Assembly: GCA_002503985.1 (NCBI GenBank)
Contig: DASW01000003.1
Coordinates: 221,394 to 285,393 of the forward strand
Direction of reading: 5' to 3'
Source of the DNA: Thermoplasmata archaeon UBA61
GTDB lineage: Archaea > Thermoplasmatota > Thermoplasmata > Lutacidiplasmatales > UBA184
Length of the DNA stretch: 64,000 bases
Shown: piece by piece, positions 1 to 64,000 of the stretch
Layout: every line of letters starts with the position of its first letter
Numbering within the stretch: position 1 is the first letter of the stretch
The notes under the pieces: model-generated
Seen by the model: only the letters and a program-made list of their open reading frames with translations
Told to the model about the DNA's origin: nothing
Database searches by the model: none
Program-made: the position numbers and the translations under genes

Positions 1-580
1 CACTCCCCAGCAGGGACCCGATGCGATCCTCGTCGCGAGCGAGATCGTGACCGGCCTCCAGACGCTGGTGAGCCGGGTCCGCGAGCCGTTCGACCCGGTA
101 GTAGTGAGCGTCGGGTCGTTCCACGGCGGAACCCGGAACAACATCCTCCCGAGCGAGGTCGTGCTCGAAGGGACGGTGCGCACGTTCCGGTCGAGCACTC
201 GGGACCTGATCGAGCGGAGCTTGAAGCGGCGGGTCCGTGCGATCGCCGCGAGCCACGGCGCCCGGGTCCGTGTCGTGTACCGTCGCGGCTACCCAACGTT
301 GGTGAACCCTCCGGGGCCGACCCGGGTGGTCGCCGAAGGTCTTTCGGTCGAGCTTGGCCGAAAGAACGTGGTCGAGGTCGAGCACCCGCTCATGGGAGCC
401 GAGGACTTCTCGCGGTACCTCGAACGCGTCCCCGGGACCTTCCTGCGTCTCGGTGTCGGCGTGGCGGACCGGCCGGCGAGCCTCCACAGCGCCACGTTCG
501 CGCCGGACGAGAGGGCGCTCGTCGTGGGGGCGACCGCCCTCGTGGTCGCCGCGGAGAGCCTTCAGCGGTCCCCGCCATGA
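1..580 (+). CDS. M20 family amidohydrolase/peptidase, C-terminal part (5' end lies outside window)
   Basis: Frame continuous from position 2. The translation ILVASEIVTGLQ...GGTRNNILPSEVVLEGTVRTF...HPLMGAEDFSRY is typical of M20 amidohydrolases (recognised from memory). The stop overlaps the next ATG (ATGA). Confidence 0.7.
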   Translation, partial: TPQQGPDAILVASEIVTGLQTLVSRVREPFDPVVVSVGSFHGGTRNNILPSEVVLEGTVRTFRSSTRDLIERSLKRRVRAIAASHGARVRVVYRRGYPTLVNPPGPTRVVAEGLSVELGRKNVVEVEHPLMGAEDFSRYLERVPGTFLRLGVGVADRPASLHSATFAPDERALVVGATALVVAAESLQRSPP

Positions 581-1953
581 ACGTCGCGCAGGTTCGTGCG
601 GACTTCCCGGCGCTCCGACCGCGCGACGGGATCCGGCCCCCGACGTACCTCGACTCGGCGTGCATGTCGCTCGTCCCGTCCGCCGTCCTGGAGGCGATGG
701 AGCAGTACTACCGGGAGTTCCCCGGTTGCGCGGGCCGGAGCCTGCATCGGTACTCGGAGGAGGTGGGGCGTAGGTACGAATCCGCCCGAGCCGCGTTCGC
801 CCGGTTCCTGGGCCGCTCGGACCCGGCCGGGGTCGTCTTTCTGAGGAACGCGACCGAAGCGATCAATCTCGTCGGGCAGGGCCTTCCGTGGAAGTCCGGG
901 GACCGGGTCCTCGTCTCCGACCGCGAGCACAACTCGAACCTCATCGTCTGGCAACGGCTTGCGGCGGAGCGGGGGATCCGGATCGAGATCCTTCCGCTAC
1001 CCGACGACGGCGGGTTCGATGCGGGCGCGCTCGAGGAGCGCCTCGCCCGAGGGGTGCGGCTCGTGAGCCTATTCCACACCTCCAACCTGGACGGGCACAC
1101 ATTGCCGATCCGGGAGATCACCGAGCGAGCCCACGACCGCGGCGCGCTCGTCCTGTTCGACGGTTGCCAGGCCGCCCCCCACGAGAAGGTCGAGCTCGAC
1201 CGCCTCGGGGTCGACTTCTACGCGGTCTCGGCGCACAAGATGCTCGGCCCGACCGGAACGGGCGTGCTGGCGGCCGCGACCGAACCGCTCGGACGCCTCC
1301 GACCGCTGCTCATCGGAGGCGAGACCGTGGAATGGTCGACGCTCGAGACCCACGCTCTGCGGCCTCCCCCCCACCGGTTCGAGGCGGGCCTCCAGAACTA
1401 CGCGGGGGTGATCGGCGCGCATGCCGGCCTCGACTACCTTGCTCGCATCGGGTTCGATGCGGTCCAGGCCCAGCAGTACGCCGTCAACGCCCGCGTGACG
1501 AGCGCGTTCGCCGACGAGCCCCGGGTGCACCTGCTGGGCCCCGCGGACCCCCGGGCCCGCTCGAGCGTCTTCGCGTTCACGGTCGACGGCGTCGACCCGC
1601 ACGACGCCGCGGTCTTCCTGGATGAGGGTCACGAGGTGCTGGTCCGCTCGGGCATGCACTGTGCCCACTCCTACTACTCGCGTCGAGGCCTTCCGGGGAA
1701 CGTACGGGCCTCGTTCTACCTCTACAACGACCGCACGGACGCGGACCGATTGATCGGCGGCCTCCGCGAGCTCCTGGAAAAGCTGCCCGGCGCAGGGGTT
1801 AGCGGTACATCGGCTCGGACGGTCGCGTCGACGAGTCGGTCCGGCTCCGGTCGGCCGCGTGCTTCTGGATCGAGAGGAGCTGCTGCTCGATCCGCTCGGC
1901 CTCGGCATAGAGCGGGACGGGGTCGAGGGGCGTCCGGAGCAGGATCTGGTTGA
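577..1953 (+). CDS. class V aminotransferase / cysteine desulfurase family protein
   Basis: 458 aa. Fold-type I PLP enzyme, with a SAHKMLGP lysine region and an RSGMHCAHS active-site Cys motif resembling SufS/CsdA. An Arg/Ser/Gly-rich tail of about 50 aa overlaps the next gene. Confidence 0.8.
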   Translation: MNVAQVRADFPALRPRDGIRPPTYLDSACMSLVPSAVLEAMEQYYREFPGCAGRSLHRYSEEVGRRYESARAAFARFLGRSDPAGVVFLRNATEAINLVGQGLPWKSGDRVLVSDREHNSNLIVWQRLAAERGIRIEILPLPDDGGFDAGALEERLARGVRLVSLFHTSNLDGHTLPIREITERAHDRGALVLFDGCQAAPHEKVELDRLGVDFYAVSAHKMLGPTGTGVLAAATEPLGRLRPLLIGGETVEWSTLETHALRPPPHRFEAGLQNYAGVIGAHAGLDYLARIGFDAVQAQQYAVNARVTSAFADEPRVHLLGPADPRARSSVFAFTVDGVDPHDAAVFLDEGHEVLVRSGMHCAHSYYSRRGLPGNVRASFYLYNDRTDADRLIGGLRELLEKLPGAGVSGTSARTVASTSRSGSGRPRASGSRGAAARSARPRHRAGRGRGASGAGSG

Positions 1954-2614
1954 TCGTTTCGATCACCTTGGCCGCGGCCCGGGCGTCCGGGTAGTCGGCC
2001 TGCGCTTCGGCGAGGAACGTGAGGACGTCAAACCCGCGGCGTCGACCCTCGTTCAGGAGAACTCCCGCGATCCCGGTGATGACCCCCTCGGCGAACGGGA
2101 TCATGTTCGGTTCGATGTAGAGTTCGCGCGCCTTCCGGGTGCTCGCGACCCCGTAGACCTTCACGTCGTTCATGTGAGGAGGCCGGCTTCCACGCCCGGG
2201 CGTGGGAGCGGCTTCGACGATCAGGCCTTCCGGCGAGACGAGCAGGGAGCAGCGCTGCTCCTGTACCCAATCCAGGATGGCCGTAGCAAGGGGATGGATG
2301 ACGGACGGTGCCGGGTGGAACTCGGAGACGAACGCCACGATCTTGTCCGCCCCCCGTCCCGCGCGGTCGGCGGGAGGGTGACCGGCGTAGATCCGCACGG
2401 GGTGCTGCGGGATGCCGTTCCGCACGAGCGAGACCGTGGGGAACGCGGGGGATTCCACGATCCCGATCTGCTCCATCTCGAGGGTATCAATGAGGTAGTT
2501 CGCGACGATGGAGCTGACGAGACCGACGGAGGGGAACCCGTCGATGACGATCGCACCCTCTACGTCGACGCGCTTGATCTCGTAGATCCGGACCTGGTCC
2601 GGCGCCATCGGCAT
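1799..2614 (-). CDS. proteasome assembly chaperone (PAC2) family protein
   Basis: 271 aa. The N-terminal GFPSVGLVSSIVANYLID...SPAFP...VRIY pattern is typical of archaeal PAC2/DUF75 proteins (memory-based). Confidence 0.55.
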   Translation of the reverse strand: MPMAPDQVRIYEIKRVDVEGAIVIDGFPSVGLVSSIVANYLIDTLEMEQIGIVESPAFPTVSLVRNGIPQHPVRIYAGHPPADRAGRGADKIVAFVSEFHPAPSVIHPLATAILDWVQEQRCSLLVSPEGLIVEAAPTPGRGSRPPHMNDVKVYGVASTRKARELYIEPNMIPFAEGVITGIAGVLLNEGRRRGFDVLTFLAEAQADYPDARAAAKVIETINQILLRTPLDPVPLYAEAERIEQQLLSIQKHAADRSRTDSSTRPSEPMYR

Positions 2615-2618
2615 GGGG

Positions 2619-2978
2619 CTAGAGCGACCTCTCGACGATCTGACCGAGCTCTTTCGAGATCAGGTCCACGATGTTCTTCGTCAGCGCGTGCCGCACGTCG
2701 GGCGGGAGCGCCGAAAGCCCGAGCCGGGCGGTGGCCGTGCCCACGCGCATGAGCGCGGCGTACTCGGTCGCCCTTGCCGCGAGGAGGTCCTTCACAGCGT
2801 CCTTGAGGTCCTGGGCGAGCTTCGGGTCCTCTTGGAGGGTCTTCTCGAGGTGCCGACGGATCTCGTCCTTGACGATGTCGCGCGTCGCCTCGCGGACCAG
2901 CTCTTCGGGGCGAAGCAGGTCGGTCGTGCTCTTCAGGAGCACGTCGATCGGTCCACCGGAGGACGAGTCCTCGGCCAT
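2619..2978 (-). CDS. hypothetical small helical protein
   Basis: Internal Met (MAEDSSSGGPIDVLL...) of the longer 2619..3197 ORF. The N-terminal extension was rejected because it runs through the tRNA and its promoter. Lies immediately upstream of the PAC2 gene on the same strand. Confidence 0.4.
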   Translation of the reverse strand: MAEDSSSGGPIDVLLKSTTDLLRPEELVREATRDIVKDEIRRHLEKTLQEDPKLAQDLKDAVKDLLAARATEYAALMRVGTATARLGLSALPPDVRHALTKNIVDLISKELGQIVERSL

Positions 2979-3107
2979 CGGGCGGCAAAGTCCGGTCGGA
3001 GGGATAAGCGTTTGGCTGGCCCATCGACCCGAGCCGAGGCCTTCCCCCGCTCCCGACGGGGATTCGGGCCCGGCGCGCCCCCGGCGGCCCACGGGTCGGA
3101 GGAAGGG

Positions 3108-3114
3108 TTTATCC
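3108..3114 (+). promoter_or_regulatory. TATA-like box (TTTATCC) about 27 nt upstream of the tRNA-Ala 5' end
   Basis: AT-rich box at canonical archaeal spacing from the mature tRNA 5' end. Confidence 0.35.
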
Positions 3115-3140
3115 AGACCCGAACCTCGACCCGCCGGCGT

Positions 3141-3246
3141 GGGCCGGTAGATCAGCGGAAGATCGCTACCTTGGCAAGGTAGAGGTCGCGAGTTCAAAGG
3201 GTCGGGCCGCGAGGAACGGCCCGGCCGGGGAATCTCGCCCGGTCCA
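3141..3246 (+). tRNA. tRNA-Ala (anticodon GGC) with about 34-nt non-canonical intron in the T-loop (approx. 3199..3232)
   Basis: A perfect cloverleaf is obtained when 3199..3232 is removed. Acceptor GGGCCGG/CCGGTCC carries the G3:U70 Ala identity pair. D-stem is GATC/GATC, anticodon stem CTACC/GGTAG with loop TTGGCAA, T-stem GCGAG/CTCGC with loop TTCAAAT, and discriminator A. The intron contains its own hairpin (GGGCCG-CGAGGAA-CGGCCC). Confidence 0.55.
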
Positions 3247-3329
3247 CTCCCGGTTTTCCTCTCCTATCGTTCGGCAGATGTCGACATTGGGCACCGACAC
3301 GAAGGACAGCGATTTATACCGGATGCCGG

Positions 3330-4019
3330 ATGCTCACGGCCGTGGAGGCCGACCTCCGGGAGAAGATCGCCGGCGAGGTGGTCCTGTCGCCGCATCCCGG
3401 ACGGACGCTCCGCAAGTGGCGGGAGGGTTTCGGGATCTCCCAGCGGGACCTCGCTCGACGCCTCGTGACCGTTCCCTCGGTCATCAGTGACTACGAATCC
3501 GAACGGCGCCAGAGCCCCGGAGCGGGGTTCATTCGGCGGTACGTGGAAGCCCTTATCGCGCTCGACACCGACAGCGGGGGAAAGGTCGGCGAACGCCTCG
3601 GGGTCCGTCCGCACTCGGACGGGATCCTCGGGATGCGCGAGTTCGCGGTCGCCATCCCCTTGAAGACTCTCGGCGACCGCTTGGACGCCCGGCCGGTGAG
3701 CCGTGTCGACCTGCACCGTGACATCCACGGGTTCACCGTCCTCGACGCCCCGCGCGCGATCCTCTCGATCGACGCGTCGCATTTCGTCGAGGTGTACGGC
3801 TGGACGACCCAACGCGCGCTCATCTTCTCGAACGTCAAGTACGGACGCTCGCCGATGGTGGCGATCCGGGCCCACCCGATGAAGCCCGCCGCCGTCTTCT
3901 TCGCGAACCCCGGCCGGGTCGACCCTCTCGCGATCCGCCTCTCCGAGGTCGAGAACATCCCCCTCCTCACGACGGCGCTCAGCGCGCCGGCGGTGCTCGA
4001 ACGGCTCGAGGAACTGTAG
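3330..4019 (+). CDS. HTH (XRE-like) transcriptional regulator associated with the mevalonate operon
   Basis: 229 aa. The LRKWREGFGISQRDLARRL helix-turn-helix sits directly upstream of HMG-CoA synthase, as in many archaea. A TTTATAC box lies at 3313-3319, so the true start may be a downstream GTG at 3342. Confidence 0.65.
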   Translation: MLTAVEADLREKIAGEVVLSPHPGRTLRKWREGFGISQRDLARRLVTVPSVISDYESERRQSPGAGFIRRYVEALIALDTDSGGKVGERLGVRPHSDGILGMREFAVAIPLKTLGDRLDARPVSRVDLHRDIHGFTVLDAPRAILSIDASHFVEVYGWTTQRALIFSNVKYGRSPMVAIRAHPMKPAAVFFANPGRVDPLAIRLSEVENIPLLTTALSAPAVLERLEEL

Positions 4020-4037
4020 AACAGGAAGGAACGAACG

Positions 4038-5090
4038 ATGGAAGCAGGCATCGTGAGCTACGGAGCGTACGTCCCCCGGCATCGGATCACCCCCACGGAG
4101 ATCGGTCGGGTCTGGGGAGTGGACGGCGAGGCCATGGGCCTCGGCCTCAACGTTCGACGCAAGAGCGTCCCCGCTCCGGACGAGGACACGATCACGATCT
4201 CCACCGAGGCGCTGCGGACCGCGCTCGTGCGGGGCGCCATCGACCCCCAACAGATCGGCGCGCTCTACGTGGGCTCGGAGTCGCACCCCTACGCGGTCAA
4301 GCCGTCCGCCACCGTCGTCGCGCAGGCGGTCGGTGCCACCCCCAACCTGACCGCGGCCGATTTCGAGTTCGCCTGCAAAGCAGGGACGGCGGCGATCCAG
4401 ACCTGCCTCGGGCTCGTCGGCGCCGGGATGATCCGCTACGGGGTGGCCATCGGGGCCGACACGTCCCAGGGTGCCCCCGGGGACGCGCTCGAGTACTCGG
4501 CGAGCGCGGGTGGAGCGGCGTTCGTCATCGGGAAGGAACGCGTCATCTGCCGGGTCGAGCGGACGACCTCCTACACGACCGACACTCCGGACTTCTGGCG
4601 ACGGGAGGGACAGCGGTACCCTAGCCACGGCGGCCGGTTCACGGGAGAGCCCGCGTACTTCCGGCACGTGACCGAATGCGCTCACCGGATCATGGAGGCC
4701 TCGGGGACGACCCCCAAGGACTACCAGCACGTCGTCTTCCACCAGCCCAACGGGAAGTTCCCCCAGCGCGTGGGCAAGCAGCTCGGCTTCACCGACCCCC
4801 AGATGCGCTACGGGCTCGTGACCCCCGCGATCGGCAACACCTACTCGGCCGCGGCGCTCATCGGGCTCGCGAACGTCCTCGACCACGCCCACCCCGGCGA
4901 GAGGATCCTCATGGTCGGCTACGGTTCGGGGGCGGGGTCGGACGCGTTCGACCTCGAGACGACCGACGCGATCGCCTCCTTCGAGAAGGGCTACGGGCGA
5001 CCGGTCGAGTACTACCTCGAGAACGGGGTCGAGCTCTCCTACGCGATGTACGCGAAGTTCCGGGGCAAGATCCACATGGGAGGGGAGTAA
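4038..5090 (+). CDS. hydroxymethylglutaryl-CoA synthase (archaeal type)
   Basis: 350 aa. Thiolase-fold condensing enzyme ([17 protein letters not shown]...) of archaeal HMGCS length. Confidence 0.88.
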
Positions 5091-5092
5091 CG

Positions 5093-6262
5093 ATGCGCGA
5101 CGTCGCCGTCCTTGGGGTCGGCCAAACGAAGTTCGGGGAGCTCTGGGACCGCTCGTTCCGCGAGATCGGGATCGAGGCGGGCCTTCAAGCGCTCGTGGAC
5201 GCCAAGCTCTCGTCGCAGGACCTGGGCGGCCTCTTCCTCGGGAACATGGCGTCCGGCGCCCTCATCGACCAGGAGCACATCGCGCCCCTCATCCTCGACG
5301 CCACCGGCCTCGGACACCGCCACCTTCCCGCCGTGCGGGTGGAGGGCGGAGGGGCCTCCGGGGCGCTCGCGCTCCACCAAGGATACCTGGCCGTGGCGAG
5401 CGGTCTCTACGACTACGTCGTCGTGGGGGGTGCGGAGAAGCTCACCGACGTCCCGGACGAGACAGCGTCGCGGATCACGAGCTCGGCGGCCGACCACGAA
5501 TGGGAGGTCGTCTTCGGGGCCACCCTGCCCGCCCTCTGGGCGCTCGTGGCGCGTCGCCACATGCACGACTTCGGAACGACGCGCGAGGAGCTCGCCCGGG
5601 TCGCGGTGCACGCCCACGAGATGGGCTCGAAGAACCCGAACGCGCACTACCGCAACAAGCTCACCCTCGCCCAGGTTATGGATGCCGGTCCGGTCGCCGA
5701 GCCTCTCGGGATGCTCGACTGCGCTCCGCTCTCGGACGGAGCGGCCGCGGTCGTGCTCGGCCCGATGGAGCTCGCCCGCAAGCACACGGACACGCCGGTG
5801 CGCATCGTCGCGAGCCAGGTCGCTTGCGACACGATGGCCCTCCATCACCGTCGGGAGATCACGCGCCTCGAGTCGACCGTGGTCGCCGCTCGACGGGCGT
5901 TCGACCAGGCCCGCCGGATCCCGTCGGATGTTCAGGTCGCCGAGATCCACGACGCCTACACCATCAGCGCCCTCGTCTCGCTCGAGGACCTCGGGTTCGT
6001 CGACAAGGGTCGCGCGGGTCCGGAGTTCGCGACCGGCCGCTTCGGTCCCGGAGGGAAGACCGTCGTGAACACGTCCGGTGGGCTCAAGGCCCAGGGTCGG
6101 CCGTTCGGCGCGGTCGGGGTCGCCCAGGTGGTCGAGCTCGTCCGCCAGCTACGCGGCGAAGCGAAGGAACGCCAGGTCTCGGGCGCGAACATCGGTCTCG
6201 CCCAGGACGTGGGAGGCACGGGGGCGACCACGGTCGTTCACATCCTCGAGAGGGCCAACTAG
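5093..6262 (+). CDS. acetyl-CoA C-acetyltransferase (archaeal thiolase)
   Basis: Starts MRDVAVLGVGQTKFGE, in frame within the longer 4676..6262 ORF whose upstream part overlaps HMGCS and was rejected. Thiolase with a GGLKAQGRPFGAVG C-terminal motif. Confidence 0.88.
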   Translation: MRDVAVLGVGQTKFGELWDRSFREIGIEAGLQALVDAKLSSQDLGGLFLGNMASGALIDQEHIAPLILDATGLGHRHLPAVRVEGGGASGALALHQGYLAVASGLYDYVVVGGAEKLTDVPDETASRITSSAADHEWEVVFGATLPALWALVARRHMHDFGTTREELARVAVHAHEMGSKNPNAHYRNKLTLAQVMDAGPVAEPLGMLDCAPLSDGAAAVVLGPMELARKHTDTPVRIVASQVACDTMALHHRREITRLESTVVAARRAFDQARRIPSDVQVAEIHDAYTISALVSLEDLGFVDKGRAGPEFATGRFGPGGKTVVNTSGGLKAQGRPFGAVGVAQVVELVRQLRGEAKERQVSGANIGLAQDVGGTGATTVVHILERAN

Positions 6263-6271
6263 GAGGGAACC

Positions 6272-6763
6272 ATGTCGGTAGCACGATTCTGGCGCGAAAC
6301 TCCTCGACGGTACAACCTCGGCGGCTCGAAGTGCACCATGTGCGGGACGGTCTACTTCCCGCCCCGCGCCGTCTGTCCGGAGTGCACGAGCCATCGGCAG
6401 TCGATCGAGAAGATGGTGCCGTACCAGCTCTCCGGTGAAGGCGAGGTGATCTCGTACACCATCGTCCACGACGCGGCCGAAGGGTTCGAGATGCAGGTCC
6501 CGTACGCGCTCGGCCTGGTGAAGACGCCCGAGGGTCCGGTCCTCACCGGGCAGATCGTGGACATCGAGCCGGAGACCGTAGCGATCGGCCTCAAGGTCCG
6601 GGCTACCTTCCGAAAGCTCCGAGAGGAAGGCGCCTCCGGGGTCATCCACTACGGGTACAAGTTCACCCCGCTCGACGAATCCGGGATCCTTCCCTCCGCT
6701 CGAGGGCCGGCCGCTCCGGCGCCGGCGAAGGACGCCCCCGGCCCGGAACGGACCTCGACGTGA
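6272..6763 (+). CDS. DUF35 OB-fold / zinc-ribbon protein (thiolase-HMGCS complex scaffold)
   Basis: A CxxC...CxxC ribbon (CTMCGTVYFPPRAVCPEC) followed by an OB fold. It occupies the canonical position after the thiolase. Confidence 0.85.
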   Translation: MSVARFWRETPRRYNLGGSKCTMCGTVYFPPRAVCPECTSHRQSIEKMVPYQLSGEGEVISYTIVHDAAEGFEMQVPYALGLVKTPEGPVLTGQIVDIEPETVAIGLKVRATFRKLREEGASGVIHYGYKFTPLDESGILPSARGPAAPAPAKDAPGPERTST

Positions 6764-7548
6764 GCGCTCCCGAGAGACGAACCGCCGCCGTCCCCCCGCC
6801 CGCCGAAGAGCCCCCGGCGGACGAGGAGTACGCGCGCGCCTACGCCGCCGGTTACGAGGAAGGAGTGCGGGGAGCGCTCCGAGAGACCCTCGAACACATC
6901 ACCCACGGTCACACCCCCCAGGAGATCCGGATGCTGACGGCGAGCCGACTCGCCCGCCTCTCCGAAGAGGTCGACCTGAAGCGCAAGAGCCTCCTAGGTC
7001 CCCCGCGACGCCCTGCGTGGGGCTCCCTCCTCCGGCCCCCGGCACCGGCGCGGGCCTGGACCGGGCCGGTCACCGCCGCTTCGGCCCCCGCGTATCGGCT
7101 TCTCCCGGGGCACTCGCTCCTCGTGCGCGAGGAACGGCCGGCCCGTGCGGTCGAGATCCTGCGCGCGAACGCCGCCGCCTTTCCCCGGCTCGCGGTCGTT
7201 TCGATGCGACCTCCCGAGGTGCCGGGACTCCCGGCGGACCATCGCCTCGACCTCACGGTGGGCGGCCCGGGGACCCCGGCCGACCCGAACCAGGGCTCGC
7301 TTACGCCGGGGGAGATCAGCGGTCGTCTGCGGGACCCCACAGAGGCGCCCGGCGGCGCCCTCGTGTACGTCGACGCGCTCGAGTTCCTGGCGACCGAGCA
7401 CAGCCTCGAGACGACGGTCAAGTTCGTCCACTGGCTGGTGACGCAGGCGCAGGAGACCGGGTCCGCGCTCCTCGTCTCGTTCGACCCGCGCGCCCTCGAC
7501 GTCCGCGACGTGAGTCGCCTCGAGCGGGCGTTCGAAAGCGTCCTCTGA
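6760..7548 (+). CDS. DUF835 domain-containing protein
   Basis: GTG start overlaps the DUF35 stop (GTGA). The C-terminal GALVYVDALEFLATEHSLETTVKFVHWLVTQAQETGSALLVSFDPRALD matches the DUF835 consensus pattern (memory-based). Confidence 0.5.
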   Translation: MSAPERRTAAVPPPAEEPPADEEYARAYAAGYEEGVRGALRETLEHITHGHTPQEIRMLTASRLARLSEEVDLKRKSLLGPPRRPAWGSLLRPPAPARAWTGPVTAASAPAYRLLPGHSLLVREERPARAVEILRANAAAFPRLAVVSMRPPEVPGLPADHRLDLTVGGPGTPADPNQGSLTPGEISGRLRDPTEAPGGALVYVDALEFLATEHSLETTVKFVHWLVTQAQETGSALLVSFDPRALDVRDVSRLERAFESVL

Positions 7549-7551
7549 CCT

Positions 7552-9024
7552 TCACCAGACGAGCCGGCCGCGCGCCGCGAGAGGGAGGTCGCTCGGTCGG
7601 CGCCGTCGTACGACCCGCCATCCCTCGAACATCGCCTCGACCCGGCCCGATGCGTCCCGAAGGAAACGGATCGAACCGCGTTGACCGCGGATGCGGGTGA
7701 CGAACTCGTCGTCCCCCGCGTCGCGCAACCGAATGTTCTTCGTGATCGCTTCGATGCCTCGGAAGTCCAGACGCAAGTGGTCCTTGCGGGGGCGCACCTC
7801 GGCCCAGATCCCCTCACCGGAGCAGTACCACCCTACGTACGGCCGAGTCGGCCCCGGCGTGCGCAACGGCTGGGGGATTTCCTCGAACGGGGTCCTGGGA
7901 GGCAGGCCGAGCGCGAGGTTGATCGCGGCGGTGAGCACGGGTTCCATCGGGGAGGTGTCGGCGTTCGAGAGGGCCGCGCCGGCGATGCCCTTTCGGGGGA
8001 CGGCCGCGATGAACGAACTCACGCCCTTGAGACCCCCGCTGTGGTGGACGAGGAGCGTCCCGTGGTAATCGGGGCGCACCGCGAGGCCGTAGCCGTAGTG
8101 AACGCCGTGCCGGATCGGCACGTGCGGCCGGACCATCTCGGCGACCGAGCTCGCCGAGACGATCCGCTCTCGGCCGACCCGACCTCCCGTGAGAAAGATC
8201 TGGAGGTACTGCAGCAGGTCGGTCACGTTCGTGCGCAGCGCCCCAGCGCCGCGCAGGCACGTGTCCTCCCACCATTCTTCGCTCGGAACGAGCGAATGCC
8301 GTTGACCCGTCCAGCGCGGAGAATACAGCGTCGTGACCTCGGGCTGGCGGAACAGGACCCCGGTGTCGAAGGTGGTCGAGGCCATTCCCGCCGGCCGGAG
8401 GAGCTCCTCCTCGAGGAAGCTCTCGTACGTCCGCCCGGATGCCCGCTCGATGATCACTCCGAGGAGCCCGAACCCCTCGTTCGAGTAACTGAAGCATGCG
8501 CCGGGAGGTCCAAGAAGACGGTACTTCTCCTCCGAAAGGTAGCGCATGAGCTGTTCGTAGGTGTCGATCGGCACGTGGTCGGGGTCCACTCCGACGCGCC
8601 GGGCGACCCGAGGGTCGTACGGCGGGTCGCGCCGGACGCTGCGCATGGACGTGTAGTAGATGGACGGGAGAGGCGGCAGGCCAGAACTGTGGGTCAGGAA
8701 GTGGTGGATCCGGATCGGTCGACGGGAGCTCGCCCCCGGGATCCGTAGCTCGGGCAGGTGGCGGGCCACCGGGTCACTGACCTTCAGGAGACCGTGCTCG
8801 GCCAGTCGCAGGACCGCGAGTGCCGTGAACGACTTCGTGACCGAGGCGATCCCGTAGAGGGTCCGGGGGGTGGCGGGAAGTTTCGCCTCGCGGTTCCGGA
8901 ACCCGTACCCTTGGGCGAAGGGTGCCCGCCCCGGGCGCAGGAGGCCGAGTGAGACGCCGGGGGTCTTCGCGCGGGCCATCCCCCGCCGGACGATCTGGTC
9001 GAGGCCCTTGAGCTCGTTCGCCAT
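7552..9024 (-). CDS. serine hydrolase, beta-lactamase/PBP family
   Basis: 490 aa with SVTK (S-x-x-K), YSN and HSGG motifs. Confidence 0.8.
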   Translation of the reverse strand: MANELKGLDQIVRRGMARAKTPGVSLGLLRPGRAPFAQGYGFRNREAKLPATPRTLYGIASVTKSFTALAVLRLAEHGLLKVSDPVARHLPELRIPGASSRRPIRIHHFLTHSSGLPPLPSIYYTSMRSVRRDPPYDPRVARRVGVDPDHVPIDTYEQLMRYLSEEKYRLLGPPGACFSYSNEGFGLLGVIIERASGRTYESFLEEELLRPAGMASTTFDTGVLFRQPEVTTLYSPRWTGQRHSLVPSEEWWEDTCLRGAGALRTNVTDLLQYLQIFLTGGRVGRERIVSASSVAEMVRPHVPIRHGVHYGYGLAVRPDYHGTLLVHHSGGLKGVSSFIAAVPRKGIAGAALSNADTSPMEPVLTAAINLALGLPPRTPFEEIPQPLRTPGPTRPYVGWYCSGEGIWAEVRPRKDHLRLDFRGIEAITKNIRLRDAGDDEFVTRIRGQRGSIRFLRDASGRVEAMFEGWRVVRRRRPSDLPLAARGRLVW

Positions 9025-9222
9025 CTCCGTACCCCTTCGCGAGGGAGGACCGGTCCACCCATAAGAATACGAACCCCCGCGGTCCAGCCCGTCCCCGATG
9101 AACCGTCCGATGGAGGTCGCCTTCCTTTCCGACCCCTACCGCCTGCGCAACCGCGGCCCTCGACGGGATGGCCCTTCGCTTTATCTCCCTCTTCCGGTTG
9201 GTGGGGGAAGGGAGGTCCACCG

Positions 9223-10287
9223 ATGACGTCGGTAACGCTGCCGGAGCTCGACGCCCTCGCCCGACAGCTGGCCGGGGAGCGCCACGACGCGTTCAGCGAA
9301 CGGGCCCTGGCCCGGGCCTACGAAGAGTACGTCTCCCGCCAGCGCCGTCCGGTGGCCCCGGTGGTCTTCTCCAGCAACGGGACGGAATACCCCACGATCT
9401 TCGGCCTCCTCGCCGACACCAAGGCCGGCTCCGCCACGCTCGAGATCCGACCCGAACCCGCTCCGCCCGCGAGCGAATGGGGCTTTCTCCGACCCTTCGA
9501 GCGCATCGTCATTCGCCCCGACAGTTCGGCGGACATCCACCCGCTCGTCCCCGGACCGCCCGAGCGGGGGATCGCCCGCATCCTGCTCCGAGAGCATTAC
9601 CTACCCCGGTCCCGAGGGGACGAGGACCGCGGGGCGACTGGGGGCAACCGGGTCAACCTGGCCACGCTGATCGCGACCCTCGACCGCGGACTCGTGGTCT
9701 ACCGCGAGCAAGGCCTCCTTCCGTTCTCCGTCGCGATCCTCCTATACCTCCCCGAGGAGCGGGTCCGCTACGAGTTCGACCTCCTCGAGACGACTTTGCT
9801 TCCCGACCCGCGCTCGGGCCGTCTCCCACCGAGCCGACGGGTCCGTCGGACCTCGCGGTTCGGCTTCGCGGTCGACCGCGTCATCGGTCGGGGCGACCTT
9901 TCCCTCCTTGCCGCGCGCTCTCTCGAGGTCCTGAGCGAGTCCCAGGGGTTGACGTCGGTCGAGCTGGCCCATGTCTTTGGCAGCGTGCGTGAGCTGGTCG
10001 ATTCTGCGCTCCAGGGACTGGTCGCCCGCCAGCTCGTGACGTTCGACCGCCGGACGGGCATTTACCGACCGCGGACCGAGGCGTTCGTGCCGAGCGGGGC
10101 CGAAACGCCCACGTCCGCCGGGCCGGATGCGAGCCGCGCGGACACCCTGCTTCGCACGAGCGTGCAGGAGCTGATCGCCGCCGCGGACGCTCGGGCCGCG
10201 TGTCCTCTCTGCGGAGCCCCTCTGCCTCCCGGCCCGAAGCAGATCCTCTGCGAGAACTGCTCGGCCAAAGTCGGCCCTCCGGGGTGA
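9223..10287 (+). CDS. hypothetical protein with C-terminal winged-helix + zinc-ribbon module
   Basis: 354 aa. A wH-like segment (LTSVELAHVFGSVRELVDSALQGLVARQLVTFDRRTGIYRP) is followed by CPLCG-x12-CENC. The N-terminal 230 aa are unrecognised. Confidence 0.5.
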   Translation: MTSVTLPELDALARQLAGERHDAFSERALARAYEEYVSRQRRPVAPVVFSSNGTEYPTIFGLLADTKAGSATLEIRPEPAPPASEWGFLRPFERIVIRPDSSADIHPLVPGPPERGIARILLREHYLPRSRGDEDRGATGGNRVNLATLIATLDRGLVVYREQGLLPFSVAILLYLPEERVRYEFDLLETTLLPDPRSGRLPPSRRVRRTSRFGFAVDRVIGRGDLSLLAARSLEVLSESQGLTSVELAHVFGSVRELVDSALQGLVARQLVTFDRRTGIYRPRTEAFVPSGAETPTSAGPDASRADTLLRTSVQELIAAADARAACPLCGAPLPPGPKQILCENCSAKVGPPG

Positions 10288-10354
10288 ACGGGCGGGCCTG
10301 TCGGGAGTTTCCGCCCCGAACGGCCGGCGTCCGGGACCTTTGAACCCGAGTTCA

Positions 10355-10371
10355 CTGGCTTAGAAGGCCAG
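10355..10371. terminator. hairpin (CTGGCT-TAGAA-GGCCAG) followed by a T-containing tract, between convergent genes
   Basis: 6-bp stem (one G-U pair) with a 5-nt loop, located in the 137-nt convergent intergenic region. Confidence 0.2.
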
Positions 10372-10424
10372 GACTTTGTCCATGCTAAGCTACAGGCCCG
10401 GGAGCCCGACGGCTTCCGCCCTCC

Positions 10425-11018
10425 TTAATCCTTGGGTGCACGACCCTTCTGTCGGCGTCCGGCGGATGCCACGAGATGGGCGAGCCGGAGCGGCTCCGGC
10501 CAATGGCCGCGGACCGTCGAACGCTCGATGAGCCGAACGGCGTCGGCTCGAGAACATCCTACGGCGGCGGCCCGGATCGGCTGCCCGGCCGTGGGGACCC
10601 GGAACAATCGGTGCGCGCGCAGGAGCCGCCAACGGGCGTCGGCGGTACGCGGGAACCACTTCCGCAGAGCCGCCCGGATCCGCGGGAACTCCGGGGGGCG
10701 TCGCGTGACCGCAACGATCGGGACCCCGAGCTGCCGGTGGAGCGCGTCCATGTCGAGGACGTTGAAACCTCCCACGACGGCCCCGTCGAGCAGGATGGCG
10801 CGCACGCCCTCGAGGGGCCCGAGGCGTCGGACGAGCGCGACCACGCGACGCGTGCCGTCGGTGCCGTCGACCCGGACCCGGTCGGTGCGGACCGCCTCCA
10901 CGCGCTCGGGCAGCGTCAGGACCACGGCTGCGAGAGGAGCGTAGCGGTCCGCGCGGTCGAACGCGCCGTCGTCCACCCCGACAACCTGCGGGTGCGGTTT
11001 CCCGAGGGAACGCCGCAA
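10425..11018 (-). CDS. DUF99 (UPF0215) family protein
   Basis: VVGVDDGAF...ILLDGAVVGGFNVLD...WPEPLRLAHLVA matches the archaeal DUF99 pattern. A TTG at 11018 is the proposed start; the ORF track extends to 11156 with an Arg-rich N-terminus that would overlap the divergent gene by about 100 nt. Confidence 0.55.
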   Translation of the reverse strand: MRRSLGKPHPQVVGVDDGAFDRADRYAPLAAVVLTLPERVEAVRTDRVRVDGTDGTRRVVALVRRLGPLEGVRAILLDGAVVGGFNVLDMDALHRQLGVPIVAVTRRPPEFPRIRAALRKWFPRTADARWRLLRAHRLFRVPTAGQPIRAAAVGCSRADAVRLIERSTVRGHWPEPLRLAHLVASAGRRQKGRAPKD

Positions 11019-11054
11019 CGCTAAGACCCCTGATGAGGTCCGGGGAGAGCGTCG

Positions 11055-11981
11055 ATGGGAGCCCCTGCGGTCTCGGTCCGGTGCCCGACGTGCGGGGCGG
11101 ACCTTCGGGTGGTCCTGGCCGCGGCGCCCCCGACCCAGTGGTTCCCGTGCCCCCAATGCCGTAACCCGGTGCCCGTGGTCGTCCCTCGGGACCCGCCTCC
11201 CCTCTACAGCTGGGAGGTCGTTCCTGGGCTATATCCCGCGCTCCCGTCGCCGCGCCGGCCCCGGGTCACGCTTCGGCGACTGGCCCAGGTCGCCCTGGTC
11301 AGCGTCGCGGCGATCGCGGTCGTGCTGGGAGGGGTTCTCGCCGTTCTGGGAGCCGAGGCGCTCGGCCCGGGAAGCTACGTCGTGTCCGGCACCGTCCTGG
11401 AAGGCGGGTCCGGAGGAGGGGGCGTCCCCGCCTCGGGCGCGACCGTGGTCCTGACCACCGACGGGGGCCAGGAGGTCGTGCAGCATACCGGTGCCAATGG
11501 GGTGTTCTCCTTTTCGCACGTACCGGTCGGCGGGATCTCCCTCAACGTCACGTTGCCGGAGTACGCTCCGGCCACCGTGACCACCTTCGCTTCGGCCGTC
11601 TACAACACGGGAACCACCGGCCTCACCGTGACGCTCGTCCCCGGCAGCTTGGGGAACGGGACGACCACTGCGCTCTCCCCCTTCCCGGACCTCGAGAGCT
11701 TCGTGGCCTCGATCGGCAGCGGGGTCGCGCTCCTCGGGATCGTCGCGGTCTTCGGAGGGGTCGCGGCCGTGGTGACCGCCCGCAGCGACCGCCCCCCGGT
11801 CGGCGTGGTAGGCGGGGCCGCCGGCCTCCTCGCGCCGGCCGCGCTCTACTTCCTCTCGATCGGGGGGATCTTCCCGATGCTCACCGCCGGGACGGCCGTG
11901 CTCGCGGCCTTTGGAGCGTTCGCGGCGACGAGCCGGACCGTCGAGCTGTTCCAGGTCGGCCCGGAATCCCGGACCACCTAG
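11055..11981 (+). CDS. membrane protein with N-terminal zinc ribbon and CarboxypepD_reg-like domain
   Basis: CPTCG-x17-CPQC, a TM helix, a Gly-rich carboxypeptidase-regulatory-like beta domain (VVSGTVLEGGSGGGGVPASGATVVLTTDGG...VFSF) and C-terminal TM helices. Confidence 0.55.
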   Translation: MGAPAVSVRCPTCGADLRVVLAAAPPTQWFPCPQCRNPVPVVVPRDPPPLYSWEVVPGLYPALPSPRRPRVTLRRLAQVALVSVAAIAVVLGGVLAVLGAEALGPGSYVVSGTVLEGGSGGGGVPASGATVVLTTDGGQEVVQHTGANGVFSFSHVPVGGISLNVTLPEYAPATVTTFASAVYNTGTTGLTVTLVPGSLGNGTTTALSPFPDLESFVASIGSGVALLGIVAVFGGVAAVVTARSDRPPVGVVGGAAGLLAPAALYFLSIGGIFPMLTAGTAVLAAFGAFAATSRTVELFQVGPESRTT

Positions 11982-12469
11982 AGGGGACGCGACGCCCGGG
12001 CGGGAGCCGCCCGGTTCAGCTCCGAGATCGGTCGGCGGGAGCGGTACCCCCCGGTGAGGGGGTGGTAGTACGCGACCTCCGGTTCTCCGCGCTGCCAGCA
12101 GAGGAGCACGAGCTCGCCTCCCTCCATCGAGTAGAAGTCGACCAACCCGGTCCCGAGGTCTTTCACCTCGATCCCCTCGGCGCGAAGGGCCTCGACGGCC
12201 TCCTCGATGCCGTGGGTGAGGCGCTTCGACTCGGCGTCCAACCGGTCCGTCAGGTCGTGGTCGGGCTGGTCCTTGGCGCCGGTCTCGGTGCCCCAGAAGG
12301 CGGAGAGGCGTTCCTGTTCTTCCTGGACCTGAACGAGCCGGCCGACCCAACCGCGCAGCCGCGGCAAGAGCTCCTGGAGCCCGGGGAGTCGGGCGTTCGC
12401 CTCGGGCACGGTCCACAGGCGAGGCGGCCCGGCCGACGGGTCCCGGCCCGCGCGCTTCGACCCTTCCAT
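11978..12469 (-). CDS. DUF2203-like conserved hypothetical protein
   Basis: 163 aa. The C-terminal VDFYSMEGGELVLLCWQRGEPEVAYYHPLTGGYRSRRP resembles the DUF2203 pattern (memory-based). Confidence 0.45.
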   Translation of the reverse strand: MEGSKRAGRDPSAGPPRLWTVPEANARLPGLQELLPRLRGWVGRLVQVQEEQERLSAFWGTETGAKDQPDHDLTDRLDAESKRLTHGIEEAVEALRAEGIEVKDLGTGLVDFYSMEGGELVLLCWQRGEPEVAYYHPLTGGYRSRRPISELNRAAPARASRPL

Positions 12470-12499
12470 CCGTCCCTCCCTCGAACCTACTCGCCGGCA

Positions 12500-12507
12500 C
12501 TATAAAC
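12500..12507 (-). promoter_or_regulatory. TATA box (TTTATAGT on minus strand) about 30 nt upstream of the DUF2203 start
   Basis: Spacing is consistent with a leaderless transcript. Confidence 0.3.
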
Positions 12508-12547
12508 GAAGGCGATAGGGGCGAGGTAACTGCCCGGGCGTGGCACT

Positions 12548-13753
12548 CTAGATGAGAGAGAGCTCGCGCCCCGCCTTCTCAAACGCGGCGATCGCCGTCG
12601 TCACGTCCTCGGGGGTGAGGGCGGCGTTCATGATCGTGCGGATGCGCGCCTTGTCCTTCGCGACCATCGGGTAGACGATCGGCAGCGCGAAGACCCCGAG
12701 CTCGAAGAGGCGGAGGCTCAGCTTCTGGGCCCGGCCGCTCTCGCCCACGATCACCGGGGTGATCGGGGTCTCGCTCTTCCCGATGTCGAACCCGAGGTCC
12801 CGCATCTCCTTCTTGAAGCGGCGGGTGTGGGTCCACAGGCGTTCGACGTGCTCGGGCTCCGACTCGAGGACGTCAATCGCGGCGAGGCACGCCGCCGCCA
12901 CGGGGGGCGGATGCGAGCCGCTCAAAAGCCAGGTCCTCGACTTGTTGTAGGCGAACTTGACGAGGTCGGTCGACCCCGAGATGTGACCCCCGACGACCCC
13001 CCAGGCCTTCGAGAACGTCCCCATCTCCACGTGCACCCGGTCCCGGGCGAGCCCGAAGTGCGCGACGATCCCCCGGCCGCCCGGCCCGAGGACCCCTTCC
13101 CCGTGGGCGTCGTCGACGTAGACCATGGCGCCGTGCTTCGCCGCCGCGGCCGAGATCCGGTCGAGCGGGGCGATGTCGCCGTCCATCGAGAAGACGCCGT
13201 CCGTGATCACGAGGATCCGCCGGTAGGCGGGGACGTGCTCCTCCGCATTCGCGAGGACCCGCTCGAGGTCGTCCGCGTCCGCGTGACGGTAGACCGCGCG
13301 CTCCGCGCGCGAGAGCCGGACGCCGTCGATGATGCTGCCGTGGTTGAGCTCGTCGGAGATGATCAGGTCCCCTTCCCCCGCGAGCTGGGGGATGAGGCCC
13401 GCGTTCGTCGCGAAGCCGGTCTGGTAGACGAGGGACGCCTCGGCATGCTTGAACCGGGCGAGCCGGCGCTCGAGCTCCATGTGGAGGTCCATCGTGCCGG
13501 CGATGGGGCGGACGGACCCGGAGCCGACCCCATGGGTGTCGATCGCCCGGTGCGCGGCCTCCTTCATCTTCGGGTGGTTGCTGAGTCCGAGATAGTTGTT
13601 GGAACAGAACATGAGGACCCGCTTCCCGTCGATCTCGCACCACGGGGCGCTCGGTCCCTGGAGCACCCGGAGGCGCCAGTCCAGGTCGTCCTTCACGAGC
13701 TGGCGGTACTCCTCTCCCAAGAACGAGGTCGGGTCGCGCATCTCCCTCACCAC
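12548..13753 (-). CDS. kbl: 2-amino-3-ketobutyrate CoA ligase (glycine C-acetyltransferase)
   Basis: 401 aa alpha-oxoamine synthase family protein with a PLP lysine (GTFSKAWG). Overlaps and is co-oriented with tdh. Confidence 0.82.
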   Translation of the reverse strand: MVREMRDPTSFLGEEYRQLVKDDLDWRLRVLQGPSAPWCEIDGKRVLMFCSNNYLGLSNHPKMKEAAHRAIDTHGVGSGSVRPIAGTMDLHMELERRLARFKHAEASLVYQTGFATNAGLIPQLAGEGDLIISDELNHGSIIDGVRLSRAERAVYRHADADDLERVLANAEEHVPAYRRILVITDGVFSMDGDIAPLDRISAAAAKHGAMVYVDDAHGEGVLGPGGRGIVAHFGLARDRVHVEMGTFSKAWGVVGGHISGSTDLVKFAYNKSRTWLLSGSHPPPVAAACLAAIDVLESEPEHVERLWTHTRRFKKEMRDLGFDIGKSETPITPVIVGESGRAQKLSLRLFELGVFALPIVYPMVAKDKARIRTIMNAALTPEDVTTAIAAFEKAGRELSLI

Positions 13754-14808
13754 CTCGCCTCGAGCGAGACCTTAGCGGCTTGCATCGATTCGATCAGGCC
13801 CATCGCGCTCGGCAGGTCGCGGATCGGGACCCGGTGCGTGATGATCTGGTTCATCTTCTCCCGGAAGGCGGCGTCGGCGAGAAGCCCCTTCACCTGGAAC
13901 CAGGTCTCGAACATCCGCCGGCCGTAGATCCCGTGGACCTTGGCCGCCTTGAAGATCACCGCGTCGTTGAAATTGAGGCTCACATCGTGGTCGAACAGAC
14001 CGAGCAGAGAGACGCGGCCCCCCGGGGTGAGCGCGTCGAAGGCGAGCTTGAGCGCCGCGGGATGACCGGCCATCTCGACCGCCACGTCCACGCCGCGGCC
14101 TTCGGTCTCCTCTCGAATGGTCTTCACGGCGGGGGTGTTCGGGTCCGTCGGGTCCAGCACGCGGTCCGCTCCCATCTTCTTCGCGAGGGAGGCACGCAGC
14201 GGGTTCACCTCGGTCGCGAACACCCGTCGGGCCCCGAGGGTCCGCGCGACGGCGATCGCGAGGAGCCCGATCGGTCCGCATCCCGAGACGAGGACCGTCC
14301 CACCGGCGATGTCCTCGAGGTTCTCCTCGGGCAGGAGGGAATGGACGGCGTTCCCGAGCGGCTCCTGGATGGAGGCGAGCGCGGGGTCGAGGTGGGGGTC
14401 GTTCTTCCAGGCGTTCAGTTCGGGCAGCACCGCGAACTCGGCGAACACCCCGTTGCGGTGGACTCCCAGCACCTGGACGTTCTCGCAGATGTGCATCTTC
14501 CCGGTGCGGCACTGGTAGCACGTGCCGTCAACGATGTGCGTCTCCGCCGACACGCGGTCGCCCACCCGTAGGCTGCGGACCCGCTTGCCGACCTCGACGA
14601 CCTCCCCGCACACCTCGTGGCCGGGGATCATCGGGACATGGGAGACGTGGGCCTGCGCCCACTCGTTCCAGACCCAGATGTGGACGTCCGTACCGCAGAT
14701 GGAGGACGCCAGGACCCGGATCAGAACCTCGTCATCGGCCGGCTTCGGCTCGGGAACCGTTCGTATCTCGGCGCCCGGACCTCGCTCGGTCTTCACGAAT
14801 GCCTGCAT
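13747..14808 (-). CDS. tdh: L-threonine 3-dehydrogenase (Zn-dependent MDR family)
   Basis: 353 aa with a CGTDVHIW zinc motif and a GCGPIG Rossmann motif. Paired with kbl. Confidence 0.82.
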   Translation of the reverse strand: MQAFVKTERGPGAEIRTVPEPKPADDEVLIRVLASSICGTDVHIWVWNEWAQAHVSHVPMIPGHEVCGEVVEVGKRVRSLRVGDRVSAETHIVDGTCYQCRTGKMHICENVQVLGVHRNGVFAEFAVLPELNAWKNDPHLDPALASIQEPLGNAVHSLLPEENLEDIAGGTVLVSGCGPIGLLAIAVARTLGARRVFATEVNPLRASLAKKMGADRVLDPTDPNTPAVKTIREETEGRGVDVAVEMAGHPAALKLAFDALTPGGRVSLLGLFDHDVSLNFNDAVIFKAAKVHGIYGRRMFETWFQVKGLLADAAFREKMNQIITHRVPIRDLPSAMGLIESMQAAKVSLEARW

Positions 14809-14994
14809 AACCGTCCGCTCCGGCCCGTGGAGGGCATCGGCCGCTTAACGGTTGGGGAGTTCGACCGGTCCGGCGGAGCGAGCGCGACCGTCCGTCGCTC
14901 TACGCGCGCGTCCGATGCCGTACGAAGCGTCGCGTCGGTTTTCGAGGAGAAACACCGCTCTCTGACGGTCCCGGACCTTCGCGCGCGCGAGCGC

Positions 14995-15001
14995 TTATAT
15001 A
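14995..15001 (+). promoter_or_regulatory. TATA box (TTATATA) upstream of the ribosomal-protein operon (L3)
   Basis: GC-rich BRE-like stretch plus TTATATA about 50 nt before the L3 ATG, within the 243-nt divergent intergenic region. Confidence 0.4.
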
Positions 15002-15051
15002 GGGCACCCTTCTCCCCCGCCCGCACCGGAGGCAGGACCTCCTATCGACCC

Positions 15052-16053
15052 ATGGCTCGACGGCATCGCCCGAGGCGAGGATCCCTCGCATTCTCCCCCC
15101 GCTCCCGGGCCGTGAGGCCCGTTCCGAGGGTCCGTTCTTGGGCTCCCGGAGCGAAACCGGTCGCGATCGAGGGATTCGCCGGCTTCAAGGTCGGCATGAC
15201 CCACGCCTTCATTGTGGATTACCGCAAGCGGTCGACCACCGCGGGCCAGGAAGTATCCATCCCCGTGACCGTGGTCGAGGTCCCCCCCCTGCGGGTCGTA
15301 GCCGCCCGCCTGTACGCGCGCAACCCCTACGGCGCGCGCGTCGTCTCCGAGGTCTGGGCGACCGGCCTGGCGGAGGAGCTCTCGCGGCGGATCCCGAAGC
15401 ACCCCGCGAGCCCACCCGAGGCCCTCGAGGCGTTCGGGAAGGCCCCAGGGGACGAAGTGCGCCTCATCGTCCACACGCAACCGCAGCTCATCACCGGGAC
15501 CGGTTCGAAGACGCCCAACCTGTTCGAGGTCCGGGTCTCGGGAGACAAGTTCGACGAGCGTCGGGCCTTCGCGCTCGAGCAGCTCGGCCAGGAGGTCCCC
15601 GCCGACCGGCTGACCAAGGAAGGGGAGTTCCTGGACGTCATCGGGGTCACCAAGGGGTTCGGGTTCCAAGGCCACATCCAGCGGTGGGGCGTGAAGCTCC
15701 AGCCCCGCAAGAACTCGAAGCACCGGAGGATGATCGGAACCCTCGGACCCCACAATCCGAGCTTCGTCACCTACCGGATCCCCCAGGCCGGCCAGCAAGG
15801 CTACCACCGCCGCACCCAGTTCAACATGCGGGTCCTCAAGATCGTCCGTGACCCGCGCGCGGACCCCATCACGCCCGCCGGTGGGTTCCCGCACTATGGA
15901 GAGGTCCAGAGCGCGTGCATCGTCCTCCACGGCTCGCTTCCTGGGCCCGCGAAGCGTCTTCTGAGGTTCCGCGCCCCGATGCGGAGCCACGTCACCTCGG
16001 TCGAGAAGGTCGACCTGCGCTACTTCAGCACCCGTTCGAAGCAGGGAGCCTGA
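15052..16053 (+). CDS. rpl3: 50S ribosomal protein L3 (uL3)
   Basis: Starts MARRHRPRRGSLAFSPRSRA, the typical archaeal L3 N-terminus. The in-frame upstream part of the 14617..16053 ORF was rejected. Confidence 0.93.
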   Translation: MARRHRPRRGSLAFSPRSRAVRPVPRVRSWAPGAKPVAIEGFAGFKVGMTHAFIVDYRKRSTTAGQEVSIPVTVVEVPPLRVVAARLYARNPYGARVVSEVWATGLAEELSRRIPKHPASPPEALEAFGKAPGDEVRLIVHTQPQLITGTGSKTPNLFEVRVSGDKFDERRAFALEQLGQEVPADRLTKEGEFLDVIGVTKGFGFQGHIQRWGVKLQPRKNSKHRRMIGTLGPHNPSFVTYRIPQAGQQGYHRRTQFNMRVLKIVRDPRADPITPAGGFPHYGEVQSACIVLHGSLPGPAKRLLRFRAPMRSHVTSVEKVDLRYFSTRSKQGA

Positions 16054-16055
16054 CG

Positions 16056-16889
16056 ATGTCGGACGCTCCCGCGGAAGAACGGCCCTCTCCCGCCGAGCGG
16101 GCCACGCCCCACCACCGGGTCCACTCGGTCGGCCTCGATGGAAAGCCGGGGGTCGTGGTCGCACTCCCGCTCGCCTTCTCCACCCCCGTGCGCCACGACC
16201 TCATCGCGCGAGCGGTCGTCGCCGCCCAGACGCACCGCCGGCAGCCGTACGGGACGAGCCCGACCGCCGGCGCCCGGCACTCGGTTCAGTGGTCCGGCAA
16301 GGGGAAGGGCGTCGCGCGCACGCCGAGGCTGATGGACTCGATGCGCGGCGCACAGGCCCCGAACACCGTCGGCGGCCGCGCGGCCCACCCTCCGAAGGTC
16401 GAGCGGATCTGGGCGAAGAAGATCAACCGCAAGGAGCGGCGCCTGGCGTTCGCTTCCGCCCTCGCCGCCACCCGGGAATCGAAGCTCGCTACGGACCGGG
16501 GGCACATGCTCCCTCACGCCATCCACCTCCCCGTCGTCGTCGACGACCCGGTCGAAGAGATCGGACGCACTCAAGACGCCCGCCTCCTCCTCGAGCGGCT
16601 CAAGCTCTGGGACGATGTCGAGCGCGCCCGCGCCGGCACGCACCTCCGGGCCTCGGGCCGGGCCCGACGGCGAGGCCGCGTCCGCCGCACGCCCCGAAGC
16701 CTCCTCCTGGTGACGAGCGGCCCCGGGAAAGCGCTCGGGTTCCGGAACCTCGCGGGCGTCGAAGTCGTCCCCGCGCGACGCCTCGCGACCGAGGACCTCG
16801 CCCCCGGCGGCGCGGCCGGTCGTCTGACCCTCTTCTCCCGTGCGGCCGTCGAGTCCCTGCGCGAGCGTCTCGGGGAGGTCGCGCCATGA
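16056..16889 (+). CDS. rpl4: 50S ribosomal protein L4 (uL4)
   Basis: Starts MSDAPAEERP two nt after the L3 stop and carries L4 family motifs. Confidence 0.88.
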   Translation: MSDAPAEERPSPAERATPHHRVHSVGLDGKPGVVVALPLAFSTPVRHDLIARAVVAAQTHRRQPYGTSPTAGARHSVQWSGKGKGVARTPRLMDSMRGAQAPNTVGGRAAHPPKVERIWAKKINRKERRLAFASALAATRESKLATDRGHMLPHAIHLPVVVDDPVEEIGRTQDARLLLERLKLWDDVERARAGTHLRASGRARRRGRVRRTPRSLLLVTSGPGKALGFRNLAGVEVVPARRLATEDLAPGGAAGRLTLFSRAAVESLRERLGEVAP

Positions 16890-17149
16890 CGAGCGTCCGC
16901 CACCGCATCATCCTGCACGCCTACGTCACCGAGAAGTCGATGGACGAGATGGAGCGGCAGAACAAGCTCGAGTTCGTCGTCGACCGGCGCGCGAACCGCG
17001 CCGAGATCCGTAGGGCGGTCGAATCCACCTATCAGTGCAAGGTGCAGAAGATCACGGTGAAGATCGTCCGGAGCGGGAAGATCGCCACGGTACGGTTCAC
17101 GAAGGACTTCTCCGCCGAGGACATCGGCGGACGGGCGGGAGTGTTCTAA
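16886..17149 (+). CDS. rpl23: 50S ribosomal protein L23 (uL23)
   Basis: 87 aa (MTSVRHRIILHAYVTEKSMDEME...). ATGA overlap with L4. Confidence 0.88.
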   Translation: MTSVRHRIILHAYVTEKSMDEMERQNKLEFVVDRRANRAEIRRAVESTYQCKVQKITVKIVRSGKIATVRFTKDFSAEDIGGRAGVF

Positions 17150-17877
17150 TGGGAAAGCGCATCATTTCGCGTCGGCGCGGCAGCGGCACCGGCCGGTACC
17201 GGTCGCCGAGCCACCGCCACCACGGCGCGGTCTACCACCCTTCGCCCACCATCGTTGGGGAAGGGACGGTCATCTCGATCCTCCCGGCCCCCGGGCGGTC
17301 CGCCCCCGTGGCCGAGGTCCTTGCCCCCGAGGGCTCGACCGTCCGGATCCTCGCGACGGCCGGTCTCGCGACCGGCGACACGGTGGCGTTCCAGGAAGGG
17401 AAGCTCGACCGGGGGTCGATCCTTCCGCTGGGGAAGATCCCGGACGGAACGCTCGTCTCGAACCTCGAGGTCAAGCCGTTCGACGGGGGCCGCCTGGTGC
17501 GGGTCGCCGGCGCGAGCGCGCTCGTGGTGGCGCACTCGGGTTCCGACGTCACGGTCCAGCTCCCGTCCGGCGCCTTCAAGCAACTGCTCGCGACGTGCCG
17601 CGCCCAGGTCGGCGCGGTCGGAGGCGGGGGCCGAAAGGAGCGACCGATCATCAAGGCCGGCAAGAAGTACTGGGCGACGCGCACGCTGGCCCGCCAGCCG
17701 TTCAAGGTCCGAGGGGTCGCCATGAACCCCGTCAACCACCCGTTCGGCGGCGGGGCCCACCAGCACGTTGGGCGCCCGAGCACCGTATCGAGCGGGACCT
17801 GGCCAGGGGCGAAGGTCGGGCGGTTTTCGCGCTCGGCCCGGAAGAAGCGCCAGCTCCGAGAAGGGAGAGGTAGGTAG
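17149..17877 (+). CDS. rpl2: 50S ribosomal protein L2 (uL2)
   Basis: MGKRIISRRRGSG...NPVNHPFGGG; the ATG overlaps the L23 stop. Confidence 0.93.
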   Translation: MGKRIISRRRGSGTGRYRSPSHRHHGAVYHPSPTIVGEGTVISILPAPGRSAPVAEVLAPEGSTVRILATAGLATGDTVAFQEGKLDRGSILPLGKIPDGTLVSNLEVKPFDGGRLVRVAGASALVVAHSGSDVTVQLPSGAFKQLLATCRAQVGAVGGGGRKERPIIKAGKKYWATRTLARQPFKVRGVAMNPVNHPFGGGAHQHVGRPSTVSSGTWPGAKVGRFSRSARKKRQLREGRGR

Positions 17878-17882
17878 GAGCC

Positions 17883-18308
17883 ATGCCGAAGGCCCGTCGC
17901 GCAAAGAAGGTCGAGGCCCGCCGCAAGCGGGAGTTCACCCTGCGGGGGAAGACCCTGCCCGAGCTCCAGGCGATGAGCCTGGAAGACCTCACGAAGGTGC
18001 TCACCGCCCGCGCCCGCCGGTCGATCCGCCGCGGGTTCAATTCGGAAACGACCCTCTTCTTCGAGGCGATGCGCACCTCCGCCCCGGGGAAGACCGTGCG
18101 CACCCACTGTCGGGACGCCCTCGTGCTCCCGGAGCACGTGGGCCGCCACGTCGCCATCCACAACGGCAAGGAGTTCAAGGATATCGAGGTCCGACCCGAG
18201 ATGATCGGACACTACTTCGGGGAGTTCGCGCTCACCCGCCGGTTCGAGAAGCACTCGGGCCCGGGCGTCGGCGCGACGCGCTCGTCGAAGTTCATGCCGC
18301 TGAAGTGA
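17883..18308 (+). CDS. rps19: 30S ribosomal protein S19 (uS19)
   Basis: 141 aa, canonical position. Confidence 0.93.
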   Translation: MPKARRAKKVEARRKREFTLRGKTLPELQAMSLEDLTKVLTARARRSIRRGFNSETTLFFEAMRTSAPGKTVRTHCRDALVLPEHVGRHVAIHNGKEFKDIEVRPEMIGHYFGEFALTRRFEKHSGPGVGATRSSKFMPLK

Positions 18309-18324
18309 GGAGGGAGGTCGGACG

Positions 18325-18783
18325 ATGAAGGGCTACACCTACCGGGCCGAGTCGGGCGTCAACGTCGCCCGGGCCCGCGGCGTGGAGGTACCCATCTCTC
18401 CGAAGAAGACGTACGAGATCCTGAACGCGATCCGGGGTCTCCCGGTCGACCGGGCGACGACGATCCTCGAGGAGGCGATCGCCCTCCGCCACGCCATCCC
18501 GTTCCGTCGCTACAACCAGGAGACGGCGCACCACGTCGGCACCGGCCCGGGACGCTACGCGAAGAAGGTCGCGCAGAACATCCTCAAGGTCCTCGAGAAC
18601 GCCGCCGAGAACGCGGAGTACGAGGGGATGGACGCCGACCGCCTCTTCATCAAGACCGCCGCGAGCAGCCGGGGCCGCATCCGCAAGGCGAGCATGCCGC
18701 GCGCCCACGGACGGGCGACGGCGTGGAACGAGCAGACGACCCACATCGAGATCGTGCTCGCCGAGCGCAAGGAGGCCGCATGA
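18325..18783 (+). CDS. rpl22: 50S ribosomal protein L22 (uL22)
   Basis: 152 aa. Confidence 0.93.
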   Translation: MKGYTYRAESGVNVARARGVEVPISPKKTYEILNAIRGLPVDRATTILEEAIALRHAIPFRRYNQETAHHVGTGPGRYAKKVAQNILKVLENAAENAEYEGMDADRLFIKTAASSRGRIRKASMPRAHGRATAWNEQTTHIEIVLAERKEAA

Positions 18784-19472
18784 CCGCCGAGCGCAAGGTG
18801 ATCCAGGAGCAGATGCGCCGCGTCCTCCTCAAGGACTACCTCGTCCAAGAGAGCGCGCGGGCCGGCTTCGGGGGCCTCGACATCACCCGCACCCCGATGG
18901 GAACGCGCGTGACGCTGATCTGCGAGCGCCCGGGGATCCTCATCGGCCACCGCGGCGAGCTCATCAAGCGACTCACCGAGGACATCCACGCCCGGTTCCA
19001 GCTCGATAACCCTCAGATCGAGGTCCAGGAGGAGCGCGCGCCGAGCTTGAACGCCCAACTGATGAGCGAGAAGCTCGCCTCGACCCTGGAGCGCGGCTGG
19101 CACTTCCGTCGGGCCGGTCACTCGACCGTTCGGCGGATCATGGAGGCCGGCGCCCGCGGCTGCCAGGTGATCCTTTCGGGAAAGCTCACCGGCGAGCGTC
19201 ACCGCACCGAGCGGTTCAAGGCCGGGACGATCAAGTACTGCGGAGAAGCGGTCCATCTCTGGATCGACAAGGGGTTCTACCAGGCACGGCTCAAGCCCGG
19301 CGCCATCGGCGTCAACGTCTGGATCATGCGCCCGACGGCGAAGCTCCCCGACGAGATCGTCGTGAAGGGGGTCGCCGACCGCCCCAAGCCGATCCCCGTC
19401 GAGCTCCCGCCGGTCGAGGAGGTCCCCGCCGTGCCGCTGGGACCCGAGCTGGAGGCACCGGACGTACCATGA
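18780..19472 (+). CDS. rps3: 30S ribosomal protein S3 (uS3)
   Basis: Starts MTAERKVIQEQ with an ATGA overlap with L22, and contains a KH domain. Confidence 0.93.
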   Translation: MTAERKVIQEQMRRVLLKDYLVQESARAGFGGLDITRTPMGTRVTLICERPGILIGHRGELIKRLTEDIHARFQLDNPQIEVQEERAPSLNAQLMSEKLASTLERGWHFRRAGHSTVRRIMEAGARGCQVILSGKLTGERHRTERFKAGTIKYCGEAVHLWIDKGFYQARLKPGAIGVNVWIMRPTAKLPDEIVVKGVADRPKPIPVELPPVEEVPAVPLGPELEAPDVP

Positions 19473-19693
19473 CGCTTCAGCGGATGAAGGACCTGAGAAG
19501 CCTCACGGACGAGGAGCTCCTGCGTCGGATCGCCGACGACGAGAACCTCCTCCTTCGGGAGCGCGGAGTGGCCGCCATGGGTGGCGCGCCGCCGAGCCCG
19601 GGCCGCATGCGGGCCCTGAGGACCAACGTCGCCCGTGCCCTGACCGTTCTGAGCGAGCGCGCCAACGCCCCCCGGGAGGCCCGCCGTCCGTAG
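19469..19693 (+). CDS. rpl29: 50S ribosomal protein L29 (uL29)
   Basis: 74 aa. Confidence 0.88.
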   Translation: MTLQRMKDLRSLTDEELLRRIADDENLLLRERGVAAMGGAPPSPGRMRALRTNVARALTVLSERANAPREARRP

Positions 19694-19712
19694 GAGGCGA
19701 GTAGGTGAGTCG

Positions 19713-20039
19713 ATGCCGAAGGAACCCCACTCCCACACCGCCCTCTCCCGCGTCGAGCGAGAGGCCCTCGCCGGAGAGATTCTGGGCGCATCGGTCTCGT
19801 TCCCGGCGTCGCCCGCGCTTCGCGAGCCCGTCACCGGGACCCTCATCGACGAGTCCCTCTCCACCTTCACCGTCCGCCTCACCGGCACCTCGCGTGCGGT
19901 GCGCGTCCCGAAGGTCGGCGTCGAGGGCACGATCGCTCTCGCGTCGGGAGAGTTATCGTTAATAGGGGACACCCTACGCGTGCGGCCCGAGGACCGCACG
20001 AAACGCCTACTCTCAGGCGGTTCTCGGAGGCTCTCATGA
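19713..20039 (+). CDS. rnp1: ribonuclease P protein component 1 (Rpp29/Pop4)
   Basis: 108 aa Sm-like protein (ILGASVSF...TGTLIDESLSTFTV...RVPKVGV...LIGDTLRVRPEDRTKR) at the canonical L29-S17 position. Confidence 0.7.
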   Translation: MPKEPHSHTALSRVEREALAGEILGASVSFPASPALREPVTGTLIDESLSTFTVRLTGTSRAVRVPKVGVEGTIALASGELSLIGDTLRVRPEDRTKRLLSGGSRRLS

Positions 20040-20464
20040 CCCCAACCCGTGCTCCGTCCGCTCGCCGGGCCCGGGACATCGGCCTCGACGTGCGCGCGCC
20101 GAAGGCGCGCTGCGACGATCGGCACTGCCCGTTCCACGGGCGCCTCCCGGTCCGGGGCCAGGTCCTCGAAGGGACGGTCGTCTCGACGGGGATGCAGCGC
20201 ACCGCGGTCGTAGAACGCACGCTCCTCCACTACGTGGCGAAGTTCGAACGCTACGAGAAGCGCCGCCGTCGCTATCTGGCGCACGCGCCCCCGTGCCTCA
20301 ACGTCCCGGTCGGCCACCGCGTGCGGATCGCCGAGACGCGTCCGCTCTCCAAGCTCGTCTCCTTCTGCATCGTTGAGGACCTCGGCGAGGCGGCCCACCG
20401 CGTGCGCGGCGAGGAGCCGGTCGAGACCCCGACCGAGCCCGAGGCCGCGGAGGAGAAGCCATGA
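20036..20464 (+). CDS. rps17: 30S ribosomal protein S17 (uS17)
   Basis: Has the archaeal [10 protein letters not shown] motif and an acidic C-terminal tail. Confidence 0.88.
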
Positions 20465-20859
20465 AGGGCCTCGCGGGCCGCCGGGGCCGGTCGCTCCCAA
20501 AGGGGGCGCGGCTCGAATGCGTCGACAACACTGGCGCGAAGGTCGTCGAGATCATCGCCGTGCGCAACTGGCACGGCACGCACCGCCGCTATCCCCGGGC
20601 CGGGATCGCCGACCTCATCATCGTCTCCGTCAAGAAAGGAACTCCCGAGATGCGGCGCCAGGTCCTGCACGCCGTCATTATCCGCGCCCGCGCGCCGTTC
20701 CGACGGGCGGACGGGACACGGGTCCAGTTCGAGGACAACGCCGCCGTCATCACGACCGAGACCGGGGAGATCAAGGGCTCCCAGATCAAGGGGCCCGTTG
20801 CGAAGGAGGCCGCCGAACGTTGGCCGCGGATCGCGGCGGCGTCGTCGATCATCCTGTAG
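20461..20859 (+). CDS. rpl14: 50S ribosomal protein L14 (uL14)
   Basis: 132 aa. Confidence 0.93.
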
Positions 20860-20873
20860 GAGGACACCCACCG

Positions 20874-21467
20874 ATGAAGCTCTCTCCCCACTCTCCGCGG
20901 CGCCAGAGAAAGGCGCTCTACACCGCCGATACGTTCGAGCGACGGATCCGGATGACCGTCCCACTCTCTCGGGAGCTCCGCTCCCGCTTCCACCGCCGTT
21001 CGGTGCCGGTCCGCAAGGGCGACACCGTCCGCGTCCTCTCGGGCAGCTACGCCGGCCGGGAGGAACGCGTCGCGCGGATCGACCGCCGGGGCTACTCGGT
21101 CACGCTCGACAACGTCACGCTGAAGACCGCGGACGAGAAGATGAAGCCGCTCTCGCTCGGCGTCGGCCATCTCGTCATCACGCGGCTCAACCTTTCCGAC
21201 CCCTGGCGCCGCCGCTCGATGCGCGTGCGGGAAGAGGATGTCACGCCCGAGGAGCGCGGCGAGAAGGTGGACGAAGAGGAGGCGCCCGAGGTCGAGGCGG
21301 CTCCCGCCGTGGCGCCCCCGGCCGCCGAGAGCGTTCCGGAGCCCGAGAAGACACCCACGCCGGATGATGTTCCCGCCCCGGAGGACGTCAAGGAGCCCGA
21401 GGAAGCTCCCGCCAAGCCCCCGCGACGCGCCCGCGCGAAGCCGCCCACGAAGGAGGGTGATGAATGA
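20874..21467 (+). CDS. rpl24: 50S ribosomal protein L24 (uL24) with a Pro/Glu/Ala/Lys-rich C-terminal extension of about 75 aa
   Basis: Starts MKLSPHSPRRQRKALYTAD. A KOW domain (VRKGDTVRVLSGSYAGREERV) is followed by a low-complexity acidic tail. Confidence 0.85.
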   Translation: MKLSPHSPRRQRKALYTADTFERRIRMTVPLSRELRSRFHRRSVPVRKGDTVRVLSGSYAGREERVARIDRRGYSVTLDNVTLKTADEKMKPLSLGVGHLVITRLNLSDPWRRRSMRVREEDVTPEERGEKVDEEEAPEVEAAPAVAPPAAESVPEPEKTPTPDDVPAPEDVKEPEEAPAKPPRRARAKPPTKEGDE

Positions 21468-22180
21468 CATTCCGTCTGAAGCGCCGGGCCGCTCCCCGGA
21501 GCTGGACCGTCCCCCGCAAGGGGACGAAGTGGCTGAAGCGCCCGGCCCCCGGGCCGCACGCCCAGGACCAATCGATCCCGCTCCTCCTCGTTCTGAGAGA
21601 CCTGCGACACGTGGTCACGAGCACCCGCGAGGCGCGGATGCTCTTGCGCTCGGGCGCGGTCAAGGTCGATGGGAAGGTCGCGCACGACCTCTCCCGCGGC
21701 CTCGGCCTGATGGACACCCTCTCGTTCGCCGCTCCGCTTGACGCCCACTTTAGGGTCGTCAAGGACCGGCGCGGGAAGCTCATCCTCGTCCCGATCCCTT
21801 CCACCGAGGCGACCGTCAAGATCGGACGGGTCCGCTTCAAGCATGCCGTGACCGGGGGCCGGGTCGAGGTGACGCTACACGACGGGAGGAATCTCCTCGT
21901 GCCGGCGACGACCCCGTACCGGGTCGGCGACTCGGTCAAGATCGCGCTCCCCGAGCAGAAGGTCGTGGAGCACCTTCCCCTCGCCCCGGGGTCCCTCGCC
22001 TACGTGGCGGGCGGCTCCCATGTCGGGGAGCTCGCGCGGGTCGAACGGGTTGAGGTCCGGAACTCCTCCCAACCGAACCTGGTCCACTTCAAAGAAGGGT
22101 TCTCGACCGTCAAGGAGTACGTGTACGTTGTCGGCCAGAACACCCCCGAGATTACGCTCGCGGAGGGAGTGGACCGATGA
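21464..22180 (+). CDS. rps4e: 30S ribosomal protein S4e (eS4)
   Basis: 238 aa. Confidence 0.9.
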   Translation: MTFRLKRRAAPRSWTVPRKGTKWLKRPAPGPHAQDQSIPLLLVLRDLRHVVTSTREARMLLRSGAVKVDGKVAHDLSRGLGLMDTLSFAAPLDAHFRVVKDRRGKLILVPIPSTEATVKIGRVRFKHAVTGGRVEVTLHDGRNLLVPATTPYRVGDSVKIALPEQKVVEHLPLAPGSLAYVAGGSHVGELARVERVEVRNSSQPNLVHFKEGFSTVKEYVYVVGQNTPEITLAEGVDR

Positions 22181-22740
22181 GCGCCCCTCCGTTCGCCGCC
22201 GCCGCGCCGCCCCCGGCGAGCCCGCCGGGAGCGAACCCGTACCGCGCCGTTCGCGTCATCAAGGTCGTGGTGAACGCCGGGGTCGGCGAGTCCGGCGAGC
22301 CCCGTACGAAGGCCGAGAAGGTCCTGAAGATGGTCACGCACCAGAAGCCGGTCGCCACCCGGTCCCACTCCACGAACCGCGACTTCGGCATCCGCCAGGG
22401 TCAGGAGATCGGGGCAAAGGTCACCCTTCGGGGGGACGCGGCGATGGACTTCCTGCGACGTGCGTTCGAGGCCCGCGACAAGCAGTTCGACGTCGACTCG
22501 ATCGACCGGAACGGGAACTTCTCCTTCGGGATCGCGGACTACACAGACTTCTCCGGGCAGAAGTACGACCCGGCGATCGGCATCCACGGGATGGACATCG
22601 CGGTCGAGATGGGCCGCGCCGGCCACCGGATCCGCAACCGTCGACTTCAAACGCGGCCGCTCCCGAAGGCCCTCCGCTCGACGAAGGAGGAGACCCGCCA
22701 CTTCCTCGTTTCCACGCTGGGGGTGACGCTCCTTGAGTGA
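22177..22740 (+). CDS. rpl5: 50S ribosomal protein L5 (uL5)
   Basis: 187 aa. Confidence 0.93.
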
Positions 22741-22882
22741 GCCTAAGAAGAACTTCGGGCGCAAGGACGGCTGCCTGCGCTGCGACCGCAAGCGCGGGAT
22801 CGTCCGCCGCTACGGCCTCCACCTCTGCCGCCAGTGCTTCCGCGAGGTCGCGATGGACCTGGGATTCCGCAAGTACCAGTAA
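22733..22882 (+). CDS. rps14: 30S ribosomal protein S14 type Z (zinc-binding), TTG start
   Basis: Not in the ORF track because it is under 60 aa. The frame+2 translation is (M)[48 protein letters not shown], with four Cys. An in-frame TGA at 22724 leaves TTG 22733 as the only available start, and the gene overlaps the L5 end. Confidence 0.8.
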
Positions 22883-22895
22883 GGAGGGACGAACG

Positions 22896-23285
22896 ATGCA
22901 GATGGACCTACTCAACGACGCGCTCGTCACCCTCCGTCACGCCGACCGGGAAGGCAAGCCCCGCGTCGAGCTCGCCCCCACCTCGAAGCTGATCGCCGAG
23001 GTGCTCCGCATCTTTCGGGAACACCACTACATCGAGGAGTTCACGTTCGTGCCGACCGGCCGCGGCGGCAAGTACGACGTCGCGCTCTCCCGTCGGATCA
23101 ACTACTGCGGCGTCATCAAGCCGCGGATCTCCGTCGCGTTTGACGGCCTCGAGCGGTTCGAGGCCCGCTTCCTTCCCGCCCAGGACTTCGGGATCCTCGT
23201 CCTGTCGACGAACCGGGGCGTCCTCTCCCACCAGCAGGCCCGGGAGCTCAAGATCGGAGGTCGGCTGCTCGCCTATGTCTTCTGA
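22896..23285 (+). CDS. rps8: 30S ribosomal protein S8 (uS8)
   Basis: Starts MQMDLLNDALVTL, preceded by GGAGGG. Confidence 0.93.
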   Translation: MQMDLLNDALVTLRHADREGKPRVELAPTSKLIAEVLRIFREHHYIEEFTFVPTGRGGKYDVALSRRINYCGVIKPRISVAFDGLERFEARFLPAQDFGILVLSTNRGVLSHQQARELKIGGRLLAYVF

Positions 23286-23838
23286 ACCGGACCGCGGCCA
23301 GGAAACGATTGACGTCCCGAAGGGCGTCACGTTCACCCTGACCGGGCGCCGCTTGCACGCGAAGGGGCCGCTCGGCGCGGTTGACCGGCCGTTCCCGTCG
23401 GACGCGCTCGAGCTCAAGACGGCCTCCGGACAGGTCACGATCACGCTCCGCCTGCCGTCGCACCGGAAGCGCTCCCAAGCCCTTCTGAAGACCTGGGCGG
23501 CGCACCTCAAGAACCTCGCGGGCTCGCTCACCCTCGGCGTCGAGGCGCGACTCAAGGTCGTCGCGGCGCACTTCCCGATGAAGGTCCAGGTGAAGGAGAA
23601 CCACATCCTGATCGAGAACTTCCTCGGCGAGAAGCACCCCCGGTCCTCCGACCTCCTTCCCGGGACGAGCGCCCGGGTCGACGGAGACTACCTCATCCTC
23701 ACCGGCTACGACGTCGAGCAGGTCGGCCAGAGCGCGGCGAACATCGAGCGCGCGAGCCGGATCCGCGAGTACGACCCCCGGGTCTTCCAGGACGGCATCT
23801 ACCTCGTCGACCGCGCCCACTTGAAAGGGGCGAGCTGA
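23275..23838 (+). CDS. rpl6: 50S ribosomal protein L6 (uL6)
   Basis: Starts MSSEPDRGQETIDVPKGV and overlaps the S8 end. Confidence 0.9.
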   Translation: MSSEPDRGQETIDVPKGVTFTLTGRRLHAKGPLGAVDRPFPSDALELKTASGQVTITLRLPSHRKRSQALLKTWAAHLKNLAGSLTLGVEARLKVVAAHFPMKVQVKENHILIENFLGEKHPRSSDLLPGTSARVDGDYLILTGYDVEQVGQSAANIERASRIREYDPRVFQDGIYLVDRAHLKGAS

Positions 23839-24419
23839 TGGCCGACGAGAATACTCCCTCCGAGCCGAAGAGCGAGACGGCCCCCGAGGCGCCCCGCAAG
23901 GCGACGGCCCGGCGCCGCCCGAAGGTGGCCCCGAAGGAAGAGGCCGCTCCGGCCGAGACCGCCGAGCCCAAGGCGAAGGACGAAGGCCCTCGCGCGCCCC
24001 GACGCGCCGACCTCTCACCGGGCCAGCGCACGCTCCTGCGGACCCGAGGGGACATCGACCGCCGACGCCCACTCTTCGGGCGCCAGGCCCGCTATCGATA
24101 CTATCGCATCGGACGGGACATGTCGTGGCGCGCGCCCCGCGGTCTCCAGTCCAAGCAGCGGCGTCACTACGGCTACCGCCCGAAGGTGGTCCGCGTCGGA
24201 TACCGCTCCCCGGCCCGGGTCCGCGGACTGGTCCCGAGCGGGTTCCGCCCGATCATCGTTCACACCGCCTCCGACCTCGAGAAGATGAACGCGCGTCTCG
24301 AGGCCGCGATCATCGCCCGGACGGTCGGCACCCGCCGACGCCTCGTCCTCGAGGAGACGGCACGGAAGCTCGGCATCCACGTGCTCAACCCCATTGTGAA
24401 GTCGGAGCGGGAGGCGTAG
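23838..24419 (+). CDS. rpl32e: 50S ribosomal protein L32e (eL32) with N-terminal low-complexity extension
   Basis: WRAPRGLQSKQRRHYGYRP core, preceded by about 60 aa of a PEAK-rich segment. Confidence 0.85.
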   Translation: MADENTPSEPKSETAPEAPRKATARRRPKVAPKEEAAPAETAEPKAKDEGPRAPRRADLSPGQRTLLRTRGDIDRRRPLFGRQARYRYYRIGRDMSWRAPRGLQSKQRRHYGYRPKVVRVGYRSPARVRGLVPSGFRPIIVHTASDLEKMNARLEAAIIARTVGTRRRLVLEETARKLGIHVLNPIVKSEREA

Positions 24420-24422
24420 ACG

Positions 24423-24884
24423 ATGCCCGACCTTTCGAACCAGCGTCGTCTCGCCGCCGCCCTTCTGAAGTGCGGCGAGGGGCGCGTCTGGATCGACCCC
24501 GCGAGCCAGGAGGAGCTCGCCGACGCGGTCACGCGCTCGGACGTCCGCAGCGCGATCAAGGCCGGCGTCATCCGTCGGGCCCCCATTCAAGGGACCTCTC
24601 GGGCCCGGGCCCGGCTCCACGCGATCGAGGTCGGAAAAGGTCGGCACTCCGGACCCGGTTCCCGCCGAGGAACCCCGTCCGCCCGCGTGCCGCGCAAGGA
24701 ACGCTGGATGCGTCGCATCCGCGCCCAGCGCAAGCTCCTGCAGGAGCTCCGTTCCACCAAGAAGATCCCTCCCTCCGTCTATCGGGAGTTCTACCGTCGC
24801 GCGAAGGGCGGGATGTTCCGTAGCCGCGCGCACCTTATCGTCAACCTGCGTCTCGCGGGCCACCTTCGGGAGGGTACCCCATGA
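24423..24884 (+). CDS. rpl19e: 50S ribosomal protein L19e (eL19)
   Basis: 153 aa. Confidence 0.9.
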   Translation: MPDLSNQRRLAAALLKCGEGRVWIDPASQEELADAVTRSDVRSAIKAGVIRRAPIQGTSRARARLHAIEVGKGRHSGPGSRRGTPSARVPRKERWMRRIRAQRKLLQELRSTKKIPPSVYREFYRRAKGGMFRSRAHLIVNLRLAGHLREGTP

Positions 24885-25408
24885 GCACCGGTCCTCGCTA
24901 TCGTGTCCACTTCCGCCGACGGCGGGAGGGGAAGACCGACTACCGCGTCCGGCTCCGTCTCCTCAAGAGCGGAACCGCTCGCGCGGTCGTCCGCTTCTCC
25001 GGTCGTCGGGTCCGTGTCTCGATCGTCCAGTACGACCCCGTCGGCGACCGGGTCGTCGCGGTGGCGGAGAGCGCGGAGCTCGCCCGGGTCGGCTTCCCCG
25101 CGTCCAGTTTCTCGTCCACCCCGGCGGCCTACCTGACGGCGTACCTCGCCGGCCTTCGTTCGAAGTCCGCGGGCGCCGAATCGGCCGTGCTCGATACGGG
25201 CATCCGCCACCCGACCGAGGGCGGTCGGCTTTCGGCCGCGCTCAAGGGGCTGCTCGACTCGGGCGTCCACGTCCCCCACGGAGAGGGGGGCTTCCCGAGC
25301 GCCGAGCGTCTGAACGGCGCGCACCTCCCGAAGCCCTTGCCTCAGCCCCTCGAAGCGTACAAGATGAAGCTCCCCGATATCGTCCCGCGGGCGGAGGCCA
25401 AGCCGTGA
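24881..25408 (+). CDS. rpl18: 50S ribosomal protein L18 (uL18)
   Basis: FRRRREGKTDYRVR motif. Confidence 0.9.
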   Translation: MSTGPRYRVHFRRRREGKTDYRVRLRLLKSGTARAVVRFSGRRVRVSIVQYDPVGDRVVAVAESAELARVGFPASSFSSTPAAYLTAYLAGLRSKSAGAESAVLDTGIRHPTEGGRLSAALKGLLDSGVHVPHGEGGFPSAERLNGAHLPKPLPQPLEAYKMKLPDIVPRAEAKP

Positions 25409-26265
25409 GCGGCTCCTTCTCGGGTCCGTCGCGCGGAGGCTTTGGGGGCGCCCCCGCGGCGCCACCTCCCTGGGTGCCGAAGACCGAGCTCGGCCGGCGG
25501 GTCGCCGCTGACGAGATCACCACCATGGCCGCCGCCATCGAGAGCGGCCTTCCGCTGCGGGAGCCCCAGATCGTCGACAAGCTCCTCCCCGGTCTCCACG
25601 ACGAGGTGCTGGACGTGAACATGGTCCAGCGCATGACCGACTCGGGCCGCCGGTTCAAGTTCGCTGTCACGGTCGTCGTCGGCAACGGCGACGGGTTCGT
25701 CGGCCTCGGACGGGCGAAGGGCCGCGAGGTCGGCCCGACGATCCGCCGCGCGATCGACCGCGCGAAGCTCGAGGTCGTCGAGGTCTACCGGGGCTGCGGC
25801 AGCTGGGAATGCGGCTGCGGCCGGGCACACACGCTTCCGTTCCAGGTCAAGGGACGCGTCGGCTCGGTGGTCGTGACGTTCAAGCCCGCCCCGCGAGGGG
25901 TCGGCCTCGCGGTCGGCGATGTGGCGAAGCCGATCCTCCGGTTCGCCGGCATCACGGACGCCTGGGGCTTCACGGACGGACACACGAAGACGACCGTGAA
26001 CTACGCCCAATCCGCCTTCCAGGCGCTGGTCGCCCTCTCCGAGCTCAAGGTCCCCGCCGAGGATTCCTCTCGTCTCAAGATCGTCCGCGGGCCTGTCGGG
26101 ACCTCCATCCTGCCGCCCAAGGACGAGAACGCTCCACGCCCGATCCGCGGAGGCCGAGGCGGCCGCGGTCGGCGCCCGCCGATGCGCGGCGGGGGACCGG
26201 GACGCGGCGGACCCGGAGCGCCCCGGGGCGGTCCGCCCCGCCCGGCGCCGCCGAGGGGGAACTGA
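25405..26265 (+). CDS. rps5: 30S ribosomal protein S5 (uS5) with C-terminal Gly/Arg-rich (RGG-like) extension
   Basis: S5 core (dsRBD plus the C-terminal domain) followed by RGGRGGRGRRPPMRGGGPGRGGPGAPRGGPPRP. Confidence 0.9.
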   Translation: MSGSFSGPSRGGFGGAPAAPPPWVPKTELGRRVAADEITTMAAAIESGLPLREPQIVDKLLPGLHDEVLDVNMVQRMTDSGRRFKFAVTVVVGNGDGFVGLGRAKGREVGPTIRRAIDRAKLEVVEVYRGCGSWECGCGRAHTLPFQVKGRVGSVVVTFKPAPRGVGLAVGDVAKPILRFAGITDAWGFTDGHTKTTVNYAQSAFQALVALSELKVPAEDSSRLKIVRGPVGTSILPPKDENAPRPIRGGRGGRGRRPPMRGGGPGRGGPGAPRGGPPRPAPPRGN

Positions 26266-26267
26266 GC

Positions 26268-26726
26268 ATGGCCTGGATGATCGTCCGGGTCCGCGGCTCC
26301 ATCCACGCTCGGCACGACGTGGTGGAGACCCTGAGCTACCTCCACCTCACGCGGCCGAACCACGCCACGGTCGTTCCCGAGCTGCCCTCCGTCCGTGGGA
26401 TGCTGACGGTCGTCCAGGGCTACGTCACCTGGGGCGAGGCCGAACCCGAGACCGTGTCGCTGCTCCTCCAAGAACGCGGCGAGACCGCGGCCGGAGCGCG
26501 GTTGACGGCCGAGACCGTCACCGAGATCGCCCCGGGGAAGGACCTTCCCGCGATCACGCGCACCGTCGCCGAAAAGGGTCTCACCCAGGTTCAGGGCTTG
26601 AAGCCGCTCTTCCGCCTCCGGGCTCCGAAGGGAGGCTGGCGGTCAACCAAGAAACCGTTCACTCTCGGCGGCGCGCTCGGGTACCGGGGCCGCGCGATCA
26701 ACGAGCTCGTCCGCCGGATGATGTGA
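26268..26726 (+). CDS. rpl30: 50S ribosomal protein L30 (uL30)
   Basis: Starts MAWMIVRVRGS, 2 nt after the S5 stop. Confidence 0.85.
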   Translation: MAWMIVRVRGSIHARHDVVETLSYLHLTRPNHATVVPELPSVRGMLTVVQGYVTWGEAEPETVSLLLQERGETAAGARLTAETVTEIAPGKDLPAITRTVAEKGLTQVQGLKPLFRLRAPKGGWRSTKKPFTLGGALGYRGRAINELVRRMM

Positions 26727-26739
26727 GGGACGGTCGATC

Positions 26740-27192
26740 ATGCCGAGTCGCACACGGAAGTTCCGCGGTTTGAGGACCCACGGCCGGGGCATCAAGGCCG
26801 GCCGCGGCGCCGGAAAGCAGGGAGGGAGGGGCAACGCGGGACTTCACAAGTACAAGTTCAAGTCGATGCTCATCTACGCTCCCGACCATTTCGGCCGCCA
26901 CGGGTTCAAGCGGCCGTTCCAGATCGTCGAGCGCCCGACCAGCCTGAACGTCGGGGAGCTCGAGGCGTTCCTGCCCCACCTCGAGGCGGCCGAGGCGCTG
27001 TCCCGGGAAGGGAGCACGTTCGTCGCGGACCTCACGAAGGCGGGCGTTGACCGGCTGCTGGGCGGCGGGGTCACGACGCACCCGTGGAAGGTCGTCGTCC
27101 GACACGCGTCGAAGCACGCCCGCGAGAAGGTGACGGTCCTGGATGCCCGCCCGGGCGGCGCAGCGGAGGCGCCTCCGAAATCCGTCCCGTAG
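26740..27192 (+). CDS. rpl15: 50S ribosomal protein L15 (uL15)
   Basis: 150 aa. Confidence 0.9.
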   Translation: MPSRTRKFRGLRTHGRGIKAGRGAGKQGGRGNAGLHKYKFKSMLIYAPDHFGRHGFKRPFQIVERPTSLNVGELEAFLPHLEAAEALSREGSTFVADLTKAGVDRLLGGGVTTHPWKVVVRHASKHAREKVTVLDARPGGAAEAPPKSVP

Positions 27193-27194
27193 AC

Positions 27195-27201
27195 TATATA
27201 A
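27195..27201 (+). promoter_or_regulatory. TATA box (TATATAA), positioned for a (near-)leaderless secY transcript starting at ATG 27229
   Basis: 27 nt separate the box from the ATG. Confidence 0.4.
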
Positions 27202-27228
27202 CTCGCGTACCGGCTCCGAGACGACCTC

Positions 27229-28992
27229 ATGGCGGAAGAGGAGACCCCACGAGACCGCCGTTGGGCGGTCCCGCTCACCCTCATCCCCGCCGGGATCCTC
27301 GCGCTGTTCTGGTTCTGGGGCCGTCCGACCCTCATCGCGTTCGGTCTGCTCGTGGCGGCGATGGCCGCCATCTTCACGATCTTCTACCTCGGCCTTTCCT
27401 ACAACGGCTCCCGCTCGATGCTGTACGGGCTCAAGCCGCTCACGACCCGGATGCCGGCGGTCACTCAGCCGAAGGGCCACGTCCACTTCCGGACGAAGCT
27501 GTTCTGGACGCTCGGGATCCTGCTCCTCTACTTCCTGCTGACGAACATCTACCTGTTCGGCGTTGACCAGCTGACCGTCATCGACCTGTTCCACAGCTAC
27601 CGCGCGATTCTCGCCGGGGCGCAAGGCACGCTCATGCACCTCGGGATCGGCCCGATCGTCACCGGGTCGATCATCATGCAGCTGTTCACCGGCGCGAAGA
27701 TCATCAACCTCGACCTCACCGACGACGAGGACAAAGGGGTCTACCAGGGGACTCAGAAGGTCATCGTCGTCGCGATGATCTTCATCGAGGCGATCCCCCA
27801 GGTCTACGGCTACCTCTCCCCCTCGGGTTCCCTCGTCTCGAGCCTCGGGACCATCTCCCCCGGCAACGGCCTCCTGCTCGCGAACGTCATCATCATCGCC
27901 CAGCTCGTCTTCGGCAGCTACCTCGTCTTCCTGATGGACGAGGTCGTCTCGAAGTGGGGGATCGGGAGCGGGATCTCGCTGTTCATCGCCGCGGGCGTCT
28001 CGCAGCAGATCGTCCAAGGTACGCTCAACTGGGTGCCGGGGAATCCCGGGCCCGTCACGGCGCAGAATCCTCCGAGCGGAGCGATCCCGAAGACGCTCTG
28101 GTTCTTCTCCCACTACACCGCGAGCCAGATGGCCGGCGGGGGCTGGGAGCAGGTCCTGTTACGACAGCCGAACCCGCTGGTCGCGCTCGTCGGCACGGCG
28201 GCGATCTTCTTCCTCGTGGCGTGGACCGAGTCGACGCGCATCGAGCTCCCGCTCTCGCACGCCGAGGCGCGGGGCGCCCGCGGCCGCTACCCGCTCCGCC
28301 TGATCTACGCGTCGAACATCCCGGTCATCCTGATGTCGGCGTTGCTCGCCAACGTCTCGATGGTGACGATCCTTTTGTGGACCAACCCGACGCTGATCCA
28401 CTTCCCGGTCCTCGGCCACCAGTGGTGGATCGGGGCGTACCCGACCGCGACCCAAGCGACGTTGTTAGGGGTCAGTCAAACGACCCCGATCAGCGGCGGC
28501 GCGTATTACCTCTCGACGGTCAACGGCCTCGAGGCTTGGCTGTTACCGATCCTGAACTACCAGGAGTACGGTGGGTTCCTCGTCGGCCACGCCTGGTGGC
28601 AGGGCTTGCTCCACGTGGCGGTCTACTTCGGCGCGATGGTCGGTGGGTCGATCCTGTTCGCCAAGTTCTGGATCCAGACGACCAACATGGGCCCGGAGGC
28701 CGTCGCGCGCCAGATCGAAGCGTCCGGCATGCAGATCCCCGGCTTCCGTAGAGAACCCCGGGTGTTGCGCCGGGTCCTCGAACGGTACATCCCCGTGATC
28801 ACCGTCATCTCGGGGGCCGCGGTCGGCGCGCTCGCCGCCGGGGCGGACCTCATCGGTACCTTAGGGAATGCCTCCGGAACCGGTGTCCTCCTGATGGTCG
28901 GGATCATCATCAACCTCTACCAGGCGATGGGCCGCGAACAGCAGATGGAGATGAACCCGCTCCTGCGTCGGTTCCTCGGAGGCGAGTCCTGA
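27229..28992 (+). CDS. secY: preprotein translocase subunit SecY, with N-terminal 63-aa extension (two predicted TM helices)
   Basis: The canonical SecY N-terminus (MLYGLKPLTTRMPAVTQPKGHVHFRTKLFWT...) begins at the internal Met at 27418. The upstream 63 aa are in frame and hydrophobic. Confidence 0.88.
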   Translation: MAEEETPRDRRWAVPLTLIPAGILALFWFWGRPTLIAFGLLVAAMAAIFTIFYLGLSYNGSRSMLYGLKPLTTRMPAVTQPKGHVHFRTKLFWTLGILLLYFLLTNIYLFGVDQLTVIDLFHSYRAILAGAQGTLMHLGIGPIVTGSIIMQLFTGAKIINLDLTDDEDKGVYQGTQKVIVVAMIFIEAIPQVYGYLSPSGSLVSSLGTISPGNGLLLANVIIIAQLVFGSYLVFLMDEVVSKWGIGSGISLFIAAGVSQQIVQGTLNWVPGNPGPVTAQNPPSGAIPKTLWFFSHYTASQMAGGGWEQVLLRQPNPLVALVGTAAIFFLVAWTESTRIELPLSHAEARGARGRYPLRLIYASNIPVILMSALLANVSMVTILLWTNPTLIHFPVLGHQWWIGAYPTATQATLLGVSQTTPISGGAYYLSTVNGLEAWLLPILNYQEYGGFLVGHAWWQGLLHVAVYFGAMVGGSILFAKFWIQTTNMGPEAVARQIEASGMQIPGFRREPRVLRRVLERYIPVITVISGAAVGALAAGADLIGTLGNASGTGVLLMVGIIINLYQAMGREQQMEMNPLLRRFLGGES

Positions 28993-29843
28993 TGAGCGGG
29001 GACGGAAAGCCGTTGCCCTCCGCGGCGGACGTCGCCGCCGAGCCCCTTCCCACAGGCGGAGGAGCCGAGCCCGAGGAGCCGGAGGAGGCCCCGGCGAGCG
29101 AGGAGGCCGAGCCCAAGCCCGCCGCTCGTCCGGCGCGGCCCCCGCCCGCTCCCTTCAAGATCTCGACCTTCGTCTACGTGTTCCTCGGCCTCCTCGGCCT
29201 GTGGATGCTCATCGACTCGAGCGCACGGAACTCGATCGCCGGTCTGCTCGGGACGGGTCCCGGTACTCCGGGACCGCTCTACTGGTTGATCGGGTTCAAC
29301 TCGGACTACCTTCTCCTCACGATGGCGCTCGCCGGCGCAATCGAGATGTTCGTCACGTCGGTCGCGTACAACTACACGACGAACTGGATCAAGGCCGCGA
29401 AGGTCCAGAAGTGGAGCTCGGCGTTCCGCAAGGTGCAGATGGAGGCGATCCGCTCCGGCAAGAAGGACCGGATCGCGGCGCTCAAGCCCCAGCAGGAGAA
29501 GCTCACCCGGCTCTCGGGCGAGGTCTCGATCGCGCAGTTCAAGGGGATGGCGATCACCTACTTCCTGCTCATCCTGATCTACTCGTGGGTCGGGCTCACG
29601 ATTTCGGCCGCGAACGTGGTCCAAAAGACGGTCAGCTTCGGCACGGGAAGCTCGGTCGTGCTGACCAGCACCGTCGGGAGCCTGCCGATCCCCATCTGGT
29701 TCATCATCTTCAGCCTCTACACGGTGCCGTTCTCGCTGGTGTTCCGCCGGGTACTGAAGGACTACTGGCTTCGGAGGTACGCGAACGAACACCACATCGC
29801 GCCCTTCGCCCCCGGCCCGCCACCGGCCGGGGGGTTGGTGTGA
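28992..29843 (+). CDS. DUF106 family membrane protein (archaeal Oxa1/YidC-like insertase homolog)
   Basis: TM and coiled-coil architecture at the canonical post-secY position, with an acidic/Pro-rich N-terminus. Confidence 0.65.
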   Translation: MSGDGKPLPSAADVAAEPLPTGGGAEPEEPEEAPASEEAEPKPAARPARPPPAPFKISTFVYVFLGLLGLWMLIDSSARNSIAGLLGTGPGTPGPLYWLIGFNSDYLLLTMALAGAIEMFVTSVAYNYTTNWIKAAKVQKWSSAFRKVQMEAIRSGKKDRIAALKPQQEKLTRLSGEVSIAQFKGMAITYFLLILIYSWVGLTISAANVVQKTVSFGTGSSVVLTSTVGSLPIPIWFIIFSLYTVPFSLVFRRVLKDYWLRRYANEHHIAPFAPGPPPAGGLV

Positions 29844-30388
29844 CCGGAGCCGTCGTCACGATCGGAGGACCGCCTGGGAGCGGCAAGTCGACCGCCGGGC
29901 AACTCGTTGCGACCTCCCTCGGCCTTGAGTTCTGCTCGGTCGGCGAACTCTTCCGCGCCGAGGCCCGCCGCCACCAGATGGACCTCGCGGAGTTCGGACG
30001 GTTCGCGGCTTCCCATCCGGAGGTCGACCGGGAGCTCGACCAGCACATGCAGTCGCTCGCCCTCCCGGGCCATCTCCTCGAAGGGCGGATCCAGGGAGCC
30101 CTGTGCCGTCGCGCCGGCGTCCGCGTCCACGACGTCGTCGTGACCGCTCGGGAGGAGGTGCGCGTGCGCCGGGTCGCGGACCGGGACGGCCAGCCGCTCG
30201 AGGAGGCTCGGGCCAAGGTACACGAGCGCGAGGCGGTCGAACGCGACCGTTACCGGCGGTTCTACGGGATCGACCTCGACGCGGAGCGTCCGGACCTCGT
30301 GGTCGATTCGAGCGACCGACCGCCCCTCGTGGTGGCGGACGCGATCCTCACTTTCGTACGGGACCGCGAAGGGGCGGCGCTCGGATGA
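29840..30388 (+). CDS. cmk: cytidylate kinase (archaeal type)
   Basis: GTG start overlapping the previous stop (GTGA). Translation is (M)TGAVVTIGGPPGSGKST... Confidence 0.8.
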   Translation: MTGAVVTIGGPPGSGKSTAGQLVATSLGLEFCSVGELFRAEARRHQMDLAEFGRFAASHPEVDRELDQHMQSLALPGHLLEGRIQGALCRRAGVRVHDVVVTAREEVRVRRVADRDGQPLEEARAKVHEREAVERDRYRRFYGIDLDAERPDLVVDSSDRPPLVVADAILTFVRDREGAALG

Positions 30389-31344
30389 CCGACCCGCCCG
30401 CGGCCGACGCGGTGGACGCTCGCCTGCGGGAGGGGGCGTTCCTTCTTATCGACAAGCCGAGGGGACCGTCCTCCCACCAGGTCACAGCGTGGGCGCGCGA
30501 CCTGCTCGGGGTCTCCGTCGCGGGGCACGCCGGCACCCTCGACCCCAACGTCTCGGGCCTTCTCTGGGTCGGGGTCGGGCCCGCGCTCAAGCTCTTGCCG
30601 CTCGTCCTCGAGTTCCCGAAGCGGTACATCGCCTCGGTGGTCCTTCATGGGCCCGTTCCGGTCCGGGAGGTCCAGCGTGTCCTCGCGGAGTTCTTGGGAC
30701 CGATCTACCAGACCCCGCCCGTCCGCTCCGCGGTGAAGCGGGAGCGGCGGGTCCGCACGATCCACCGGCTCGAGCTCGTCGAAGCCGACGGGCCGCGCCT
30801 TCTCCTCGACCTGACCGCCGACTCGGGAACGTACGTGCGCACCCTCGCCGTCGACGTCGGTGAGGCGCTCGGCCTGGGGGGTCACATGGAGGAGCTGCGA
30901 CGGGTCGCGAACGGTCCCTTCCGGGAGTCGGACGCGGTCCCCCTCGCGGTGCTCGCGGACGCGGCCGCCGCGCGCGCCGCCGGCGACACCGCTCCTCTGC
31001 TCGCGCTCCTCCACCCGATCGACGAGGTCTGGCGAGAGTTCCCGACGATCGTCGTCAAGGACGGGGCCGCGAGCGCGCTCGCCCACGGCGCCGGGCTCGC
31101 GAGCGGCGGAATCCTCGCACTCCCGAAGCCGTTCTCCCGGGGCGCCCGCGTGACGCTGGTCACGCGCTCCGGCGAGCTCGTGGCGACCGGCGTCGCGCTG
31201 CGAGGCTCGGACGAGGTCGGCCACGTGAAGCACGGCTGGGTGGTCGACGAGACCCGGGTCTTCGTCGACCCCACCCGGTTCCCGGCGCTTTGGCACCGCG
31301 CCGAGCGCCCCGAGAGCGCGCGGACCCGTCCCGCCGACGGATAG
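30385..31344 (+). CDS. truB: tRNA pseudouridine synthase B / Cbf5 (with PUA domain)
   Basis: Has the HAGTLDP catalytic Asp motif. ATGA overlap with cmk. Confidence 0.85.
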   Translation: MTDPPAADAVDARLREGAFLLIDKPRGPSSHQVTAWARDLLGVSVAGHAGTLDPNVSGLLWVGVGPALKLLPLVLEFPKRYIASVVLHGPVPVREVQRVLAEFLGPIYQTPPVRSAVKRERRVRTIHRLELVEADGPRLLLDLTADSGTYVRTLAVDVGEALGLGGHMEELRRVANGPFRESDAVPLAVLADAAAARAAGDTAPLLALLHPIDEVWREFPTIVVKDGAASALAHGAGLASGGILALPKPFSRGARVTLVTRSGELVATGVALRGSDEVGHVKHGWVVDETRVFVDPTRFPALWHRAERPESARTRPADG

Positions 31345-31372
31345 CGTTATTTCGGAGGCCCTTTCCGACAGC

Positions 31373-34300
31373 GTGATGGAGCGCCACCCCGCGGGTCGAC
31401 CGACGAACGGGGGCGGGTTCTTCGAGGGGTTGGCGCGCTGGGTCGTCCGCCACCCGTGGCACCCGGTCATCTTCTGGATCGCTCTCCTGCTCGTCACCGT
31501 CCCTTTCCTCCCCCTGCTCGGGTCGGTGACGACCAATTCGGCCACGAGCCTGCCCGCGAACTCCCCGAGCGGGAGGGCAAGCGCCGAGCTAGCCCGACTG
31601 TTCCCGAGCGACCCCGGAGCCTCCTCGACCCAGCTCCTGTTCTACGGGCCGGACCTCACGAGCGCGAACGCGCAGCGTGTCATCTTGAACGTGAGCGCGG
31701 CCATCTCCTCCGACAGCTCGCTCAAGGACGTCCTCGACGTCACGAGCGTCTACAGCGAGTACGCTTCGTTCCTCGCCGGCCAGGCCGAGCTCGCGAACGG
31801 CGTCCTCCAGGGGGCGCTCTCGAACGCCACCCCCTTGCCACTGGCGGTCAACGAGTCCGCGCAGCTCCTCTGGGGGGGTCCGGCGCTGTTCTTCGGGACC
31901 TGGTCTAGCCTGGTCGAAGCGAGCAGCTGCCACCCGACCCCGGCGGCGTGCAACTATCCTGCCTACGAGACGACCGCCGCCGCGCTCGCGGGCTCGACCC
32001 CGGCGCTCGAGGTGTTGAGTGCGTTCTACAACGGGTACAACGGCTCGGGCTCGGGGTTCAACAGCACCACCACCGGTTGCGCGATCGATGCCGGCGACCC
32101 TGTGACGGCCGTCGCCTGCACTAATGCCGCGGCCCGGGCGAACGAAGTTCCCCTCATCCCGGCCCTCGTTCCGGTTCCGTCCGAGCAGGTCGTCCCGAAC
32201 GTCGTGCTCGGAGTTCTGGGGGTCGAGAACTCCACCCTCTGGCCGAGCGTCCAAGAGGTCGTCACCCTGGTCCTCTCGCCGACCGCGGGGCTCCCGGCGA
32301 GCTTCCTCGGGCTGGTGTGGGACGCCTTCCCGCACGGGTTCCCGAACCCGGCGGCTCCGCTCTCCTGGGCGAATGCCACCGTCGCCAACGCGACCCTCGC
32401 GACCGAGCCGCTACCCGTGCCGTTTGCGATCTACTCGCCGTTCGTCGCGGCCGCCGGCACGGCGACGATCATCCAGGTCGACTTCTCCGTGTCGGACGAC
32501 TACACCGACGCCTCGGGAGGACAACCGGTCTACTCCGACCTCGGGAAGCTGGACTCCCTCGTCCCGTCCGTGGTCGAGAGGTCCGATTCGACGCGGTCGA
32601 TCTCCTACGTGCAGACGGGCTCTGCGCCCCTCGACCTGCTGACCCAGACGGCCGTGAACTCGTCGATCGCCCTCGTCCTTCCTCTCACGGTCGGGCTGCT
32701 GCTCGCCATCGCGATGCTCTACTTCCGCTCCCCCGTGACGCCGCTCGTCACGTTCGCGGGGCTGGGGATCGCGCTCATCCTGGGGCTCGGTGCCACCGTC
32801 CTGGTCGGGACCGTGGTCGGTCACGTCGACACGACCTCGATCACGCTCGAGGAGGTGTTCGTCCTCGGGGTCGGGACCGACTACGCGATCTTCCTGGTCG
32901 CGCGGTACCGCGAAGAGCTCGTCCAGGGGAAGAGCAGCGACGAGGCGCTCGTCACCGCGGTCTCATGGGCCGGTCGGTCCGTCGCCACCAGCGGCTCGGC
33001 GGCTATCATCGCGACCCTCGCGCTCACCTTCAGCGGCGTCGCCCTCCTCTCCCAGTGGGGCTCCGTCCTTTCCCTCGCCGTGTTCATCACGCTCGCGCTC
33101 TCCCTGACGCTCATCCCGGCGTTCGTGAAACTCCTCGGCCCGAGGATCTTCTGGCCCTACACCGGTCAGCGGTTCGCCCGTCACGCGACGATCGTCGCCG
33201 GCCGGCTGCGCGGCGAGAACACGTACTTCTACCGCGCGGGACGGGCAACGCAACGGCGTCCCTGGACGTTCGTCACCGTGCTGCTGGTCGTCTCGATCCC
33301 GCTCGTCGCGGTCGCGCTCACGGCCCCGGTCGCCTACGACTTCTATGCTCAGTTGCCGAGCGGCCATCCCGCGACCGACGGCCTCAATGACCTCGGAAAT
33401 TACTTCGGCAACGGGTTCGCGGTCCCCTCGTTCGCCCTTGTGACGTTCTCCGCTCCGCTCGTCGTCGCGAACACGACGAACGCGAGCGAGTTCACCGACA
33501 TCGCGGTCCTCACCGCGAGGGCCGGTGCCGCGTCGGGGATCGCGGTGGTGCAGTCCCCGGTCGGACCGTTCGGAACGAGCCTGGCGAACTGGCTCAACCT
33601 CTCGACGCTCCCGGTCGGGACCCGCGCGAACCTGATCGGGACGCTCTCCGGATTCGTGGGGACCGATGGTCGGACGGTCCTCATCGACCTCCAGCCGTCC
33701 TCGACGGGGCTCTCCCTCTCTGCCGTGGACGCGGTCAAGGCCGTCGAGTCGTCGTGGGGGACCTATGCCGACTCGCATCCCGAGATCGTCCAGATGGCGT
33801 ACGGGGGCGGAGCACCGGTGATCAGCGACCTCGCGGACCAGACCTCGGCCGCGACCGACCTCATGATCATCGCGGTCACGGTCGGGCTCGTCATCGTCCT
33901 GCTCGCTGTACTTCGGTCGTGGATCATCGCCCTCATGGGGGTCGCGACGATCGGGCTCTCGATCAGCTGGGCGTGGGCGGTCTCCGACCTCGTCTTCCAG
34001 CAGCTGATGGGGTTGCCGCTCTTCTTCTACGTGAGGACGATCCTGTTCATCTTCATCCTGGGGCTCGGGATCGACTACAATATCTTCCTCTTGACCCGAA
34101 TCCGCGAGGAGCGGGTGCGGGGCCGCTCCAACACGGAGGCGGCGGTCGAAGGCGTCGCGCGGACGGGCGGCATCATCACCGCGGCGGCAGTCATCCTCGC
34201 GAGCGCGTTCGGGGCGCTCTTGGTCGGCTCGTTCACGCTGATCCGGGCGATCGGCTTCTCGGTCGCCGTCGCGGTGATCCTGGACGCGATGGTGGTGCGG

Positions 34301-34465
34301 ACGTACCTGGTCCCGGCGTCCCTCCAGGTGCTGGGGGAACGGGTGTGGACATGGTCCGGTCGGCGCCCGAAGGTCCCTGTCGGAACCCCGGGAGCAGCCC
34401 CGACGGAGGGGTCGGCCCTCTCTACCGAAACGACCGCGCAGGCCGAACCCGAGCCTACGGCGTAA
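31373..34465 (+). CDS. MMPL-domain RND-superfamily transporter with large extracytoplasmic domains
   Basis: 1030 aa. Two 6-TM MMPL halves (AIFLVARYREEL / YNIFLLTRIREE) are each preceded by large loops rich in N-x-S/T sequons. Confidence 0.8.
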   Translation: MMERHPAGRPTNGGGFFEGLARWVVRHPWHPVIFWIALLLVTVPFLPLLGSVTTNSATSLPANSPSGRASAELARLFPSDPGASSTQLLFYGPDLTSANAQRVILNVSAAISSDSSLKDVLDVTSVYSEYASFLAGQAELANGVLQGALSNATPLPLAVNESAQLLWGGPALFFGTWSSLVEASSCHPTPAACNYPAYETTAAALAGSTPALEVLSAFYNGYNGSGSGFNSTTTGCAIDAGDPVTAVACTNAAARANEVPLIPALVPVPSEQVVPNVVLGVLGVENSTLWPSVQEVVTLVLSPTAGLPASFLGLVWDAFPHGFPNPAAPLSWANATVANATLATEPLPVPFAIYSPFVAAAGTATIIQVDFSVSDDYTDASGGQPVYSDLGKLDSLVPSVVERSDSTRSISYVQTGSAPLDLLTQTAVNSSIALVLPLTVGLLLAIAMLYFRSPVTPLVTFAGLGIALILGLGATVLVGTVVGHVDTTSITLEEVFVLGVGTDYAIFLVARYREELVQGKSSDEALVTAVSWAGRSVATSGSAAIIATLALTFSGVALLSQWGSVLSLAVFITLALSLTLIPAFVKLLGPRIFWPYTGQRFARHATIVAGRLRGENTYFYRAGRATQRRPWTFVTVLLVVSIPLVAVALTAPVAYDFYAQLPSGHPATDGLNDLGNYFGNGFAVPSFALVTFSAPLVVANTTNASEFTDIAVLTARAGAASGIAVVQSPVGPFGTSLANWLNLSTLPVGTRANLIGTLSGFVGTDGRTVLIDLQPSSTGLSLSAVDAVKAVESSWGTYADSHPEIVQMAYGGGAPVISDLADQTSAATDLMIIAVTVGLVIVLLAVLRSWIIALMGVATIGLSISWAWAVSDLVFQQLMGLPLFFYVRTILFIFILGLGIDYNIFLLTRIREERVRGRSNTEAAVEGVARTGGIITAAAVILASAFGALLVGSFTLIRAIGFSVAVAVILDAMVVRTYLVPASLQVLGERVWTWSGRRPKVPVGTPGAAPTEGSALSTETTAQAEPEPTA

Positions 34466-34895
34466 GGAAGCGTGCGCGCGCCCGCTCGAGGTGCGGGTCC
34501 GGCGAAGAGGCTTCGATGACCTCGACCACCGTTCCGTGGCTGTCGATGAGGAAGGTCACCCGACGGGCCAGGCCCCGGGGCCCGAGGACCCCGTAGGCGG
34601 TGGCGACGCTCTTCGACTTGTCGGCGATGAGCGGGAACGCGATGCCGTACTTCTGGGCGAACGCTTTCTGCGCGGGGCAGTCGTCCACGCTAACGCCGAC
34701 GACCCGCACCTTCCGGGCGAGGTACTCGGCCTGCACATCCCGGAATCCCTTCGTCTCGATCGTGCAGCCGGGCGTGTCCGCCTTGGGGTAGAAGTAGAGG
34801 ACAACCGGCGACCCCTTGAGCGAGGAGAGGCGGAAGGGATTCCCGTCCTGGTCCGGCGCGACGAAATCGGGCGCGGTGTCTCCGGCAGCGATCAT
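34455..34895 (-). CDS. bcp: peroxiredoxin (Bcp / thiol peroxidase family)
   Basis: PGCT active-site motif. Confidence 0.85.
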   Translation of the reverse strand: MIAAGDTAPDFVAPDQDGNPFRLSSLKGSPVVLYFYPKADTPGCTIETKGFRDVQAEYLARKVRVVGVSVDDCPAQKAFAQKYGIAFPLIADKSKSVATAYGVLGPRGLARRVTFLIDSHGTVVEVIEASSPDPHLERARARFLTP

Positions 34896-34949
34896 GGCCG
34901 ACCCAGAAACGACGGGGTATTTGACGCGGGTGTCGAGCTCGGAGCGACT

Positions 34950-35186
34950 CTATCCCGTCGCGACCGTGACGAGCGTCTCGGTCGACTTGATCCCGGGCAC
35001 CTTGCGGATCCGGTGGACGACCGTGTCGAGCGCGGCGTTGATGTGCGGCGCCTGGACCTTCACGATGAGGTCGAACGGGCCGGTCACGGCCTCGACCTCG
35101 GTCACGCTCGGGACCGCCTTGAGACGCTTCAGAACCTCGTCGAGGCGCCCGACCTCGGTCTCGACCAGCAGGTAGAGGGTCTCCAT
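34950..35186 (-). CDS. stand-alone Lrp/AsnC ligand-binding (RAM) domain protein
   Basis: METLYLLVETEVGRLDEVLKRLKAVPSVTEVEAVTGPFDLIVKV... Starts at the internal Met of the 82-aa ORF. Confidence 0.6.
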   Translation of the reverse strand: METLYLLVETEVGRLDEVLKRLKAVPSVTEVEAVTGPFDLIVKVQAPHINAALDTVVHRIRKVPGIKSTETLVTVATG

Positions 35187-35302
35187 CCCGGAATGCACAC
35201 CCGCTTTCGGGAGCGCGTTTCCTCCCCATCAAGCTTCCGAAGCGGCGTTCGGGTAACCCGCTCCCAAAGCGTTATGCCCAAGAGACCCCCGATTCGTTCG
35301 CT

Positions 35303-36544
35303 ATGCCCCTCCGGTTGGAGGACACCCGCTCCGGGGAGCGCCGGACGGTCCGACCCCGACCCGGTCGCCCGGTAACGCTCTACGTATGCGGGCCGACGGT
35401 CTACGACGCGGCCCACGTGGGCCACGCCCGGACCTACCTGTTCTTCGACGTCGTCCGCCGCTTCCTCACCGCCGAGGGGACGCCGGTCTACCACGTGATG
35501 AACGTGACGGACTTCGAGGACAAGATCGACCACCGGGCGGCCGAGCTCGACCTCACCTGGCGCGCTCTCGCGCGACGGGAGGAGGCGGGCTTCTTCCGGG
35601 ACATGGGCGCGTTCGGGATCCTCCCGCCCGCTCAGCGGCCCCGGGCGAGCACGTTCGTTCCCGAGATCATCCGCGTGGTGGAAGCCCTCGCGAAGACGGG
35701 GCGGGTCCGCCGGGAAGGGGACGTCTGGATCTACTCGCCCCCGGACCGGCCGCTCGGCGAGAACTTCCCCACCGATTCGGAACTGGCCCGCCACGCGGTC
35801 GTCGAGCCCGAGCACCCGTTCCCTCGACGGGAGGGGGCGGTGGGCGAGTTCGTGGTCTGGAAGCGACAGGACCCCCCGCTCCCGTCCTGGAAGAGCCGAT
35901 GGGGCCCGGGGTCCCCCGGCTGGCACCTCGAATGTTACGCCATGGCCCGCCGCCTTCTCCGGCTCCCGGTGGACCTTCACGGAGGCGGCTTGGACCTGAT
36001 CTACCCGCATCACCACGCCGAGAACGCGATCGCCCTGGAGCTCGACCGGAAACCGTTCTCGCGGCTTTTCGTCCACACCGCCTTCGTCCTCCAGGACGGG
36101 GCGAAGATGTCGAAGTCGACGGGGAACCTCATCTCCCTGCGAACCGCGTTACGTCGGTCCAGCCCGGGCGGTCTCCGCTGGTACCTCCTATCGACCCCGT
36201 ACCGGGTCCGTCTCGGGTGGAACCCGCTCGCGCTCGACCGGGCGGACCGGGAGTACCGGGAGCTCCGCCGCCACATCGCCCGCTGGCTGACTCCGGGTGC
36301 GGGCGGAGCCCTCGGCGCCTCCCTGGCCCGCCGCCTGCTCGAGGGCACGCGACGCGACCTCGGTGAGGGGCTGGCGGCCGACCGGGTCATCGAACGGCTT
36401 CGCGAGTTCTCCTCCCAGCTCGCCCGGGACCCGAGCGAACGGGTGGCGCTCGGGGAACGGACGGCCGCGCGCGACGCGCTCCGAGGGGTCGAGGAGCGGA
36501 CCGGGATCCCGCTCCTTCCCGTCAGAGGCCCGAGCGGTCGATGA
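35303..36544 (+). CDS. cysS: cysteine--tRNA ligase
   Basis: Class I aaRS motifs (CGPTVYD, HVGHAR, KMSKS) plus the WHLECYAM zinc-site motif. Confidence 0.85.
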   Translation: MPLRLEDTRSGERRTVRPRPGRPVTLYVCGPTVYDAAHVGHARTYLFFDVVRRFLTAEGTPVYHVMNVTDFEDKIDHRAAELDLTWRALARREEAGFFRDMGAFGILPPAQRPRASTFVPEIIRVVEALAKTGRVRREGDVWIYSPPDRPLGENFPTDSELARHAVVEPEHPFPRREGAVGEFVVWKRQDPPLPSWKSRWGPGSPGWHLECYAMARRLLRLPVDLHGGGLDLIYPHHHAENAIALELDRKPFSRLFVHTAFVLQDGAKMSKSTGNLISLRTALRRSSPGGLRWYLLSTPYRVRLGWNPLALDRADREYRELRRHIARWLTPGAGGALGASLARRLLEGTRRDLGEGLAADRVIERLREFSSQLARDPSERVALGERTAARDALRGVEERTGIPLLPVRGPSGR

Positions 36545-37727
36545 CCACGCTGAGCCCGTTACCCCCGCCCATGCACGCCGTGGCGAGCCCGAGACGGGTC
36601 TTCGACCGAACGAGCTCCTGAACGAGCGTCACGACGATCCGGGCACCGCTCGCGCCGATCGGATGGCCGAGCGCGACCGCGCCGCCGTGGACGTTGAACT
36701 GCTCCTCCGTGAACCCGAACGTCCGCTGGACGGCGATGGAGGCCGAGGAGAACGCCTCGTTGTGCTCGACCCGGTCGAAATCCGAGGGCTTGAGACCGGT
36801 CCGCTCGAGATGCTTCTTGACGGTCGGGATCGGCGCTTCCATGACATCCCGAGGGTGAACGCCACCCTCGGCGGTAGAGTGGACCCACGCGATGGGCTTC
36901 AGGCCGCGCTGCTCGACCTCGCGACGGCTCACGAACACGAGCGCGACCGCGCCGTCGGAGATCTGGGAGGAGTTGCCGGCCGTGAGGACCCCGTTCGGGC
37001 CGAACGCCGGCTTCAGTTTCCCGAGCGCTTGGAGCGAGGTGTCCGCCCGGGGGCACTCGTCGCGGGCCAGGCCGGGACCGCCGGGCGGCATCCCGGGCGG
37101 GACGGGGACGACCTCGCTCGAGAACGTCCCGTCCTCCATGGCCTTCACGGCCCGTTGATTGCTGCGAAGGGCGAAGGCATCCACCTCGGCCCGGGTGAGC
37201 CCGAAGTGCTGGGCGACGCGCTCGCCGGTGAGGCCCATGAGCTCGTGCTCGTCGTACGCGTCCATGAGCCCGTCCCGCTGCATCGCGTCGTCCATCGTGT
37301 GCGGTCCCGGCTTGCTGCCCCAGCGAAGGCTACCCGGAAGCAGGTGGGGCGCGTTCGACATGCTCTCCATCCCCCCGACGAGGACCCGGTCGAACTCTTC
37401 GGCCCGGATCGCCGTGAATCCCAGGAGGATCGCCTTCAGGCCCGAGCCGCAGACCATGTTCACGGTCGCGGCGCCGACGCTGTCGGGGATCCCCGCCCCG
37501 CGGAGGACTTGACGCGCAGGGTTCTGCCCCACGCCGGCCTGGATCCCCTGGCCGAACAGGACCTCCTCGACCTCTTCGGCTCGGATCCCGGACCGCTCGA
37601 TCGCGGCTCGCGCGACGTGGCTCCCGAGCGCCGGCGCGGAGAGGCCCCGCAAGGCTCCTCCGAACCGGCCGATGGGAGTGCGCACCGCCGAAAGGATAGC
37701 GACGGAAGGTTCCGTACGGTTGGTCAT
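36522..37727 (-). CDS. acetyl-CoA acetyltransferase (thiolase II, bacterial-type)
   Basis: 401 aa with the NMVCGSGLKA active-site Cys region. Confidence 0.85.
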   Translation of the reverse strand: MTNRTEPSVAILSAVRTPIGRFGGALRGLSAPALGSHVARAAIERSGIRAEEVEEVLFGQGIQAGVGQNPARQVLRGAGIPDSVGAATVNMVCGSGLKAILLGFTAIRAEEFDRVLVGGMESMSNAPHLLPGSLRWGSKPGPHTMDDAMQRDGLMDAYDEHELMGLTGERVAQHFGLTRAEVDAFALRSNQRAVKAMEDGTFSSEVVPVPPGMPPGGPGLARDECPRADTSLQALGKLKPAFGPNGVLTAGNSSQISDGAVALVFVSRREVEQRGLKPIAWVHSTAEGGVHPRDVMEAPIPTVKKHLERTGLKPSDFDRVEHNEAFSSASIAVQRTFGFTEEQFNVHGGAVALGHPIGASGARIVVTLVQELVRSKTRLGLATACMGGGNGLSVVIDRSGL

Positions 37728-37813
37728 GGGTTAGCGAGCGGACACGCGATTATGAGGATAACGTGCCCCCAGCCAATGCGCCCTTCCCCGGCCCGTCGGG
37801 CGGGGCGTCGTCG

Positions 37814-38545
37814 TCAGTCCTCTTCGACCCGAGGAGCGAGCAGGTAGCGGCCTTCGCCGCGGCCGGCGCTCATCGCGAACTCGATCTTGAGGGGGTACTC
37901 GTTCCCGACGTGGAGCGTCGTCTCCTCCGCCGCGATCGACTTCACCATCGCCGAGAAGAAGTCGAGCGGGTACATGCTCTTCACCGGCTCCTTCACTTCG
38001 AGGCGGGTGAGCGAGTCCTTCGGGATCCGTAGGTCGAGCCGGTCCGTGTCGCCCTCGGAGTGCATCGTGAAGGCGTCGGGCTCGAGCGAGAGCGTGACGT
38101 GGTCGGTGAAGCTCTCGCTTCCCCGGATGCCCTGGCGCATGTCCTCGGTCTTGACGGTGACGCTCGCGGGCGGGCTCACGTTCGGCACCTTCGGGTCGGT
38201 GATCCCCGCCGGGTCGACGATCGCCATCTGACGGGTGAGGCGACCGACCGCCGCCACGAGGCGGTTCTTGCCGTCGAACTGGAGGTCGATGATATCGCCG
38301 GGTTTCGAGAGTCGGAGGACCTCCTTGAGCTTCTCGACGTCCACGCCGATATCGGTGCTCTCCCCCGTGAACTCCTCGAAGACGCCCTTCTGGAGCTTGA
38401 GGACGAGCATGGCGACGTGGGACGGGTCGACGGCCTTCGCTTCGAGACCGTCCTTCGAGATGGTCAGCTTGACCTCGCTCACCAGCGTCGAGACGACCTC
38501 GACGACCTCACGGAGGTTTTCCATCTTGATGCGAAGCTTGAACAT
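37814..38545 (-). CDS. pcn: DNA polymerase sliding clamp PCNA
   Basis: 243 aa (MFKLRI...), two-domain clamp. Confidence 0.88.
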   Translation of the reverse strand: MFKLRIKMENLREVVEVVSTLVSEVKLTISKDGLEAKAVDPSHVAMLVLKLQKGVFEEFTGESTDIGVDVEKLKEVLRLSKPGDIIDLQFDGKNRLVAAVGRLTRQMAIVDPAGITDPKVPNVSPPASVTVKTEDMRQGIRGSESFTDHVTLSLEPDAFTMHSEGDTDRLDLRIPKDSLTRLEVKEPVKSMYPLDFFSAMVKSIAAEETTLHVGNEYPLKIEFAMSAGRGEGRYLLAPRVEED

Positions 38546-38642
38546 CCCGCGCCTCGGCGTGACACATCGGTCCCCTCTAAAAAGGTTGCCGAGAGCGACC
38601 CGCCCCCGAAAGCGGTTTCTCCGCCGGTGATTCCCGTCCCGC

Positions 38643-39398
38643 GTGACCGAGCTCGCGTTCCTGGTGGACCCGGCGGCCGCCTACGTCCGGATGTTCCGCG
38701 GACGGGTCACCGCGCTCCCTCCCGGCGGGGTGGTCCTGGACCGTACCTTCTTCTACCCCACGGGGGGCGGGCAACCCAACGACCGAGGGACGCTCGGGCC
38801 ACCGGGGGAGGAGCCGGCGGAGGTGGTCGACGTCACCAAGTCGGGCGCGTCGGTCGTTCACCGGATCCGAGGACCCCCGAACGTCCTCCGTCGCTTCTCG
38901 GTGGGCGCTGAGGTCGAGGGGACCCTCGATTGGGACCGCCGCTACCGTCACATGCGCCTGCACACGGGCCAGCACCTACTGAGCGCGCGCATCTTCGCAC
39001 GGACCGGATTGCGGACCCGAAAGGCCCAGCTCGCCGGCAGCGCCGCGACCCTCGACCTCGAAGGGAGCCTGCCGTCGGGAGTGCTTCCTCTGCTCGCTAT
39101 GGACCTCGCCGAAGCGTTGGCCCACCCTCACCCGGTGACGCTGCGCCACGTTCCCCGGGCCGAGTGGGACCGCAACCCGTTCGCGGCGCGATCGGGGCTC
39201 GTCCCGCTTCCGGCCCAGGTCGACCCGGTCCGGGTCGTGGAGATCGAGGCCTCGGACGTCTGTCCGTGCGGCGGCACGCATCTTCGCTCGACCCGAGAGA
39301 TCGGCCGGGTGAACCTCCGTCCGCCGGTGCCCACGAACGGGGGCGACCGGGTCGGGTTCAGCCTCGAGGAGCCTTCGCTGCCCACTCCGCCCGAGTGA
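38643..39398 (+). CDS. AlaX-type alanyl-tRNA editing protein (AlaRS editing-domain homolog)
   Basis: HTGQHLL and CGGTH zinc motifs. GTG start. Confidence 0.72.
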   Translation: MTELAFLVDPAAAYVRMFRGRVTALPPGGVVLDRTFFYPTGGGQPNDRGTLGPPGEEPAEVVDVTKSGASVVHRIRGPPNVLRRFSVGAEVEGTLDWDRRYRHMRLHTGQHLLSARIFARTGLRTRKAQLAGSAATLDLEGSLPSGVLPLLAMDLAEALAHPHPVTLRHVPRAEWDRNPFAARSGLVPLPAQVDPVRVVEIEASDVCPCGGTHLRSTREIGRVNLRPPVPTNGGDRVGFSLEEPSLPTPPE

Positions 39399-39909
39399 CC
39401 CCGTAGACGCGGACGTCGTGCCAGCGTCCGTGATGGAACAGCGCGGACCGTAGGGTCCCTTCGTGACGGAACCCCAGCCCCTCCACGAGGCGGTAGGACG
39501 CCACGTTCTCGGTGTCACACGTGGCGCCGACGCGCTCCACGGCGCTGGTGGCGAACAGGTGGTCGATGAGCAGCCGGACCGACTCTCGTCCCAGACCCTG
39601 CCCGCGGGCGGCGCGGTCGCCGAGCACGTACCAGACGTCAGTGTATTCCAGGACAGGGTGCGCGCGGTAATGGCCCACAGCGCCCACGACCCTTCCCTCG
39701 TCCTTCCGCTCGACGGCGAAGCGGGGCGCGAGCGATGCGGGGTCCTCGGCCGCAGCGGTCACGGCCTGGGAGAACTCGTCGAACGTGTCGACGGAGAAGC
39801 GGTCGAACGGCGCGATGGTCTCCGGGTCGTTGTACCAGGCGAACACCGAGGGGTAATCGGCCGGAACGAGCGGACGCAGCCGGACCCGGGTTCCTTCGAG
39901 GACGGTCAT
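39358..39909 (-). CDS. GNAT family N-acetyltransferase (RimJ/RimL-like)
   Basis: 183 aa with a RGQGLGRE acetyl-CoA motif. Confidence 0.75.
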   Translation of the reverse strand: MTVLEGTRVRLRPLVPADYPSVFAWYNDPETIAPFDRFSVDTFDEFSQAVTAAAEDPASLAPRFAVERKDEGRVVGAVGHYRAHPVLEYTDVWYVLGDRAARGQGLGRESVRLLIDHLFATSAVERVGATCDTENVASYRLVEGLGFRHEGTLRSALFHHGRWHDVRVYGVTRAEWAAKAPRG

Positions 39910-39915
39910 CCCGCC

Positions 39916-40311
39916 TCAATCGGCGGAGGGTCCCCGAGGGAACTTGGTCGATGGCCCGCCTCCGGACTCGGCGACGGCGGCCGCTTCGCCCGACACGGTC
40001 ACCGAGCTCCCTTCCCCTTCCTCGCCCCGATGGTACTCGAGCGCTTTGCGGTGTCCGCTCGGAGTGAGGGAGAACACGTGCTTCGGCTCCGAGTAGCCTA
40101 CGACGTACTGGGTGCGTCGGTAGATCAGGCGACCGATCTCGAGCACCCGGAGCGCCTGCTTCACCTCGTTCAGGTCCTCGTTGGCGAACTTCCTCAGGAT
40201 CCCGAACTCGGTCGTCCACTGGGAGGCTTCGAACCGGATCTGCTGTCCGCGGTGCTCCAACAGGTGCAGGAGGAGCAGGCGTTGCAGACGGTCGAGTTCC
40301 TCCGAAGGCAT
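39916..40311 (-). CDS. putative winged-helix DNA-binding protein
   Basis: 131 aa. The LNEVKQALRVLEIGRLIYRR recognition-helix/wing pattern is followed by a Gly/Glu-rich tail. Confidence 0.45.
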   Translation of the reverse strand: MPSEELDRLQRLLLLHLLEHRGQQIRFEASQWTTEFGILRKFANEDLNEVKQALRVLEIGRLIYRRTQYVVGYSEPKHVFSLTPSGHRKALEYHRGEEGEGSSVTVSGEAAAVAESGGGPSTKFPRGPSAD

Positions 40312-40330
40312 CTGTAGGTCCGGTGAATTC

Positions 40331-40555
40331 TCAGGAGATGGTCGTGATCTCGTAGTTCACATCAAGGCCCTTGAGACGTTCGTGCATCTCGGTCATGAGG
40401 CGGATGACATCCTCGATCGGGGCTTTGTCCTTCCATTTGTAGACAAAGTCGTGCATCCCCATCGACTCCTCGAAGCCGAGGCCTTTCATGGCCTCCACGA
40501 CCTTCATCGGGTTCGCGCCTTCGGAGTGAAAGGTCATCCGGACGTAGGTACGCAT
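40331..40555 (-). CDS. hypothetical small alpha/beta protein (74 aa)
   Basis: Clean ORF with lower GC than its surroundings and beta-alpha-beta-like periodicity. No family recognised. Confidence 0.4.
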   Translation of the reverse strand: MRTYVRMTFHSEGANPMKVVEAMKGLGFEESMGMHDFVYKWKDKAPIEDVIRLMTEMHERLKGLDVNYEITTIS

Positions 40556-40607
40556 AACCCGTCCCCCCCCGGGACACTGGGTGCAGGGAGTTTAGGCGGC
40601 CGTTCGC

Positions 40608-40615
40608 TTATATAT
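40608..40615 (+). promoter_or_regulatory. TATA box (TTATATAT) 25 nt upstream of the epimerase ATG (leaderless)
   Basis: Canonical spacing. Confidence 0.4.
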
Positions 40616-40639
40616 GCTTCCCCACCTCCATTCGTCCCC

Positions 40640-41626
40640 ATGACGGACCGTCCCCTCGAGGGGCCTGTGGTCGTCACCGGCGGGGCGGGCGCGATCGGTT
40701 CCGTTCTCGTCCGATCGCTGCTCGAACGCGCGAGCGAGGTGCGGGTCATCGACAACCTCTCGAGCGGTCGTCGGGAGCACCTCACCCCCGGTCCTGGGGG
40801 CAAGAAGGCCCTCCTGACCGTGGCGGACCTGAAGAACCCGGCCTCCTACGCGGACCTCTTCCGCGACGCGTCGGCCGTGTGGCACCTCGCGACGAACCCG
40901 GACATCCGCAAGGGGATGTCCGACCCCCGCCTCGACCTCGAGGAGGGAACGGTAGCCACCTTCCACGTCCTCGAAGCCGCCCGACGCCATGACGTCCCTC
41001 GCGTGGCGTTCTCCTCCTCGAGCGTGGTCTACGGGCTCGCGACGGTCTTCCCGACCCCCGAGGAGTACGGTCCGCTCCAGCCCCAGTCCCTCTACGGGGC
41101 GGCGAAGCTCGCCGCGGAGGGACTCCTCACGGCCTACGCTCACTCCTACGGGCTGACGGTCCACATCTTCCGGTTCGCGAACGTGATCGGGCCCCACATG
41201 ACGCACGGGATCCTCCCGGATTTCTTCGACAAGCTCCGCCGCGACCCGACCCGCCTCGAGATCCTCGGGGACGGGCGTCAATCCAAGAGCTACCTCCGTA
41301 CCGAGGACTGTGTCGCCGGGATGCTCCACGCGACCGAGCGCTCGCGCGACCGGGTGAACGTCTTCAACCTTGGAGCGGTCGACCAGATCTCCGCGCGGGA
41401 GATCGGCGAGAAGGTGGTCGCGGCCCACGGCAGCCGCGCCCGGATCGAGTACACGGGCGGGGAACGCGGCTGGGCCGGGGACGTCCCCCTCCAGCTCCTC
41501 TCGATCCGACGGATGCAGGCGCTCGGCTGGGAACCTCGATGGAACAGCGCCCAGGCGGTCGACCAGGCCATCGCGGAGCTGGTCGAGGCTCGCGGCGTTC
41601 GCACCGGAGCCGGACCCGGCACCTAG
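40640..41626 (+). CDS. NAD-dependent epimerase/dehydratase (UDP-sugar 4-epimerase family, SDR)
   Basis: TGGAGAIGS Rossmann motif and YGAAK catalytic motif. 328 aa from ATG 40640 within the longer ORF. Confidence 0.8.
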   Translation: MTDRPLEGPVVVTGGAGAIGSVLVRSLLERASEVRVIDNLSSGRREHLTPGPGGKKALLTVADLKNPASYADLFRDASAVWHLATNPDIRKGMSDPRLDLEEGTVATFHVLEAARRHDVPRVAFSSSSVVYGLATVFPTPEEYGPLQPQSLYGAAKLAAEGLLTAYAHSYGLTVHIFRFANVIGPHMTHGILPDFFDKLRRDPTRLEILGDGRQSKSYLRTEDCVAGMLHATERSRDRVNVFNLGAVDQISAREIGEKVVAAHGSRARIEYTGGERGWAGDVPLQLLSIRRMQALGWEPRWNSAQAVDQAIAELVEARGVRTGAGPGT

Positions 41627-42660
41627 GCCGGCGATTTCGCGGCGCTCACGGAAGCGTAGACGCCTAGGTGCGCTTCGACGACCTTGGGCCAGGAGTACCT
41701 GCTCTCGGCGGCCGCACGGGCCCGGTCTCCCATCTCCCGTCGGAGCCGGTCGTTCGCGACCAGTCCGGTGACCCGTTCTCGGATCGCCGCGACGAAGGCG
41801 GCAGGGTCCTTGTCGGGCAGCGACCAGCCGGTCAGCCCCTCCTCCACGACCCCTTCGACGGCGGAGCCCCCGACGACCGGCAAACCGGAGGCGAGGGCCT
41901 CTAAGACCGTGGCCGATAGGATCTCGACCGAGCTGGGGTGGATGAGGAAGTCGCTCTCCGCGTAGAGTCGGTCGAGCTCGTCTGCCGAGACCTCCCCGAG
42001 CATCTCGACCTGGTCACCGGCCGACCGTACCGCGGCCGCGTATTCGGCGGACGGCATCGGTCCGGCGATCCGAAGGTGGACCCCCAGGCCTCGCAGGGCT
42101 CGCGCCGCCATCTCCCACCGCTTGAACGGGAGCACCACCCCGACGCCGAGCGCGTTGCGCCCCGAGCGCCGGTCCCATTCGGGATGGAAGCGCGTGCTGT
42201 CGACCCCGAACGGGATCACCGTAATCGAAGGAAGTGGAGGCCGGACCGTGGAAACCATCGTTCGCGCGAGGGTGGGAGTCAGCGCGACGACGGCCTTGGC
42301 CCGCCGGACGGCGCGGCGCTCGAGCCAGTACCCCCAGCGGTGGGACCAACGCTCACGATAGAACCAGTGACGCGAGTGGGACGTGTAGACGAACGGGTAC
42401 CCGCTGAACGCGAGCCGGTTCGCGACCACCGGGGTGTGCGCGTGAAGCACGTCGTACTCCTGCCCCTTGAGGAGGCGGGGGAGTTCCCACGCGAAGGGGT
42501 ATTCATCGATCGTCCGTCGACGGCGGACCCGGTTCACGACCTCCGCCTCGTGTCCCGCCGCGATGAGCGCCGTCCGGAAGTCCGCGAGGATACGCTCGAT
42601 CGCGCCGTAGCCGGTCGGAGGTATCGGCTGGACCCCCCCTCCGATCAGGAGAATCCGCAC
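41623..42660 (-). CDS. glycosyltransferase family 4
   Basis: GTG start gives (M)RILLIGGGVQPIPPTGYGAIE, a typical GT4 N-terminus, with an E-x7-E region near the C-terminus. The Arg-rich upstream part of the ORF was rejected. Confidence 0.72.
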   Translation of the reverse strand: MRILLIGGGVQPIPPTGYGAIERILADFRTALIAAGHEAEVVNRVRRRRTIDEYPFAWELPRLLKGQEYDVLHAHTPVVANRLAFSGYPFVYTSHSRHWFYRERWSHRWGYWLERRAVRRAKAVVALTPTLARTMVSTVRPPLPSITVIPFGVDSTRFHPEWDRRSGRNALGVGVVLPFKRWEMAARALRGLGVHLRIAGPMPSAEYAAAVRSAGDQVEMLGEVSADELDRLYAESDFLIHPSSVEILSATVLEALASGLPVVGGSAVEGVVEEGLTGWSLPDKDPAAFVAAIRERVTGLVANDRLRREMGDRARAAAESRYSWPKVVEAHLGVYASVSAAKSPA

Positions 42661-42749
42661 GTCCCTGCGAGACCCCTTGGGATTAAGGTCTTGGCGCTCT
42701 GGGGCCTGAGGGGAATTCGACCCGACCGGCTCGTCGGGGACAGAGAACA

Positions 42750-43628
42750 ATGGGAGCGGTGTGCGTCGAGGTCGCGGTCCGCGACGACCCCCGCCTGCTC
42801 GACGCCCTCGCCTCCCTCGACCGCCAAGAGCGACGGCCCGACCGGGTCCTCGTGGCAACCTCGCCCGCCACCCCGCAGGCTCTCCTGGACGAGGCCCGGC
42901 GGAGGTTCCCCACGCTTCCCCTCGTGTTCGGGCGGTACCCGAATGGCCCGGTCGAAGCCCGGTCCGCGAGCCTTCCCGACATCGTCGAGCCGGTGACGGC
43001 GTTCCTGGATTCCGACGAGCGGGCCCCTCCCGAGTGGCTGCGCCTCCTGGTGGCGCCGATCGAGGGCGGCACCGCCGACTTCAGCGGCGGTCCGACGAGG
43101 CCGCTACGTCCTCCCGAAGGGTCGCTCGAGCGCTACTCGGTGCTTCTCGAGGAGTCGATCTACGCCGACCTCGTCCCTCAGCGGGTCTCGTACCTCCCGC
43201 TACAGAACACCGCCTGGAGGACCGACTTGCTTCGCCAGCTCGGGATCGACCCGCGGATCTCGGCCGAGGACCATGACCTCGAGACCCGGGCCGCGCAGCT
43301 GGGAAAGGTCGGCCTGTACGTCCCGAACGCCTGGGTGTATCACGATAAGGCCACGGAGTCGAGCTTCTCCCGGTGGGCCCGCAAGCGCTTCCACTACCAG
43401 GTCGGGATGGCGATGTCGCTGATGAAGAACGGCGAGCTCGGTGGCAGGCTCGCCGAACGCCGCCGACCCGTGAACCACCCGCTCCGGTTCGTCGAGGCGG
43501 GGTTGAAGCCGTTCGCCTTCCTAACCGCTATGGTCCGCTGGCACCGGGTCTCGACCCCCGCCGAGCGGGCGCGGCGTCGACCCCCTTCCCCGAAGGCACC
43601 CGACCCACGGCAGAGGGACCGAGCGTAG
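42750..43628 (+). CDS. glycosyltransferase family 2 (GT-A fold)
   Basis: DSD (DxD) motif and a GT2-like N-terminus. Confidence 0.6.
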   Translation: MGAVCVEVAVRDDPRLLDALASLDRQERRPDRVLVATSPATPQALLDEARRRFPTLPLVFGRYPNGPVEARSASLPDIVEPVTAFLDSDERAPPEWLRLLVAPIEGGTADFSGGPTRPLRPPEGSLERYSVLLEESIYADLVPQRVSYLPLQNTAWRTDLLRQLGIDPRISAEDHDLETRAAQLGKVGLYVPNAWVYHDKATESSFSRWARKRFHYQVGMAMSLMKNGELGGRLAERRRPVNHPLRFVEAGLKPFAFLTAMVRWHRVSTPAERARRRPPSPKAPDPRQRDRA

Positions 43629-43690
43629 TCCCGTGGAGCCGCCGTCCGCCCTCGAGAAAACCTTATCCCGCCCCCCGGTTCGGCGAGGCG

Positions 43691-44572
43691 ATGTCCCCCG
43701 AGGCCCATCACGGTTCGGCCGCCCGGGTCACCGAAAAGGGTGACCTCGTCCGCCTGGAGTTCGACCTCTGGACGGAAATCGCCGGGAAGACCGAGTTGCT
43801 CGACACGACGCACGAGGAGCTCGCTCAGAAGGAGAACGCGAAGACCGAAGGGAGGACCTGGGGCCCTCGGCCTCACGAGGTCGGCGGAGACTACTTCCCC
43901 GACGCCATCGAGAAGTCCCTGATCGGTCTCGCGGTCGGTGACGAGGTCGAACGGGAGTTCGCGCCCGCCGAAGCCTTTGGCGAGCGGGACCCCAACCTCA
44001 TCGAGCTGTTCTCGATGCACCAGGTCGAACGCCTCCCCGAGATGCGGCGCGAGGACGCCCACCTCGACATCGGCACGACCCTCACGATTGAAGGTCGTCG
44101 GGGACGGGTCATGTCGCTGACCGCCGCGCGCGTACGGGTCGACTTCAACCCGCCGTTCGCCGGGCGCAAGGTCCGTGGGAAGTTCAAGGTCATCGAGCGG
44201 GTCACCGAACCCGCCGAGCAGGCGCTCTCGGTGATCGAGCTCCAGTACGGCCGGTCGGCCGAGTTCCACGTCGAGGTCCACGAGAAGACGCTCACGGTGA
44301 AGGTCCCCGACCGCACCAAGTTCGACATCGCTTGGATGGCCGCCAAGCCGCGGGTCATCGACCGGCTCCGCACCCACCTCCATCCCCACACGATCCGGGT
44401 CGTGGAGGAGTACGTGACCCCCGCTCCCGAGAAGAAGGAAGCTCCGGAAGGCGAGAAACCCTCCGAGGCCCCGCCCGCCGAGCCGGCGACGCCCGAGACA
44501 CCGGCGAAGCCGAAGGCCGCGAAACCGGCCCACTCCGCCCCGAAGGCGACGATGCCCTCGGACGACGCGTAA
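43691..44572 (+). CDS. FKBP-type peptidyl-prolyl cis-trans isomerase (long archaeal type) with Pro/Lys/Ala-rich tail
   Basis: KGDLVRLEFDLWTE FKBP core, followed by an IF/C-terminal domain and a PEAK-rich tail. Confidence 0.8.
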   Translation: MSPEAHHGSAARVTEKGDLVRLEFDLWTEIAGKTELLDTTHEELAQKENAKTEGRTWGPRPHEVGGDYFPDAIEKSLIGLAVGDEVEREFAPAEAFGERDPNLIELFSMHQVERLPEMRREDAHLDIGTTLTIEGRRGRVMSLTAARVRVDFNPPFAGRKVRGKFKVIERVTEPAEQALSVIELQYGRSAEFHVEVHEKTLTVKVPDRTKFDIAWMAAKPRVIDRLRTHLHPHTIRVVEEYVTPAPEKKEAPEGEKPSEAPPAEPATPETPAKPKAAKPAHSAPKATMPSDDA

Positions 44573-44676
44573 GCGTTCCTGTCGGCAGGGCGCTCCGCTC
44601 AAGCCTCGCGGCTAGCTCCTCCCGAACGGCAACGGGTCGTTCCGCGCGGGACGTTTTCGAAGCGAGCAGGCGACGG

Positions 44677-45264
44677 CTACACCGATGGGTGGGCGACGGC
44701 GCCCGTCTTCGTGGGGGTGTTGGCGACGGCCTCCGGCCATCGGTACAGGTAGACGTCGGTGTCCGTGTCGTGCTGCTCGGGGGTCCAGCCGTGGATCGGG
44801 TGGCAGTGACTCACCACCCGGGCCCCGCGGGGGAGCTCGGCCTCGAGCTTGGGGCGCAGGCGGGCCATGGCGCCCGGCCAGAGGAAAGCGGTGATCACGG
44901 TGGCGTCCCGGAACGTCAGGTCGAAGAGATTTCCCCAACGGAGCGTGATCCGGTCGGCGAACGGCCCGAGGGACCTCCGTAGCTTCAGGATGAGGTAGCG
45001 GAGCGGCTCCACCTCGACCCCGACCACGCGAGCGCGGTACGTTCGGGCCGCCCGGAAGACGATCGCGCCGGTCCCGGCCCCGAGGTCGTAGACCGTGTCC
45101 GTCGGGCCGACCTCGGCGAACCGCAGCATCGTCTCGACCGCCCGACGCGGGGTCGGTTCGTACCCCGCGCCGAACAGGAACGAGGCGAAGACGAAGTAGG
45201 CGATCGCGACCGCGAGAACAAACAGGCCGATGGCGAGGTAGAAGGTGAGGTCGTCCGATATCAT
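44677..45264 (-). CDS. class I SAM-dependent methyltransferase with N-terminal TM helix
   Basis: VYDLGAGTGAI motif I. 4-nt overlap with meaB. Confidence 0.7.
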   Translation of the reverse strand: MISDDLTFYLAIGLFVLAVAIAYFVFASFLFGAGYEPTPRRAVETMLRFAEVGPTDTVYDLGAGTGAIVFRAARTYRARVVGVEVEPLRYLILKLRRSLGPFADRITLRWGNLFDLTFRDATVITAFLWPGAMARLRPKLEAELPRGARVVSHCHPIHGWTPEQHDTDTDVYLYRWPEAVANTPTKTGAVAHPSV

Positions 45265-46229
45265 CGTGCGCGCCGTCCTCCGGTCACGAGCCGGTCGGCG
45301 GCCGTGCGGGGGTCGATCCGCCGCGCGACGACCTCGTCCAGCAGGTGCCGCAGAGAAGGGTCACGTTCGAGCCGGAGCGTGAGCTCGCGGCCGATATGGT
45401 CCCGGGCGAGCCCCACGATCTCCGACGACAGGCGCTGGCGTTCTCCCCGGAGCCGTTCGCCCGAGGAGTCGAGGAACTTTTCGTGGGCCATCACGTCGTT
45501 CCAAAGCTCGTCGATCCCGGTCGGCTCCACGGTGGAGGTTCCGACGATGGGGGGAGCCCATGCGCTCGCCCGGCCTCCGAGCGTCACCAGCTCGGCCAGG
45601 TCCCGTTTCGCGAGCTCGGCGCCGGGGAGGTCGACCTTGTTGACGCAGAAGATGTCGGCGATCTCGAACAGACCGGCCTTGAGCGTCTGGACCTCGTCGC
45701 CGAGGTGCGGGACGACGACCACGATGCTCGTGCTCGCGATGTCGCGGATCGCCACGTCGACCTGCCCGCTCCCGACGGTCTCCACGAGGATGACGTCAAA
45801 GCCGGCCGCGTCGAGCAGACGGGAGACCTCGCGGGTCGTGGCCGCTACCCCTCCGGCCGCCCCGCGGCTTGCCATCGACCGGAAGAACACTCCGTTGTCG
45901 TCGGCGCGCCGTTCGAGCCGGATCCGGTCGCCCAGCACGGAGCCGCCGGTGAAGGGGCTCGACGGGTCGACCCCGATCACCCCGACGGTCTGGCCCAACG
46001 AGCGCAGTCGCCCGACCAGGGCGTTCACGAGGCTCGACTTGCCGACCCCGAGCGGTCCCGTGAGGCCCACCACCGGGGCTCGACCGGAGCGCCCGTAGAG
46101 GCTCCTCACGACGCGGTCGGCGGCCGGGTCCCCGTTCTCGACCTGGGTGATCGTGCGCGCGAGAACCCGCCGGTCCCCGTCGACGATCGCCCGGGCGGCC
46201 GCGGGCAGGCGGGAGGATGCTCCCGTCAT
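45261..46229 (-). CDS. meaB: methylmalonyl-CoA mutase-associated GTPase MeaB/ArgK
   Basis: P-loop GPLGVGKSS and an NKVD motif. Confidence 0.85.
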
Positions 46230-46648
46230 GCCGAGGGACGGGCCAACGCCTGGGCCGTGGTAACGATCTCCTCGAGGGAGGTGCCCGGACCGAAGATCGC
46301 GCGGATCCCGGCCTTCTTGAGACGGCGGGCATCCTCGTCCGGGATGATCCCGCCGGCGAATACCGGGATGCTGTGGCTCCCCTGTTCCTTGAGGAGCGAG
46401 AGGATCCGCGGGAAGAGAGCCATGTGGGCGCCGGAGAGGATGGAGAGCCCGATCAGGTCGACGTCCTCTTCGAGCGCCGCCCGGACGATCTCCTCCGGGG
46501 TCTGCCGAAGGCCGGCGTAGATGACTTCCATACCCGCATCCCGCAACGCCCGTGCGACCACCTTGGCCCCACGGTCGTGGCCGTCCAACCCGGGCTTTGC
46601 GATGAGCACCCGGATCGGGGTCTTTTTCGCGACGCGCGCCTTCGCCAT
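46226..46648 (-). CDS. methylmalonyl-CoA mutase, B12-binding small subunit
   Basis: Starts [27 protein letters not shown] (D-x-H-x-x-G cobalamin motif), the internal Met of the track ORF. Confidence 0.8.
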
Positions 46649-46700
46649 CGTCGACCGTCCTTTGACGTGGGTCGATAAGAAAAGCTTTGGCCCGCGGTTT

Positions 46701-47621
46701 TCAGAGGCTGAAGAGCAGGTCGAAGAGGAGGTTGCCGGCCAGGACCCCCGCAACGACCCCGGCCGCCATCACGACGATGAACGGGATCTGCGGCGTGACC
46801 CAGACCCGGGTGACCCCCTTCGATCGAAGGTCCTCGGCGATCTCCTTGCGTCGCCGGCGGTCGTCCTCCGAGGTCTCGATCGCCTTCTCCTCCTCCCTCG
46901 CCGCTCCGAACATCGGGTCGCGGACCCAGACGTACTTTCGGGGGAGGTCGTCGACCGGGATCGTGTAGCCAACGAACCCCGAGAGCCCGCGGAACTCCCT
47001 CGCGCGGACGTTGCGCACGGCGATGATGACGGGGACGACGACGCCGAGTAGCGCCGTGTTCATCAGGACGTTCACCGCGAACGGTAGGATCACCGTGACC
47101 GGGGCGATCGACCCGGGGGGCGCGATCAGCGGCGTAGGCAGCATCGGGACGAGTAGGCCGACGATCATGAGCGCCTTGGCGTCGGCCCCTCCGAAGAGGA
47201 TCCCCGCCTCGAACAGCCCCCTCGCAAACAGCACCGTCACGAGCACGGCGAGCACGGGGACCGGCACGGCGCTCGGGCCCACCCCCACTCGGGCGACCGC
47301 CACCGCCACGAGCGCCACGACGCCAACATAGGCTCCGAGCTCGAGGAAGTCGGCGTAGCGGTCACCCCAGTCCCCGAGCGCCACGTCCCAGGCGAACAGA
47401 TGCTGGAGCACGAAGAGGCCGATCACGGCCCAGAGAAAGGTGGGCAAGACCCCGCCCGGGACCACAGCGACGAACCCGACCAGGAACCCCACGACCCCGA
47501 GGATCTGCCACAGGCCGTCCGGGACCTCGCGGTCCCGAAAGTCCGACACCGCGGCATAGGCGAACCCGCCGAGCAGGAGGACGAGGTCGGCGTAGAGCGC
47601 GTAGGTCGCCATGTCCGTCAT
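46701..47621 (-). CDS. A24-family aspartic peptidase (prepilin/preflagellin peptidase-like)
   Basis: Polytopic membrane protein with the two Asp motifs ([12 protein letters not shown] and GGADAKAL). Start taken at [10 protein letters not shown]. Confidence 0.62.
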
Positions 47622-47787
47622 TCCGGAGCGCCGCCCTCGGGTCGAAGACGAGGAGCCGGCGGATAAGGGCATTTCTCGCCCGGCAGGTGGCCCGTCGAGG
47701 GAAAGTCGGTCCCCGCTCTCCAACTCCTGGGGGGTGTAGGAACCTCGCCGGAGGCGCTCGACCGGGCGCCCGCCGCCGAGGTAATCT

Positions 47788-47795
47788 ATTTAAAC
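47788..47795 (+). promoter_or_regulatory. TATA box (TATTTAAA) upstream of rps6e
   Basis: About 39 nt before the ATG. Confidence 0.35.
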
Positions 47796-47833
47796 GACCC
47801 TCCACTCGCGCGCACTCGCTCCTTGGGCACACG

Positions 47834-48211
47834 ATGGTAGAGTACAAGCTCGTCATTTCCGAGCGCGAGAAGTCCGTCGCGCGCACGGTCGGCGACCCGC
47901 AAGCGGCCGGCTTCCTCGGGAAGAGGATCGGCGAGGCGGTCGGAGGGGAGCTCATCGGAGCCATGGGGTACACGTTCCGCATCACCGGAGGCACCGACAA
48001 GAGCGGGTTCCCGCTCCGCCCGGACCTGCCGGGAGGACGCCAAACTCGGCTCTATGTCGGCGATGGATTCGGCTTCCACGCGCCCCGAGCCGGGATGCGC
48101 CGGCGCCGAACGTTCCGCGGCAACACGATCAGCGAGGACACCGTCCAGATCAACCTGATCGTCGAGCAAAAGGGCCCGAAGCCTCTCGCGGAGCTGTTCG
48201 CCGCGGCATGA
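47834..48211 (+). CDS. rps6e: 30S ribosomal protein S6e (eS6)
   Basis: Starts MVEYKLVISERE. The stop overlaps the aIF2gamma ATG. Confidence 0.85.
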   Translation: MVEYKLVISEREKSVARTVGDPQAAGFLGKRIGEAVGGELIGAMGYTFRITGGTDKSGFPLRPDLPGGRQTRLYVGDGFGFHAPRAGMRRRRTFRGNTISEDTVQINLIVEQKGPKPLAELFAAA

Positions 48212-49443
48212 AGGTCCCTCGCCAGCCCGAAGTGAACATCGGCCTGGTCGGCCATGTCGACCATGGCAAGACCACGCTCACGCAGGCCTTCACCGGGGAG
48301 TGGACGGACCGGCACTCCGAGGAGCTGAAGCGCGGCATCTCGATCAAGCTCGGATACGCGGACGCGGCGTTCTACCAGTGCCCGAAATGTCCGGAGCCTT
48401 CCGGGTACTCGGTCCAGCCCGTCTGTGCCTCCTGCGGTGGGGAGGCGAAGTTCCTGCGGGCCGTGTCGTTCGTGGACGCGCCCGGCCACGAGACCCTGAT
48501 GGCCACGATGCTGTCGGGGGCCGCCATCATGGACGGGGCGTTGCTGCTCATCGCCGCGAACGAGCATTGTCCGCAGCCCCAGACCCGAGAGCACCTCTAC
48601 GCCCTCGACATCATCGGGGTCCACAAGGTCGTGGTCGTGCAGAACAAGATCGACCTCCTCTCGTCCGAGGAAGCCGAAGCGAACTACCGGGAGGTCGCCG
48701 AGTTCCTCAAGGGGGGCCCGATCGCCGGAGCCCCGATCATCCCCGTGAGCGCCAACCACCGGGTCAACATCGACGCGCTCATCGGAGCGATCGAGGCGAC
48801 GATCCCGACCCCGCCGCGGGACCCGAAGAAGCCTCCGCTCATGTATGTGGCCCGCTCGTTCGACATCAATCGTCCGGGGACGCGTCCCGCGGCACTGCAA
48901 GGAGGGGTCCTCGGCGGCTCGCTCCTGCAGGGCCGGCTCACGGTAGGCGAAGAGATCGAGATCCGCCCCGGTCCCACCGGCATCGGAGCCGAACACATGG
49001 AGTCGCTGACGACGAAGATCACCTCGATCGTCTCGGGGGGCCAGGAATGGCAGGAACTCCACCCGGGAGGCTTGGCCGCGATCGGCACCAGCCTCGACCC
49101 ATCGCTTGCGAAGGGCGATGGCCTCACCGGACGCCTGGTCGGGACCGCCGGGACGCTCCCGCCCGTCAGCCAGAAGATCCGCCTCCGCGCGACCCTCCTC
49201 GACCGGGTCGTCGGCGCCCAGCGGGAGATCAAGGTCGAGAAGATCCGCACGAGCGAGATGCTGGCCGTCACGGTCGGGACGACCATCGCAGCGGGCAAAG
49301 TAACGAGCGCCCGCGGGGACGATTTCGAGCTCGCGCTCAACCGCGCCGTGACCGTGTTCCCGGGAAGCCGGGTCGCGATCTCCCGAAAGCTCAATGCCTG
49401 GCGGCTGATCGGCTACGGGATCGTGGAAGGGGTGGCCAAGTGA
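48208..49443 (+). CDS. eif2g: translation initiation factor 2 subunit gamma (aIF2-gamma)
   Basis: G1 motif GHVDHGKTT, a zinc knuckle (CPKC...CASCG) and an EF-Tu-like fold. Confidence 0.93.
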   Translation: MKVPRQPEVNIGLVGHVDHGKTTLTQAFTGEWTDRHSEELKRGISIKLGYADAAFYQCPKCPEPSGYSVQPVCASCGGEAKFLRAVSFVDAPGHETLMATMLSGAAIMDGALLLIAANEHCPQPQTREHLYALDIIGVHKVVVVQNKIDLLSSEEAEANYREVAEFLKGGPIAGAPIIPVSANHRVNIDALIGAIEATIPTPPRDPKKPPLMYVARSFDINRPGTRPAALQGGVLGGSLLQGRLTVGEEIEIRPGPTGIGAEHMESLTTKITSIVSGGQEWQELHPGGLAAIGTSLDPSLAKGDGLTGRLVGTAGTLPPVSQKIRLRATLLDRVVGAQREIKVEKIRTSEMLAVTVGTTIAAGKVTSARGDDFELALNRAVTVFPGSRVAISRKLNAWRLIGYGIVEGVAK

Positions 49444-49622
49444 AGCCGGACCTGCTCGAGATCCTGCGCTGTCCGCTCTGTCGGGCAGAGCTCACCCTCA
49501 CCTCTCGGAAGACCGAGGGAGCCGAGATCGTCGAGGGATCCCTCTCCTGTAAGAAGTGTCACGTCGAGTATCCCATCTCGGACGGGATACCGGACCTGCT
49601 CCCGCCGGACGAGCGGGACTAG
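49440..49622 (+). CDS. Trm112-like small zinc-finger protein
   Basis: GTG start overlaps the aIF2gamma stop. LLEILRCPLC...CKKCHVEYPISDGIPDLL. Confidence 0.6.
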   Translation: MKPDLLEILRCPLCRAELTLTSRKTEGAEIVEGSLSCKKCHVEYPISDGIPDLLPPDERD

Positions 49623-49637
49623 CCCGAAGCGCTCCGC

Positions 49638-50066
49638 TCAAGCGATCGAGTAGTAGTAGGCGAAGATCCCGAAGAACATCGCGACCGCGATCACCATCGA
49701 GGGCCACAGCCAGCGGATCCCCCCGCGCGAGCGCGCCTGCACCGAGCTCCCCACCGTGACGACGGGGATCGCGAACGCGAGCCAGTAGCCCGACAGGATC
49801 GTTTCGTAGAGAGCGTAGGCGGTCCCGTTGCCCTTCGGGTCATGGGTCACGAGCGCCACGACCAGGATGAGCCCGAAGACGAGGAAGCCTAGGCTGACCC
49901 CCGCGGCGTCCAGGTAGCCCTCGAGCCCGCGCTTACGCTTCGGGTAGTAGTGACGGAGCAAGAGGAGCATCAGCACGAAGAGGCCCAAGGTAGTCGCGAG
50001 GAGGTAGAACGCCGGAGTGGCGAGGGTAAGGCCGTGGGTTCCCGGAGCGGGAGGGGGGAGCGCCAT
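49638..50066 (-). CDS. hypothetical membrane protein (4 TM)
   Basis: 142 aa with four hydrophobic helices. Confidence 0.4.
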   Translation of the reverse strand: MALPPPAPGTHGLTLATPAFYLLATTLGLFVLMLLLLRHYYPKRKRGLEGYLDAAGVSLGFLVFGLILVVALVTHDPKGNGTAYALYETILSGYWLAFAIPVVTVGSSVQARSRGGIRWLWPSMVIAVAMFFGIFAYYYSIA

Positions 50067-50079
50067 CCGAGCAGACCTC

Positions 50080-50709
50080 CTACGGGGTCACCAGCACCGC
50101 TCGGGCGGGGGCGCCGTCCCCGTCCCGCAGGCGGAGGGGAAGGCATTCGAGGCCGTACTCGCCGGGGGGAGCGGACGCGAGGAGGAGCCCTTCCAGGATG
50201 AGCGTCCCACCACCCAGGAGGGAACGATGGACCGGGTAGGCCTCCGAGGGGTCGTTCTCGACCGATAGGGCGTCAACGCCGACCAACCGAACCCTCCGTT
50301 CGACCAGCGCGTCGGCCGCCGCCGGCGTGAGGCCCACATAGTCGGAGAAGAAGGTGAGCGAGTTCGCCCACCGCGCCGAGTTGGCCGTGCGGAACAGGAC
50401 TCGGACGGTCCCCCTCGGGATCCTCGTGATGTCCTCGGCCCCGACCGAGGTCGCGCGGGCATCGACCTCCACGACCCGGCACGGCCCGTTCAGGGCCTCG
50501 AGGTCGATGCGGTCGACCGTGGTCCCCCCTGGGAGGAAGTGGACGGGAGGGTCCACGTGCGTGCCGGCATGGGTCCCCAACGATAGGCCCGAGAGCGCGT
50601 AGGGGTCCCCCCGGGAGATCGAGCGGATCGGCGCGGAGTCGAACAGAGGGTCGCCCGGGAATGACGGCATCCCCCGAAAGAGAGGCATCGAGATGTCGAT
50701 CCGTCGCAT
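50080..50709 (-). CDS. cyclase family protein (kynurenine formamidase-like)
   Basis: HAGTHVDPPVH motif. Confidence 0.72.
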   Translation of the reverse strand: MRRIDISMPLFRGMPSFPGDPLFDSAPIRSISRGDPYALSGLSLGTHAGTHVDPPVHFLPGGTTVDRIDLEALNGPCRVVEVDARATSVGAEDITRIPRGTVRVLFRTANSARWANSLTFFSDYVGLTPAAADALVERRVRLVGVDALSVENDPSEAYPVHRSLLGGGTLILEGLLLASAPPGEYGLECLPLRLRDGDGAPARAVLVTP

Positions 50710-50863
50710 GACCGCCGCCGACCGCCTCCGAGCGATGGAGGGTGCACCTCGACCCGCTTAAGCGTTCGCTCGGGAGAGCACCTCCTCGTGGGACTCTCGC
50801 CGCGAACCCCGGGGCTTCCGGTCGAAACGAAGGGTTAAGGAGTGCCCGGAAGAGACGGGACCG

Positions 50864-52225
50864 ATGCCCCATCCCGCATCCGTCCGGCGCGACGAGGACG
50901 ACGAGCCGGAGGAGGACGAGGAAGAGGAAATCGACGACGACGATGAGGGGGAAGAGCCCCCTCCCCGTCGGCGCGGGCGACCTCCTTCGCGACGGCGCCA
51001 CCCTCGCCAGCGCGCGCACCCGGTCCGCCGTTGGCGTGCGTCGGATGGCGACGAGGACGAGGAAGAGGAAGAAGAGGCGGAGGAGAGGCTTTCGACCCGT
51101 CGTGGCCTCACCCCACCGAAGAAGCCGCCGACCTATTGGCGCGCTCGGGATTCGCTGTTCTTCGAGCCTCTGGTCGCGCTCGCGATCATCGTGGTGCTCC
51201 TCGTTGCGCTCTTCGCCTACACTCAGAATTGGCCCCCGGTGTACGTCGTCGAGTCGGACAGCATGCAGCATGGGTATTCCGACCAGGTCGGTCTCATCAA
51301 CACCGGGGACCTGGTCCTCGCCCAGAAGGTCCCCCTATCGGAGATCACCCCCTACGTGACGGGGATTCAAACCGGATACTCGACGTACGGAGAACACGGC
51401 GACGTGATCCTCTACTGGCCCAACGGCCAGGGGTCGACGCCCATCATCCATCGGGCGATCCTGTACCTGACGTGGGACCCGTCGGGGCGGTCCTACAGCG
51501 CCCCGGACCTCGCCGGCCTTCCGTGCGGGAACGAGCCGAACGCGGTGTACTCGTACATCGCCGAGCCGGGAGCCCCTCCAGACTGCCGGTACACGAACCT
51601 CACCGGCACTCTCGACCTCTACCGGATCGGGTGGCAGTCGGTGAACATCTCCATCCCCATGAATCCGTCGACCCTCGGAGGTCAGTCGGGCTTCCTGACG
51701 ATGGGAGACAACAACGTCGCCCCAGACCAGTTGGCGGTGCCCGCCCTCAGCACGCTCGTTCAATCCGGCTGGATCGTGGGGGTCGCGCGGGGCATGGTCC
51801 CATGGTTCGGGGCCATCAAACTCCTCCTACAAGGACAGGCCGGTGATGTACCCCCGCAATCCTGGCAGTTCATGGGCCTCACGGTCGTCGGTATCATCCT
51901 GGTCGCGTTCGGGATCCACTACGCCTTCCGGACGGAAGGCATCGAAACGCCTCTCCGCAGAGAGGAAGAGGAGGCCGCTCGCGCGCAGGCCGAGGCGGAA
52001 GCCGAGTCCGAGCCGCCGGAAACCGGACCGCGTCGATGGCTCTCGAGGCTGCGCCGAAGGCATCCGGAGGACGAGGAGGAGACGGAAGCCGAGGAGCCGA
52101 CCCGGCAACGGACCCGGACGCGGCCCCCACCCTCCCACACGCCCGCCCACCGGGGTCGCCCGGCACCCCGTGTCCGCCGACCCCCGAAGCCGGCGAAGAA
52201 GCGCGATTCCCACGACGAACTGTAG
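50864..52225 (+). CDS. signal peptidase I (S26B, archaeal/eukaryal type) with polyacidic N-terminal and charged C-terminal extensions
   Basis: Boxes in order: SDSM (Ser), GDLVL, IIHRAI (His) and GDNN. A TM anchor precedes the catalytic domain and the first 90 aa are Asp/Glu/Arg-rich. Confidence 0.62.
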   Translation: MPHPASVRRDEDDEPEEDEEEEIDDDDEGEEPPPRRRGRPPSRRRHPRQRAHPVRRWRASDGDEDEEEEEEAEERLSTRRGLTPPKKPPTYWRARDSLFFEPLVALAIIVVLLVALFAYTQNWPPVYVVESDSMQHGYSDQVGLINTGDLVLAQKVPLSEITPYVTGIQTGYSTYGEHGDVILYWPNGQGSTPIIHRAILYLTWDPSGRSYSAPDLAGLPCGNEPNAVYSYIAEPGAPPDCRYTNLTGTLDLYRIGWQSVNISIPMNPSTLGGQSGFLTMGDNNVAPDQLAVPALSTLVQSGWIVGVARGMVPWFGAIKLLLQGQAGDVPPQSWQFMGLTVVGIILVAFGIHYAFRTEGIETPLRREEEEAARAQAEAEAESEPPETGPRRWLSRLRRRHPEDEEETEAEEPTRQRTRTRPPPSHTPAHRGRPAPRVRRPPKPAKKRDSHDEL

Positions 52226-52348
52226 ACCCGCCCCGCCATTTCACCCGCCCGAGCGGACGGCCGGAGGGTCCGGTCGGGGACCCCTCGGGTGAACCCGGTT
52301 CGTCGCGAATCTTATAGTCCTACTCCGAGTCCTAATCTCGGGAGCCGA

Positions 52349-53224
52349 ATGCACGTCATCGGGGGAACGGCATCGACCGCGCTCGCGGAGCGGATTTCTC
52401 GCGAGCTCGGTAACGCGCCGTTCGGGATTCCGTTCACGAAGCGATTTCCTGACGATGAGATGTACGTGCGCGTCGGCGGGCGGCTCGAGGGCGAGGATGT
52501 CGTCCTCGTCCAGTCGACCCGCACGGACAACGATTTCCTCGAGCTGATCCTCCTCGAGGACGCGGTCCGCGAGGCGGGGGCGCGACGCACCTTCGTGGTC
52601 GTTCCCTACTTCGGCTACGCACGGCAAGACCGGCGGTTCTTCCCGGGAGAGCCCGTGAGCGCGCGGGCCCTCTGTCGGCACGTCGAGCTCGACGCCGATG
52701 CCGTGGTGACCGTTGACCTGCACTCGTCGCAGACCCTCACGCAGTTCACGAAGCCGGCGTTCGAAGCGAGCGGGATCCCGGCGATCGCTCGCCTCCTGGC
52801 CGAGCGCTCCCTCGACCTGCTCGTCTCGCCGGACAAGGGGGGCGTGGACCGGGTGCGACGGATGGCTCAGCTGCTCGACAAGCCGTGGTTCGCCCTCGAG
52901 AAGCGGCGCATCGACAGCGAGCACGTCGAGCTGTCCCTTCCTTCCAGCGTTCCGATGTCGGTCGAAGGAAAGAACGTCGCCCTCATCGACGACGTCATCT
53001 CGACCGGCGGGACGATCGTCGAGGCGGCCAAGCTCCTCAAGAAGAAGGGCGCAGTCGGGATCAGCGCTGCGTGCACGCACGGGCTGTTCCTCAAGGACGC
53101 CTTCGAACGAATCAAGGCGGTCGTCGGGGACGTCTACTCGACCGACACGCTCGGGAACCCCGCGGAAAAGGCCTCGGTCGCCCCGGACATCGCGCAGATC
53201 CTCCAGCGCCTCGTAGTGGGGTAG
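52349..53224 (+). CDS. prs: ribose-phosphate pyrophosphokinase
   Basis: Starts MHVIGGTAS and has the PRPP-binding VALIDDVISTGGT loop. Confidence 0.88.
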   Translation: MHVIGGTASTALAERISRELGNAPFGIPFTKRFPDDEMYVRVGGRLEGEDVVLVQSTRTDNDFLELILLEDAVREAGARRTFVVVPYFGYARQDRRFFPGEPVSARALCRHVELDADAVVTVDLHSSQTLTQFTKPAFEASGIPAIARLLAERSLDLLVSPDKGGVDRVRRMAQLLDKPWFALEKRRIDSEHVELSLPSSVPMSVEGKNVALIDDVISTGGTIVEAAKLLKKKGAVGISAACTHGLFLKDAFERIKAVVGDVYSTDTLGNPAEKASVAPDIAQILQRLVVG

Positions 53225-53238
53225 TCCGAGGACGGGCC

Positions 53239-54204
53239 GTGAACGACCCCCTACGGGCGAGCGAAGCGCGCTCGGACGAGCTGCTCGAGGTCGTTCATGA
53301 GGTCCGAAAGGCCCTCCTCGCCCGGGACGAATCACCCGCGGGGGACTGGGTCGAGCGGACCGCCGAGGAACTTCGTTCGGGACGGACCCCCGGGTGGTAC
53401 TACCCGAGCGACCCCGGAGCCGGTGTCTCCTTCTATTCCCTCAGCGGAGAGGAAGCCTATGGACACGTCCACGTGGCCGAGGGGGCCGGAGCCGTCGACC
53501 GAGGGGAACGCCTCACCGCCGCGCTCTTGGAAGGCCTGCCGACCGTGGTTCGGTCGGTCAACATCGGGTTCACCGGTCTTTCGCCCGCGCACGAAGAGGA
53601 GCTTTTGGGGCGGCTCGCAGAGCGCCCCGGGGCGACCGTCCTCGAGCGCATGGCCATGGAGCGGTCCCTCAGCATCGAGGACGGACGACCCCCCGGCCCG
53701 GTGCCGGACCAACTCTCGCTCGTCCCGATCCGCGCGGTGACGGTCGACGCGCTCGCCGACCTCGACTTCCGCTCCGTCCGCGGGAGCCCGGACGCGCTGC
53801 TGATCGGCGACCGGGTCGAGGAGTACCGCCGCGTGACCGAGGCGCTGATCGGCGGCAGCCTGGGGCGGTTCCTGGACGAAGCGTCGACCGCCCTGTACCT
53901 ACCCGACCCTCCTCGGCTCGTGGGAGCCATCCTCTCGGCCGAACGTTCCCCGCGCAAGGGGATCTTTGTGAACTTCATGGTCGACCCTGAGTTCCGACGG
54001 CGGGGCTACGGGCACTACCTGTTCCGGTGGGGATTGAGGGCCCTCTGGGCCCTCGGCTACGAGCGCGTTCACCTCTGGGTGACGGCCGCCAACGAACCGG
54101 CGCGCCGACTATACCACGAGTTCCATCTCGAACCGACCGTGCGGTCCACGATCTACCGCGTCACGCGGGAGTCCGGTCCGCCGCAACCGCATTCCGACCG
54201 GTAG
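53239..54204 (+). CDS. GNAT acetyltransferase domain protein with unrecognised N-terminal domain
   Basis: C-terminal FVNFMVDPEFRRRGYG acetyl-CoA motif. A GTG start is assumed. Confidence 0.5.
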   Translation: MNDPLRASEARSDELLEVVHEVRKALLARDESPAGDWVERTAEELRSGRTPGWYYPSDPGAGVSFYSLSGEEAYGHVHVAEGAGAVDRGERLTAALLEGLPTVVRSVNIGFTGLSPAHEEELLGRLAERPGATVLERMAMERSLSIEDGRPPGPVPDQLSLVPIRAVTVDALADLDFRSVRGSPDALLIGDRVEEYRRVTEALIGGSLGRFLDEASTALYLPDPPRLVGAILSAERSPRKGIFVNFMVDPEFRRRGYGHYLFRWGLRALWALGYERVHLWVTAANEPARRLYHEFHLEPTVRSTIYRVTRESGPPQPHSDR

Positions 54205-55457
54205 GGACAGTCCGAGGTCATCCAATCCGGGCAGGCCAGCAGGCCCGCGGGGGCCCGGTCCCGGATCGCAACGGCGAGGTCTCGGCTACGCTCTCGATAG
54301 AACCGGGAGAACGGGGTGAGCGAAGCGAACCGTAGCTCGAGGACCTGGACCCGGTCTCGGTCGACCTCGGCCCGCTCGAAACCGACCACGACGACCCCGG
54401 ATTCCGTCCCCGTGGTGGCGCACCGAAGGCCGAGCTCGAGAGCGTACTGAGGGGCCCGCGCGACCAGCTCGTCCGCCCGGAACCGAGACCACGCGCGGGA
54501 AGTCTTGATCAACAGAGGACGGCCCCGGAACCCCACCACCTCCTCCTCAGGCTCGGGCCCCCGGGCCGGCAGCCGCGCCACCTCGCCCGCCGGACCGCTC
54601 TCGAGGGCCTCGGTCAGCCGGGAATAAAGGTCCGGCGTCCACGAGGGGGGCAGTACCTCTCGAGGCGGGGGGCTCGGTGGGGGCGGGGCCGGGACGGCGA
54701 CCGGGGCGGTCCGGTCGAAGTAGGCGCGCCGGGGGTAGAGGAGCTCCCGAAAACGACCGACGGGTTCCGTGCCCTCGCTGGAGCGGGGCTCGGAAAGCGC
54801 GACACGGACCCGGTCCCGTACGTCGTCCCTCGACGAGATGGTCTCGACTTCTTCGAAGATGGCGCGGGGGGACGGCTCCTCCCGGCCGGTGCACGCGCAC
54901 ACCGATGCCTCCTCGAACTCACAGCCCCGACCGAACCAGGGACATCTCGGAAGCCGGTCGACGCGGGCCTCGGTGAGGGCCGCACGGAGCAGGTCGGCCC
55001 TTCGTCGCATCTCGGAGAGGATCGGTGGGGTCGACCGGAACACGAGGTCCACGGCCTGCACTTCGGAGACCCCCTTCGGGCCGGCGACCAGCGTGAGCAG
55101 TCGGCCGGAAGGGCGGTCGACGAGCGCGCAGTACATCCCGAGCTGCTCGACGTGGTCGGGTCGATAGGTCGGGAGGTTCGTCGGGTCGACCAGCGAGGTG
55201 GCCGTCTTGACCTCGACCGGAAGCTCGGAGAGGATGTCGATCCGACCGACGAGACCGTCCCGACGGACTCGCGCCTCGAGGGTCCCCTCGCCGGAGAGGC
55301 GAGCGCCCAGGGTCCTGTGGAGGGCGCGGCCCTGGTCGAGCCGGGCCTGACGTTCGGGAGGGATGGGAACGGCGGGTCTGACGGCCCGATAGAAGGCCCG
55401 GCGGAGGTTGATGAGGTCGGTGACCCCGACGGACCTCTTCCCGCTCTGCCGTCCCAT
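54153..55457 (-). CDS. Cas4/RecB-family-like PD-(D/E)xK nuclease domain protein with additional Cys-rich C-terminal region (orphan)
   Basis: Motifs in order: SVTDLINLRRAFY, GRIDILSELPVEVKT (D...E-x-K), HVEQLGMY (Q-h-x-x-Y) and Cys cluster CPWFGRGCEFEEASVCAC. The C-terminal 190 aa carry a second cluster, CPDWMTSDCPYRSECGCG. Start taken at ATG 55457; the track ORF extends to 55643. Confidence 0.42.
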   Translation of the reverse strand: MGRQSGKRSVGVTDLINLRRAFYRAVRPAVPIPPERQARLDQGRALHRTLGARLSGEGTLEARVRRDGLVGRIDILSELPVEVKTATSLVDPTNLPTYRPDHVEQLGMYCALVDRPSGRLLTLVAGPKGVSEVQAVDLVFRSTPPILSEMRRRADLLRAALTEARVDRLPRCPWFGRGCEFEEASVCACTGREEPSPRAIFEEVETISSRDDVRDRVRVALSEPRSSEGTEPVGRFRELLYPRRAYFDRTAPVAVPAPPPPSPPPREVLPPSWTPDLYSRLTEALESGPAGEVARLPARGPEPEEEVVGFRGRPLLIKTSRAWSRFRADELVARAPQYALELGLRCATTGTESGVVVVGFERAEVDRDRVQVLELRFASLTPFSRFYRERSRDLAVAIRDRAPAGLLACPDWMTSDCPYRSECGCGGPDSRVTR

Positions 55458-55631
55458 GCGGGTGGTGAGCTCGCCCCCCAGCGCTGCGTCCTCCCGTACG
55501 GAGACGACCGCCTGCCAGGGGTTCGGGGATGCGGATTCGTCCACGGGCACGGTACCCCGAGGCCGGAGGGGTATACGACCGTCCCGCTCGCATGGGGAAG
55601 CCGCTATACCACGCGCCCGGCTCGCTGCGAT

Positions 55632-57200
55632 GTGCACGACCACGCCGGTCGTCCGCTCGTCGTCGGAACGGGCATCGCGGGCCTCTACGTCGCGCTTCGC
55701 TGCCGGGAGCTCGGCCTCCGACCCACGTTGATCACGAAGTCTCGTCTTGAGGAATCCAACACGCGGTACGCTCAGGGGGGGATCGCCTCAGCGGTCGGGC
55801 CCGACGATTCCCCGACCCTTCACCTGGCGGATACGCTGCGCGCGGGGGCCGGGCTGGTCGACCGCGCCGCGGCGAAGGCGCTCACGTACGAGGCCCCGGC
55901 CCGGATCGCGGACCTCGTCCGGTACGGGGTCCCCTTCGACACGATCGAGGGGCAAGTGTCTCTGGGACGAGAGGCCGCACACTCCCGGAGCCGGATCCTC
56001 CACGCCGGTGGAGATGCGACCGGCGCCTCGATCGAAGAGACCCTGAAACGACGGGTCCTGGACGCGGGCATCGAGGTTCGGGAGCGGACGGTTCTCCGGG
56101 GGCTACGGTCGACCGGTCGGGAGGGAATGGTCGCCCTCATCTCGAACGACCGCGGCCGTAACGTGGAGGAGACCGAGGCCGGCCCGGTGGTCCTGGCGAC
56201 CGGCGGCGCGGCCAGCCTCTACCGGCAGAGCACGAACCCCTCGGTGGCGACGGGAGAGGGTCTCGCGATCGCCTTCCGGGTGGGAGCGCTCCTCACCGAC
56301 ATGGAGTTCATCCAGTTCCACCCCACGGTCTTCTGGCGGGAGGGGGCGCCGCGCTATCTGATCACGGAAGCGATCCGGGGAGAGGGCGCCGTCCTTCGCA
56401 ACGAAGCCGGCGAGCGGTTCCTGGTCGGCCACCACCGGGACGCCGAGCTCGCCCCCCGCGACATCGTCTCCCGGGCCGTCGACCGCGAGATCCACCGGTC
56501 CGGCCACCCGTGCGTCTACCTGGACGCGACCGCGATCCCGCGGGACCGCATCTTTGCTCGGTTCCCCTCCGTCTGCCGGTTCCTCGCCACGTACGGCCTC
56601 GACCCGTCGCGCGACTGGATCCCGGTGACGCCCGCCGCCCACTACATGATCGGAGGCGTGACGACCGACCTCGAGGGCCGAACGAGCCTCCCCGGCCTCT
56701 ACGCGTGCGGGGAGGTCGCGTCGACCGGCGTCCATGGGGCCAATCGGCTGGCGAGCAACTCGCTTCTCGAGGGGCTCGTGTTCGGGGAGCGGGTCGCGCG
56801 CGAGCTCGTGAACCCGGTCGCGAGCTCCCTCCCGCCCCCCGGTCGGCTGGTCCGATTCGACTGGCCCCCCGGTGCGGGGCGGGGCGACCTGCCCCGGGCC
56901 TTCGACCGGGTCCGTGACCTCCTCTGGGACAACGTCGGGATCGTCCGCACCGGGGCCGGCCTTCGGACTGCGCTCGAGGAGCTGGCGGAGCTCGGTCGGT
57001 CGACCGAGCCCAGCCGAGCCTCCGAGCTTCCGGGGCCGGTCGCGAACGCCATCCTGACCGCCTCGCTCGTCTCGCGCGCGGCACTTACCCGCACGGAGAG
57101 CCGAGGGGCCCACTACCGCTCCGACTTCCCGCTCCGCCGGCCCACGTGGCGGCTCCACGTCGGGATCCTTCGGAAGCCGTCCGCCGGTCGCCGCCGATAG
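55632..57200 (+). CDS. nadB: L-aspartate oxidase
   Basis: GTG start gives (M)HDHAGRPLVVGTGIAGL, the FAD dinucleotide fold, followed by succinate-DH/fumarate-reductase flavoprotein-family motifs. Confidence 0.82.
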   Translation: MHDHAGRPLVVGTGIAGLYVALRCRELGLRPTLITKSRLEESNTRYAQGGIASAVGPDDSPTLHLADTLRAGAGLVDRAAAKALTYEAPARIADLVRYGVPFDTIEGQVSLGREAAHSRSRILHAGGDATGASIEETLKRRVLDAGIEVRERTVLRGLRSTGREGMVALISNDRGRNVEETEAGPVVLATGGAASLYRQSTNPSVATGEGLAIAFRVGALLTDMEFIQFHPTVFWREGAPRYLITEAIRGEGAVLRNEAGERFLVGHHRDAELAPRDIVSRAVDREIHRSGHPCVYLDATAIPRDRIFARFPSVCRFLATYGLDPSRDWIPVTPAAHYMIGGVTTDLEGRTSLPGLYACGEVASTGVHGANRLASNSLLEGLVFGERVARELVNPVASSLPPPGRLVRFDWPPGAGRGDLPRAFDRVRDLLWDNVGIVRTGAGLRTALEELAELGRSTEPSRASELPGPVANAILTASLVSRAALTRTESRGAHYRSDFPLRRPTWRLHVGILRKPSAGRRR

Positions 57201-57242
57201 GTCGCCCAACAACCGTATGGCCTCGGGCATCGTCGCCCGGAC

Positions 57243-58397
57243 ATGGACCTTACCCTCTCCCGGGAGGACCTGGACCTCCGCGAGGCCGCCCGACGTTTCG
57301 CCCGCAAGGACATCGCGCTCGTCACCGAGCGGATGGACCGGGAGGACTACTTCCCGCGCGACGTCTTCGCGCGCCTCGGGGCCCACGGGTTCCTCGGTCT
57401 CACGCTTCCCGAGAAGTATGGGGGTCTCGGGCTCTCGTACATCGCGCAAGCGCTCGTGCTCGAGGAGATCGCGCGGGTCAGCCCCGCCTTCGCGCTGAGC
57501 GTGGGCGCGCATTCGAACCTGTTCGCCGACAACGTGGCCCGGAACGCGGACGACGATCAGCGGGCCGCTTTCCTCCCGCCCGCGGCCGCAGGGGAAGCCG
57601 TCGGGGCGCTCGCGCTCACCGAACCGGACGCGGGGTCGGACGCGGTCTCGATCCGGATGCGGGCGGAGCGCGACGGCAACAACTACCGCCTCAACGGTAC
57701 GAAGCAGTTCATCACGAACGGTCCGGTCGCGGACATGATGCTGGTCTACGCGAAGACCGCTCCCGAGAAGGGCCAGCGCGGCATCAGTGCGTTCCTCGTC
57801 CGCCGGGACACCCCGGGGTTCTCGGTCACGAGGAGCCTCGACAAGATGGGCATGCGCGGTTCGCCGACGGGAGAGCTCGCGTTCCAGGACGTCGAGGTCC
57901 CTCGCGACCAGCTGGTCGGCAAGGAGAACGACGGGGTTCGCATCATGATGAGCGGCCTCAACGTCGAGCGGGCGGTCCTCACCGCCATCCCCGTGGGGAT
58001 CATCGCCGAATGCCTCGACCGCTCGGTTGTCTACGCCCGGCAGCGCGAGCAGTTCGGCCAGAAGATCGGTCGGTTCCAGCTCATCCAGGCGAAGCTCGCA
58101 GAGATGTACTCCAACCTCGAGGCGTCCCGCTGGCTCATGTACGCCGCGCTCGAGTCGGTCAAGTCCGACCCCCGCAACCTCCGGGCCAGTGCGGCAGCGC
58201 TCACGTTCGCCTCGGAGGCCTCCACGCGGGCCGCCCTGGACGCGATCCAGATATTCGGTGGGTACGGGTACATGCGCGACCTCCCCCTCGAGCGGCTGGC
58301 ACGGGACGCGAAGCTCCTCGAGATCGGCGCGGGTACCTCGGAGATCCGGCGTCTCATCATCGCCCGCGAGCTCCTCGGTCGGGACTTTGTAGAATAG
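57243..58397 (+). CDS. acyl-CoA dehydrogenase
   Basis: 384 aa with a conserved ACAD fold and catalytic Glu near the C-terminus. Confidence 0.88.
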   Translation: MDLTLSREDLDLREAARRFARKDIALVTERMDREDYFPRDVFARLGAHGFLGLTLPEKYGGLGLSYIAQALVLEEIARVSPAFALSVGAHSNLFADNVARNADDDQRAAFLPPAAAGEAVGALALTEPDAGSDAVSIRMRAERDGNNYRLNGTKQFITNGPVADMMLVYAKTAPEKGQRGISAFLVRRDTPGFSVTRSLDKMGMRGSPTGELAFQDVEVPRDQLVGKENDGVRIMMSGLNVERAVLTAIPVGIIAECLDRSVVYARQREQFGQKIGRFQLIQAKLAEMYSNLEASRWLMYAALESVKSDPRNLRASAAALTFASEASTRAALDAIQIFGGYGYMRDLPLERLARDAKLLEIGAGTSEIRRLIIARELLGRDFVE

Positions 58398-58487
58398 ACC
58401 CGGGACGCGGTCCCAGAACCCCCCCGGGCGACCGGACCCCTAGACCCCCGCGGGCCCGAACGACAAGGGGCCCTGGTCCCGGCCAAC

Positions 58488-58495
58488 GTATATAG
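58488..58495 (+). promoter_or_regulatory. TATA box (GTATATAG) 25 nt upstream of the 58520 ATG (leaderless)
   Basis: Canonical spacing. Confidence 0.35.
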
Positions 58496-58519
58496 CACCG
58501 GGGACCCCATGCTCCGGCG

Positions 58520-59245
58520 ATGGCGGGGCGCCCTGCGAACGCCACTGGGACCACCTCCTTCCTCCGGGTGGAGGTGCTGAAGGAGCTCCAGACGCTCATC
58601 GATGACCGGGAGGTCCGCGACCGGGTCGACCGGGGCCCCCTGGCGGAGACGAAAGGCCGGGAGCACTGGGTCCTGCACCTCCTGCTCCGCAGCCAGGAAC
58701 TGAGCAACGCCCACTTCGATACGCTGGTCGGCACCGCCTACGGGAACATGCTCGCCCGCATCCAGTCGGTCGAGGACCGGCTCCAGCGGATGGAGGGAGC
58801 GAGCCAGGAAGTGACCCAGGAGGTCAAGACCCGGCTCGAAGGCATGGAAACGTCCCTCGTTGAGAGGGTCTCGCGAGAGGTCACCTCGGGGGTCCAGACC
58901 GCGGCCGACAAGCTCTCGACGACCGTCCTTTCGAACCTCGACGAGAAGTGGAAGCCGATCGGCGCGTCGGTCGAGACGTTCGCGCAGTCGTCTCATCAGC
59001 TCACGAAGGACCTTTCCGACACGTACCGAGTTTCCACTCAGAGCCGTCTCCTGCTCAACGAGAACGCCCGGCGGATCATCGACCTCGGCCGGGACCTGGT
59101 CGCCCTCGAGGAGAGCCTGAAGCTCACCCTCACGAAGGCGATCGAGGACGCACTTGCCCCCCTCGAGGAGCGCGTCGCGGCGCTCGAGGGCCGCAAGCCT
59201 TCCGCCGCCGAGGCCGCGACCGACCCCCCTGCGGAACCGCACTGA
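58520..59245 (+). CDS. hypothetical coiled-coil protein
   Basis: 241 aa with heptad-like periodicity. No family recognised. Confidence 0.4.
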   Translation: MAGRPANATGTTSFLRVEVLKELQTLIDDREVRDRVDRGPLAETKGREHWVLHLLLRSQELSNAHFDTLVGTAYGNMLARIQSVEDRLQRMEGASQEVTQEVKTRLEGMETSLVERVSREVTSGVQTAADKLSTTVLSNLDEKWKPIGASVETFAQSSHQLTKDLSDTYRVSTQSRLLLNENARRIIDLGRDLVALEESLKLTLTKAIEDALAPLEERVAALEGRKPSAAEAATDPPAEPH

Positions 59246-59257
59246 GCGTAGCCTTCC

Positions 59258-60082
59258 ATGCGCCTCTCTCCTCGCCATCCCCGCTATGCCAGCCTGACGG
59301 TGCGCCACGCGCTCGCGGAGGCCCACCGCCAGGGCCTGGTCGTTCCCGAAGGGCTCATCGCCCAGGGGCGCGGCGAGGCGTTCGACTACCTTCTCGGCGA
59401 GCGCACGACCCCCGGGGCTCGGCGGGCGGAGCGCGCGGCCGCGGAGTGGCTGCTCGCGGCCCGCCATCCCGTGGTCAGCGTCAACGGGAACGTTGCGGCC
59501 CTCGCGGCGAACGAGGTCGCGGCGCTCTCGCGCGCGGTTCCCGGACTGGATGTCGAGGTGAACTTGTTCCACCGGACCGGCTCGCGGGCCCGCCAGGTCG
59601 CGGAGGCGCTGCGGGCGGCGGGGGTCCGCCGCGTGCTCGGATTGCGGCCGACCGCGACGATCCCCCATCTCCCCTCCGACCGGGCGAAGGTCGACCGACG
59701 GGGCATTCGGGACGCGGACGTCTGCCTCGTCCCGCTCGAGGACGGGGACCGGACCGAGGCGCTCCGGGCCCTGGGGAAGCGGGTGATCTCGATCGACCTA
59801 AACCCCCTCTCCCGAACGAGCCGCGCCGCCGACCTGCCGATCGTGGACGAGGTGAAGCGCGCGCTCGCCGGGGTCACGCGAGAGGTCGAGCGTCGGCGGA
59901 AGAGCTCCCGACCGCCGCGGTTCACGCCGTTCGACCGCCGAGCCGCGCTTTCCGATGCGCTCGAGGCGATCGGGCGAGGGATCAGGCGGACGGCAGCTCA
60001 GCGCCCGATCGGTCCACGGCGGGGCCGAGCCTCTGCGCGACGGCCTCGAGGAAGCGCCGGTCGGACTCGTCGAACGCCTTGA
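59258..60082 (+). CDS. putative 4-phosphopantoate--beta-alanine ligase (archaeal phosphopantothenate synthetase, DUF137)
   Basis: HGRGEAFDY, VSVNGN, VPLEDGDRTEAL and IDLNPLSRTS motifs recalled for the archaeal PPS family. An Arg-rich 3' tail overlaps the convergent GAF gene. Confidence 0.55.
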   Translation: MRLSPRHPRYASLTVRHALAEAHRQGLVVPEGLIAQGRGEAFDYLLGERTTPGARRAERAAAEWLLAARHPVVSVNGNVAALAANEVAALSRAVPGLDVEVNLFHRTGSRARQVAEALRAAGVRRVLGLRPTATIPHLPSDRAKVDRRGIRDADVCLVPLEDGDRTEALRALGKRVISIDLNPLSRTSRAADLPIVDEVKRALAGVTREVERRRKSSRPPRFTPFDRRAALSDALEAIGRGIRRTAAQRPIGPRRGRASARRPRGSAGRTRRTP

Positions 60083-60473
60083 CGGCGTTCCCGTCGATGT
60101 CGATCTCGCCGACCACGCGGCCTTCGTGACGGATGGGGACCACGACCTCCGCACGCGTCTCGAGGAAGCAAGCGAGATAGTTGGGGTCGGAGCGGACATC
60201 GTCCACGATCACCGTTCGGTCCTCGCGGGCCGCCTGTCCGCAGACCCCTCGGTCGAGCGGGATCCGGGTGTGCTCGGTCGCCTGCGGCCCTTCCCAGGCG
60301 TCGAGGACGAGCTCCTTCCCGTCGAGCCGATAGACCCCGACCCAAGGATAGTGAGGGAACGAATGCCGGAGGAACCGACAGACCTCTTCCAGCGCTTGGC
60401 GGCCCGATAGCCGCGAAAGGATCGCGTCGACCTGCAGGAGCGCCGGCGTCTGGGCACGGTCCGGGACCGTCAT
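59982..60473 (-). CDS. GAF domain protein (free Met-R-sulfoxide reductase-like)
   Basis: YPWVGVYRLDG...IPLDRGVCGQAA...VIVDDV..DPNYLAC...VVPI pattern. Starts at the internal Met (MTVPDRAQ). Confidence 0.68.
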   Translation of the reverse strand: MTVPDRAQTPALLQVDAILSRLSGRQALEEVCRFLRHSFPHYPWVGVYRLDGKELVLDAWEGPQATEHTRIPLDRGVCGQAAREDRTVIVDDVRSDPNYLACFLETRAEVVVPIRHEGRVVGEIDIDGNAVKAFDESDRRFLEAVAQRLGPAVDRSGAELPSA

Positions 60474-60697
60474 GGCGGGGTCCGACTCCTCCCCAGGAGG
60501 TCCCGGGCCGGGCAGGGAGCGCCGAGGGGGAGAATCTCCGCCGCGACGGGTCGGCCGTCCTCGGCGTTTGAACTCCCGAGGCGTATTCCGCCACGAGCTT
60601 TCCAGACTCGCGCCGTACCGGACTGAGCCACCTCGGCACGCCCGTAGGAACGGACGGGAGTCGACCGATAAGCTTAGCGGAGGCGCGGCGGACGACG

Positions 60698-60964
60698 CTA
60701 GTCGCGGAGCGGGTACCACCGGCAGTTCGCGCAGCCCACGCCCCGCTCATCGCCGGGGATCAGGGCCCCACAGCTGGGGCAGGGCGCCGGCGGAGGGACG
60801 GAGAGCGCGAGGCAATCGAAGCACGCCCCCTCGCGTCGGTCGTCCGGAAGGATCACGAGCTCCTTGCCGCAGTACAAGCATCGCGACAGGCGTTCATCGG
60901 GCAAGTCGAAGCTTCGACTGTCCGCAAACGAAAGCATCGGGGCTCCACCAATCGGCCGGTACAT
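60698..60964 (-). CDS. small Cys-rich double zinc-ribbon protein
   Basis: Four CxxC pairs (CLYCG, CFDC, CPSCG, CANC). Confidence 0.4.
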   Translation of the reverse strand: MYRPIGGAPMLSFADSRSFDLPDERLSRCLYCGKELVILPDDRREGACFDCLALSVPPPAPCPSCGALIPGDERGVGCANCRWYPLRD

Positions 60965-61021
60965 AAGGCCTCGCGCGACGGCCGCGACCGGACACGCGAC
61001 GGGCGAGCGTTCGAGCGCTTT

Positions 61022-61771
61022 TTATGGCTCCTTCCAGCGCGCCTTGACCGCGGCGAGTAGGAACAGGGCGGCCGTGAACGCGATCAGGACGCCCCAATCC
61101 ACGGCCGCGCTCGAAAGCGTGAGCGGAGCCCCCAGCCCGCACGACCCTTGGACCAGCTCGGCGGCGTAGGTGGTCGGAGAGATGAGGGCGGCGGTCTGGG
61201 CCCACGCCGGGAGCGCGGAGAGCGGGTAGTAGACTGGGGGGAGCACGGTGAGGACGAGCGAGATCATCGGGCTGAAGAGGAACGTCTCGCGCACATCCTG
61301 GAAGTACGTCGCGAGCGTGAACGCGAGCGCGCTCGCGAACGCCCAGACGAGGACGCAGACGCCGCTGATCACCGCGAGGTTCACCACCGTCGGGTGCCCC
61401 AACGCCACGAACAGCGCGACGAACACCGCGAGCGCCGGCAGGGAGTAGACCAGCTCGCTCAGCGCCATGCCGGTCACGTAGGTCGGCGCCTCGACGGGCG
61501 AAGCGACCACGACGTCCTGGAACTTGAGGTCGTGTCGGTAGTGGGTGAGGTCGCTCTGCAGGCTCGTTCCCACGGTCATCATCGTCAGCACCATGCCGCC
61601 GGTGATCCCGTAGTCGAGGTAGGAGCCCCGCGAGACGATGAAGATGAAGAAGAGGAACGAGAGCGGAGAGGCGATCGTGTTCAGGATGTAGAGCGGCGTC
61701 GTCCGGATGGGGATGATGCCGTTCAGCTGGACGAGGGTCAGGACCGAGCGCAGGCGGTTGCGCTCGCTCAC
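61022..61771 (-). CDS. ABC-2 type transporter permease
   Basis: 249 aa, 6 TM. 4-nt overlap with the ATPase gene. Confidence 0.75.
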   Translation of the reverse strand: MSERNRLRSVLTLVQLNGIIPIRTTPLYILNTIASPLSFLFFIFIVSRGSYLDYGITGGMVLTMMTVGTSLQSDLTHYRHDLKFQDVVVASPVEAPTYVTGMALSELVYSLPALAVFVALFVALGHPTVVNLAVISGVCVLVWAFASALAFTLATYFQDVRETFLFSPMISLVLTVLPPVYYPLSALPAWAQTAALISPTTYAAELVQGSCGLGAPLTLSSAAVDWGVLIAFTAALFLLAAVKARWKEP

Positions 61772-62730
61772 GCGCTCGCCTCCTCGGTCGCCTCGTCCTT
61801 CTCCGAGGATTCGGAGTCCTCCTCGATCGACCTTCCGACGACGTCCAGGAAGATGTCCTCGAGGCTGACGGGGCCCATCGAGATGCGCAGACCTCGTTCC
61901 AGGGCGCGCCGAGCGACCTCGTGCGCTTCCTGTTCGCGCGTGAACAGGAGCATCCCGCCCTCGATCTCCGAGACCTTCCCGTAGGAGTCCAGCTCCTCCC
62001 GTGGGAACGACCCCTGGATCGTGACTCGGTAGGGGTACCTCACCCGGGCCCGAAGGTCCTCCGGCGTCCCTTCGAGCTTGAGCCGCCCGGACTCGATGAG
62101 CGCGAGGCGAGAGGAGAGGGCCTCCGCCTCATCGAGGTAGTGGGTCGTGAGGACGATCGTTCGGTTCTCTCGGCTCGCCCGACGGATCGCCTGCCAGACC
62201 TCCCGCCGGGCGATCGGGTCGAGGCCGGTGGTCGGCTCGTCCAGGAACAGGACGTCGGCGTCCGACGCGAGTACCATCGCGCACATGGTGCGGCGACGAA
62301 TCCCGCCCGAAAGGCGCGAGACGAGAACGCGGCGGTAACTGGTCAACGAGAGCTCCGAGAGGACGTCATTCGTCCGGCGGCGGGAGTCCTGAGGGTCGAG
62401 CCCGCGGAGCTTGAGGTAGAGGTAGATGACCTCCTCGACGTTGAGGAAGTAGAGCGGACGCGACTCCTGGGGCACGCAGGCGATGCGCGTGCGGATCGCT
62501 CGTTCCTCGGTGCGGATGTCGTGCCCCAGCACGTAGACCGTCCCGAGCGTGGCCGCCAGCTGGGTCGCCGCGATCCGCACGAAGGTCGTCTTGCCGGCGC
62601 CGTTCCTTCCGATGAGGCCGTAGACCCGCCCCGTCGGGATCTCGAGGGAAAGGTCGTCGAGCGCGAACTTTCCCGGCCGCGCCTTCGGATACGTCTTACC
62701 GAGGTGGACGGACGAGATCGCGGACGGCAT
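61768..62730 (-). CDS. ABC transporter ATP-binding protein
   Basis: Walker A (GRNGAGKTT), signature (LSGGIRRR) and Walker B (VLFLDEPT) motifs. Confidence 0.9.
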   Translation of the reverse strand: MPSAISSVHLGKTYPKARPGKFALDDLSLEIPTGRVYGLIGRNGAGKTTFVRIAATQLAATLGTVYVLGHDIRTEERAIRTRIACVPQESRPLYFLNVEEVIYLYLKLRGLDPQDSRRRTNDVLSELSLTSYRRVLVSRLSGGIRRRTMCAMVLASDADVLFLDEPTTGLDPIARREVWQAIRRASRENRTIVLTTHYLDEAEALSSRLALIESGRLKLEGTPEDLRARVRYPYRVTIQGSFPREELDSYGKVSEIEGGMLLFTREQEAHEVARRALERGLRISMGPVSLEDIFLDVVGRSIEEDSESSEKDEATEEASA

Positions 62731-62784
62731 CGACCCTCTCGGAACTCCGGCAGGACCCTTTCGGAATAGCTCTCTTAGGACGGC

Positions 62785-63852
62785 TCAGCTCAGGATCTCG
62801 GCCAGGCGGTGCTCCGACCGGCCCCGCTCGATCTCCTGGGCGATGCGCTTTCCCGTCGAAAGTCCGGGCTCGAGGAGGTCGGAGTAGGGGCTGCCCGAGA
62901 TGAACAGGTTCGTGCCCGCGACGATCCGGGTCGAGACCTCGAAGACCTTGAACTCGAGCCGCTCCGTCATGATCCCCTCGACGCAGAAAGGCCCGACCAT
63001 CCCCCCGAACAGCTCGATCGACCGCTCGACGATCCGAGCGGCGACGTCGAACGCGCTCGGGAGCAGCGATTCTCGGAGGATCACCGGGACATTCCCGGTG
63101 ACGACGAACGTCGGGCGGATCCCGGCCTTCAAGAGCTCCTCCTCGGCCCCGAGCTTGTAGAGCTCGTCGATGTTCGCCTCGTCCCGGCGGTCCATCCCGA
63201 GGAGCTCGAGGGAACCGTGGCCGACGCGGTAGCCGCGGTCGGAGAGCGGGGAGTAGAAGAAGTGCATGTAGTAGCGGGTCCCGAGCACGTATTCCTGGAT
63301 GACGTGCGGTCCGGACGGGGTGAACCCCTCGAGCGCCTCGCGGTTCTTGGCGAGGAAGAACCCCTTGCCGCCCTTCGCGCCGTAATACTTCACGATCACC
63401 GGCCCGTCGACCTCGGACGGGTTCTCGTAGCGACGGGGCATCAGTACCCCCGCCGATTCGAGCCACTCCCTCTCCTTCTCCCGGTCGGACTCCCAGGCGA
63501 GCACGGCGCGGTTCCCGAAGACGGGGACATCGAGGTCGGCGAACGTCTGGGCCCCCACGTACTCCACGAACGACCCGTGAGGGATCACGATCGCTCCCTC
63601 GGCCCGGAGCTTCTCAGCGGCCGACGGGAGGTCCTTCGCGCGGGGGACCGAGAGGAAGCGGTCCGGCCGCGCGAGGGGGAACGCATCGTAGAACTTCGGG
63701 GGCGGACCGACGGAGATGCCGAGGGTCGGGAACCCGACCGCGCGCGCCCCGTGGAAGATCTGCAGGGACGAGTGCGAGCAGAGCGTGGCAATCGTGGGCG
63801 TCCGTTTCTCGAGGGACGCTAGGCGAGACTCGGAAGCGAGGGGAATCCCCAT
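62785..63852 (-). CDS. purP: 5-formaminoimidazole-4-carboxamide ribonucleotide synthetase (ATP-grasp)
   Basis: Starts MGIPLASESRLASL...IATLCSHSSLQI, the typical archaeal PurP N-terminus. This is the internal Met of the track ORF. Confidence 0.78.
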   Translation of the reverse strand: MGIPLASESRLASLEKRTPTIATLCSHSSLQIFHGARAVGFPTLGISVGPPPKFYDAFPLARPDRFLSVPRAKDLPSAAEKLRAEGAIVIPHGSFVEYVGAQTFADLDVPVFGNRAVLAWESDREKEREWLESAGVLMPRRYENPSEVDGPVIVKYYGAKGGKGFFLAKNREALEGFTPSGPHVIQEYVLGTRYYMHFFYSPLSDRGYRVGHGSLELLGMDRRDEANIDELYKLGAEEELLKAGIRPTFVVTGNVPVILRESLLPSAFDVAARIVERSIELFGGMVGPFCVEGIMTERLEFKVFEVSTRIVAGTNLFISGSPYSDLLEPGLSTGKRIAQEIERGRSEHRLAEILS

Positions 63853-63902
63853 ACGGGGGAGTACAGGGAAGAAAACATAGCCTTTACGCGAACGAACCCC
63901 GA

Positions 63903-64000
63903 CTAGGACTCGGACGGACCGGCCTCGAGCTCCCAGTACCACTTCACCCGACGCGAGGCGGTCTCGGCGACCTTGCGGCGGACCTCGGGGTCGACCGTCG
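63903..64000 (-). CDS. 3' end of an unidentified gene (continues beyond the window)
   Basis: Open frame ending ...RRVKWYWELEAGPSES-stop at 63903. Confidence 0.3.
   Translation of the reverse strand, partial: TVDPEVRRKVAETASRRVKWYWELEAGPSES

Follow-up and report, generated by a model that had tools for sequence, protein, structure and literature searches.

How an alanine tRNA gene interrupted within its T-loop could still give rise to a functional tRNA is the question raised by positions 3141-3246 (+) of the window, i.e. the whole stretch of 64,000 nucleotides analysed here. Read directly, this locus is a tRNA-Ala(GGC) gene with a complete cloverleaf once 34 nt are set aside (Table 1). The canonical archaeal tRNA intron, located between positions 37 and 38, is cut by the endonuclease EndA at an hBHBh' (bulge-helix-bulge, BHB) motif, after which the exons are joined by RtcB. 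The anatomy of the gene, its conservation, its covariation and a box located upstream of it, all directly observed, indicate that the locus is very probably a functional Thermoplasmata tRNA-Ala(GGC) gene, apparently of “Ca. Lutacidiplasmatales” (TMEG), interrupted at 59/60 by a BHB intron of 34 nt of the protein-spliced kind. A non-canonical archaeal tRNA intron had been suspected in the original prediction, made from the letters of the window, and this reading is supported by the register of the BHB, the conservation of the exons, the covariation of acceptor pair 5:68 and the upstream A/T box.

All the parts of tRNA-Ala(GGC) proposed in that prediction were retrieved by direct reading exactly where it had placed them. 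The tRNA-Ala identity elements, namely the G3143:U3243 pair, A3246 and the GGC anticodon, are invariant in the orthologues. The locus had also been said to fold as a tRNA only without a T-loop insert of about 34 nt and, in line with this, excising 3199-3232 in silico leaves a 72-nt tRNA-Ala(ggc) called as such by ARAGORN. The 106-nt precursor folds at -57.9 kcal/mol, compared with -42.0 +/- 3.3 for shuffled sequences (z = -4.9; 0/200 as good). The hairpin recognized earlier within the insert, GGGCCG (3204-3209) with CGGCCC (3217-3222), is real and forms part of a longer, 10-bp helix. Conversely, the overlap reported between the tRNA and the N-terminus of an open reading frame is an artefact of stretching the ORF 2619-3197 (-) to a TTG start: the gene called beside the tRNA in the same and related contigs encodes 119 aa and equals window positions 2619-2978.

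Table 1. Coordinates in the window of the tRNA-Ala(GGC) gene, its predicted splice motif, its flanking signals and the two other split tRNA genes
Feature	Position	Strand	Basis or remark
Putative archaeal promoter, purine-rich BRE-like AGGAAGGG	3100-3107	+	sequence
TATA-like TTTATCC	3108-3114	+	-33 to -27 relative to the 5' end of the tRNA
5' exon	3141-3198	+	same or almost the same in the 120 listed orthologous genes
Acceptor 5' strand GGGCCGG	3141-3147	+	sequence
D-arm GATC / AGCGGAA / GATC	3150-3164	+	sequence
Anticodon arm CTACC / TTGGCAA / GGTAG	3166-3182	+	anticodon GGC 3173-3175
Variable loop AGGTC	3183-3187	+	sequence
T-stem 5' strand GCGAG	3188-3192	+	sequence
T-loop nt 54-59 TTCAAA	3193-3198	+	sequence
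Central helix H, 5' strand U54 U55 C56 A57	3193-3196	+	pairs with 3227-3230
5' 3-nt bulge, A58 A59 and G(i1)	3197-3199	+	predicted cut 3198/3199
34-nt intron at 59/60 of the tRNA	3199-3232	+	sequence, in-silico excision, orthologues
Intron hairpin h'	3200-3226	+	10-bp stem 3200-3209 / 3217-3226, MFE fold
h' loop CGAGGAA, 7 nt	3210-3216	+	MFE fold
Helix H, 3' strand GGGG	3227-3230	+	GGRR in 115/120 listed orthologues
3' 3-nt bulge, A A and U60	3231-3233	+	predicted cut 3232/3233
3' exon, U60 to discriminator A73	3233-3246	+	sequence, orthologues; CCA not encoded
U60	3233	+	sequence
T-stem 3' strand CTCGC	3234-3238	+	sequence
Acceptor 3' strand CCGGTCC	3239-3245	+	U70 = 3243, gives G3:U70
Discriminator A73	3246	+	sequence
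TTTT run, possible archaeal terminator	3254-3257	+	8 nt after the gene; sequence only
tRNA-Arg(TCT)	10399-10293	-	32-nt intron 10338-10307, at 59/60
tRNA-Ser(GGA)	60637-60520	-	33-nt intron 60566-60534, at 59/60

Orthologues of the gene were collected from two sources, related loci identified through the neighbouring HTH protein (81-92% identity) and a pattern scan of species-representative genomes, which retrieved the gene in at least 119 genomes. Together they provided 120 different versions of the Ala gene among the matches listed. The split tRNA-Ala(GGC) is thus present in at least 119 species genomes, every one of them labelled Thermoplasmata. Among the matches listed, those that can be placed belong to “Ca. 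Lutacidiplasmatales”, one of them being so named, and several bear the AcS/SubAcS MAG names used in the description of this order (PMC9287336). The exons are almost invariant, with the commonest 5' exon found in 77 of the 120 listed genes and only two variants of the 3' exon. The 120 different listed introns, on the other hand, range from 28 to 36 nt and have sequences essentially unrelated between species, only the GGRR motif near the 3' end and the first pair of the stem being conserved. Moreover, the two sides of acceptor pair 5:68, separated by the insert, change together: C5:G68 in 107 listed genes (CCGG/CCGG, with the 3' strand CCGGTCC) against U5:A68 in 13 (CTGG/CCAG, with CCAGTCC), without any mixed case. 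This perfect match between the two 3' and the two 5' variants indicates that both exons work as a single acceptor stem. Judged from these comparisons of sequences, the split gene lies far beyond what chance would produce.

The region upstream of the gene is conserved as well. Over the 118 different listed orthologous upstream regions, A/T accounts for 87-92% of the bases at -31 to -29, compared with a background of about 18%, and for 49-59% at -33 to -32 and at -28, while positions -38 to -36, upstream of this A/T box, are A-rich. Such a conserved box is what would be expected of an archaeal TATA/BRE promoter. The possible terminator is weakly conserved, a TTT being found within 30 nt downstream in 22 of the 118 listed orthologues.

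The tRNA-Ala(GGC) gene is not isolated in this respect. The scan of the window and its relatives for tRNAs split in the T-arm revealed two other genes, tRNA-Arg(TCT) and tRNA-Ser(GGA), and neither the rest of the window nor an additional 18 kb of flanking DNA yielded another tRNA, so that three of the three tRNA genes within about 82 kb of genome carry an intron at 59/60. Fifteen related loci share the Arg intron, and more than 100 metagenomic contigs the Ser intron; a single position (59/60) and a single intron per gene were seen in this lineage. Several ARAGORN calls from the related loci were discarded. The “uninterrupted” Pro-CGG (L021) and Arg-CCG (L090) are false positives with mismatched stems and no T-loop consensus, the “uninterrupted” Ala-TGC (L147) is actually a tRNA-Ser on the opposite strand, and a “Pro” with a 58-nt insert (L115) is also false.

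A BHB-like motif, the lack of which at either junction had been named in advance as grounds for abandoning the intron, is present at both exon-intron borders, and its register is kept in the 120 listed orthologues. Both bulges are present with 3 nt each, placing the motif outside the relaxed BHB definitions (HBh', hBH or BHL). As in the strict motif, the two 3-nt bulges are separated by a spacer of four positions, three of them with standard pairs, and the predicted cuts fall after the second nucleotide of each bulge. This 3-4-3 register is kept in the 120 listed Ala genes, in 16 Arg genes (that of the window and the 15 related loci) and in more than 90 Ser genes. In helix H, the partners of the first three T-loop nucleotides are standard in all 120 listed Ala genes (U54:A in 66 and U54:G in 54; U55:A in 103 and U55:G in 17; C56:G in 120, G3228 being invariant), and U54:R, U55:R and C56:G are standard pairs in the 142 of 142 constructs that combine Ala, Arg and Ser. 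Within the bulges of the 120 listed Ala genes, A58, A59 and U60 are invariant, whereas the first intron nucleotide (i1) is G in 85, C in 23, A in 11 and U in one, and the last two intron nucleotides occur as 11 different dinucleotides. The hairpin h' begins exactly at the pair i2:i(n-6), i(n-6) being the seventh nucleotide from the 3' end of the intron. Its mean run of consecutive pairs is 5.9; shuffled cores give 0.8, and registers displaced by 1-3 nt reach 1.4 at most. At single positions, as many as six kinds of standard pair occur across species.

To evaluate covariation, the 142 constructs for Ala, Arg and Ser were aligned without gaps, the exon borders being the only anchor points. In the hBHBh' structure, 88.7% of the cells are paired, compared with 73.7 +/- 0.6 in shuffles (0/500 reach this value), and its covariation score is 0.396, compared with 0.143 in shuffles (0/500) and at most 0.142 when partners are slid. 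The first six pairs of h' all display two-sided compensatory changes, with 88% of cells paired. The helix h, which is the T-stem itself, is paired in 100% of cells, and three of its five pairs changed on both sides between isoacceptors. With its 5-bp stem and 7-nt loop the T-arm can imitate the anticodon arm, and structurally 59/60 corresponds exactly to the canonical site 37/38.

The departure from this regular geometry is found at the fourth position of helix H. A57 faces G3227 in the window, and the base opposite A57 is G in 115, U in four and C in one of the 120 listed Ala genes; over the Ala, Arg and Ser constructs, 138 of 142 are without a standard pair there (A57.G). Helix H is then composed of three standard pairs, often including G.U, and with so few of them nearest-neighbour folding misses it: H is not predicted in the Arg and Ser precursors, the T-arm MFE folds of which show a symmetric internal loop in its place, and soft constraints for H in ViennaRNA left the MFE unchanged. 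For the Ala gene of the window, the MFE structure prefers an alternative pairing (U54-A, U55-A and C56-G, with U60 bulged) that other species cannot form. These observations fit with a real intron whose motif is not a strict BHB. With H too weak (three pairs and an A.G), the substrate would be made of the T-stem, an internal loop and the hairpin, and an EndA of broadened specificity, with an extra loop or another type of subunit, would be needed. The intron present in three of the three tRNA genes could be taken in the same sense, since a high intron density correlates elsewhere with broad-specificity EndA variants (PMC5829648, PMC3239211). We nevertheless consider this explanation rather unlikely. 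Bulges of exactly 3 nt and a spacing of four positions are kept in essentially all sequences, and the strict R, R and G opposite U54, U55 and C56 would be explained only if H forms. Moreover, with the U that lies opposite A57 in four Ala genes, and also in the whole of a second metagenomic tRNA-Ser family, H becomes fully Watson-Crick without any change of register. Together with the R, R, G rule, these genes argue for the formation of H.

The enzyme itself was searched for in the available sequences. To our knowledge, EndA is universal in archaea. With the Methanocaldococcus jannaschii enzyme (its sequence being checked against PDB 1A79) and the catalytic half of that of Archaeoglobus fulgidus as tblastn queries, neither the window nor related loci amounting to about 1.7 Mb gave an EndA match, and none of 50 window proteins compared with Pfam matched a tRNA_int_endo family. 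The only characterised Thermoplasmata EndA, the alpha'2 enzyme of Thermoplasma acidophilum, has a narrow specificity (PMC6379350). The conserved 3-4-3 geometry fits such a strict EndA. A modified enzyme, rather unlikely in our view, could nevertheless be accommodated, given the A.G position and the number of introns, which is apparently high.

The exact position of the intron deserves attention, as the original sequence of the window would be compatible with 57/58 or 58/59 as well as with 59/60: joining 3196 to 3231, 3197 to 3232 or 3198 to 3233 yields one identical mature sequence. Comparison with the orthologues makes the first two positions highly improbable. The last intron nucleotide is C, G or U in other species, in which the other cuts would result in differing T-loops, yet A59 and U60 are invariant next to variable intron nucleotides, which places the intron at 59/60. 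Only this position, furthermore, puts both cuts after the second nucleotide of 3-nt bulges located beside covarying helices.

That the mature tRNA would retain the insert, as an additional arm protruding from the T-loop, is very improbable. A hairpin of 28-36 nt at 59/60 would abolish the fold of the T-loop and the elbow that it forms with the D-loop. The features under conservation are those of an EndA substrate (the two 3-nt bulges and the spacer of four positions) rather than those of a structural arm, for which the unconstrained loop sequence and stem length of the intron would be unexpected.

A pseudogene, inactivated by an insertion in the T-loop, could be suspected from the failure of standard tRNA finders at the Ala locus, and an uninterrupted copy elsewhere in the genome, with the present locus unexpressed, had been proposed as a sign of it. 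The strong purifying selection on the exons in at least 119 species, against a diverging insert and diverging flanks, combined with the covariation of the acceptor stem across the insert and the conserved promoter-like A/T box, practically excludes it; the insert also keeps a precise splice-motif geometry. No convincing uninterrupted tRNA, including tRNA-Ala(GGC), was found in about 1 Mb of related DNA, a sample centred on the same loci, nor in the about 82 kb of this genome that were covered. Lastly, a self-splicing group I or group II intron can be dismissed, as these introns have a conserved catalytic core of hundreds of nt, whereas the insert is of 28-36 nt and matches no Rfam intron family.

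For the protein-spliced BHB intron at 59/60, the expression of the gene, its cut sites and the enzymes involved are inferred from what is known of BHB splicing. Transcription would be initiated from the A/T box that precedes the gene by some 30 nt. In the precursor, loop nucleotides 54-57 would pair with the GGRR of the intron, its last four structured nucleotides, to form the central helix; of the two 3-nt bulges, one would consist of A58-A59 and i1 and the second of U60 preceded by the final two nucleotides of the intron, and the remainder of the intron would form the hairpin. EndA would then cut each bulge after its second nucleotide, between 3198 and 3199 and between 3232 and 3233. EndA cleavage produces a 2',3'-cyclic phosphate and a 5'-OH end, exon ligation being the task of RtcB; here, an RtcB-type ligase would join them into a 72-nt tRNA with the T-loop UUCAAAU. 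Modification of the T-loop would follow, and then the addition of CCA, which would be post-transcriptional since none is encoded.

As a class of mechanism, a BHB intron at the 59/60 site is already known, and the present case may be situated relative to several systems. Like the canonical 37/38 intron, it has a 5-bp stem, a helix between four nucleotides of the loop and the 3' portion of the intron, two 3-nt bulges with a cut after the second nucleotide, an intron hairpin, and a free sequence with a conserved structure. It differs in its host, which is the T-arm (where it follows nucleotide 59, the sixth of the loop) and not the anticodon arm after position 37, and in the partners of H being set by the invariant T-loop UUCA, hence GGRR; in this lineage, the fourth pair is A.G. 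Introns at 59/60 have been described in the pre-tRNA-Cys and pre-tRNA-Pro of ARMAN-2, the former, a relaxed hBH intron of 13 nt, being cleaved by EndA in vitro and the latter presented as a strict hBHBh' (PMC3239211). Introns at positions 57-60 had been considered in the original prediction as rare outside Thermoproteales-like lineages; the ARMAN-2 examples at 59/60 show that, rare as they may be, they are not confined there. ARMAN-2 differs from the present lineage, as it belongs to DPANN and possesses a three-unit epsilon2 EndA of broad specificity; unlike its Cys intron, those of the Thermoplasmata are of 28-36 nt, have both bulges and are conserved across an order. The permuted tRNAs of Thermofilum pendens and Cyanidioschyzon merolae joined at 59/60 (PMC3218864) share with tRNA-Ala(GGC) the T-loop site and a BHB at the junction. 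In the permuted genes, however, the 3' half lies upstream of the 5' half, whereas the present gene is colinear, with a simple intron. In Thermoproteales, Thaumarchaeota and Asgard archaea, many tRNA genes are likewise split outside 37/38 and missed by standard tools, with the difference that many positions are occupied, with multiple introns per gene and often relaxed motifs, and that the EndA is an (alpha-beta)2 enzyme with a specificity loop (PMC8450103, PMC11291895).

A published point of comparison is a survey with tRNAscan-SE 2.0 in which 25 non-canonical introns were counted in 6970 euryarchaeal tRNA genes, including 6 in 138 genes of Methanomassiliicoccales and 1 in 231 of Thermoplasmatales (PMC8450103, Table S7, which gives no positions). 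In these members of the same class, about 0.4-4% of the genes are therefore concerned, against three of three in the window, a difference that suggests a lineage-wide enrichment. Euryarchaeota introns are considered in reviews as essentially restricted to the canonical 37/38 position (PMC4090602). The study describing the Lutacidiplasmatales used tRNAscan-SE 2 and leaves introns unmentioned (PMC9287336), and a full-text literature search retrieved no account of introns in the T-loop from either Thermoplasmata or Lutacidiplasmatales. It is conceivable, and we propose it tentatively, that “Ca. Lutacidiplasmatales” is an outlier among Euryarchaeota-grade archaea, with a large part of its tRNA genes each carrying one order-wide inherited 59/60 intron, spliced through an A57.G variant of the BHB by either a plain narrow alpha'2 EndA or a novel EndA variant. 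If this held true with an ordinary narrow-specificity alpha'2 enzyme, it would mean that a strict endonuclease tolerates a wholesale relocation of introns to the T-arm.

The interest of the system lies in its lineage, in the apparent density and uniform position of its introns and in the blind spot of common tRNA finders that it exposes. Since ectopic introns are tied in reviews to broad-specificity endonucleases, a Thermoplasmata order in which several tRNAs have conserved T-loop introns could serve as a natural test of whether position or strictness of the motif limits the narrow enzymes. The T-arm is here clearly able to mimic the anticodon arm, and the features that the substrate has to preserve are defined by more than 200 natural variants.

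The common tools performed poorly on these genes. At the Ala locus, ARAGORN gave no call with or without its intron option. The intron-aware search (-i) recommended as a check of the original prediction, applied to 3101-3300 with several settings and lowered thresholds, likewise returned no call, as this option models introns of the anticodon loop only. In the related loci, the -i option gave only implausible calls in GC-rich DNA, their supposed introns measuring hundreds to thousands of nt, and these were rejected. The sole ARAGORN call in the window, at 10322-10400, is the Arg gene with a wrong 3' end made of intron sequence. The Rfam tRNA model matched the Ala gene with only 29.0 bits, by skipping the T-arm; at the gathering threshold and at E <= 1, Ala and Arg were recovered as truncated or skipped-T-arm matches and no match was found at the Ser gene. 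ARAGORN and Rfam therefore miss or mis-bound all three tRNAs of the window, and pipelines that depend on them would under-count tRNAs. This could distort the quality scores of MAGs in an order abundant in soil and peat, and the archaeal mode of tRNAscan-SE 2 is needed for this lineage.

The surroundings of the gene provide some additional information on the origin of the DNA. The [G + C] content of the window is 69.3%, and “Ca. Lutacidiplasmatales” (TMEG) is described with about 69% and a genome of about 2.1 Mb (PMC9287336). The HTH protein gene adjoining the tRNA (3330-4019) is present on peat metagenome contigs of 300-550 kb, its nearest named relatives being MAGs of “Thermoplasmata archaeon”. 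The DNA is that of an uncultured archaeon of soil or peat. The window carries an archaeal core region, with a ribosomal-protein operon and the genes for SecY, Cbf5, PCNA, aIF2-gamma and CysRS, as well as a trio of HMG-CoA synthase, thiolase and DUF35 genes. The Cbf5 gene of this region, located at about 30.1-31.3 kb of the window, may code for a psi55 synthase.

The window carries, besides the tRNA-Ala(GGC), genes for tRNA-Ser(GGA) and tRNA-Arg(TCT) whose T-loops are interrupted at the same position, 59/60 (table below). The tRNA-Ser(GGA) gene was undetected by ARAGORN and by Rfam, even with an E-value of up to 1, and split genes of its type are present on more than 100 metagenomic contigs, with covariation in the stems of their introns. 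The split tRNA-Arg(TCT) with its 59/60 intron is also found in 15 related loci. The ARAGORN call at 10322-10400 (79 nt) corresponds to this tRNA-Arg(TCT) gene, but its T-arm and 3' end are false, being made of intron sequence.

Coordinates of tRNA features in the window and of the nearby transposase (a slash marks the predicted 3' cut, followed by U60)
Feature	Position	Strand	Characteristics
tRNA-Ser(GGA)	60520-60637	(-)	long variable arm; intron at 59/60
Intron of tRNA-Ser(GGA)	60566-60534	(-)	33 nt; 3' end GGAGAU/U
tRNA-Arg(TCT)	10293-10399	(-)	T-loop intron at 59/60
Intron of tRNA-Arg(TCT)	10338-10307	(-)	32 nt; 3' end GGAAAC/U
True 3' exon of tRNA-Arg(TCT)	10306-10293	(-)	
IS110-family transposase	L252 (same contig, outside the window), 1499-2533		DEDD_Tnp_IS110 and Transposase_20; one element divided between two calls

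In the central helix of the bulge-helix-bulge motif, position 3227 of the tRNA-Ala(GGC) gene, which faces A57, is a conserved G instead of a pairing U in 115 of the 120 Ala genes, and a G is likewise conserved at the equivalent intron position of the Arg and Ser genes. A non-Watson-Crick A.G at A57 seems to be under selection in this lineage.

Seven metagenome loci (L135, L137, L146, L168, L171, L176 and L211) and about 20 more contain a second family of tRNA-Ser(GGA) exons, with 59/60 introns of 32-36 nt; the G+C content of their contigs is 65-71%. The central helix is wholly Watson-Crick in this family (…CCUGAA NN/U), and the interior of the introns displays C-box-like (C/G)UGAUGA or GUGAC strings together with the D-box-like string CUGA; a fold into a K-turn or K-loop might result from them. 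One of the second-family contigs, L147, also harbours a tRNA-Ser(GGA) gene (1671-1830, (-)) whose T-loop is intact and whose anticodon loop contains a 23-nt intron, about 1.6 kb from a T-loop-split Ser gene located at the contig edge; the 92-nt tRNA-Ala(TGC) called there by ARAGORN is a mis-call on the strand opposite to the gene at 1671-1830. T-loop inserts of 28-33 nt were moreover observed in tRNA-Ser(UGA/CGA) genes of other, lower-GC lineages (L136, L145, L155, L163 and L187; contigs of 46-54% G+C), with differing 3' ends (…UGAACACA/U) to which the simple 3-4-3 register has no obvious fit. T-loop introns may be spread among uncultured archaea more widely than in Ca. Lutacidiplasmatales alone.

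The original prediction had the tRNA-Ala(GGC) gene overlapping the N-terminus of an ORF, an overlap that arises because ORF 2619-3197 (-) was extended too far, up to a TTG further upstream. In identical and related contigs, the gene call at this place encodes 119 aa (2619-2978, (-)) and stops 163 nt short of the tRNA; its product has no match in Pfam, and it adjoins a PAC2 gene in a conserved arrangement. Beside the tRNA-Arg, the GC3-based choice of ORF favoured the plus strand (10476-11024), without Pfam match, over 10425-10976 (-), for which the public gene call gives a 183-aa protein with the Pfam domain Endo_dU (PF01949); the minus-strand Endo_dU gene is probably the right reading.

The IS110-family transposase is located upstream, at a distance of about 7-8 kb from the start of the window. 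No ORF of high third-position G+C was found by the crude gene call in 53224-55152 (about 1.9 kb), for which public calls give a 465-aa protein of unknown family. A weak, sub-threshold Rfam match to Virus-PTE (54752-54827, 26.9 bits) is almost certainly due to chance.

Follow-up and report, generated by a model that had tools for sequence, protein, structure and literature searches.

Within the 64-kb window, the whole stretch of DNA analysed here, secY most probably gives rise to one 587-amino-acid (aa) product in which a 63-residue hairpin of two transmembrane (TM) helices stands ahead of the 10-TM channel; the product would be translated from a putative leaderless mRNA, and the hairpin would have a peripheral accessory role. 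The 63 extra residues with their two TM helices are a departure in architecture that leaves family membership unaffected, and the conserved extra hairpin on SecY is real and, it appears, undescribed.

All features of the locus lie on the plus strand. The upstream gene, for ribosomal protein uL15 (26740–27192), ends in a TAG stop codon (27190–27192) that abuts the secY promoter, and secY closes a ribosomal protein cluster of the spc type (S5–L30–L15–SecY), the genomic position after L15 that it shares with canonical archaeal SecY. Directly 3′ of the L15 stop lie the promoter core (27193–27201), an AC followed by TATATAA (27195–27201), and a 27-nt spacer (27202–27228) that among relatives is variable in sequence and fixed in length. 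The reading frame, closed upstream by the in-frame TAA within the TATA box, runs open from 27202 to the TGA at 28990–28992, and the 587 codons of secY (27229–28992) begin with the hairpin as residues 1–63. The start codon and a predicted cytosolic N-terminal motif MAEEETPRD (27229–27255; consensus M-A-[DE]-E-E-I-P-R-[DN]) lead into the first extra TM helix (27256–27321; residues 10–31, RRWAVPLTLIPAGILALFWFWG), which is delimited by conservation, hydrophobicity and AlphaFold2. A short extracellular turn R-P-T (27322–27330; residues 32–34; conservation and AlphaFold2), the second extra TM helix (27331–27396; residues 35–56; hydrophobicity and AlphaFold2) and a cytosolic juxtamembrane motif S-Y-x-G-x-x-S (27397–27417; residues 57–63; conservation and AlphaFold2) complete the hairpin. 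The internal ATG of Met64 (27418–27420), which is not conserved as a start, opens the sequence MLYGLKPL...PKGHVHFRTKLFWT and with it the canonical 524-aa core of plug and 10 TM helices (27418–28992). Downstream, the start of a gene for an EMC3/TMCO1-like membrane protein (DUF106, Oxa1 superfamily; 28992–29843) overlaps the secY stop codon (TGATG). The window holds no credible small TM open reading frame (ORF) for Sec61-beta or SecE.

Residues 64–587 are orthologous to canonical SecY/Sec61-alpha (M. jannaschii SecYE-beta, 1RHZ; P. furiosus SecY, 3MP7), including the plug and the 10-TM core. Pfam models for SecY (PF00344, 226.4 bits against a cut-off of 32.2) and Plug (PF10559, 43.3 bits against 22.1) together cover residues 99–564, and the NCBIfam equivalog NF006341 matches residues 65–584 (324.2 bits, cut-off 300). 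The AlphaFold2 model has the 10-TM pseudo-symmetric channel fold with plug, and its core aligns with Sec61/SecY structures in Foldseek over about 510 columns, with target-normalised TM-scores of 0.78–0.85 and E values of 3e-23 to 1e-20. Compared with these canonical proteins, which have 10 TM helices and a short cytosolic N-terminus, SecY here has 12 predicted TM helices in total, the 63 additional N-terminal residues and two TM helices being in no solved structure or curated model; around residues 408–463 the core also has an insertion, about 55 aa long, that is specific to the lineage. SecY and Sec61-alpha chains in the PDB align from query residues 60–69 onward, a fold search of the PDB aligned the core alone, and the hairpin lies ahead of the part covered by solved structures and by the SecY models of Pfam and NCBIfam alike. 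An N-terminal hairpin on SecY is not mentioned in the full-text literature that we searched, which includes the Lutacidiplasmatales paper PMC9287336 and has most subscription journals outside its coverage.

On comparative evidence, the real protein is the 587-aa form that starts at ATG 27229. This had been the preferred start in the sequence-only reading, and it holds up: the extension is conserved in 57 genomes, homologues do not uniformly begin at the MLYGLKPL methionine, and the stretch upstream of 27418 has no Shine–Dalgarno sequence and no TATA box or other promoter signal. In 52 of 55 relatives Lys or Arg stands in place of Met64, which rules out a short form as the conserved product; Met itself occurs there in only two of 55 genomes, the present one included. 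Deep members of the clade reach the same N-terminus by way of a Shine–Dalgarno sequence and a TTG or GTG start, with a longer leader.

Taken by itself, the open frame could be due to chance. Stops make up about 2% of random codons at 69% GC, a composition at which the 72 open codons upstream of Met64 have a calculated chance expectation of about 23%, and the canonical SecY N-terminus begins near residue 60–65; both would fit an over-extended ORF, with its true start at ATG 27418 and no more than a chance lack of stops in the 63 GC-rich codons before it. It is the comparative evidence that raises the observation above chance. That evidence already contradicts an over-extended ORF, to which we assign a negligible probability: besides the Lys or Arg at position 64 and the missing initiation signals before 27418, the extension has invariant residues and a constant length in 57 species, and a coding-type periodicity of conservation, the wobble at third codon positions, starts exactly at ATG 27229. 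The rarity of Met64 raises a further alternative, namely that the present genome, as one of only two with this residue, makes two isoforms, the long one from 27229 and a short canonical SecY by internal initiation at Met64. We regard this as highly improbable, given that neither a Shine–Dalgarno-like sequence nor a promoter element lies upstream of 27418, that Met64 is a single-codon change from Lys or Arg with no other local change, and that no relative could make the short form.

The single long product is also what the conservation of the extension supports. The 63-aa in-frame extension with two hydrophobic segments was described correctly from the DNA, coordinates included, with the hydrophobicity profile and the AlphaFold2 helices in agreement, and the proposed comparison with relatives shows that it is kept as protein. 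Residues 1–587 are matched, free of stops or frameshifts, in 57 GTDB species representatives (Lutacidiplasmatales/UBA184), and the extension is present in all of the 120 best database homologues (82–90% identity). Seven residues of the hairpin are invariant (P7, R8, P33, S57, Y58, G60 and S63), R8 even among distant lineages, and seven more are nearly so (W12, W28, W30, T34, L54, G55 and L56), whereas the helices exchange hydrophobic residues for hydrophobic ones. The hairpin evolves about three times faster than the SecY core: pN is 0.30 against a pS of 0.45, and dN/dS in the three closest pairs is 0.2–0.3, compared with 0.10–0.15 in the core. In distant pairs dN/dS of the extension nears 1, which we attribute to saturation of synonymous sites and to compression at a GC3 near 90% (87% in the extension) and which at the same time reveals weak constraint on the hairpin. 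Conservation along the two extra helices has no peak near 100 degrees; this absence of periodicity in the membrane parts argues for loose, lipid-exposed helices and against a tightly packed interface, and the idea of a conserved packing stripe on the hairpin was dropped.

The promoter points to the same start codon. A TATATAA box 27 nt before ATG 27229 had been noted earlier; we confirmed it and found its spacing conserved: 43 of 57 loci have 26–29 nt between the end of the box and the start codon, and in 33 the distance is exactly 27 nt. The heptamer is rare, with 10 matches at up to one mismatch on both strands of the 64 kb against 2.8 expected. Across the 43 loci, positions −39 to −28 form the sole strongly conserved block upstream of the ATG, with a conserved (T/C/A)AGAC 5′ of the TATA box at the position expected for an archaeal BRE; the spacer holds a conserved G-G-n-T at −17 to −14 and no GGAGG or other Shine–Dalgarno sequence. 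Two other genes in the window, at 40640 and 58520, have a matching box-to-ATG geometry. Archaeal TATA boxes usually lie about 26–27 nt upstream of the transcription start site (TSS), and from this distance we infer a putative TSS within the last ~5 nt of the spacer, at about 27223–27229. The fixed TATA-to-start distance and the recurrence of the same geometry elsewhere in the window support the proposal of a leaderless transcript, so that a leaderless or near-leaderless secY mRNA is well supported at the sequence level. Transcription would start from a TATA/BRE-type promoter on the L15 stop, a few nucleotides before ATG 27229, and translation would need no Shine–Dalgarno site; read-through from the ribosomal-protein operon may be an additional source of secY mRNA. 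Leaderless mRNAs of archaea such as Haloferax and Sulfolobus likewise have a TATA box, a purine-rich element at the BRE position and no Shine–Dalgarno sequence, with the spacing here fixed at 27 nt; the present case differs in that its TSS is read from the DNA and that some deep clade members have the longer leaders described above.

The extra residues are predicted to fold as a compact hairpin. No other 19-mer of the protein is as hydrophobic as residues 34–52 (summed Hessa-type dG −2.49, Kyte–Doolittle mean 2.45), and residues 12–30, with a Kyte–Doolittle mean of 1.71, count as a second TM segment. The AlphaFold2 model built from a diverse alignment (mean pLDDT 75.4, pTM 0.71), used instead of one from close homologues only (pLDDT 43.9), has helices at residues 10–31 and 35–56 with pLDDT values of 81–88 and a predicted beta-bridge between residues 8 and 58. 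The acidic/basic N-terminus MAEEETPRDRRW would remain cytosolic, helix 10–31 would cross the membrane outward to a very short Trp-flanked turn (W-F-W-G-R-P-T) at the outer surface, and helix 35–56 would run back inward, where the invariant S-Y-x-G-x-x-S may pair with the invariant N-terminal P-R on the cytosolic face. The normal TM1 of SecY would start about 30 residues later in its normal N-in orientation. The extra helices had been expected to alter translocon topology; this expectation is not borne out, because two is an even number, and an N-in/C-in hairpin keeps the topology of the canonical SecY core.

Homologous hairpins of 60–74 aa occur in many divergent SecY lineages of Thermoplasmata, in SecY proteins of 567–592 aa and in genomes that include some of 45–47% GC. 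They share the end motifs R-[ND]xxxA[IV]P and [ST]YxG[ED]xS-KLYGLKP, and the outer loop of other lineages ranges from 3 to about 20 aa. The present genome comes from a soil archaeon. Methanomassiliicoccales-like relatives, whose SecY cores are 61–66% identical, lack the hairpin, and their SecY starts MAEEKKSxLYxLKP; both flanks of the hairpin (MAEE... and ...K-S-x-L-Y-x-L-K-P) are thus common to proteins with and without it, and the presence or absence of the hairpin has the look of an insertion or deletion within the N-terminal tail of SecY. The secY genes of these relatives also differ in having no TATA box, with a Shine–Dalgarno sequence inside the 3′ end of L15 and an ATG a few nucleotides after the L15 stop, an arrangement that indicates operon-coupled translation.

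The shared flanks bear on the origin of the hairpin, which the sequence-only reading had suggested could be a fused small membrane partner. A former independent protein, for example one like Sec61-beta, SecE or SecG, joined to SecY would explain an autonomous-looking two-TM module that has its own conserved ends and is missing from related SecY proteins. We nevertheless consider a fusion very unlikely, since no stand-alone homologue was found in protein collections or near secY. A hairpin profile gave 12 matches among 1.84 billion representatives; the ten that we inspected are N-terminal pieces of SecY, chimeras or full-length SecY of divergent sequence, the other two being long multi-stretch hits (P0126, 4090 aa; P0128, 1881 aa). 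A profile of diverse hairpins, run as a word-indexed search of a 5.8-billion-cluster collection, returned only four SecY fragments among 620 candidates, a figure unsuited for counting hairpin-bearing SecY. One of these fragments, L084, is interrupted at codon 69 by a lone TAG. The check for a separate small ORF in relatives, likewise proposed beforehand, found none at distances of up to 3 kb from secY in 22 genomes that lack the hairpin (best six-frame E 0.13; positive controls 1e-31 to 1e-35). Residues 1–63 have no Pfam or NCBIfam match to Sec61_beta (PF03911), SecG (PF03840) or SecE (PF00584), their sole match being a sub-threshold one to DUF6249 (17.6 bits, cut-off 33), and two TM helices with a 3-residue outer turn are unlike the tail anchor of Sec61-beta or the amphipathic helix plus one TM of SecE. 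An internal duplication of the SecY core was also considered and rejected: BLASTP and hhalign gave only a non-significant 12-residue WxxPTLIxF match to core residues 384–392 (E 0.03–0.05, hhalign probability 1%).

Hairpins with short translocated loops are typical substrates of YidC/Oxa1 insertases. The short outer loop and the overlap of the DUF106/EMC3 gene with the secY stop codon would accordingly fit a hairpin that aids biogenesis, as a substrate of the adjacent Oxa1/YidC-type insertase that tethers the nascent SecY–ribosome complex and is perhaps later cleaved. We hold this to be improbable: secY and DUF106 adjoin one another equally in relatives without the hairpin (10 of 22), and two hairpin-bearing loci (L081 and L083) lack the adjacency; no cleavage motif is evident, and the conservation of the motifs at the cytosolic ends points to a function of the hairpin once the protein has folded. 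With gene adjacency uncorrelated with hairpin presence, a link between the hairpin and its neighbour was rejected.

The preferred reading remains a peripheral, built-in accessory membrane module that would lie outside the conducting pore, fix SecY's cytosolic N-terminal segment in position and perhaps stabilise the complex or provide a docking surface. TM1–2 of E. coli SecE, SecG and Sec61-beta are extra non-pore helices at the SecY periphery that are dispensable in some lineages; their likeness in role to the hairpin is a working analogy only, given that they share no sequence similarity with it and that SecG and Sec61-beta are separate polypeptides and TM1–2 part of SecE, whereas the hairpin is part of SecY. 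Moreover, the only TM of Sec61-beta is C-terminal, and SecG is oriented the opposite way round. A more specific proposal, that the hairpin is a built-in accessory subunit at the Sec61-beta/SecG peripheral site or a docking site, at the back of SecY, for the Oxa1-type insertase, is speculative and on balance unlikely.

SecY/Sec61-alpha is among the most conserved membrane proteins and a common phylogenetic marker, and to our knowledge its 10-helix architecture is treated as universal. A conserved 12-helix SecY that is spread through a large group of archaea, and that has close relatives without the two additional helices, offers a with/without comparison of how peripheral helices serve the stability of the channel, its assembly or the docking of partners. 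Because SecY is such a marker, whether the hairpin is there or not can serve as an inexpensive character for Thermoplasmata lineages. Trimming starts to the "canonical" SecY N-terminus would be wrong for these genomes. The secY locus itself displays a switch: relatives without the hairpin have operon-coupled translation led by a Shine–Dalgarno sequence, Lutacidiplasmatales a dedicated promoter of the leaderless type. If the hairpin were indeed an accessory subunit, large parts of Thermoplasmata would run a 12-TM "self-contained" translocon, and its repeated gain or loss among sister lineages would be a natural experiment on accessory helices.

The secY gene stands at the end of an archaeal ribosomal-protein cluster, in DNA of about 69% G+C, downstream of the genes for uS5 (25405–26265), uL30 (26268–26726) and uL15 (26740–27192, stop TAG at 27190–27192). 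A TATATAA box (27195–27201) is followed, after 27 nt, by ATG 27229, which opens a forward-strand ORF (27229–28992) with a 587-aa product; Met64 of this product corresponds to an internal ATG at 27418. On checking, the sequence-only reading had placed the box and both ATGs exactly. Directly downstream lies the gene for an EMC3/TMCO1-like (DUF106, Oxa1-superfamily) membrane protein (28992–29843), whose ATG overlaps the secY stop TGA as TGATG (overlap and gene, 28990–29843) and whose product begins with a low-complexity tail of about 55 residues rich in Pro, Glu and Ala. The 286-aa uS5 has a tail rich in Gly, Arg and Pro (RGG-like) at each terminus, of which the C-terminal one has the sequence ...GGRGGRGRRPPMRGGGPGRGGPGAPRGGPPRPAPPRGN.

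Pfam assigns residues 99–133 of the 587-aa product to Plug and 134–564 to SecY, with no match above threshold in residues 1–63; the NCBIfam archaeal SecY equivalog NF006341 aligns residues 65–584 to model positions 4–463 of 464; and the alignments of all solved SecY and Sec61-alpha chains start at query residues 60–69, their own residues 2–9. Because all of these begin only after about residue 60, every SecY described lacks an equivalent of the first ~63 residues. The core of this class also differs from Pyrococcus furiosus and Methanocaldococcus jannaschii SecY in an unaligned insertion of ~55 residues (residues ~408–463, window about 28450–28617), near which short strands are predicted. In public annotation these long proteins already carry the name 'preprotein translocase subunit SecY'.

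An open frame by itself is no proof of coding: at the window composition, with ~2% stop codons, a run of 72 codons without a stop ahead of Met64 would arise by chance with a frequency of ~23% (our own calculation), and comparative evidence decides. First, the extension is present in all 120 best database homologues (82–90% identical, mostly 588 aa and labelled 'Thermoplasmata archaeon'), in which the Met64 position is Lys or Arg (...SRS-K/R-LYGLKP). Second, a GTDB scan with one genome per species returned 57 loci matching residues 1–587 at 71–92% identity, UBA184 and Candidatus Lutacidiplasma silvani among them; this clade is the order Lutacidiplasmatales (TMEG), whose 2.1-Mb genomes of ~69% GC (PMC9287336) fit the window composition. 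Across 55 full-length species-level sequences, P7, R8, P33, S57, Y58, G60 and S63 are invariant and W12, W28, W30, T34, L54, G55 and L56 nearly so, helix-interior substitutions are hydrophobic for hydrophobic, and Met occupies position 64 in two only. Third, Nei–Gojobori comparison of the window with each relative gave mean pN and pS of 0.30 and 0.45 for the extension and 0.10 and 0.40 for the core; dN/dS against the three closest genomes was 0.20–0.31 and 0.10–0.15, respectively, and GC3 was 87% and 93%. Column entropy, 1.34 bits in the extension versus 0.51 bits in the core, agrees with a weaker constraint on the extension.

Conservation in relatives, pN/pS and dN/dS together show that the extension is coding and under purifying selection, with constraint that these sequence measures put at about three times less than on the channel. 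Alignment with SecY from related high-GC archaea hence bears out the claim that the extension is a real part of SecY. The alternative of an over-extended ORF with its true start at Met64 is contradicted by the same selection and protein-level conservation and by the predominance of Lys or Arg at that position, and a second, short isoform initiated at Met64 in this genome would lack any initiation signal in the sequence.

The predicted two hydrophobic helices were likewise found. No 19-mer of the protein is more hydrophobic than residues 34–52 (summed Hessa-type dG −2.49, Kyte–Doolittle mean 2.45), and residues 12–30 have a hand-calculated Kyte–Doolittle mean of 1.71; the Pro at position 20 is found in this genome alone, and 38 of the 55 relatives have Gly there. 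AlphaFold2 reached a pLDDT of 43.9 from close homologues alone and of 75.4 (pTM 0.71) when 95 diverse sequences were aligned. The latter model contains helices at 10–31 and 35–56 (pLDDT 81–88) joined by a three-residue turn, an isolated beta-bridge between residues 8 and 58, that is, between the invariant P-R and S-Y motifs, and then the usual amphipathic helix (64–74) and SecY TM1 (87–105). Its core matches Sec61/SecY structures with target-normalised TM-scores of 0.78–0.85 over ~510 columns, the hairpin not included. Because the SecY N-terminus is cytosolic in solved structures, we infer that the two added helices form an N-in/C-in hairpin that leaves the core topology unchanged, contrary to the earlier suggestion of an altered translocon topology. 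The conserved positions cluster at both cytosolic ends and in the outer Trp-Pro-Thr turn; inside the helices the sequence varies, and conservation there follows no helical periodicity. The turn W-G-R-P-T-L-I-A-F (27316–27342) resembles W-T-N-P-T-L-I-H-F at core residues 384–392 (28378–28404) without significance (E 0.03–0.05), and this weak match leaves an internal duplication of SecY helices unsupported as the source of the hairpin.

Alignment of the DNA upstream of the conserved N-terminus across the 57 loci revealed a sole conserved block, (T/C/A)AGAC-TATATAA at −39 to −28, and third-position wobble in the conservation downstream of the ATG. The 27-nt spacer is fixed in length and variable in sequence: in 43 of the 57 loci, 26–29 nt separate the end of the box from the start codon, and in 33 the distance is exactly 27 nt. 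No GGAGG was found between the box and ATG 27229; a G-G-n-T(-C) element at 27212–27216 (−17 to −13) is kept in 43 related loci though the rest of the spacer varies. An archaeal TATA box is centred ~26–27 nt upstream of the transcription start, a distance that, with the box spacing, would place the start within ~5 nt of ATG 27229 and make the mRNA leaderless or near-leaderless. The TATA box claimed in the sequence-only reading thus stands with its spacing, and the leaderless transcript is a probable consequence. Two other window genes share this geometry (box 40608–40615 and ATG 40640; box 58489–58495 and ATG 58520), with strong, leaderless-type TATA boxes, TTATATAT and TATATAG, each 24 nt before the ATG; a leadered-type box, TTATATAG at 14994, precedes GGAGG and ATG 15052 (14994–15054).

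Deep-branching clade members (loci L041–L044, L047, L048 and L052) have the box 37–44 nt upstream, a GGAG(G) Shine–Dalgarno sequence and sometimes TTG or GTG starts. Since their N-terminus is the same, the extension can be translated without reliance on any one initiation mode; leadered and leaderless initiation appear to switch within the clade. No TATA box was found before secY in hairpin-less relatives (L058–L080); in these, the 3′ end of the L15 gene contains a Shine–Dalgarno sequence, and secY begins with an ATG a few nucleotides past the L15 stop. Operon coupling of secY is indicated there, which makes the dedicated promoter a feature of Lutacidiplasmatales.

Twenty-two GTDB species representatives at 61–66% identity, from Methanomassiliicoccales, RBG_16_67_27 and others, match from residue ~60 only and begin MAEEKKSxLYxLKP, MPLEEKKKSRLYALKP or MVEEGKSKLY. 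The hairpin also occurs in lineages beyond Lutacidiplasmatales. Its profile drew 12 hits from 1.84 billion representative proteins. The ten that were read are divergent SecY (P0129–P0132, E 4e-5 to 5e-4), N-terminal pieces of SecY, or chimeric or frameshifted sequences; the other two, P0126 (4090 aa) and P0128 (1881 aa), are long, multi-stretch hits that seem to reflect hydrophobic repeats. With P0132 as the seed, a search returned many further lineages with proteins of 567–592 aa and a two-TM N-terminus of 60–74 aa, along with hairpin-less proteins of 513–536 aa. All hairpin lineages keep M1 and R8 without exception and A13, Y58 and G60 with few, and they share the signature R-[ND]-x-x-x-A-[IV]-P ... 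[ST]-Y-x-G-[ED]-x-S-K-L-Y-G-L-K-P; their outer loop spans 3 to ~20 residues, and two distant hairpin loci from genomes of 45–47% GC likewise directly follow L15. Hairpin-bearing and hairpin-less proteins interleave in a neighbour-joining tree of the core, whose deep nodes are unreliable, which suggests that the hairpin either arose early and was lost several times or was gained repeatedly. As both flanks (MAEE... and ...KSxLYxLKP) are common to hairpin-less proteins, the hairpin is formally an indel a few residues after the initiator Met, not a recruited upstream ORF.

The hairpin had also been proposed to be a formerly independent small membrane protein fused to SecY, and a 68-aa database protein does resemble a stand-alone hairpin. 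It derives from L084 (1431–2066), a locus of one MAG in which SecY codon 69 has changed from AAG to TAG and the gene is otherwise in frame; this one substitution is probably either a population variant or an error of assembly. No stand-alone homologue was found among the ten hits read from the 1.84-billion library, a word-indexed search of a 5.8-billion-cluster collection gave four hits, all SecY fragments, six-frame searches of the 22 hairpin-less loci were empty (best E 0.13; positive controls 1e-31 to 1e-35), and the hairpin shows no similarity to Sec61-beta, SecE or SecG models; a fused partner is thus not borne out. A functional link with the overlapping DUF106/Oxa1-type gene finds no support in gene neighbourhood either: the two genes are adjacent in 53 of 56 hairpin-clade loci but not in hairpin-bearing L081 and L083, and since 10 of 22 hairpin-less loci have them side by side as well, this arrangement does not depend on the hairpin.

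The analysis shows that the gene encodes one SecY with 12 TM helices and that this form is conserved. Transcription from a dedicated promoter would give it a leaderless-type mRNA, and the hairpin would insert N-in/C-in, its conserved cytosolic ends clamping together beside the N-terminal amphipathic helix. Because the hairpin evolves fast, needs only hydrophobicity in its interiors and is dispensed with by sister lineages, it may serve as an accessory membrane module built into SecY at its periphery, anchoring or positioning the N-terminal segment and perhaps also stabilising the complex or providing a surface for docking. TM1–2 of Escherichia coli SecE are dispensable, and SecG/Sec61-beta are peripheral subunits; these are the nearest functional analogies, with no homology. 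Extra N-terminal SecY helices are not mentioned in the full-text literature searched, which covers few subscription journals, nor in PMC9287336. The 12-TM protein is a SecY orthologue whose architecture has gained a part conserved throughout the lineage; it is of moderate interest to translocon specialists, and it can help annotation and serve as a phylogenetic character.

Follow-up and report, generated by a model that had tools for sequence, protein, structure and literature searches.

The window, i.e. the whole 64,000-nt stretch of Thermoplasmata archaeon UBA61 DNA that was analysed, contains on its minus strand a longest ORF of 496 aa at 54153..55643. Its GC content by codon position (GC1/2/3 = 0.74/0.56/0.84) follows the same pattern as that of the neighbouring genes. 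The initial annotation had taken this ORF at its full length; it exists and looks coding, but translation most likely begins at the GTG at 55550, which gives a coding sequence of 465 aa (54153..55550, minus strand, TAG stop at 54153-54155). In the alignment, 36 homologues begin at this GTG, and the identical protein is annotated with 465 aa in public MAGs. The start at 55643, which would also cross the nadB start at 55632, was therefore rejected. The 31-codon 5' extension (55551..55643, minus strand), which is absent from the homologues and overlaps the nadB start, is probably untranslated and holds a divergent promoter region common to the gene and nadB. A TATA-like GTATAC lies at 55571-55576, about 23 nt upstream of the nuclease GTG, and a CTATAC at about 55604-55609, some 25 nt upstream of the nadB GTG; both may be read as archaeal promoters. 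A promoter and terminator scan yielded nothing relevant, as expected in an archaeon, since the scan was of the bacterial type.

At its 3' end the gene converges with a GNAT gene (53239..54204, plus strand). Their tail-to-tail overlap, estimated earlier at about 50 nt, is exactly 52 nt (54153..54204, both strands) and includes the codons of C454 and C456. It is conserved: among 82 related loci, 60 have an overlap of the same 52 nt, and most of the remainder have one of 46-58 nt. Of 79 species-level Thermoplasmata loci, 78 retain the block acd-nadB-gene-GNAT-prs. Distant members of the family, however, lie in other housekeeping contexts unrelated to nadB, GNAT and prs. Thus the synteny reflects order-wide conservation of gene order and not a functional operon, and deriving a function from the neighbourhood was rejected because no functional partner emerges from it. 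The gene itself is chromosomal, occurs at a single locus among housekeeping genes and has been inherited vertically. It evolves faster than its neighbours, with 38-81% identity versus 71-97% for prs.

Searches with the window protein alone gave no Pfam or NCBIfam match at E<=1, and PDB sequences were matched neither by the single protein nor by a profile of 36 sequences. Hence homologues and fold comparison were needed to tie the protein to known families. More than 268 homologues, almost all annotated as "hypothetical protein", come from soil and peat Thermoplasmata MAGs (Lutacidiplasmatales/UBA184-like). At E<=1e-3 there are 507 representatives, nearly all of 440-500 aa and with both halves. 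A patchy bacterial homologue occurs in a CSP1-3 MAG, adjoining a PIN-domain gene; viral two-domain counterparts were not found. PF12705 (PDDEXK_1) is the only curated family that any member reaches above threshold: three homologues score 24.2-27.8 bits (cutoff 22) over the N-half from the core through the Cys region. At relaxed E, 8 of 36 (E<1) and 6 of 28 members match, the window protein itself staying below the reporting level. The PADLOC Cas4 model matches the window protein (E 2.4e-4), and the PADLOC Cas4 and DruK models match family members weakly. The best PF01930 match of any homologue reaches 11.5 bits versus a cutoff of 22.7, and TIGR00372 matches one of 28 members (E 2.8e-4).

The AF2 model of the protein (pLDDT 86.5, pTM 0.86) shows a RecB-type PD-(D/E)xK fold, as had been proposed from the motifs. 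Cas4 SSO0001 (PDB 4IC1) is the best structural match; together with Dna2, Exo5, MGME1 and the nuclease domains of AddB/AdnAB it makes up the nearest structural relatives. Residue numbers refer to the 465-aa protein, whose features all lie on the minus strand, and conservation was counted in 36 close homologues and in 28 diverse members with identities down to 20%. The N-terminal Cas4/RecB-like domain (residues ~12-230, 54861..55517) is predicted to be catalytically active. GRALH (G74-H78, 55317..55331) is presumably RecB motif I with H78 as a metal-binding residue, by analogy with other nucleases of the RecB family; none of the 36 homologues deviates at G74 or H78, and 24 of the 28 diverse members have H78. 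Catalytic motifs II/III lie in GRID...PVEVKT (D105 and E113-V-K115, 55206..55238) and the QhxxY motif in EQLGMY (Q136-L-G-M-Y140, 55131..55145). These residues are invariant in both sets (36/36, 28/28). Directly after QhxxY, C141 is found in 94% of the 36 close and 54% of the 28 diverse members. The D...EVK and QhxxY motifs read from the single sequence are thus also conserved in homologues, and the N-terminal domain keeps the full predicted catalytic set (H78, D105, E113, K115, Q136, Y140).

Nucleases of the Cas4/RecB fold play a key part in the processing of DNA breaks and in CRISPR adaptation, and their Fe-S "iron staple", in which a single N-terminal Cys joins three C-terminal ones, is regarded as a hallmark of the family. 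This is the arrangement of canonical Cas4 (PMC3466216, PMC12094033). In the window protein, all four Cys of each half come after the core. The N-half cluster CPWFGRGCEFEEASVCAC (C203-x6-C210-x7-C218-x-C220, 54891..54944) is conserved in diverse members, C210, C218 and C220 in 28/28 and C203 in 27/28. The terminal cluster of the C-half, CPDWMTSDCPYRSECGCG (C440-x7-C448-x5-C454-x-C456, 54183..54233), was checked codon by codon on the sequence; C440, C448 and C454 are kept in 27 of 28 diverse members and a fourth Cys at 456 or 452 in 19. Both clusters had been noticed before, as had the missing first Cys, and the homologues agree on all three. The canonical "CP" staple position falls in an N-terminal helix motif, TDLINLRR (residues 44-51, 55398..55421), which has N-L here and N-P across the wider family (N48/P49 in 26/28). 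The residues at this position are N/A/S-P/L in the N-half, against Y/T/F-P in the C-half, and ahead of either core every alignment column has less than 25% Cys. Each half therefore appears to build its putative four-Cys site wholly from the segment after the core.

The second domain (residues ~235-458, 54177..54848) was described in the initial annotation as an extra Cys-rich domain. Instead it arose within the protein as a second copy of the N-terminal Cas4-like domain and no longer has the catalytic residues: hhalign relates the two halves with a probability of 98.4% (E 6e-15). The Pro-rich stretch thought to link the domains does exist, but it is a low-confidence loop within the second domain (residues ~286-306, 54633..54695; pLDDT <50 at 286-298) that varies in length and sequence among homologues. 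As the boundary of the repeat lies near residue 231, its role as an inter-domain linker was rejected. The degenerate counterpart of P-V-E113-V-K115-T is P345-L-L347-I-K349-T-S351 (54498..54518), where Leu replaces the catalytic Glu. L347 is found in 36/36 close homologues and is L, I or V in the wider family. K115 corresponds to R or K, D105 to P328 or a variable residue, and Q136 and Y140 to E372 and R376 or variable residues. Thus D...ExK and QhxxY are conserved in the N-half and not in the C-half. As far as the sequence can tell, the C-half keeps the fold and the putative four-Cys metal site and has lost every acidic catalytic residue, for which reason we rejected the possibility that both halves are active. 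Despite this predicted inactivation, within the order the C-half is conserved to much the same degree as the active one: mean identities of N-half and C-half are 0.59 and 0.57 within the order and 0.30 and 0.23 in the wide family. Net charge and pI showed no informative difference between the halves. In sum, the protein is a tandem of homologous halves, the first catalytically complete and the second not, each with a C-terminal four-Cys motif. Nearly all full-length representatives share this architecture, as do members with as little as 20% identity.

No CRISPR-like repeat array was found in the window. No Cas Pfam families were found among the ORFs from 1-15 kb and 30-50 kb, and the annotation of the identical locus lists no cas genes in the ~46-63.5 kb stretch. 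The earlier statement that the gene has neither cas genes nor a CRISPR array near it therefore holds within the stretches covered. From reading of the translations, 15-30 kb of the window is a ribosomal-protein/SecY cluster. Nine genomic contexts of family members, distant ones included, were inspected and revealed no cas, helicase, Argonaute or defence neighbours. The designation as an orphan Cas4/RecB-like nuclease is thus right as to the PD-(D/E)xK fold and the lack of a cas link, but the protein fails the family definition of Cas4 (COG1468/PF01930/TIGR00372). Scores stay below the curated thresholds of PF01930 and TIGR00372, the one-plus-three staple is lacking, and association with cas1, cas2 or CRISPR, which is not demanded of "solo-Cas4", was found neither in the window stretches scanned nor in the nine contexts. 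"Cas4" is hence to be read as "Cas4-like fold", because the staple Cys is missing and the scores fall short of the Cas4 thresholds. The helicase-associated iron-staple nucleases, defined by an SF1 helicase fusion or operon and the one-plus-three Cys, do not accommodate the protein either.

The interpretation we consider probable is that of a stand-alone, single-chain "pseudo-dimer" of two Cas4/RecB-type PD-(D/E)xK domains, which arose by internal duplication and acts as a nuclease in DNA maintenance. The duplication would have produced a two-domain chain in which the N-half stayed active and the C-half died. The N-domain would be a Mg2+/Mn2+-dependent DNA nuclease and, extrapolating from the nearest structural relatives, would most likely act on single-stranded DNA ends or flaps. 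The structural neighbours also include endonucleases such as the Argonaute-associated ACE1. The solo-Cas4 of M. mazei prefers dsDNA (PMC12501428). The dead C-domain could serve as a built-in partner for binding or guiding DNA and for stabilising the active half, much as the dead nuclease domain of RecC does in RecBCD, and the Cys sites of both halves may bind Fe-S or Zn in a structural role. The cellular role would then be repair, recombination or processing of replication intermediates, not CRISPR adaptation; DNA maintenance is the default reading here because the gene neighbourhood offers no functional partner.

A bolder version, which we regard as doubtful but put forward tentatively, sees in the family a class of archaeal housekeeping nuclease that has so far gone unrecognised, in which one chain forms an active/dead Cas4-fold heterodimer with a re-invented non-staple four-Cys site, possibly 4Fe-4S, in each half. 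It would be the dedicated ssDNA-end or flap enzyme of Lutacidiplasmatales and related archaea, doing a job of the AddB/Dna2/NurA type with no helicase partner. If so, the presence of two clusters in so small a protein would allow redox- or DNA-mediated regulation as well.

Alternatively, the protein could be a stand-alone defence nuclease that degrades invading plasmid or virus DNA, like some solo-Cas4 proteins and the Argonaute-associated ACE1. The weak PADLOC Cas4 and DruK matches, the fast evolution relative to prs and the patchy bacterial homologue beside a PIN-domain gene would fit this, and plasmid-interfering solo-Cas4 proteins have been reported (PMC12094033). Yet we hold it to be unlikely: a gene found at one and the same place in a housekeeping block in 78 of 79 species-level genomes is just the reverse of a mobile defence island, and neither the nine contexts nor the search for viral two-domain counterparts pointed to defence. 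It is quite improbable that the protein is a divergent solo-Cas4 acting in trans with a Cas1-Cas2 adaptation module encoded elsewhere in the genome. A Cas4 is its best structural match, Cas4 HMMs match weakly and solo-Cas4 genes are common (PMC5704561). However, the Cas4 definition fails with the missing N-terminal staple Cys and the scores under the PF01930 and TIGR00372 thresholds, reports on Cas4 describe no tandem with a dead half, neither cas genes nor CRISPR were found in the window stretches scanned or in any related locus inspected, and SSO0001 is itself not CRISPR-linked (PMC3466216). We consider it very improbable that the protein has ceased to be a nuclease and become a metal-cluster DNA-binding or structural protein like TP1, the Cas4-derived nucleocapsid protein of TTV1. 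Exapted, inactivated Cas4 domains have precedent (PMC5704561, PMC4625639) and one half of the protein is already inactivated, but catalytic residues of the N-half that are invariant down to 20% overall identity are hard to explain without catalysis. Finally, an artefactual ORF can practically be dismissed: although the window has 70% GC with many long spurious ORFs in all frames, and the longest ORF probably starts with 31 non-coding codons, the GC3 pattern of the nuclease frame, motif-level conservation across hundreds of homologues, the confident AF2 model and the lack of a competing plus-strand gene between 54205 and 55631, the antisense case raised at the outset, make it a genuine gene.

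The single-chain pseudo-dimer would show that the Cas4/RecB fold can be duplicated into an active/dead pair and that the putative metal site can be rebuilt wholly from C-terminal cysteines. The family is thereby a natural test case for the purpose of staple and cluster. The analysis also annotates a conserved "hypothetical protein" of essentially every sampled genome in an uncultured, globally distributed order of soil archaea, and cautions against annotating such proteins automatically as CRISPR-associated. Nevertheless it is a modest variation on a well-known enzyme family and not a new kind of system, and its expected impact is modest.

The literature searched describes no Cas4 that is duplicated or arranged in tandem. 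SSO0001 of Saccharolobus solfataricus, a non-CRISPR-linked Cas4-family 5'-3' ssDNA exonuclease with a 4Fe-4S cluster, is a single domain of ~200 aa that oligomerises, whereas the window protein is a 465-aa tandem with a second domain predicted to be catalytically dead. In SSO0001 a single Cys is N-terminal and three are C-terminal, forming the iron staple; the window protein has C-x6-C-x7-C-x-C and C-x7-C-x5-C-x-C, all after the cores. The M. mazei solo-Cas4 is likewise archaeal, Cas4-like and outside CRISPR loci, but it is a canonical four-Cys single domain forming a large oligomer (PMC12501428) and not an active/dead tandem. The nuclease domains of AddB/AdnAB, Dna2 and Exo5 carry the one-plus-three staple and are joined to helicase motors or cooperate with them; the window protein consists of two nuclease-fold domains only, with no helicase domain, helicase neighbour or staple Cys. 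The PF12705 model covers one domain and is silent on the tandem. TP1 of TTV1 also puts an inactivated Cas4 fold to new use, but this viral protein is wholly inactivated and does not unite active and dead copies in one chain. The C-terminal domain of RecC (PDB 1W36 chain C) is an inactivated RecB-like nuclease fold as well. In RecBCD, however, the dead and the active domain reside on different subunits of a helicase complex, whereas in the window protein they are fused in one small chain and clearly derive from each other by duplication.

The nuclease of the window is a single chain with two homologous Cas4-fold domains, of which the first (residues ~12-230 of the 465-aa protein, the N-half) has an intact metal-dependent nuclease site and the second (residues ~235-458, the C-half) is dead but conserved. 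The window protein alone gave no match in Pfam, NCBIfam or the sequences of the PDB, and a PDB profile search was likewise empty. Three homologues passed the gathering score of PF12705 (PDDEXK_1) over the N-half, eight of 36 matched this model at relaxed E, and the PADLOC Cas4 HMM matched residues 62-174 of the window protein (E 2.4e-4). Among 36 close homologues and 28 distant members, which span 20-53% identity, D105, E113 and K115 (D...ExK) as well as Q136 and Y140 (QhxxY) are invariant and H78 is nearly so. The model matches and the invariant motifs confirm the PD-(D/E)xK fold predicted for the N-half and dispose of the possibility, raised in the initial annotation, that no such fold would be found. 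All motifs quoted there are present in the protein and conserved in the homologue alignments.

The C-half had been described as an extra Cys-rich domain behind a Pro-rich linker. Judged from the alignments it is instead a duplicate of the first domain. When the profiles of alignment columns 60-262 and 285-494 were compared, the two halves matched over 172 columns with a probability of 98.4% and an E of 6e-15. The alignment pairs RRAFYR with YPRRAYF, PVEVKT with PLLIKT, EQLGMYC with LELGLRC and CPWF..C..CxC with CPDW..C..CxC, and the order of secondary structure elements in the predicted model is identical in both halves. The Pro-rich segment was rejected as an inter-domain linker; in the model and the homologue alignment it appears as a low-confidence loop within the second repeat.

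The catalytic positions of the C-half are replaced family-wide. D105 corresponds to P328 or a variable residue, E113 to L347 in all 36 close homologues (L, I or V in distant members), and Q136 and Y140 to E372 and R376 or variable residues; only the Lys position remains basic. Thus the C-half is a predicted pseudo-nuclease. Within the order it is about as conserved as the active half (mean identity 0.57 vs 0.59), and only across the wide family does it diverge faster (0.23 vs 0.30). This indicates that the C-half has kept a non-catalytic function.

One N-terminal and three C-terminal Cys, stapling the domain about an Fe-S cluster, are the defining feature of Cas4, AddB, Dna2, Exo5 and ACE1 (PMC3466216, PMC12094033, PMC5704561). 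In the nuclease family Cys stays below 25% in every alignment column N-terminal of the two cores, and the initial annotation was right to remark on the missing first Cys. At the place of the canonical "CP" the N-half has N-P across the wider family and N-L in the window protein, with A, S or N at the first position in close relatives; the C-half has (Y/T/F)-P. Each half carries a four-Cys motif after its core: C203-x6-C210-x7-C218-x-C220 in the N-half (27-28 of 28 diverse members) and C440-x7-C448-x5-C454 in the C-half (27 of 28), where 19 of the 28 have a fourth Cys, at 456 or 452. Further Cys at equivalent positions of the two halves, C141 and C377, are common, not universal. Since the N-terminal staple Cys is absent, the family lacks a defining feature of Cas4. 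The four-Cys sites may bind either Fe-S or Zn; crystals of DUF3799 (3L0A), which has a related fold, contained Zn (PMC3466216).

A HMMER search of 1.84 billion cluster representatives gave 507 proteins at E<=1e-3, of which 119 reach E<=1e-30; the full-length matches nearly all have 440-500 aa and align over both halves. One-genome-per-species GTDB contigs yielded 79 loci, nearly all from Thermoplasmata MAGs of soil and peat, including UBA184 and one "Ca. Lutacidiplasmatales" MAG. At ~69-70%, the GC content of the window agrees with the value given for Lutacidiplasmatales, ~69% (PMC9287336). One of the 79 loci, with 32% identity, comes from a CSP1-3 bacterial MAG. This two-domain homologue (L081, 4084-5400, Armatimonadetes/CSP1-3 bacterium MAG) is flanked by genes for an SMP-30/NHL-repeat protein and a PIN-domain protein, a setting that suggests horizontal transfer. 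By its design the pattern-based genome scan recovers family-like sequences only, and no other locus with a homologue in it is clearly bacterial. A second locus labelled bacterial ('bacterium isolate clean3188', L027) is probably from a mislabelled Thermoplasmata MAG, because it carries the complete archaeal synteny block.

This block, acd-nadB-(gene)-GNAT-prs, surrounds the nuclease gene in 78/79 archaeal loci, and identities across the loci are 38-81% for the nuclease vs 71-97% for prs. Distant members occur in unrelated housekeeping contexts, adjoining TFB, mevalonate-pathway genes, TtuA or PRK, and none of the contexts inspected contained cas, helicase, Argonaute or defence genes. Foldseek against viral structures found no two-domain counterpart, only single-domain Cas4-like nucleases with a query TM-score <=0.32. 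The nuclease gene lies on the chromosome, stands alone and has been inherited vertically. That the protein is a defence nuclease is unlikely, as the gene keeps its syntenic position and has no defence genes beside it in the contexts inspected. Somewhat less probable still is a CRISPR adaptation factor acting in trans: the protein fails the Cas4 family tests, and no cas genes turned up in the ORFs scanned or the loci inspected. A repeat scan of the window found no CRISPR-like repeats. Cas Pfam families were absent from the ORFs scanned at 1-15 kb and at 30-50 kb and also from the ~46-63.5 kb stretch, for which the annotation of the identical locus was used; the stretch at 15-30 kb was identified from its translations as a ribosomal-protein/SecY cluster. 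For the scanned ORFs and for repeats this agrees with the initial annotation, which had seen neither cas genes nor an array.

The best explanation, which we consider probable, is a tandem active/dead Cas4-fold nuclease engaged in DNA maintenance. Our confidence is high for the structural and evolutionary part of this reading and moderate to low for the cellular role and the substrate. The N-domain would cleave DNA with Mg2+ or Mn2+, most probably ssDNA ends or flaps that would pass between core and Cys module, as they do in SSO0001, AddB, Dna2, Exo5 and ACE1. The C-domain would pack on the N-domain as an intramolecular pseudo-dimer partner and contribute to stability and to either DNA binding or strand guidance, like the dead RecC nuclease fold in RecBCD, and the Cys sites would be structural metal centres. 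Such an enzyme may serve DNA repair, recombination or the processing of replication intermediates. A DNA-binding protein without catalysis is very improbable, since the catalytic residues are invariant.

The ORF itself, 496 aa at 54153..55643 (-), is present as claimed. Its codon-position GC (0.74/0.56/0.84) is like that of the flanking prs, nadB and acd; the coding-type pattern holds from about codon 50 on, and the first ~30 codons are less coding-like. Among 5.8 billion proteins the search found >268 homologues, a lower bound, and the best match (P0001, 100% identity) has 465 aa and is annotated "hypothetical protein [Thermoplasmata archaeon]". An artefact ORF can practically be dismissed. 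The N-termini of 36 aligned homologues coincide with a GTG at 55550, and the 496-aa reading would run over the start of nadB (55632-57200), which in the public identical locus lies divergent, 81 nt upstream. For these reasons, and from the length of P0001, the gene is taken as 54153-55550 (-). The start codons of the nuclease gene and of nadB each have a TATA-like hexamer ~23-25 nt upstream, in the 81-nt divergent intergenic region at 55551-55631 (GTATAC at 55571-55576, CTATAC at ~55604-55609), which suggests two putative back-to-back archaeal promoters and leaderless mRNAs.

At its 3' end the nuclease gene overlaps the convergent GNAT gene (53239-54204, +) by exactly 52 nt (54153-54204), where the initial annotation had estimated about 50. 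Of 82 related loci, 60 have a tail-to-tail overlap of this same length, and in most of the remainder it measures 46-58 nt. The overlapping codons specify the last two nuclease Cys and the C-terminal GNAT tail. That the overlap is kept although the identity of both proteins has dropped to ~40% implies a probable dual coding constraint; antisense transcription possibly occurs here as well. The GNAT protein (321 aa, identity 38-89%, close to the nuclease range) matches GNAT models only in its C-terminal ~90 residues. As two-domain N-terminal acetyltransferases (e.g. 6WQB, 293 aa) also align only with the C-terminal part, its N-terminal ~200 aa may be a degenerate second GNAT-like domain, not a fusion to another protein.

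Also conserved in the synteny block is a 453-aa protein (50864-52225, +) that has no Pfam match in public annotations. It has highly charged, low-complexity Asp/Glu/Arg-rich N- and C-terminal tails and a membrane-anchored core whose 'SDSM...GDNN'-like signature is reminiscent of signal peptidase I. In one related locus (L001) nadB is called as only 369 aa (6349-7782) with a separate 71-aa ORF in front, and a frameshift, a pseudogene or an assembly error may lie behind this; at 14329-15474 the same locus has an IS605 OrfB/TnpB-type gene (Cas12f1-like_TNB) between eIF2-gamma and S6e, which adjoin each other in the other loci. The only Rfam match in the window is a tRNA at 10331-10392 (-) with 30.5 bits (cutoff 29). 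The match is confined to model positions 8-63, so the archaeal tRNA may be truncated, intron-containing or atypical in some other way.

Two features have no described counterpart: an active and a dead copy joined in one chain by duplication, and, in both halves, four-Cys sites that lie wholly C-terminal to the core. The literature searched held no description of a tandem Cas4-like protein. A conserved hypothetical protein is thereby reinterpreted, and it is useful for weighing what the iron staple does. As for the initial assignment as a Cas4/RecB-like nuclease, the PD-(D/E)xK fold and the catalytic motifs stand, whereas the staple Cys is missing and the curated Cas4 thresholds are not reached. 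Hence the family probably works like a Cas4/RecB-family nuclease, yet it falls outside the Cas4 family sensu stricto, and its sequences place it in the PD-(D/E)xK superfamily near PF12705.
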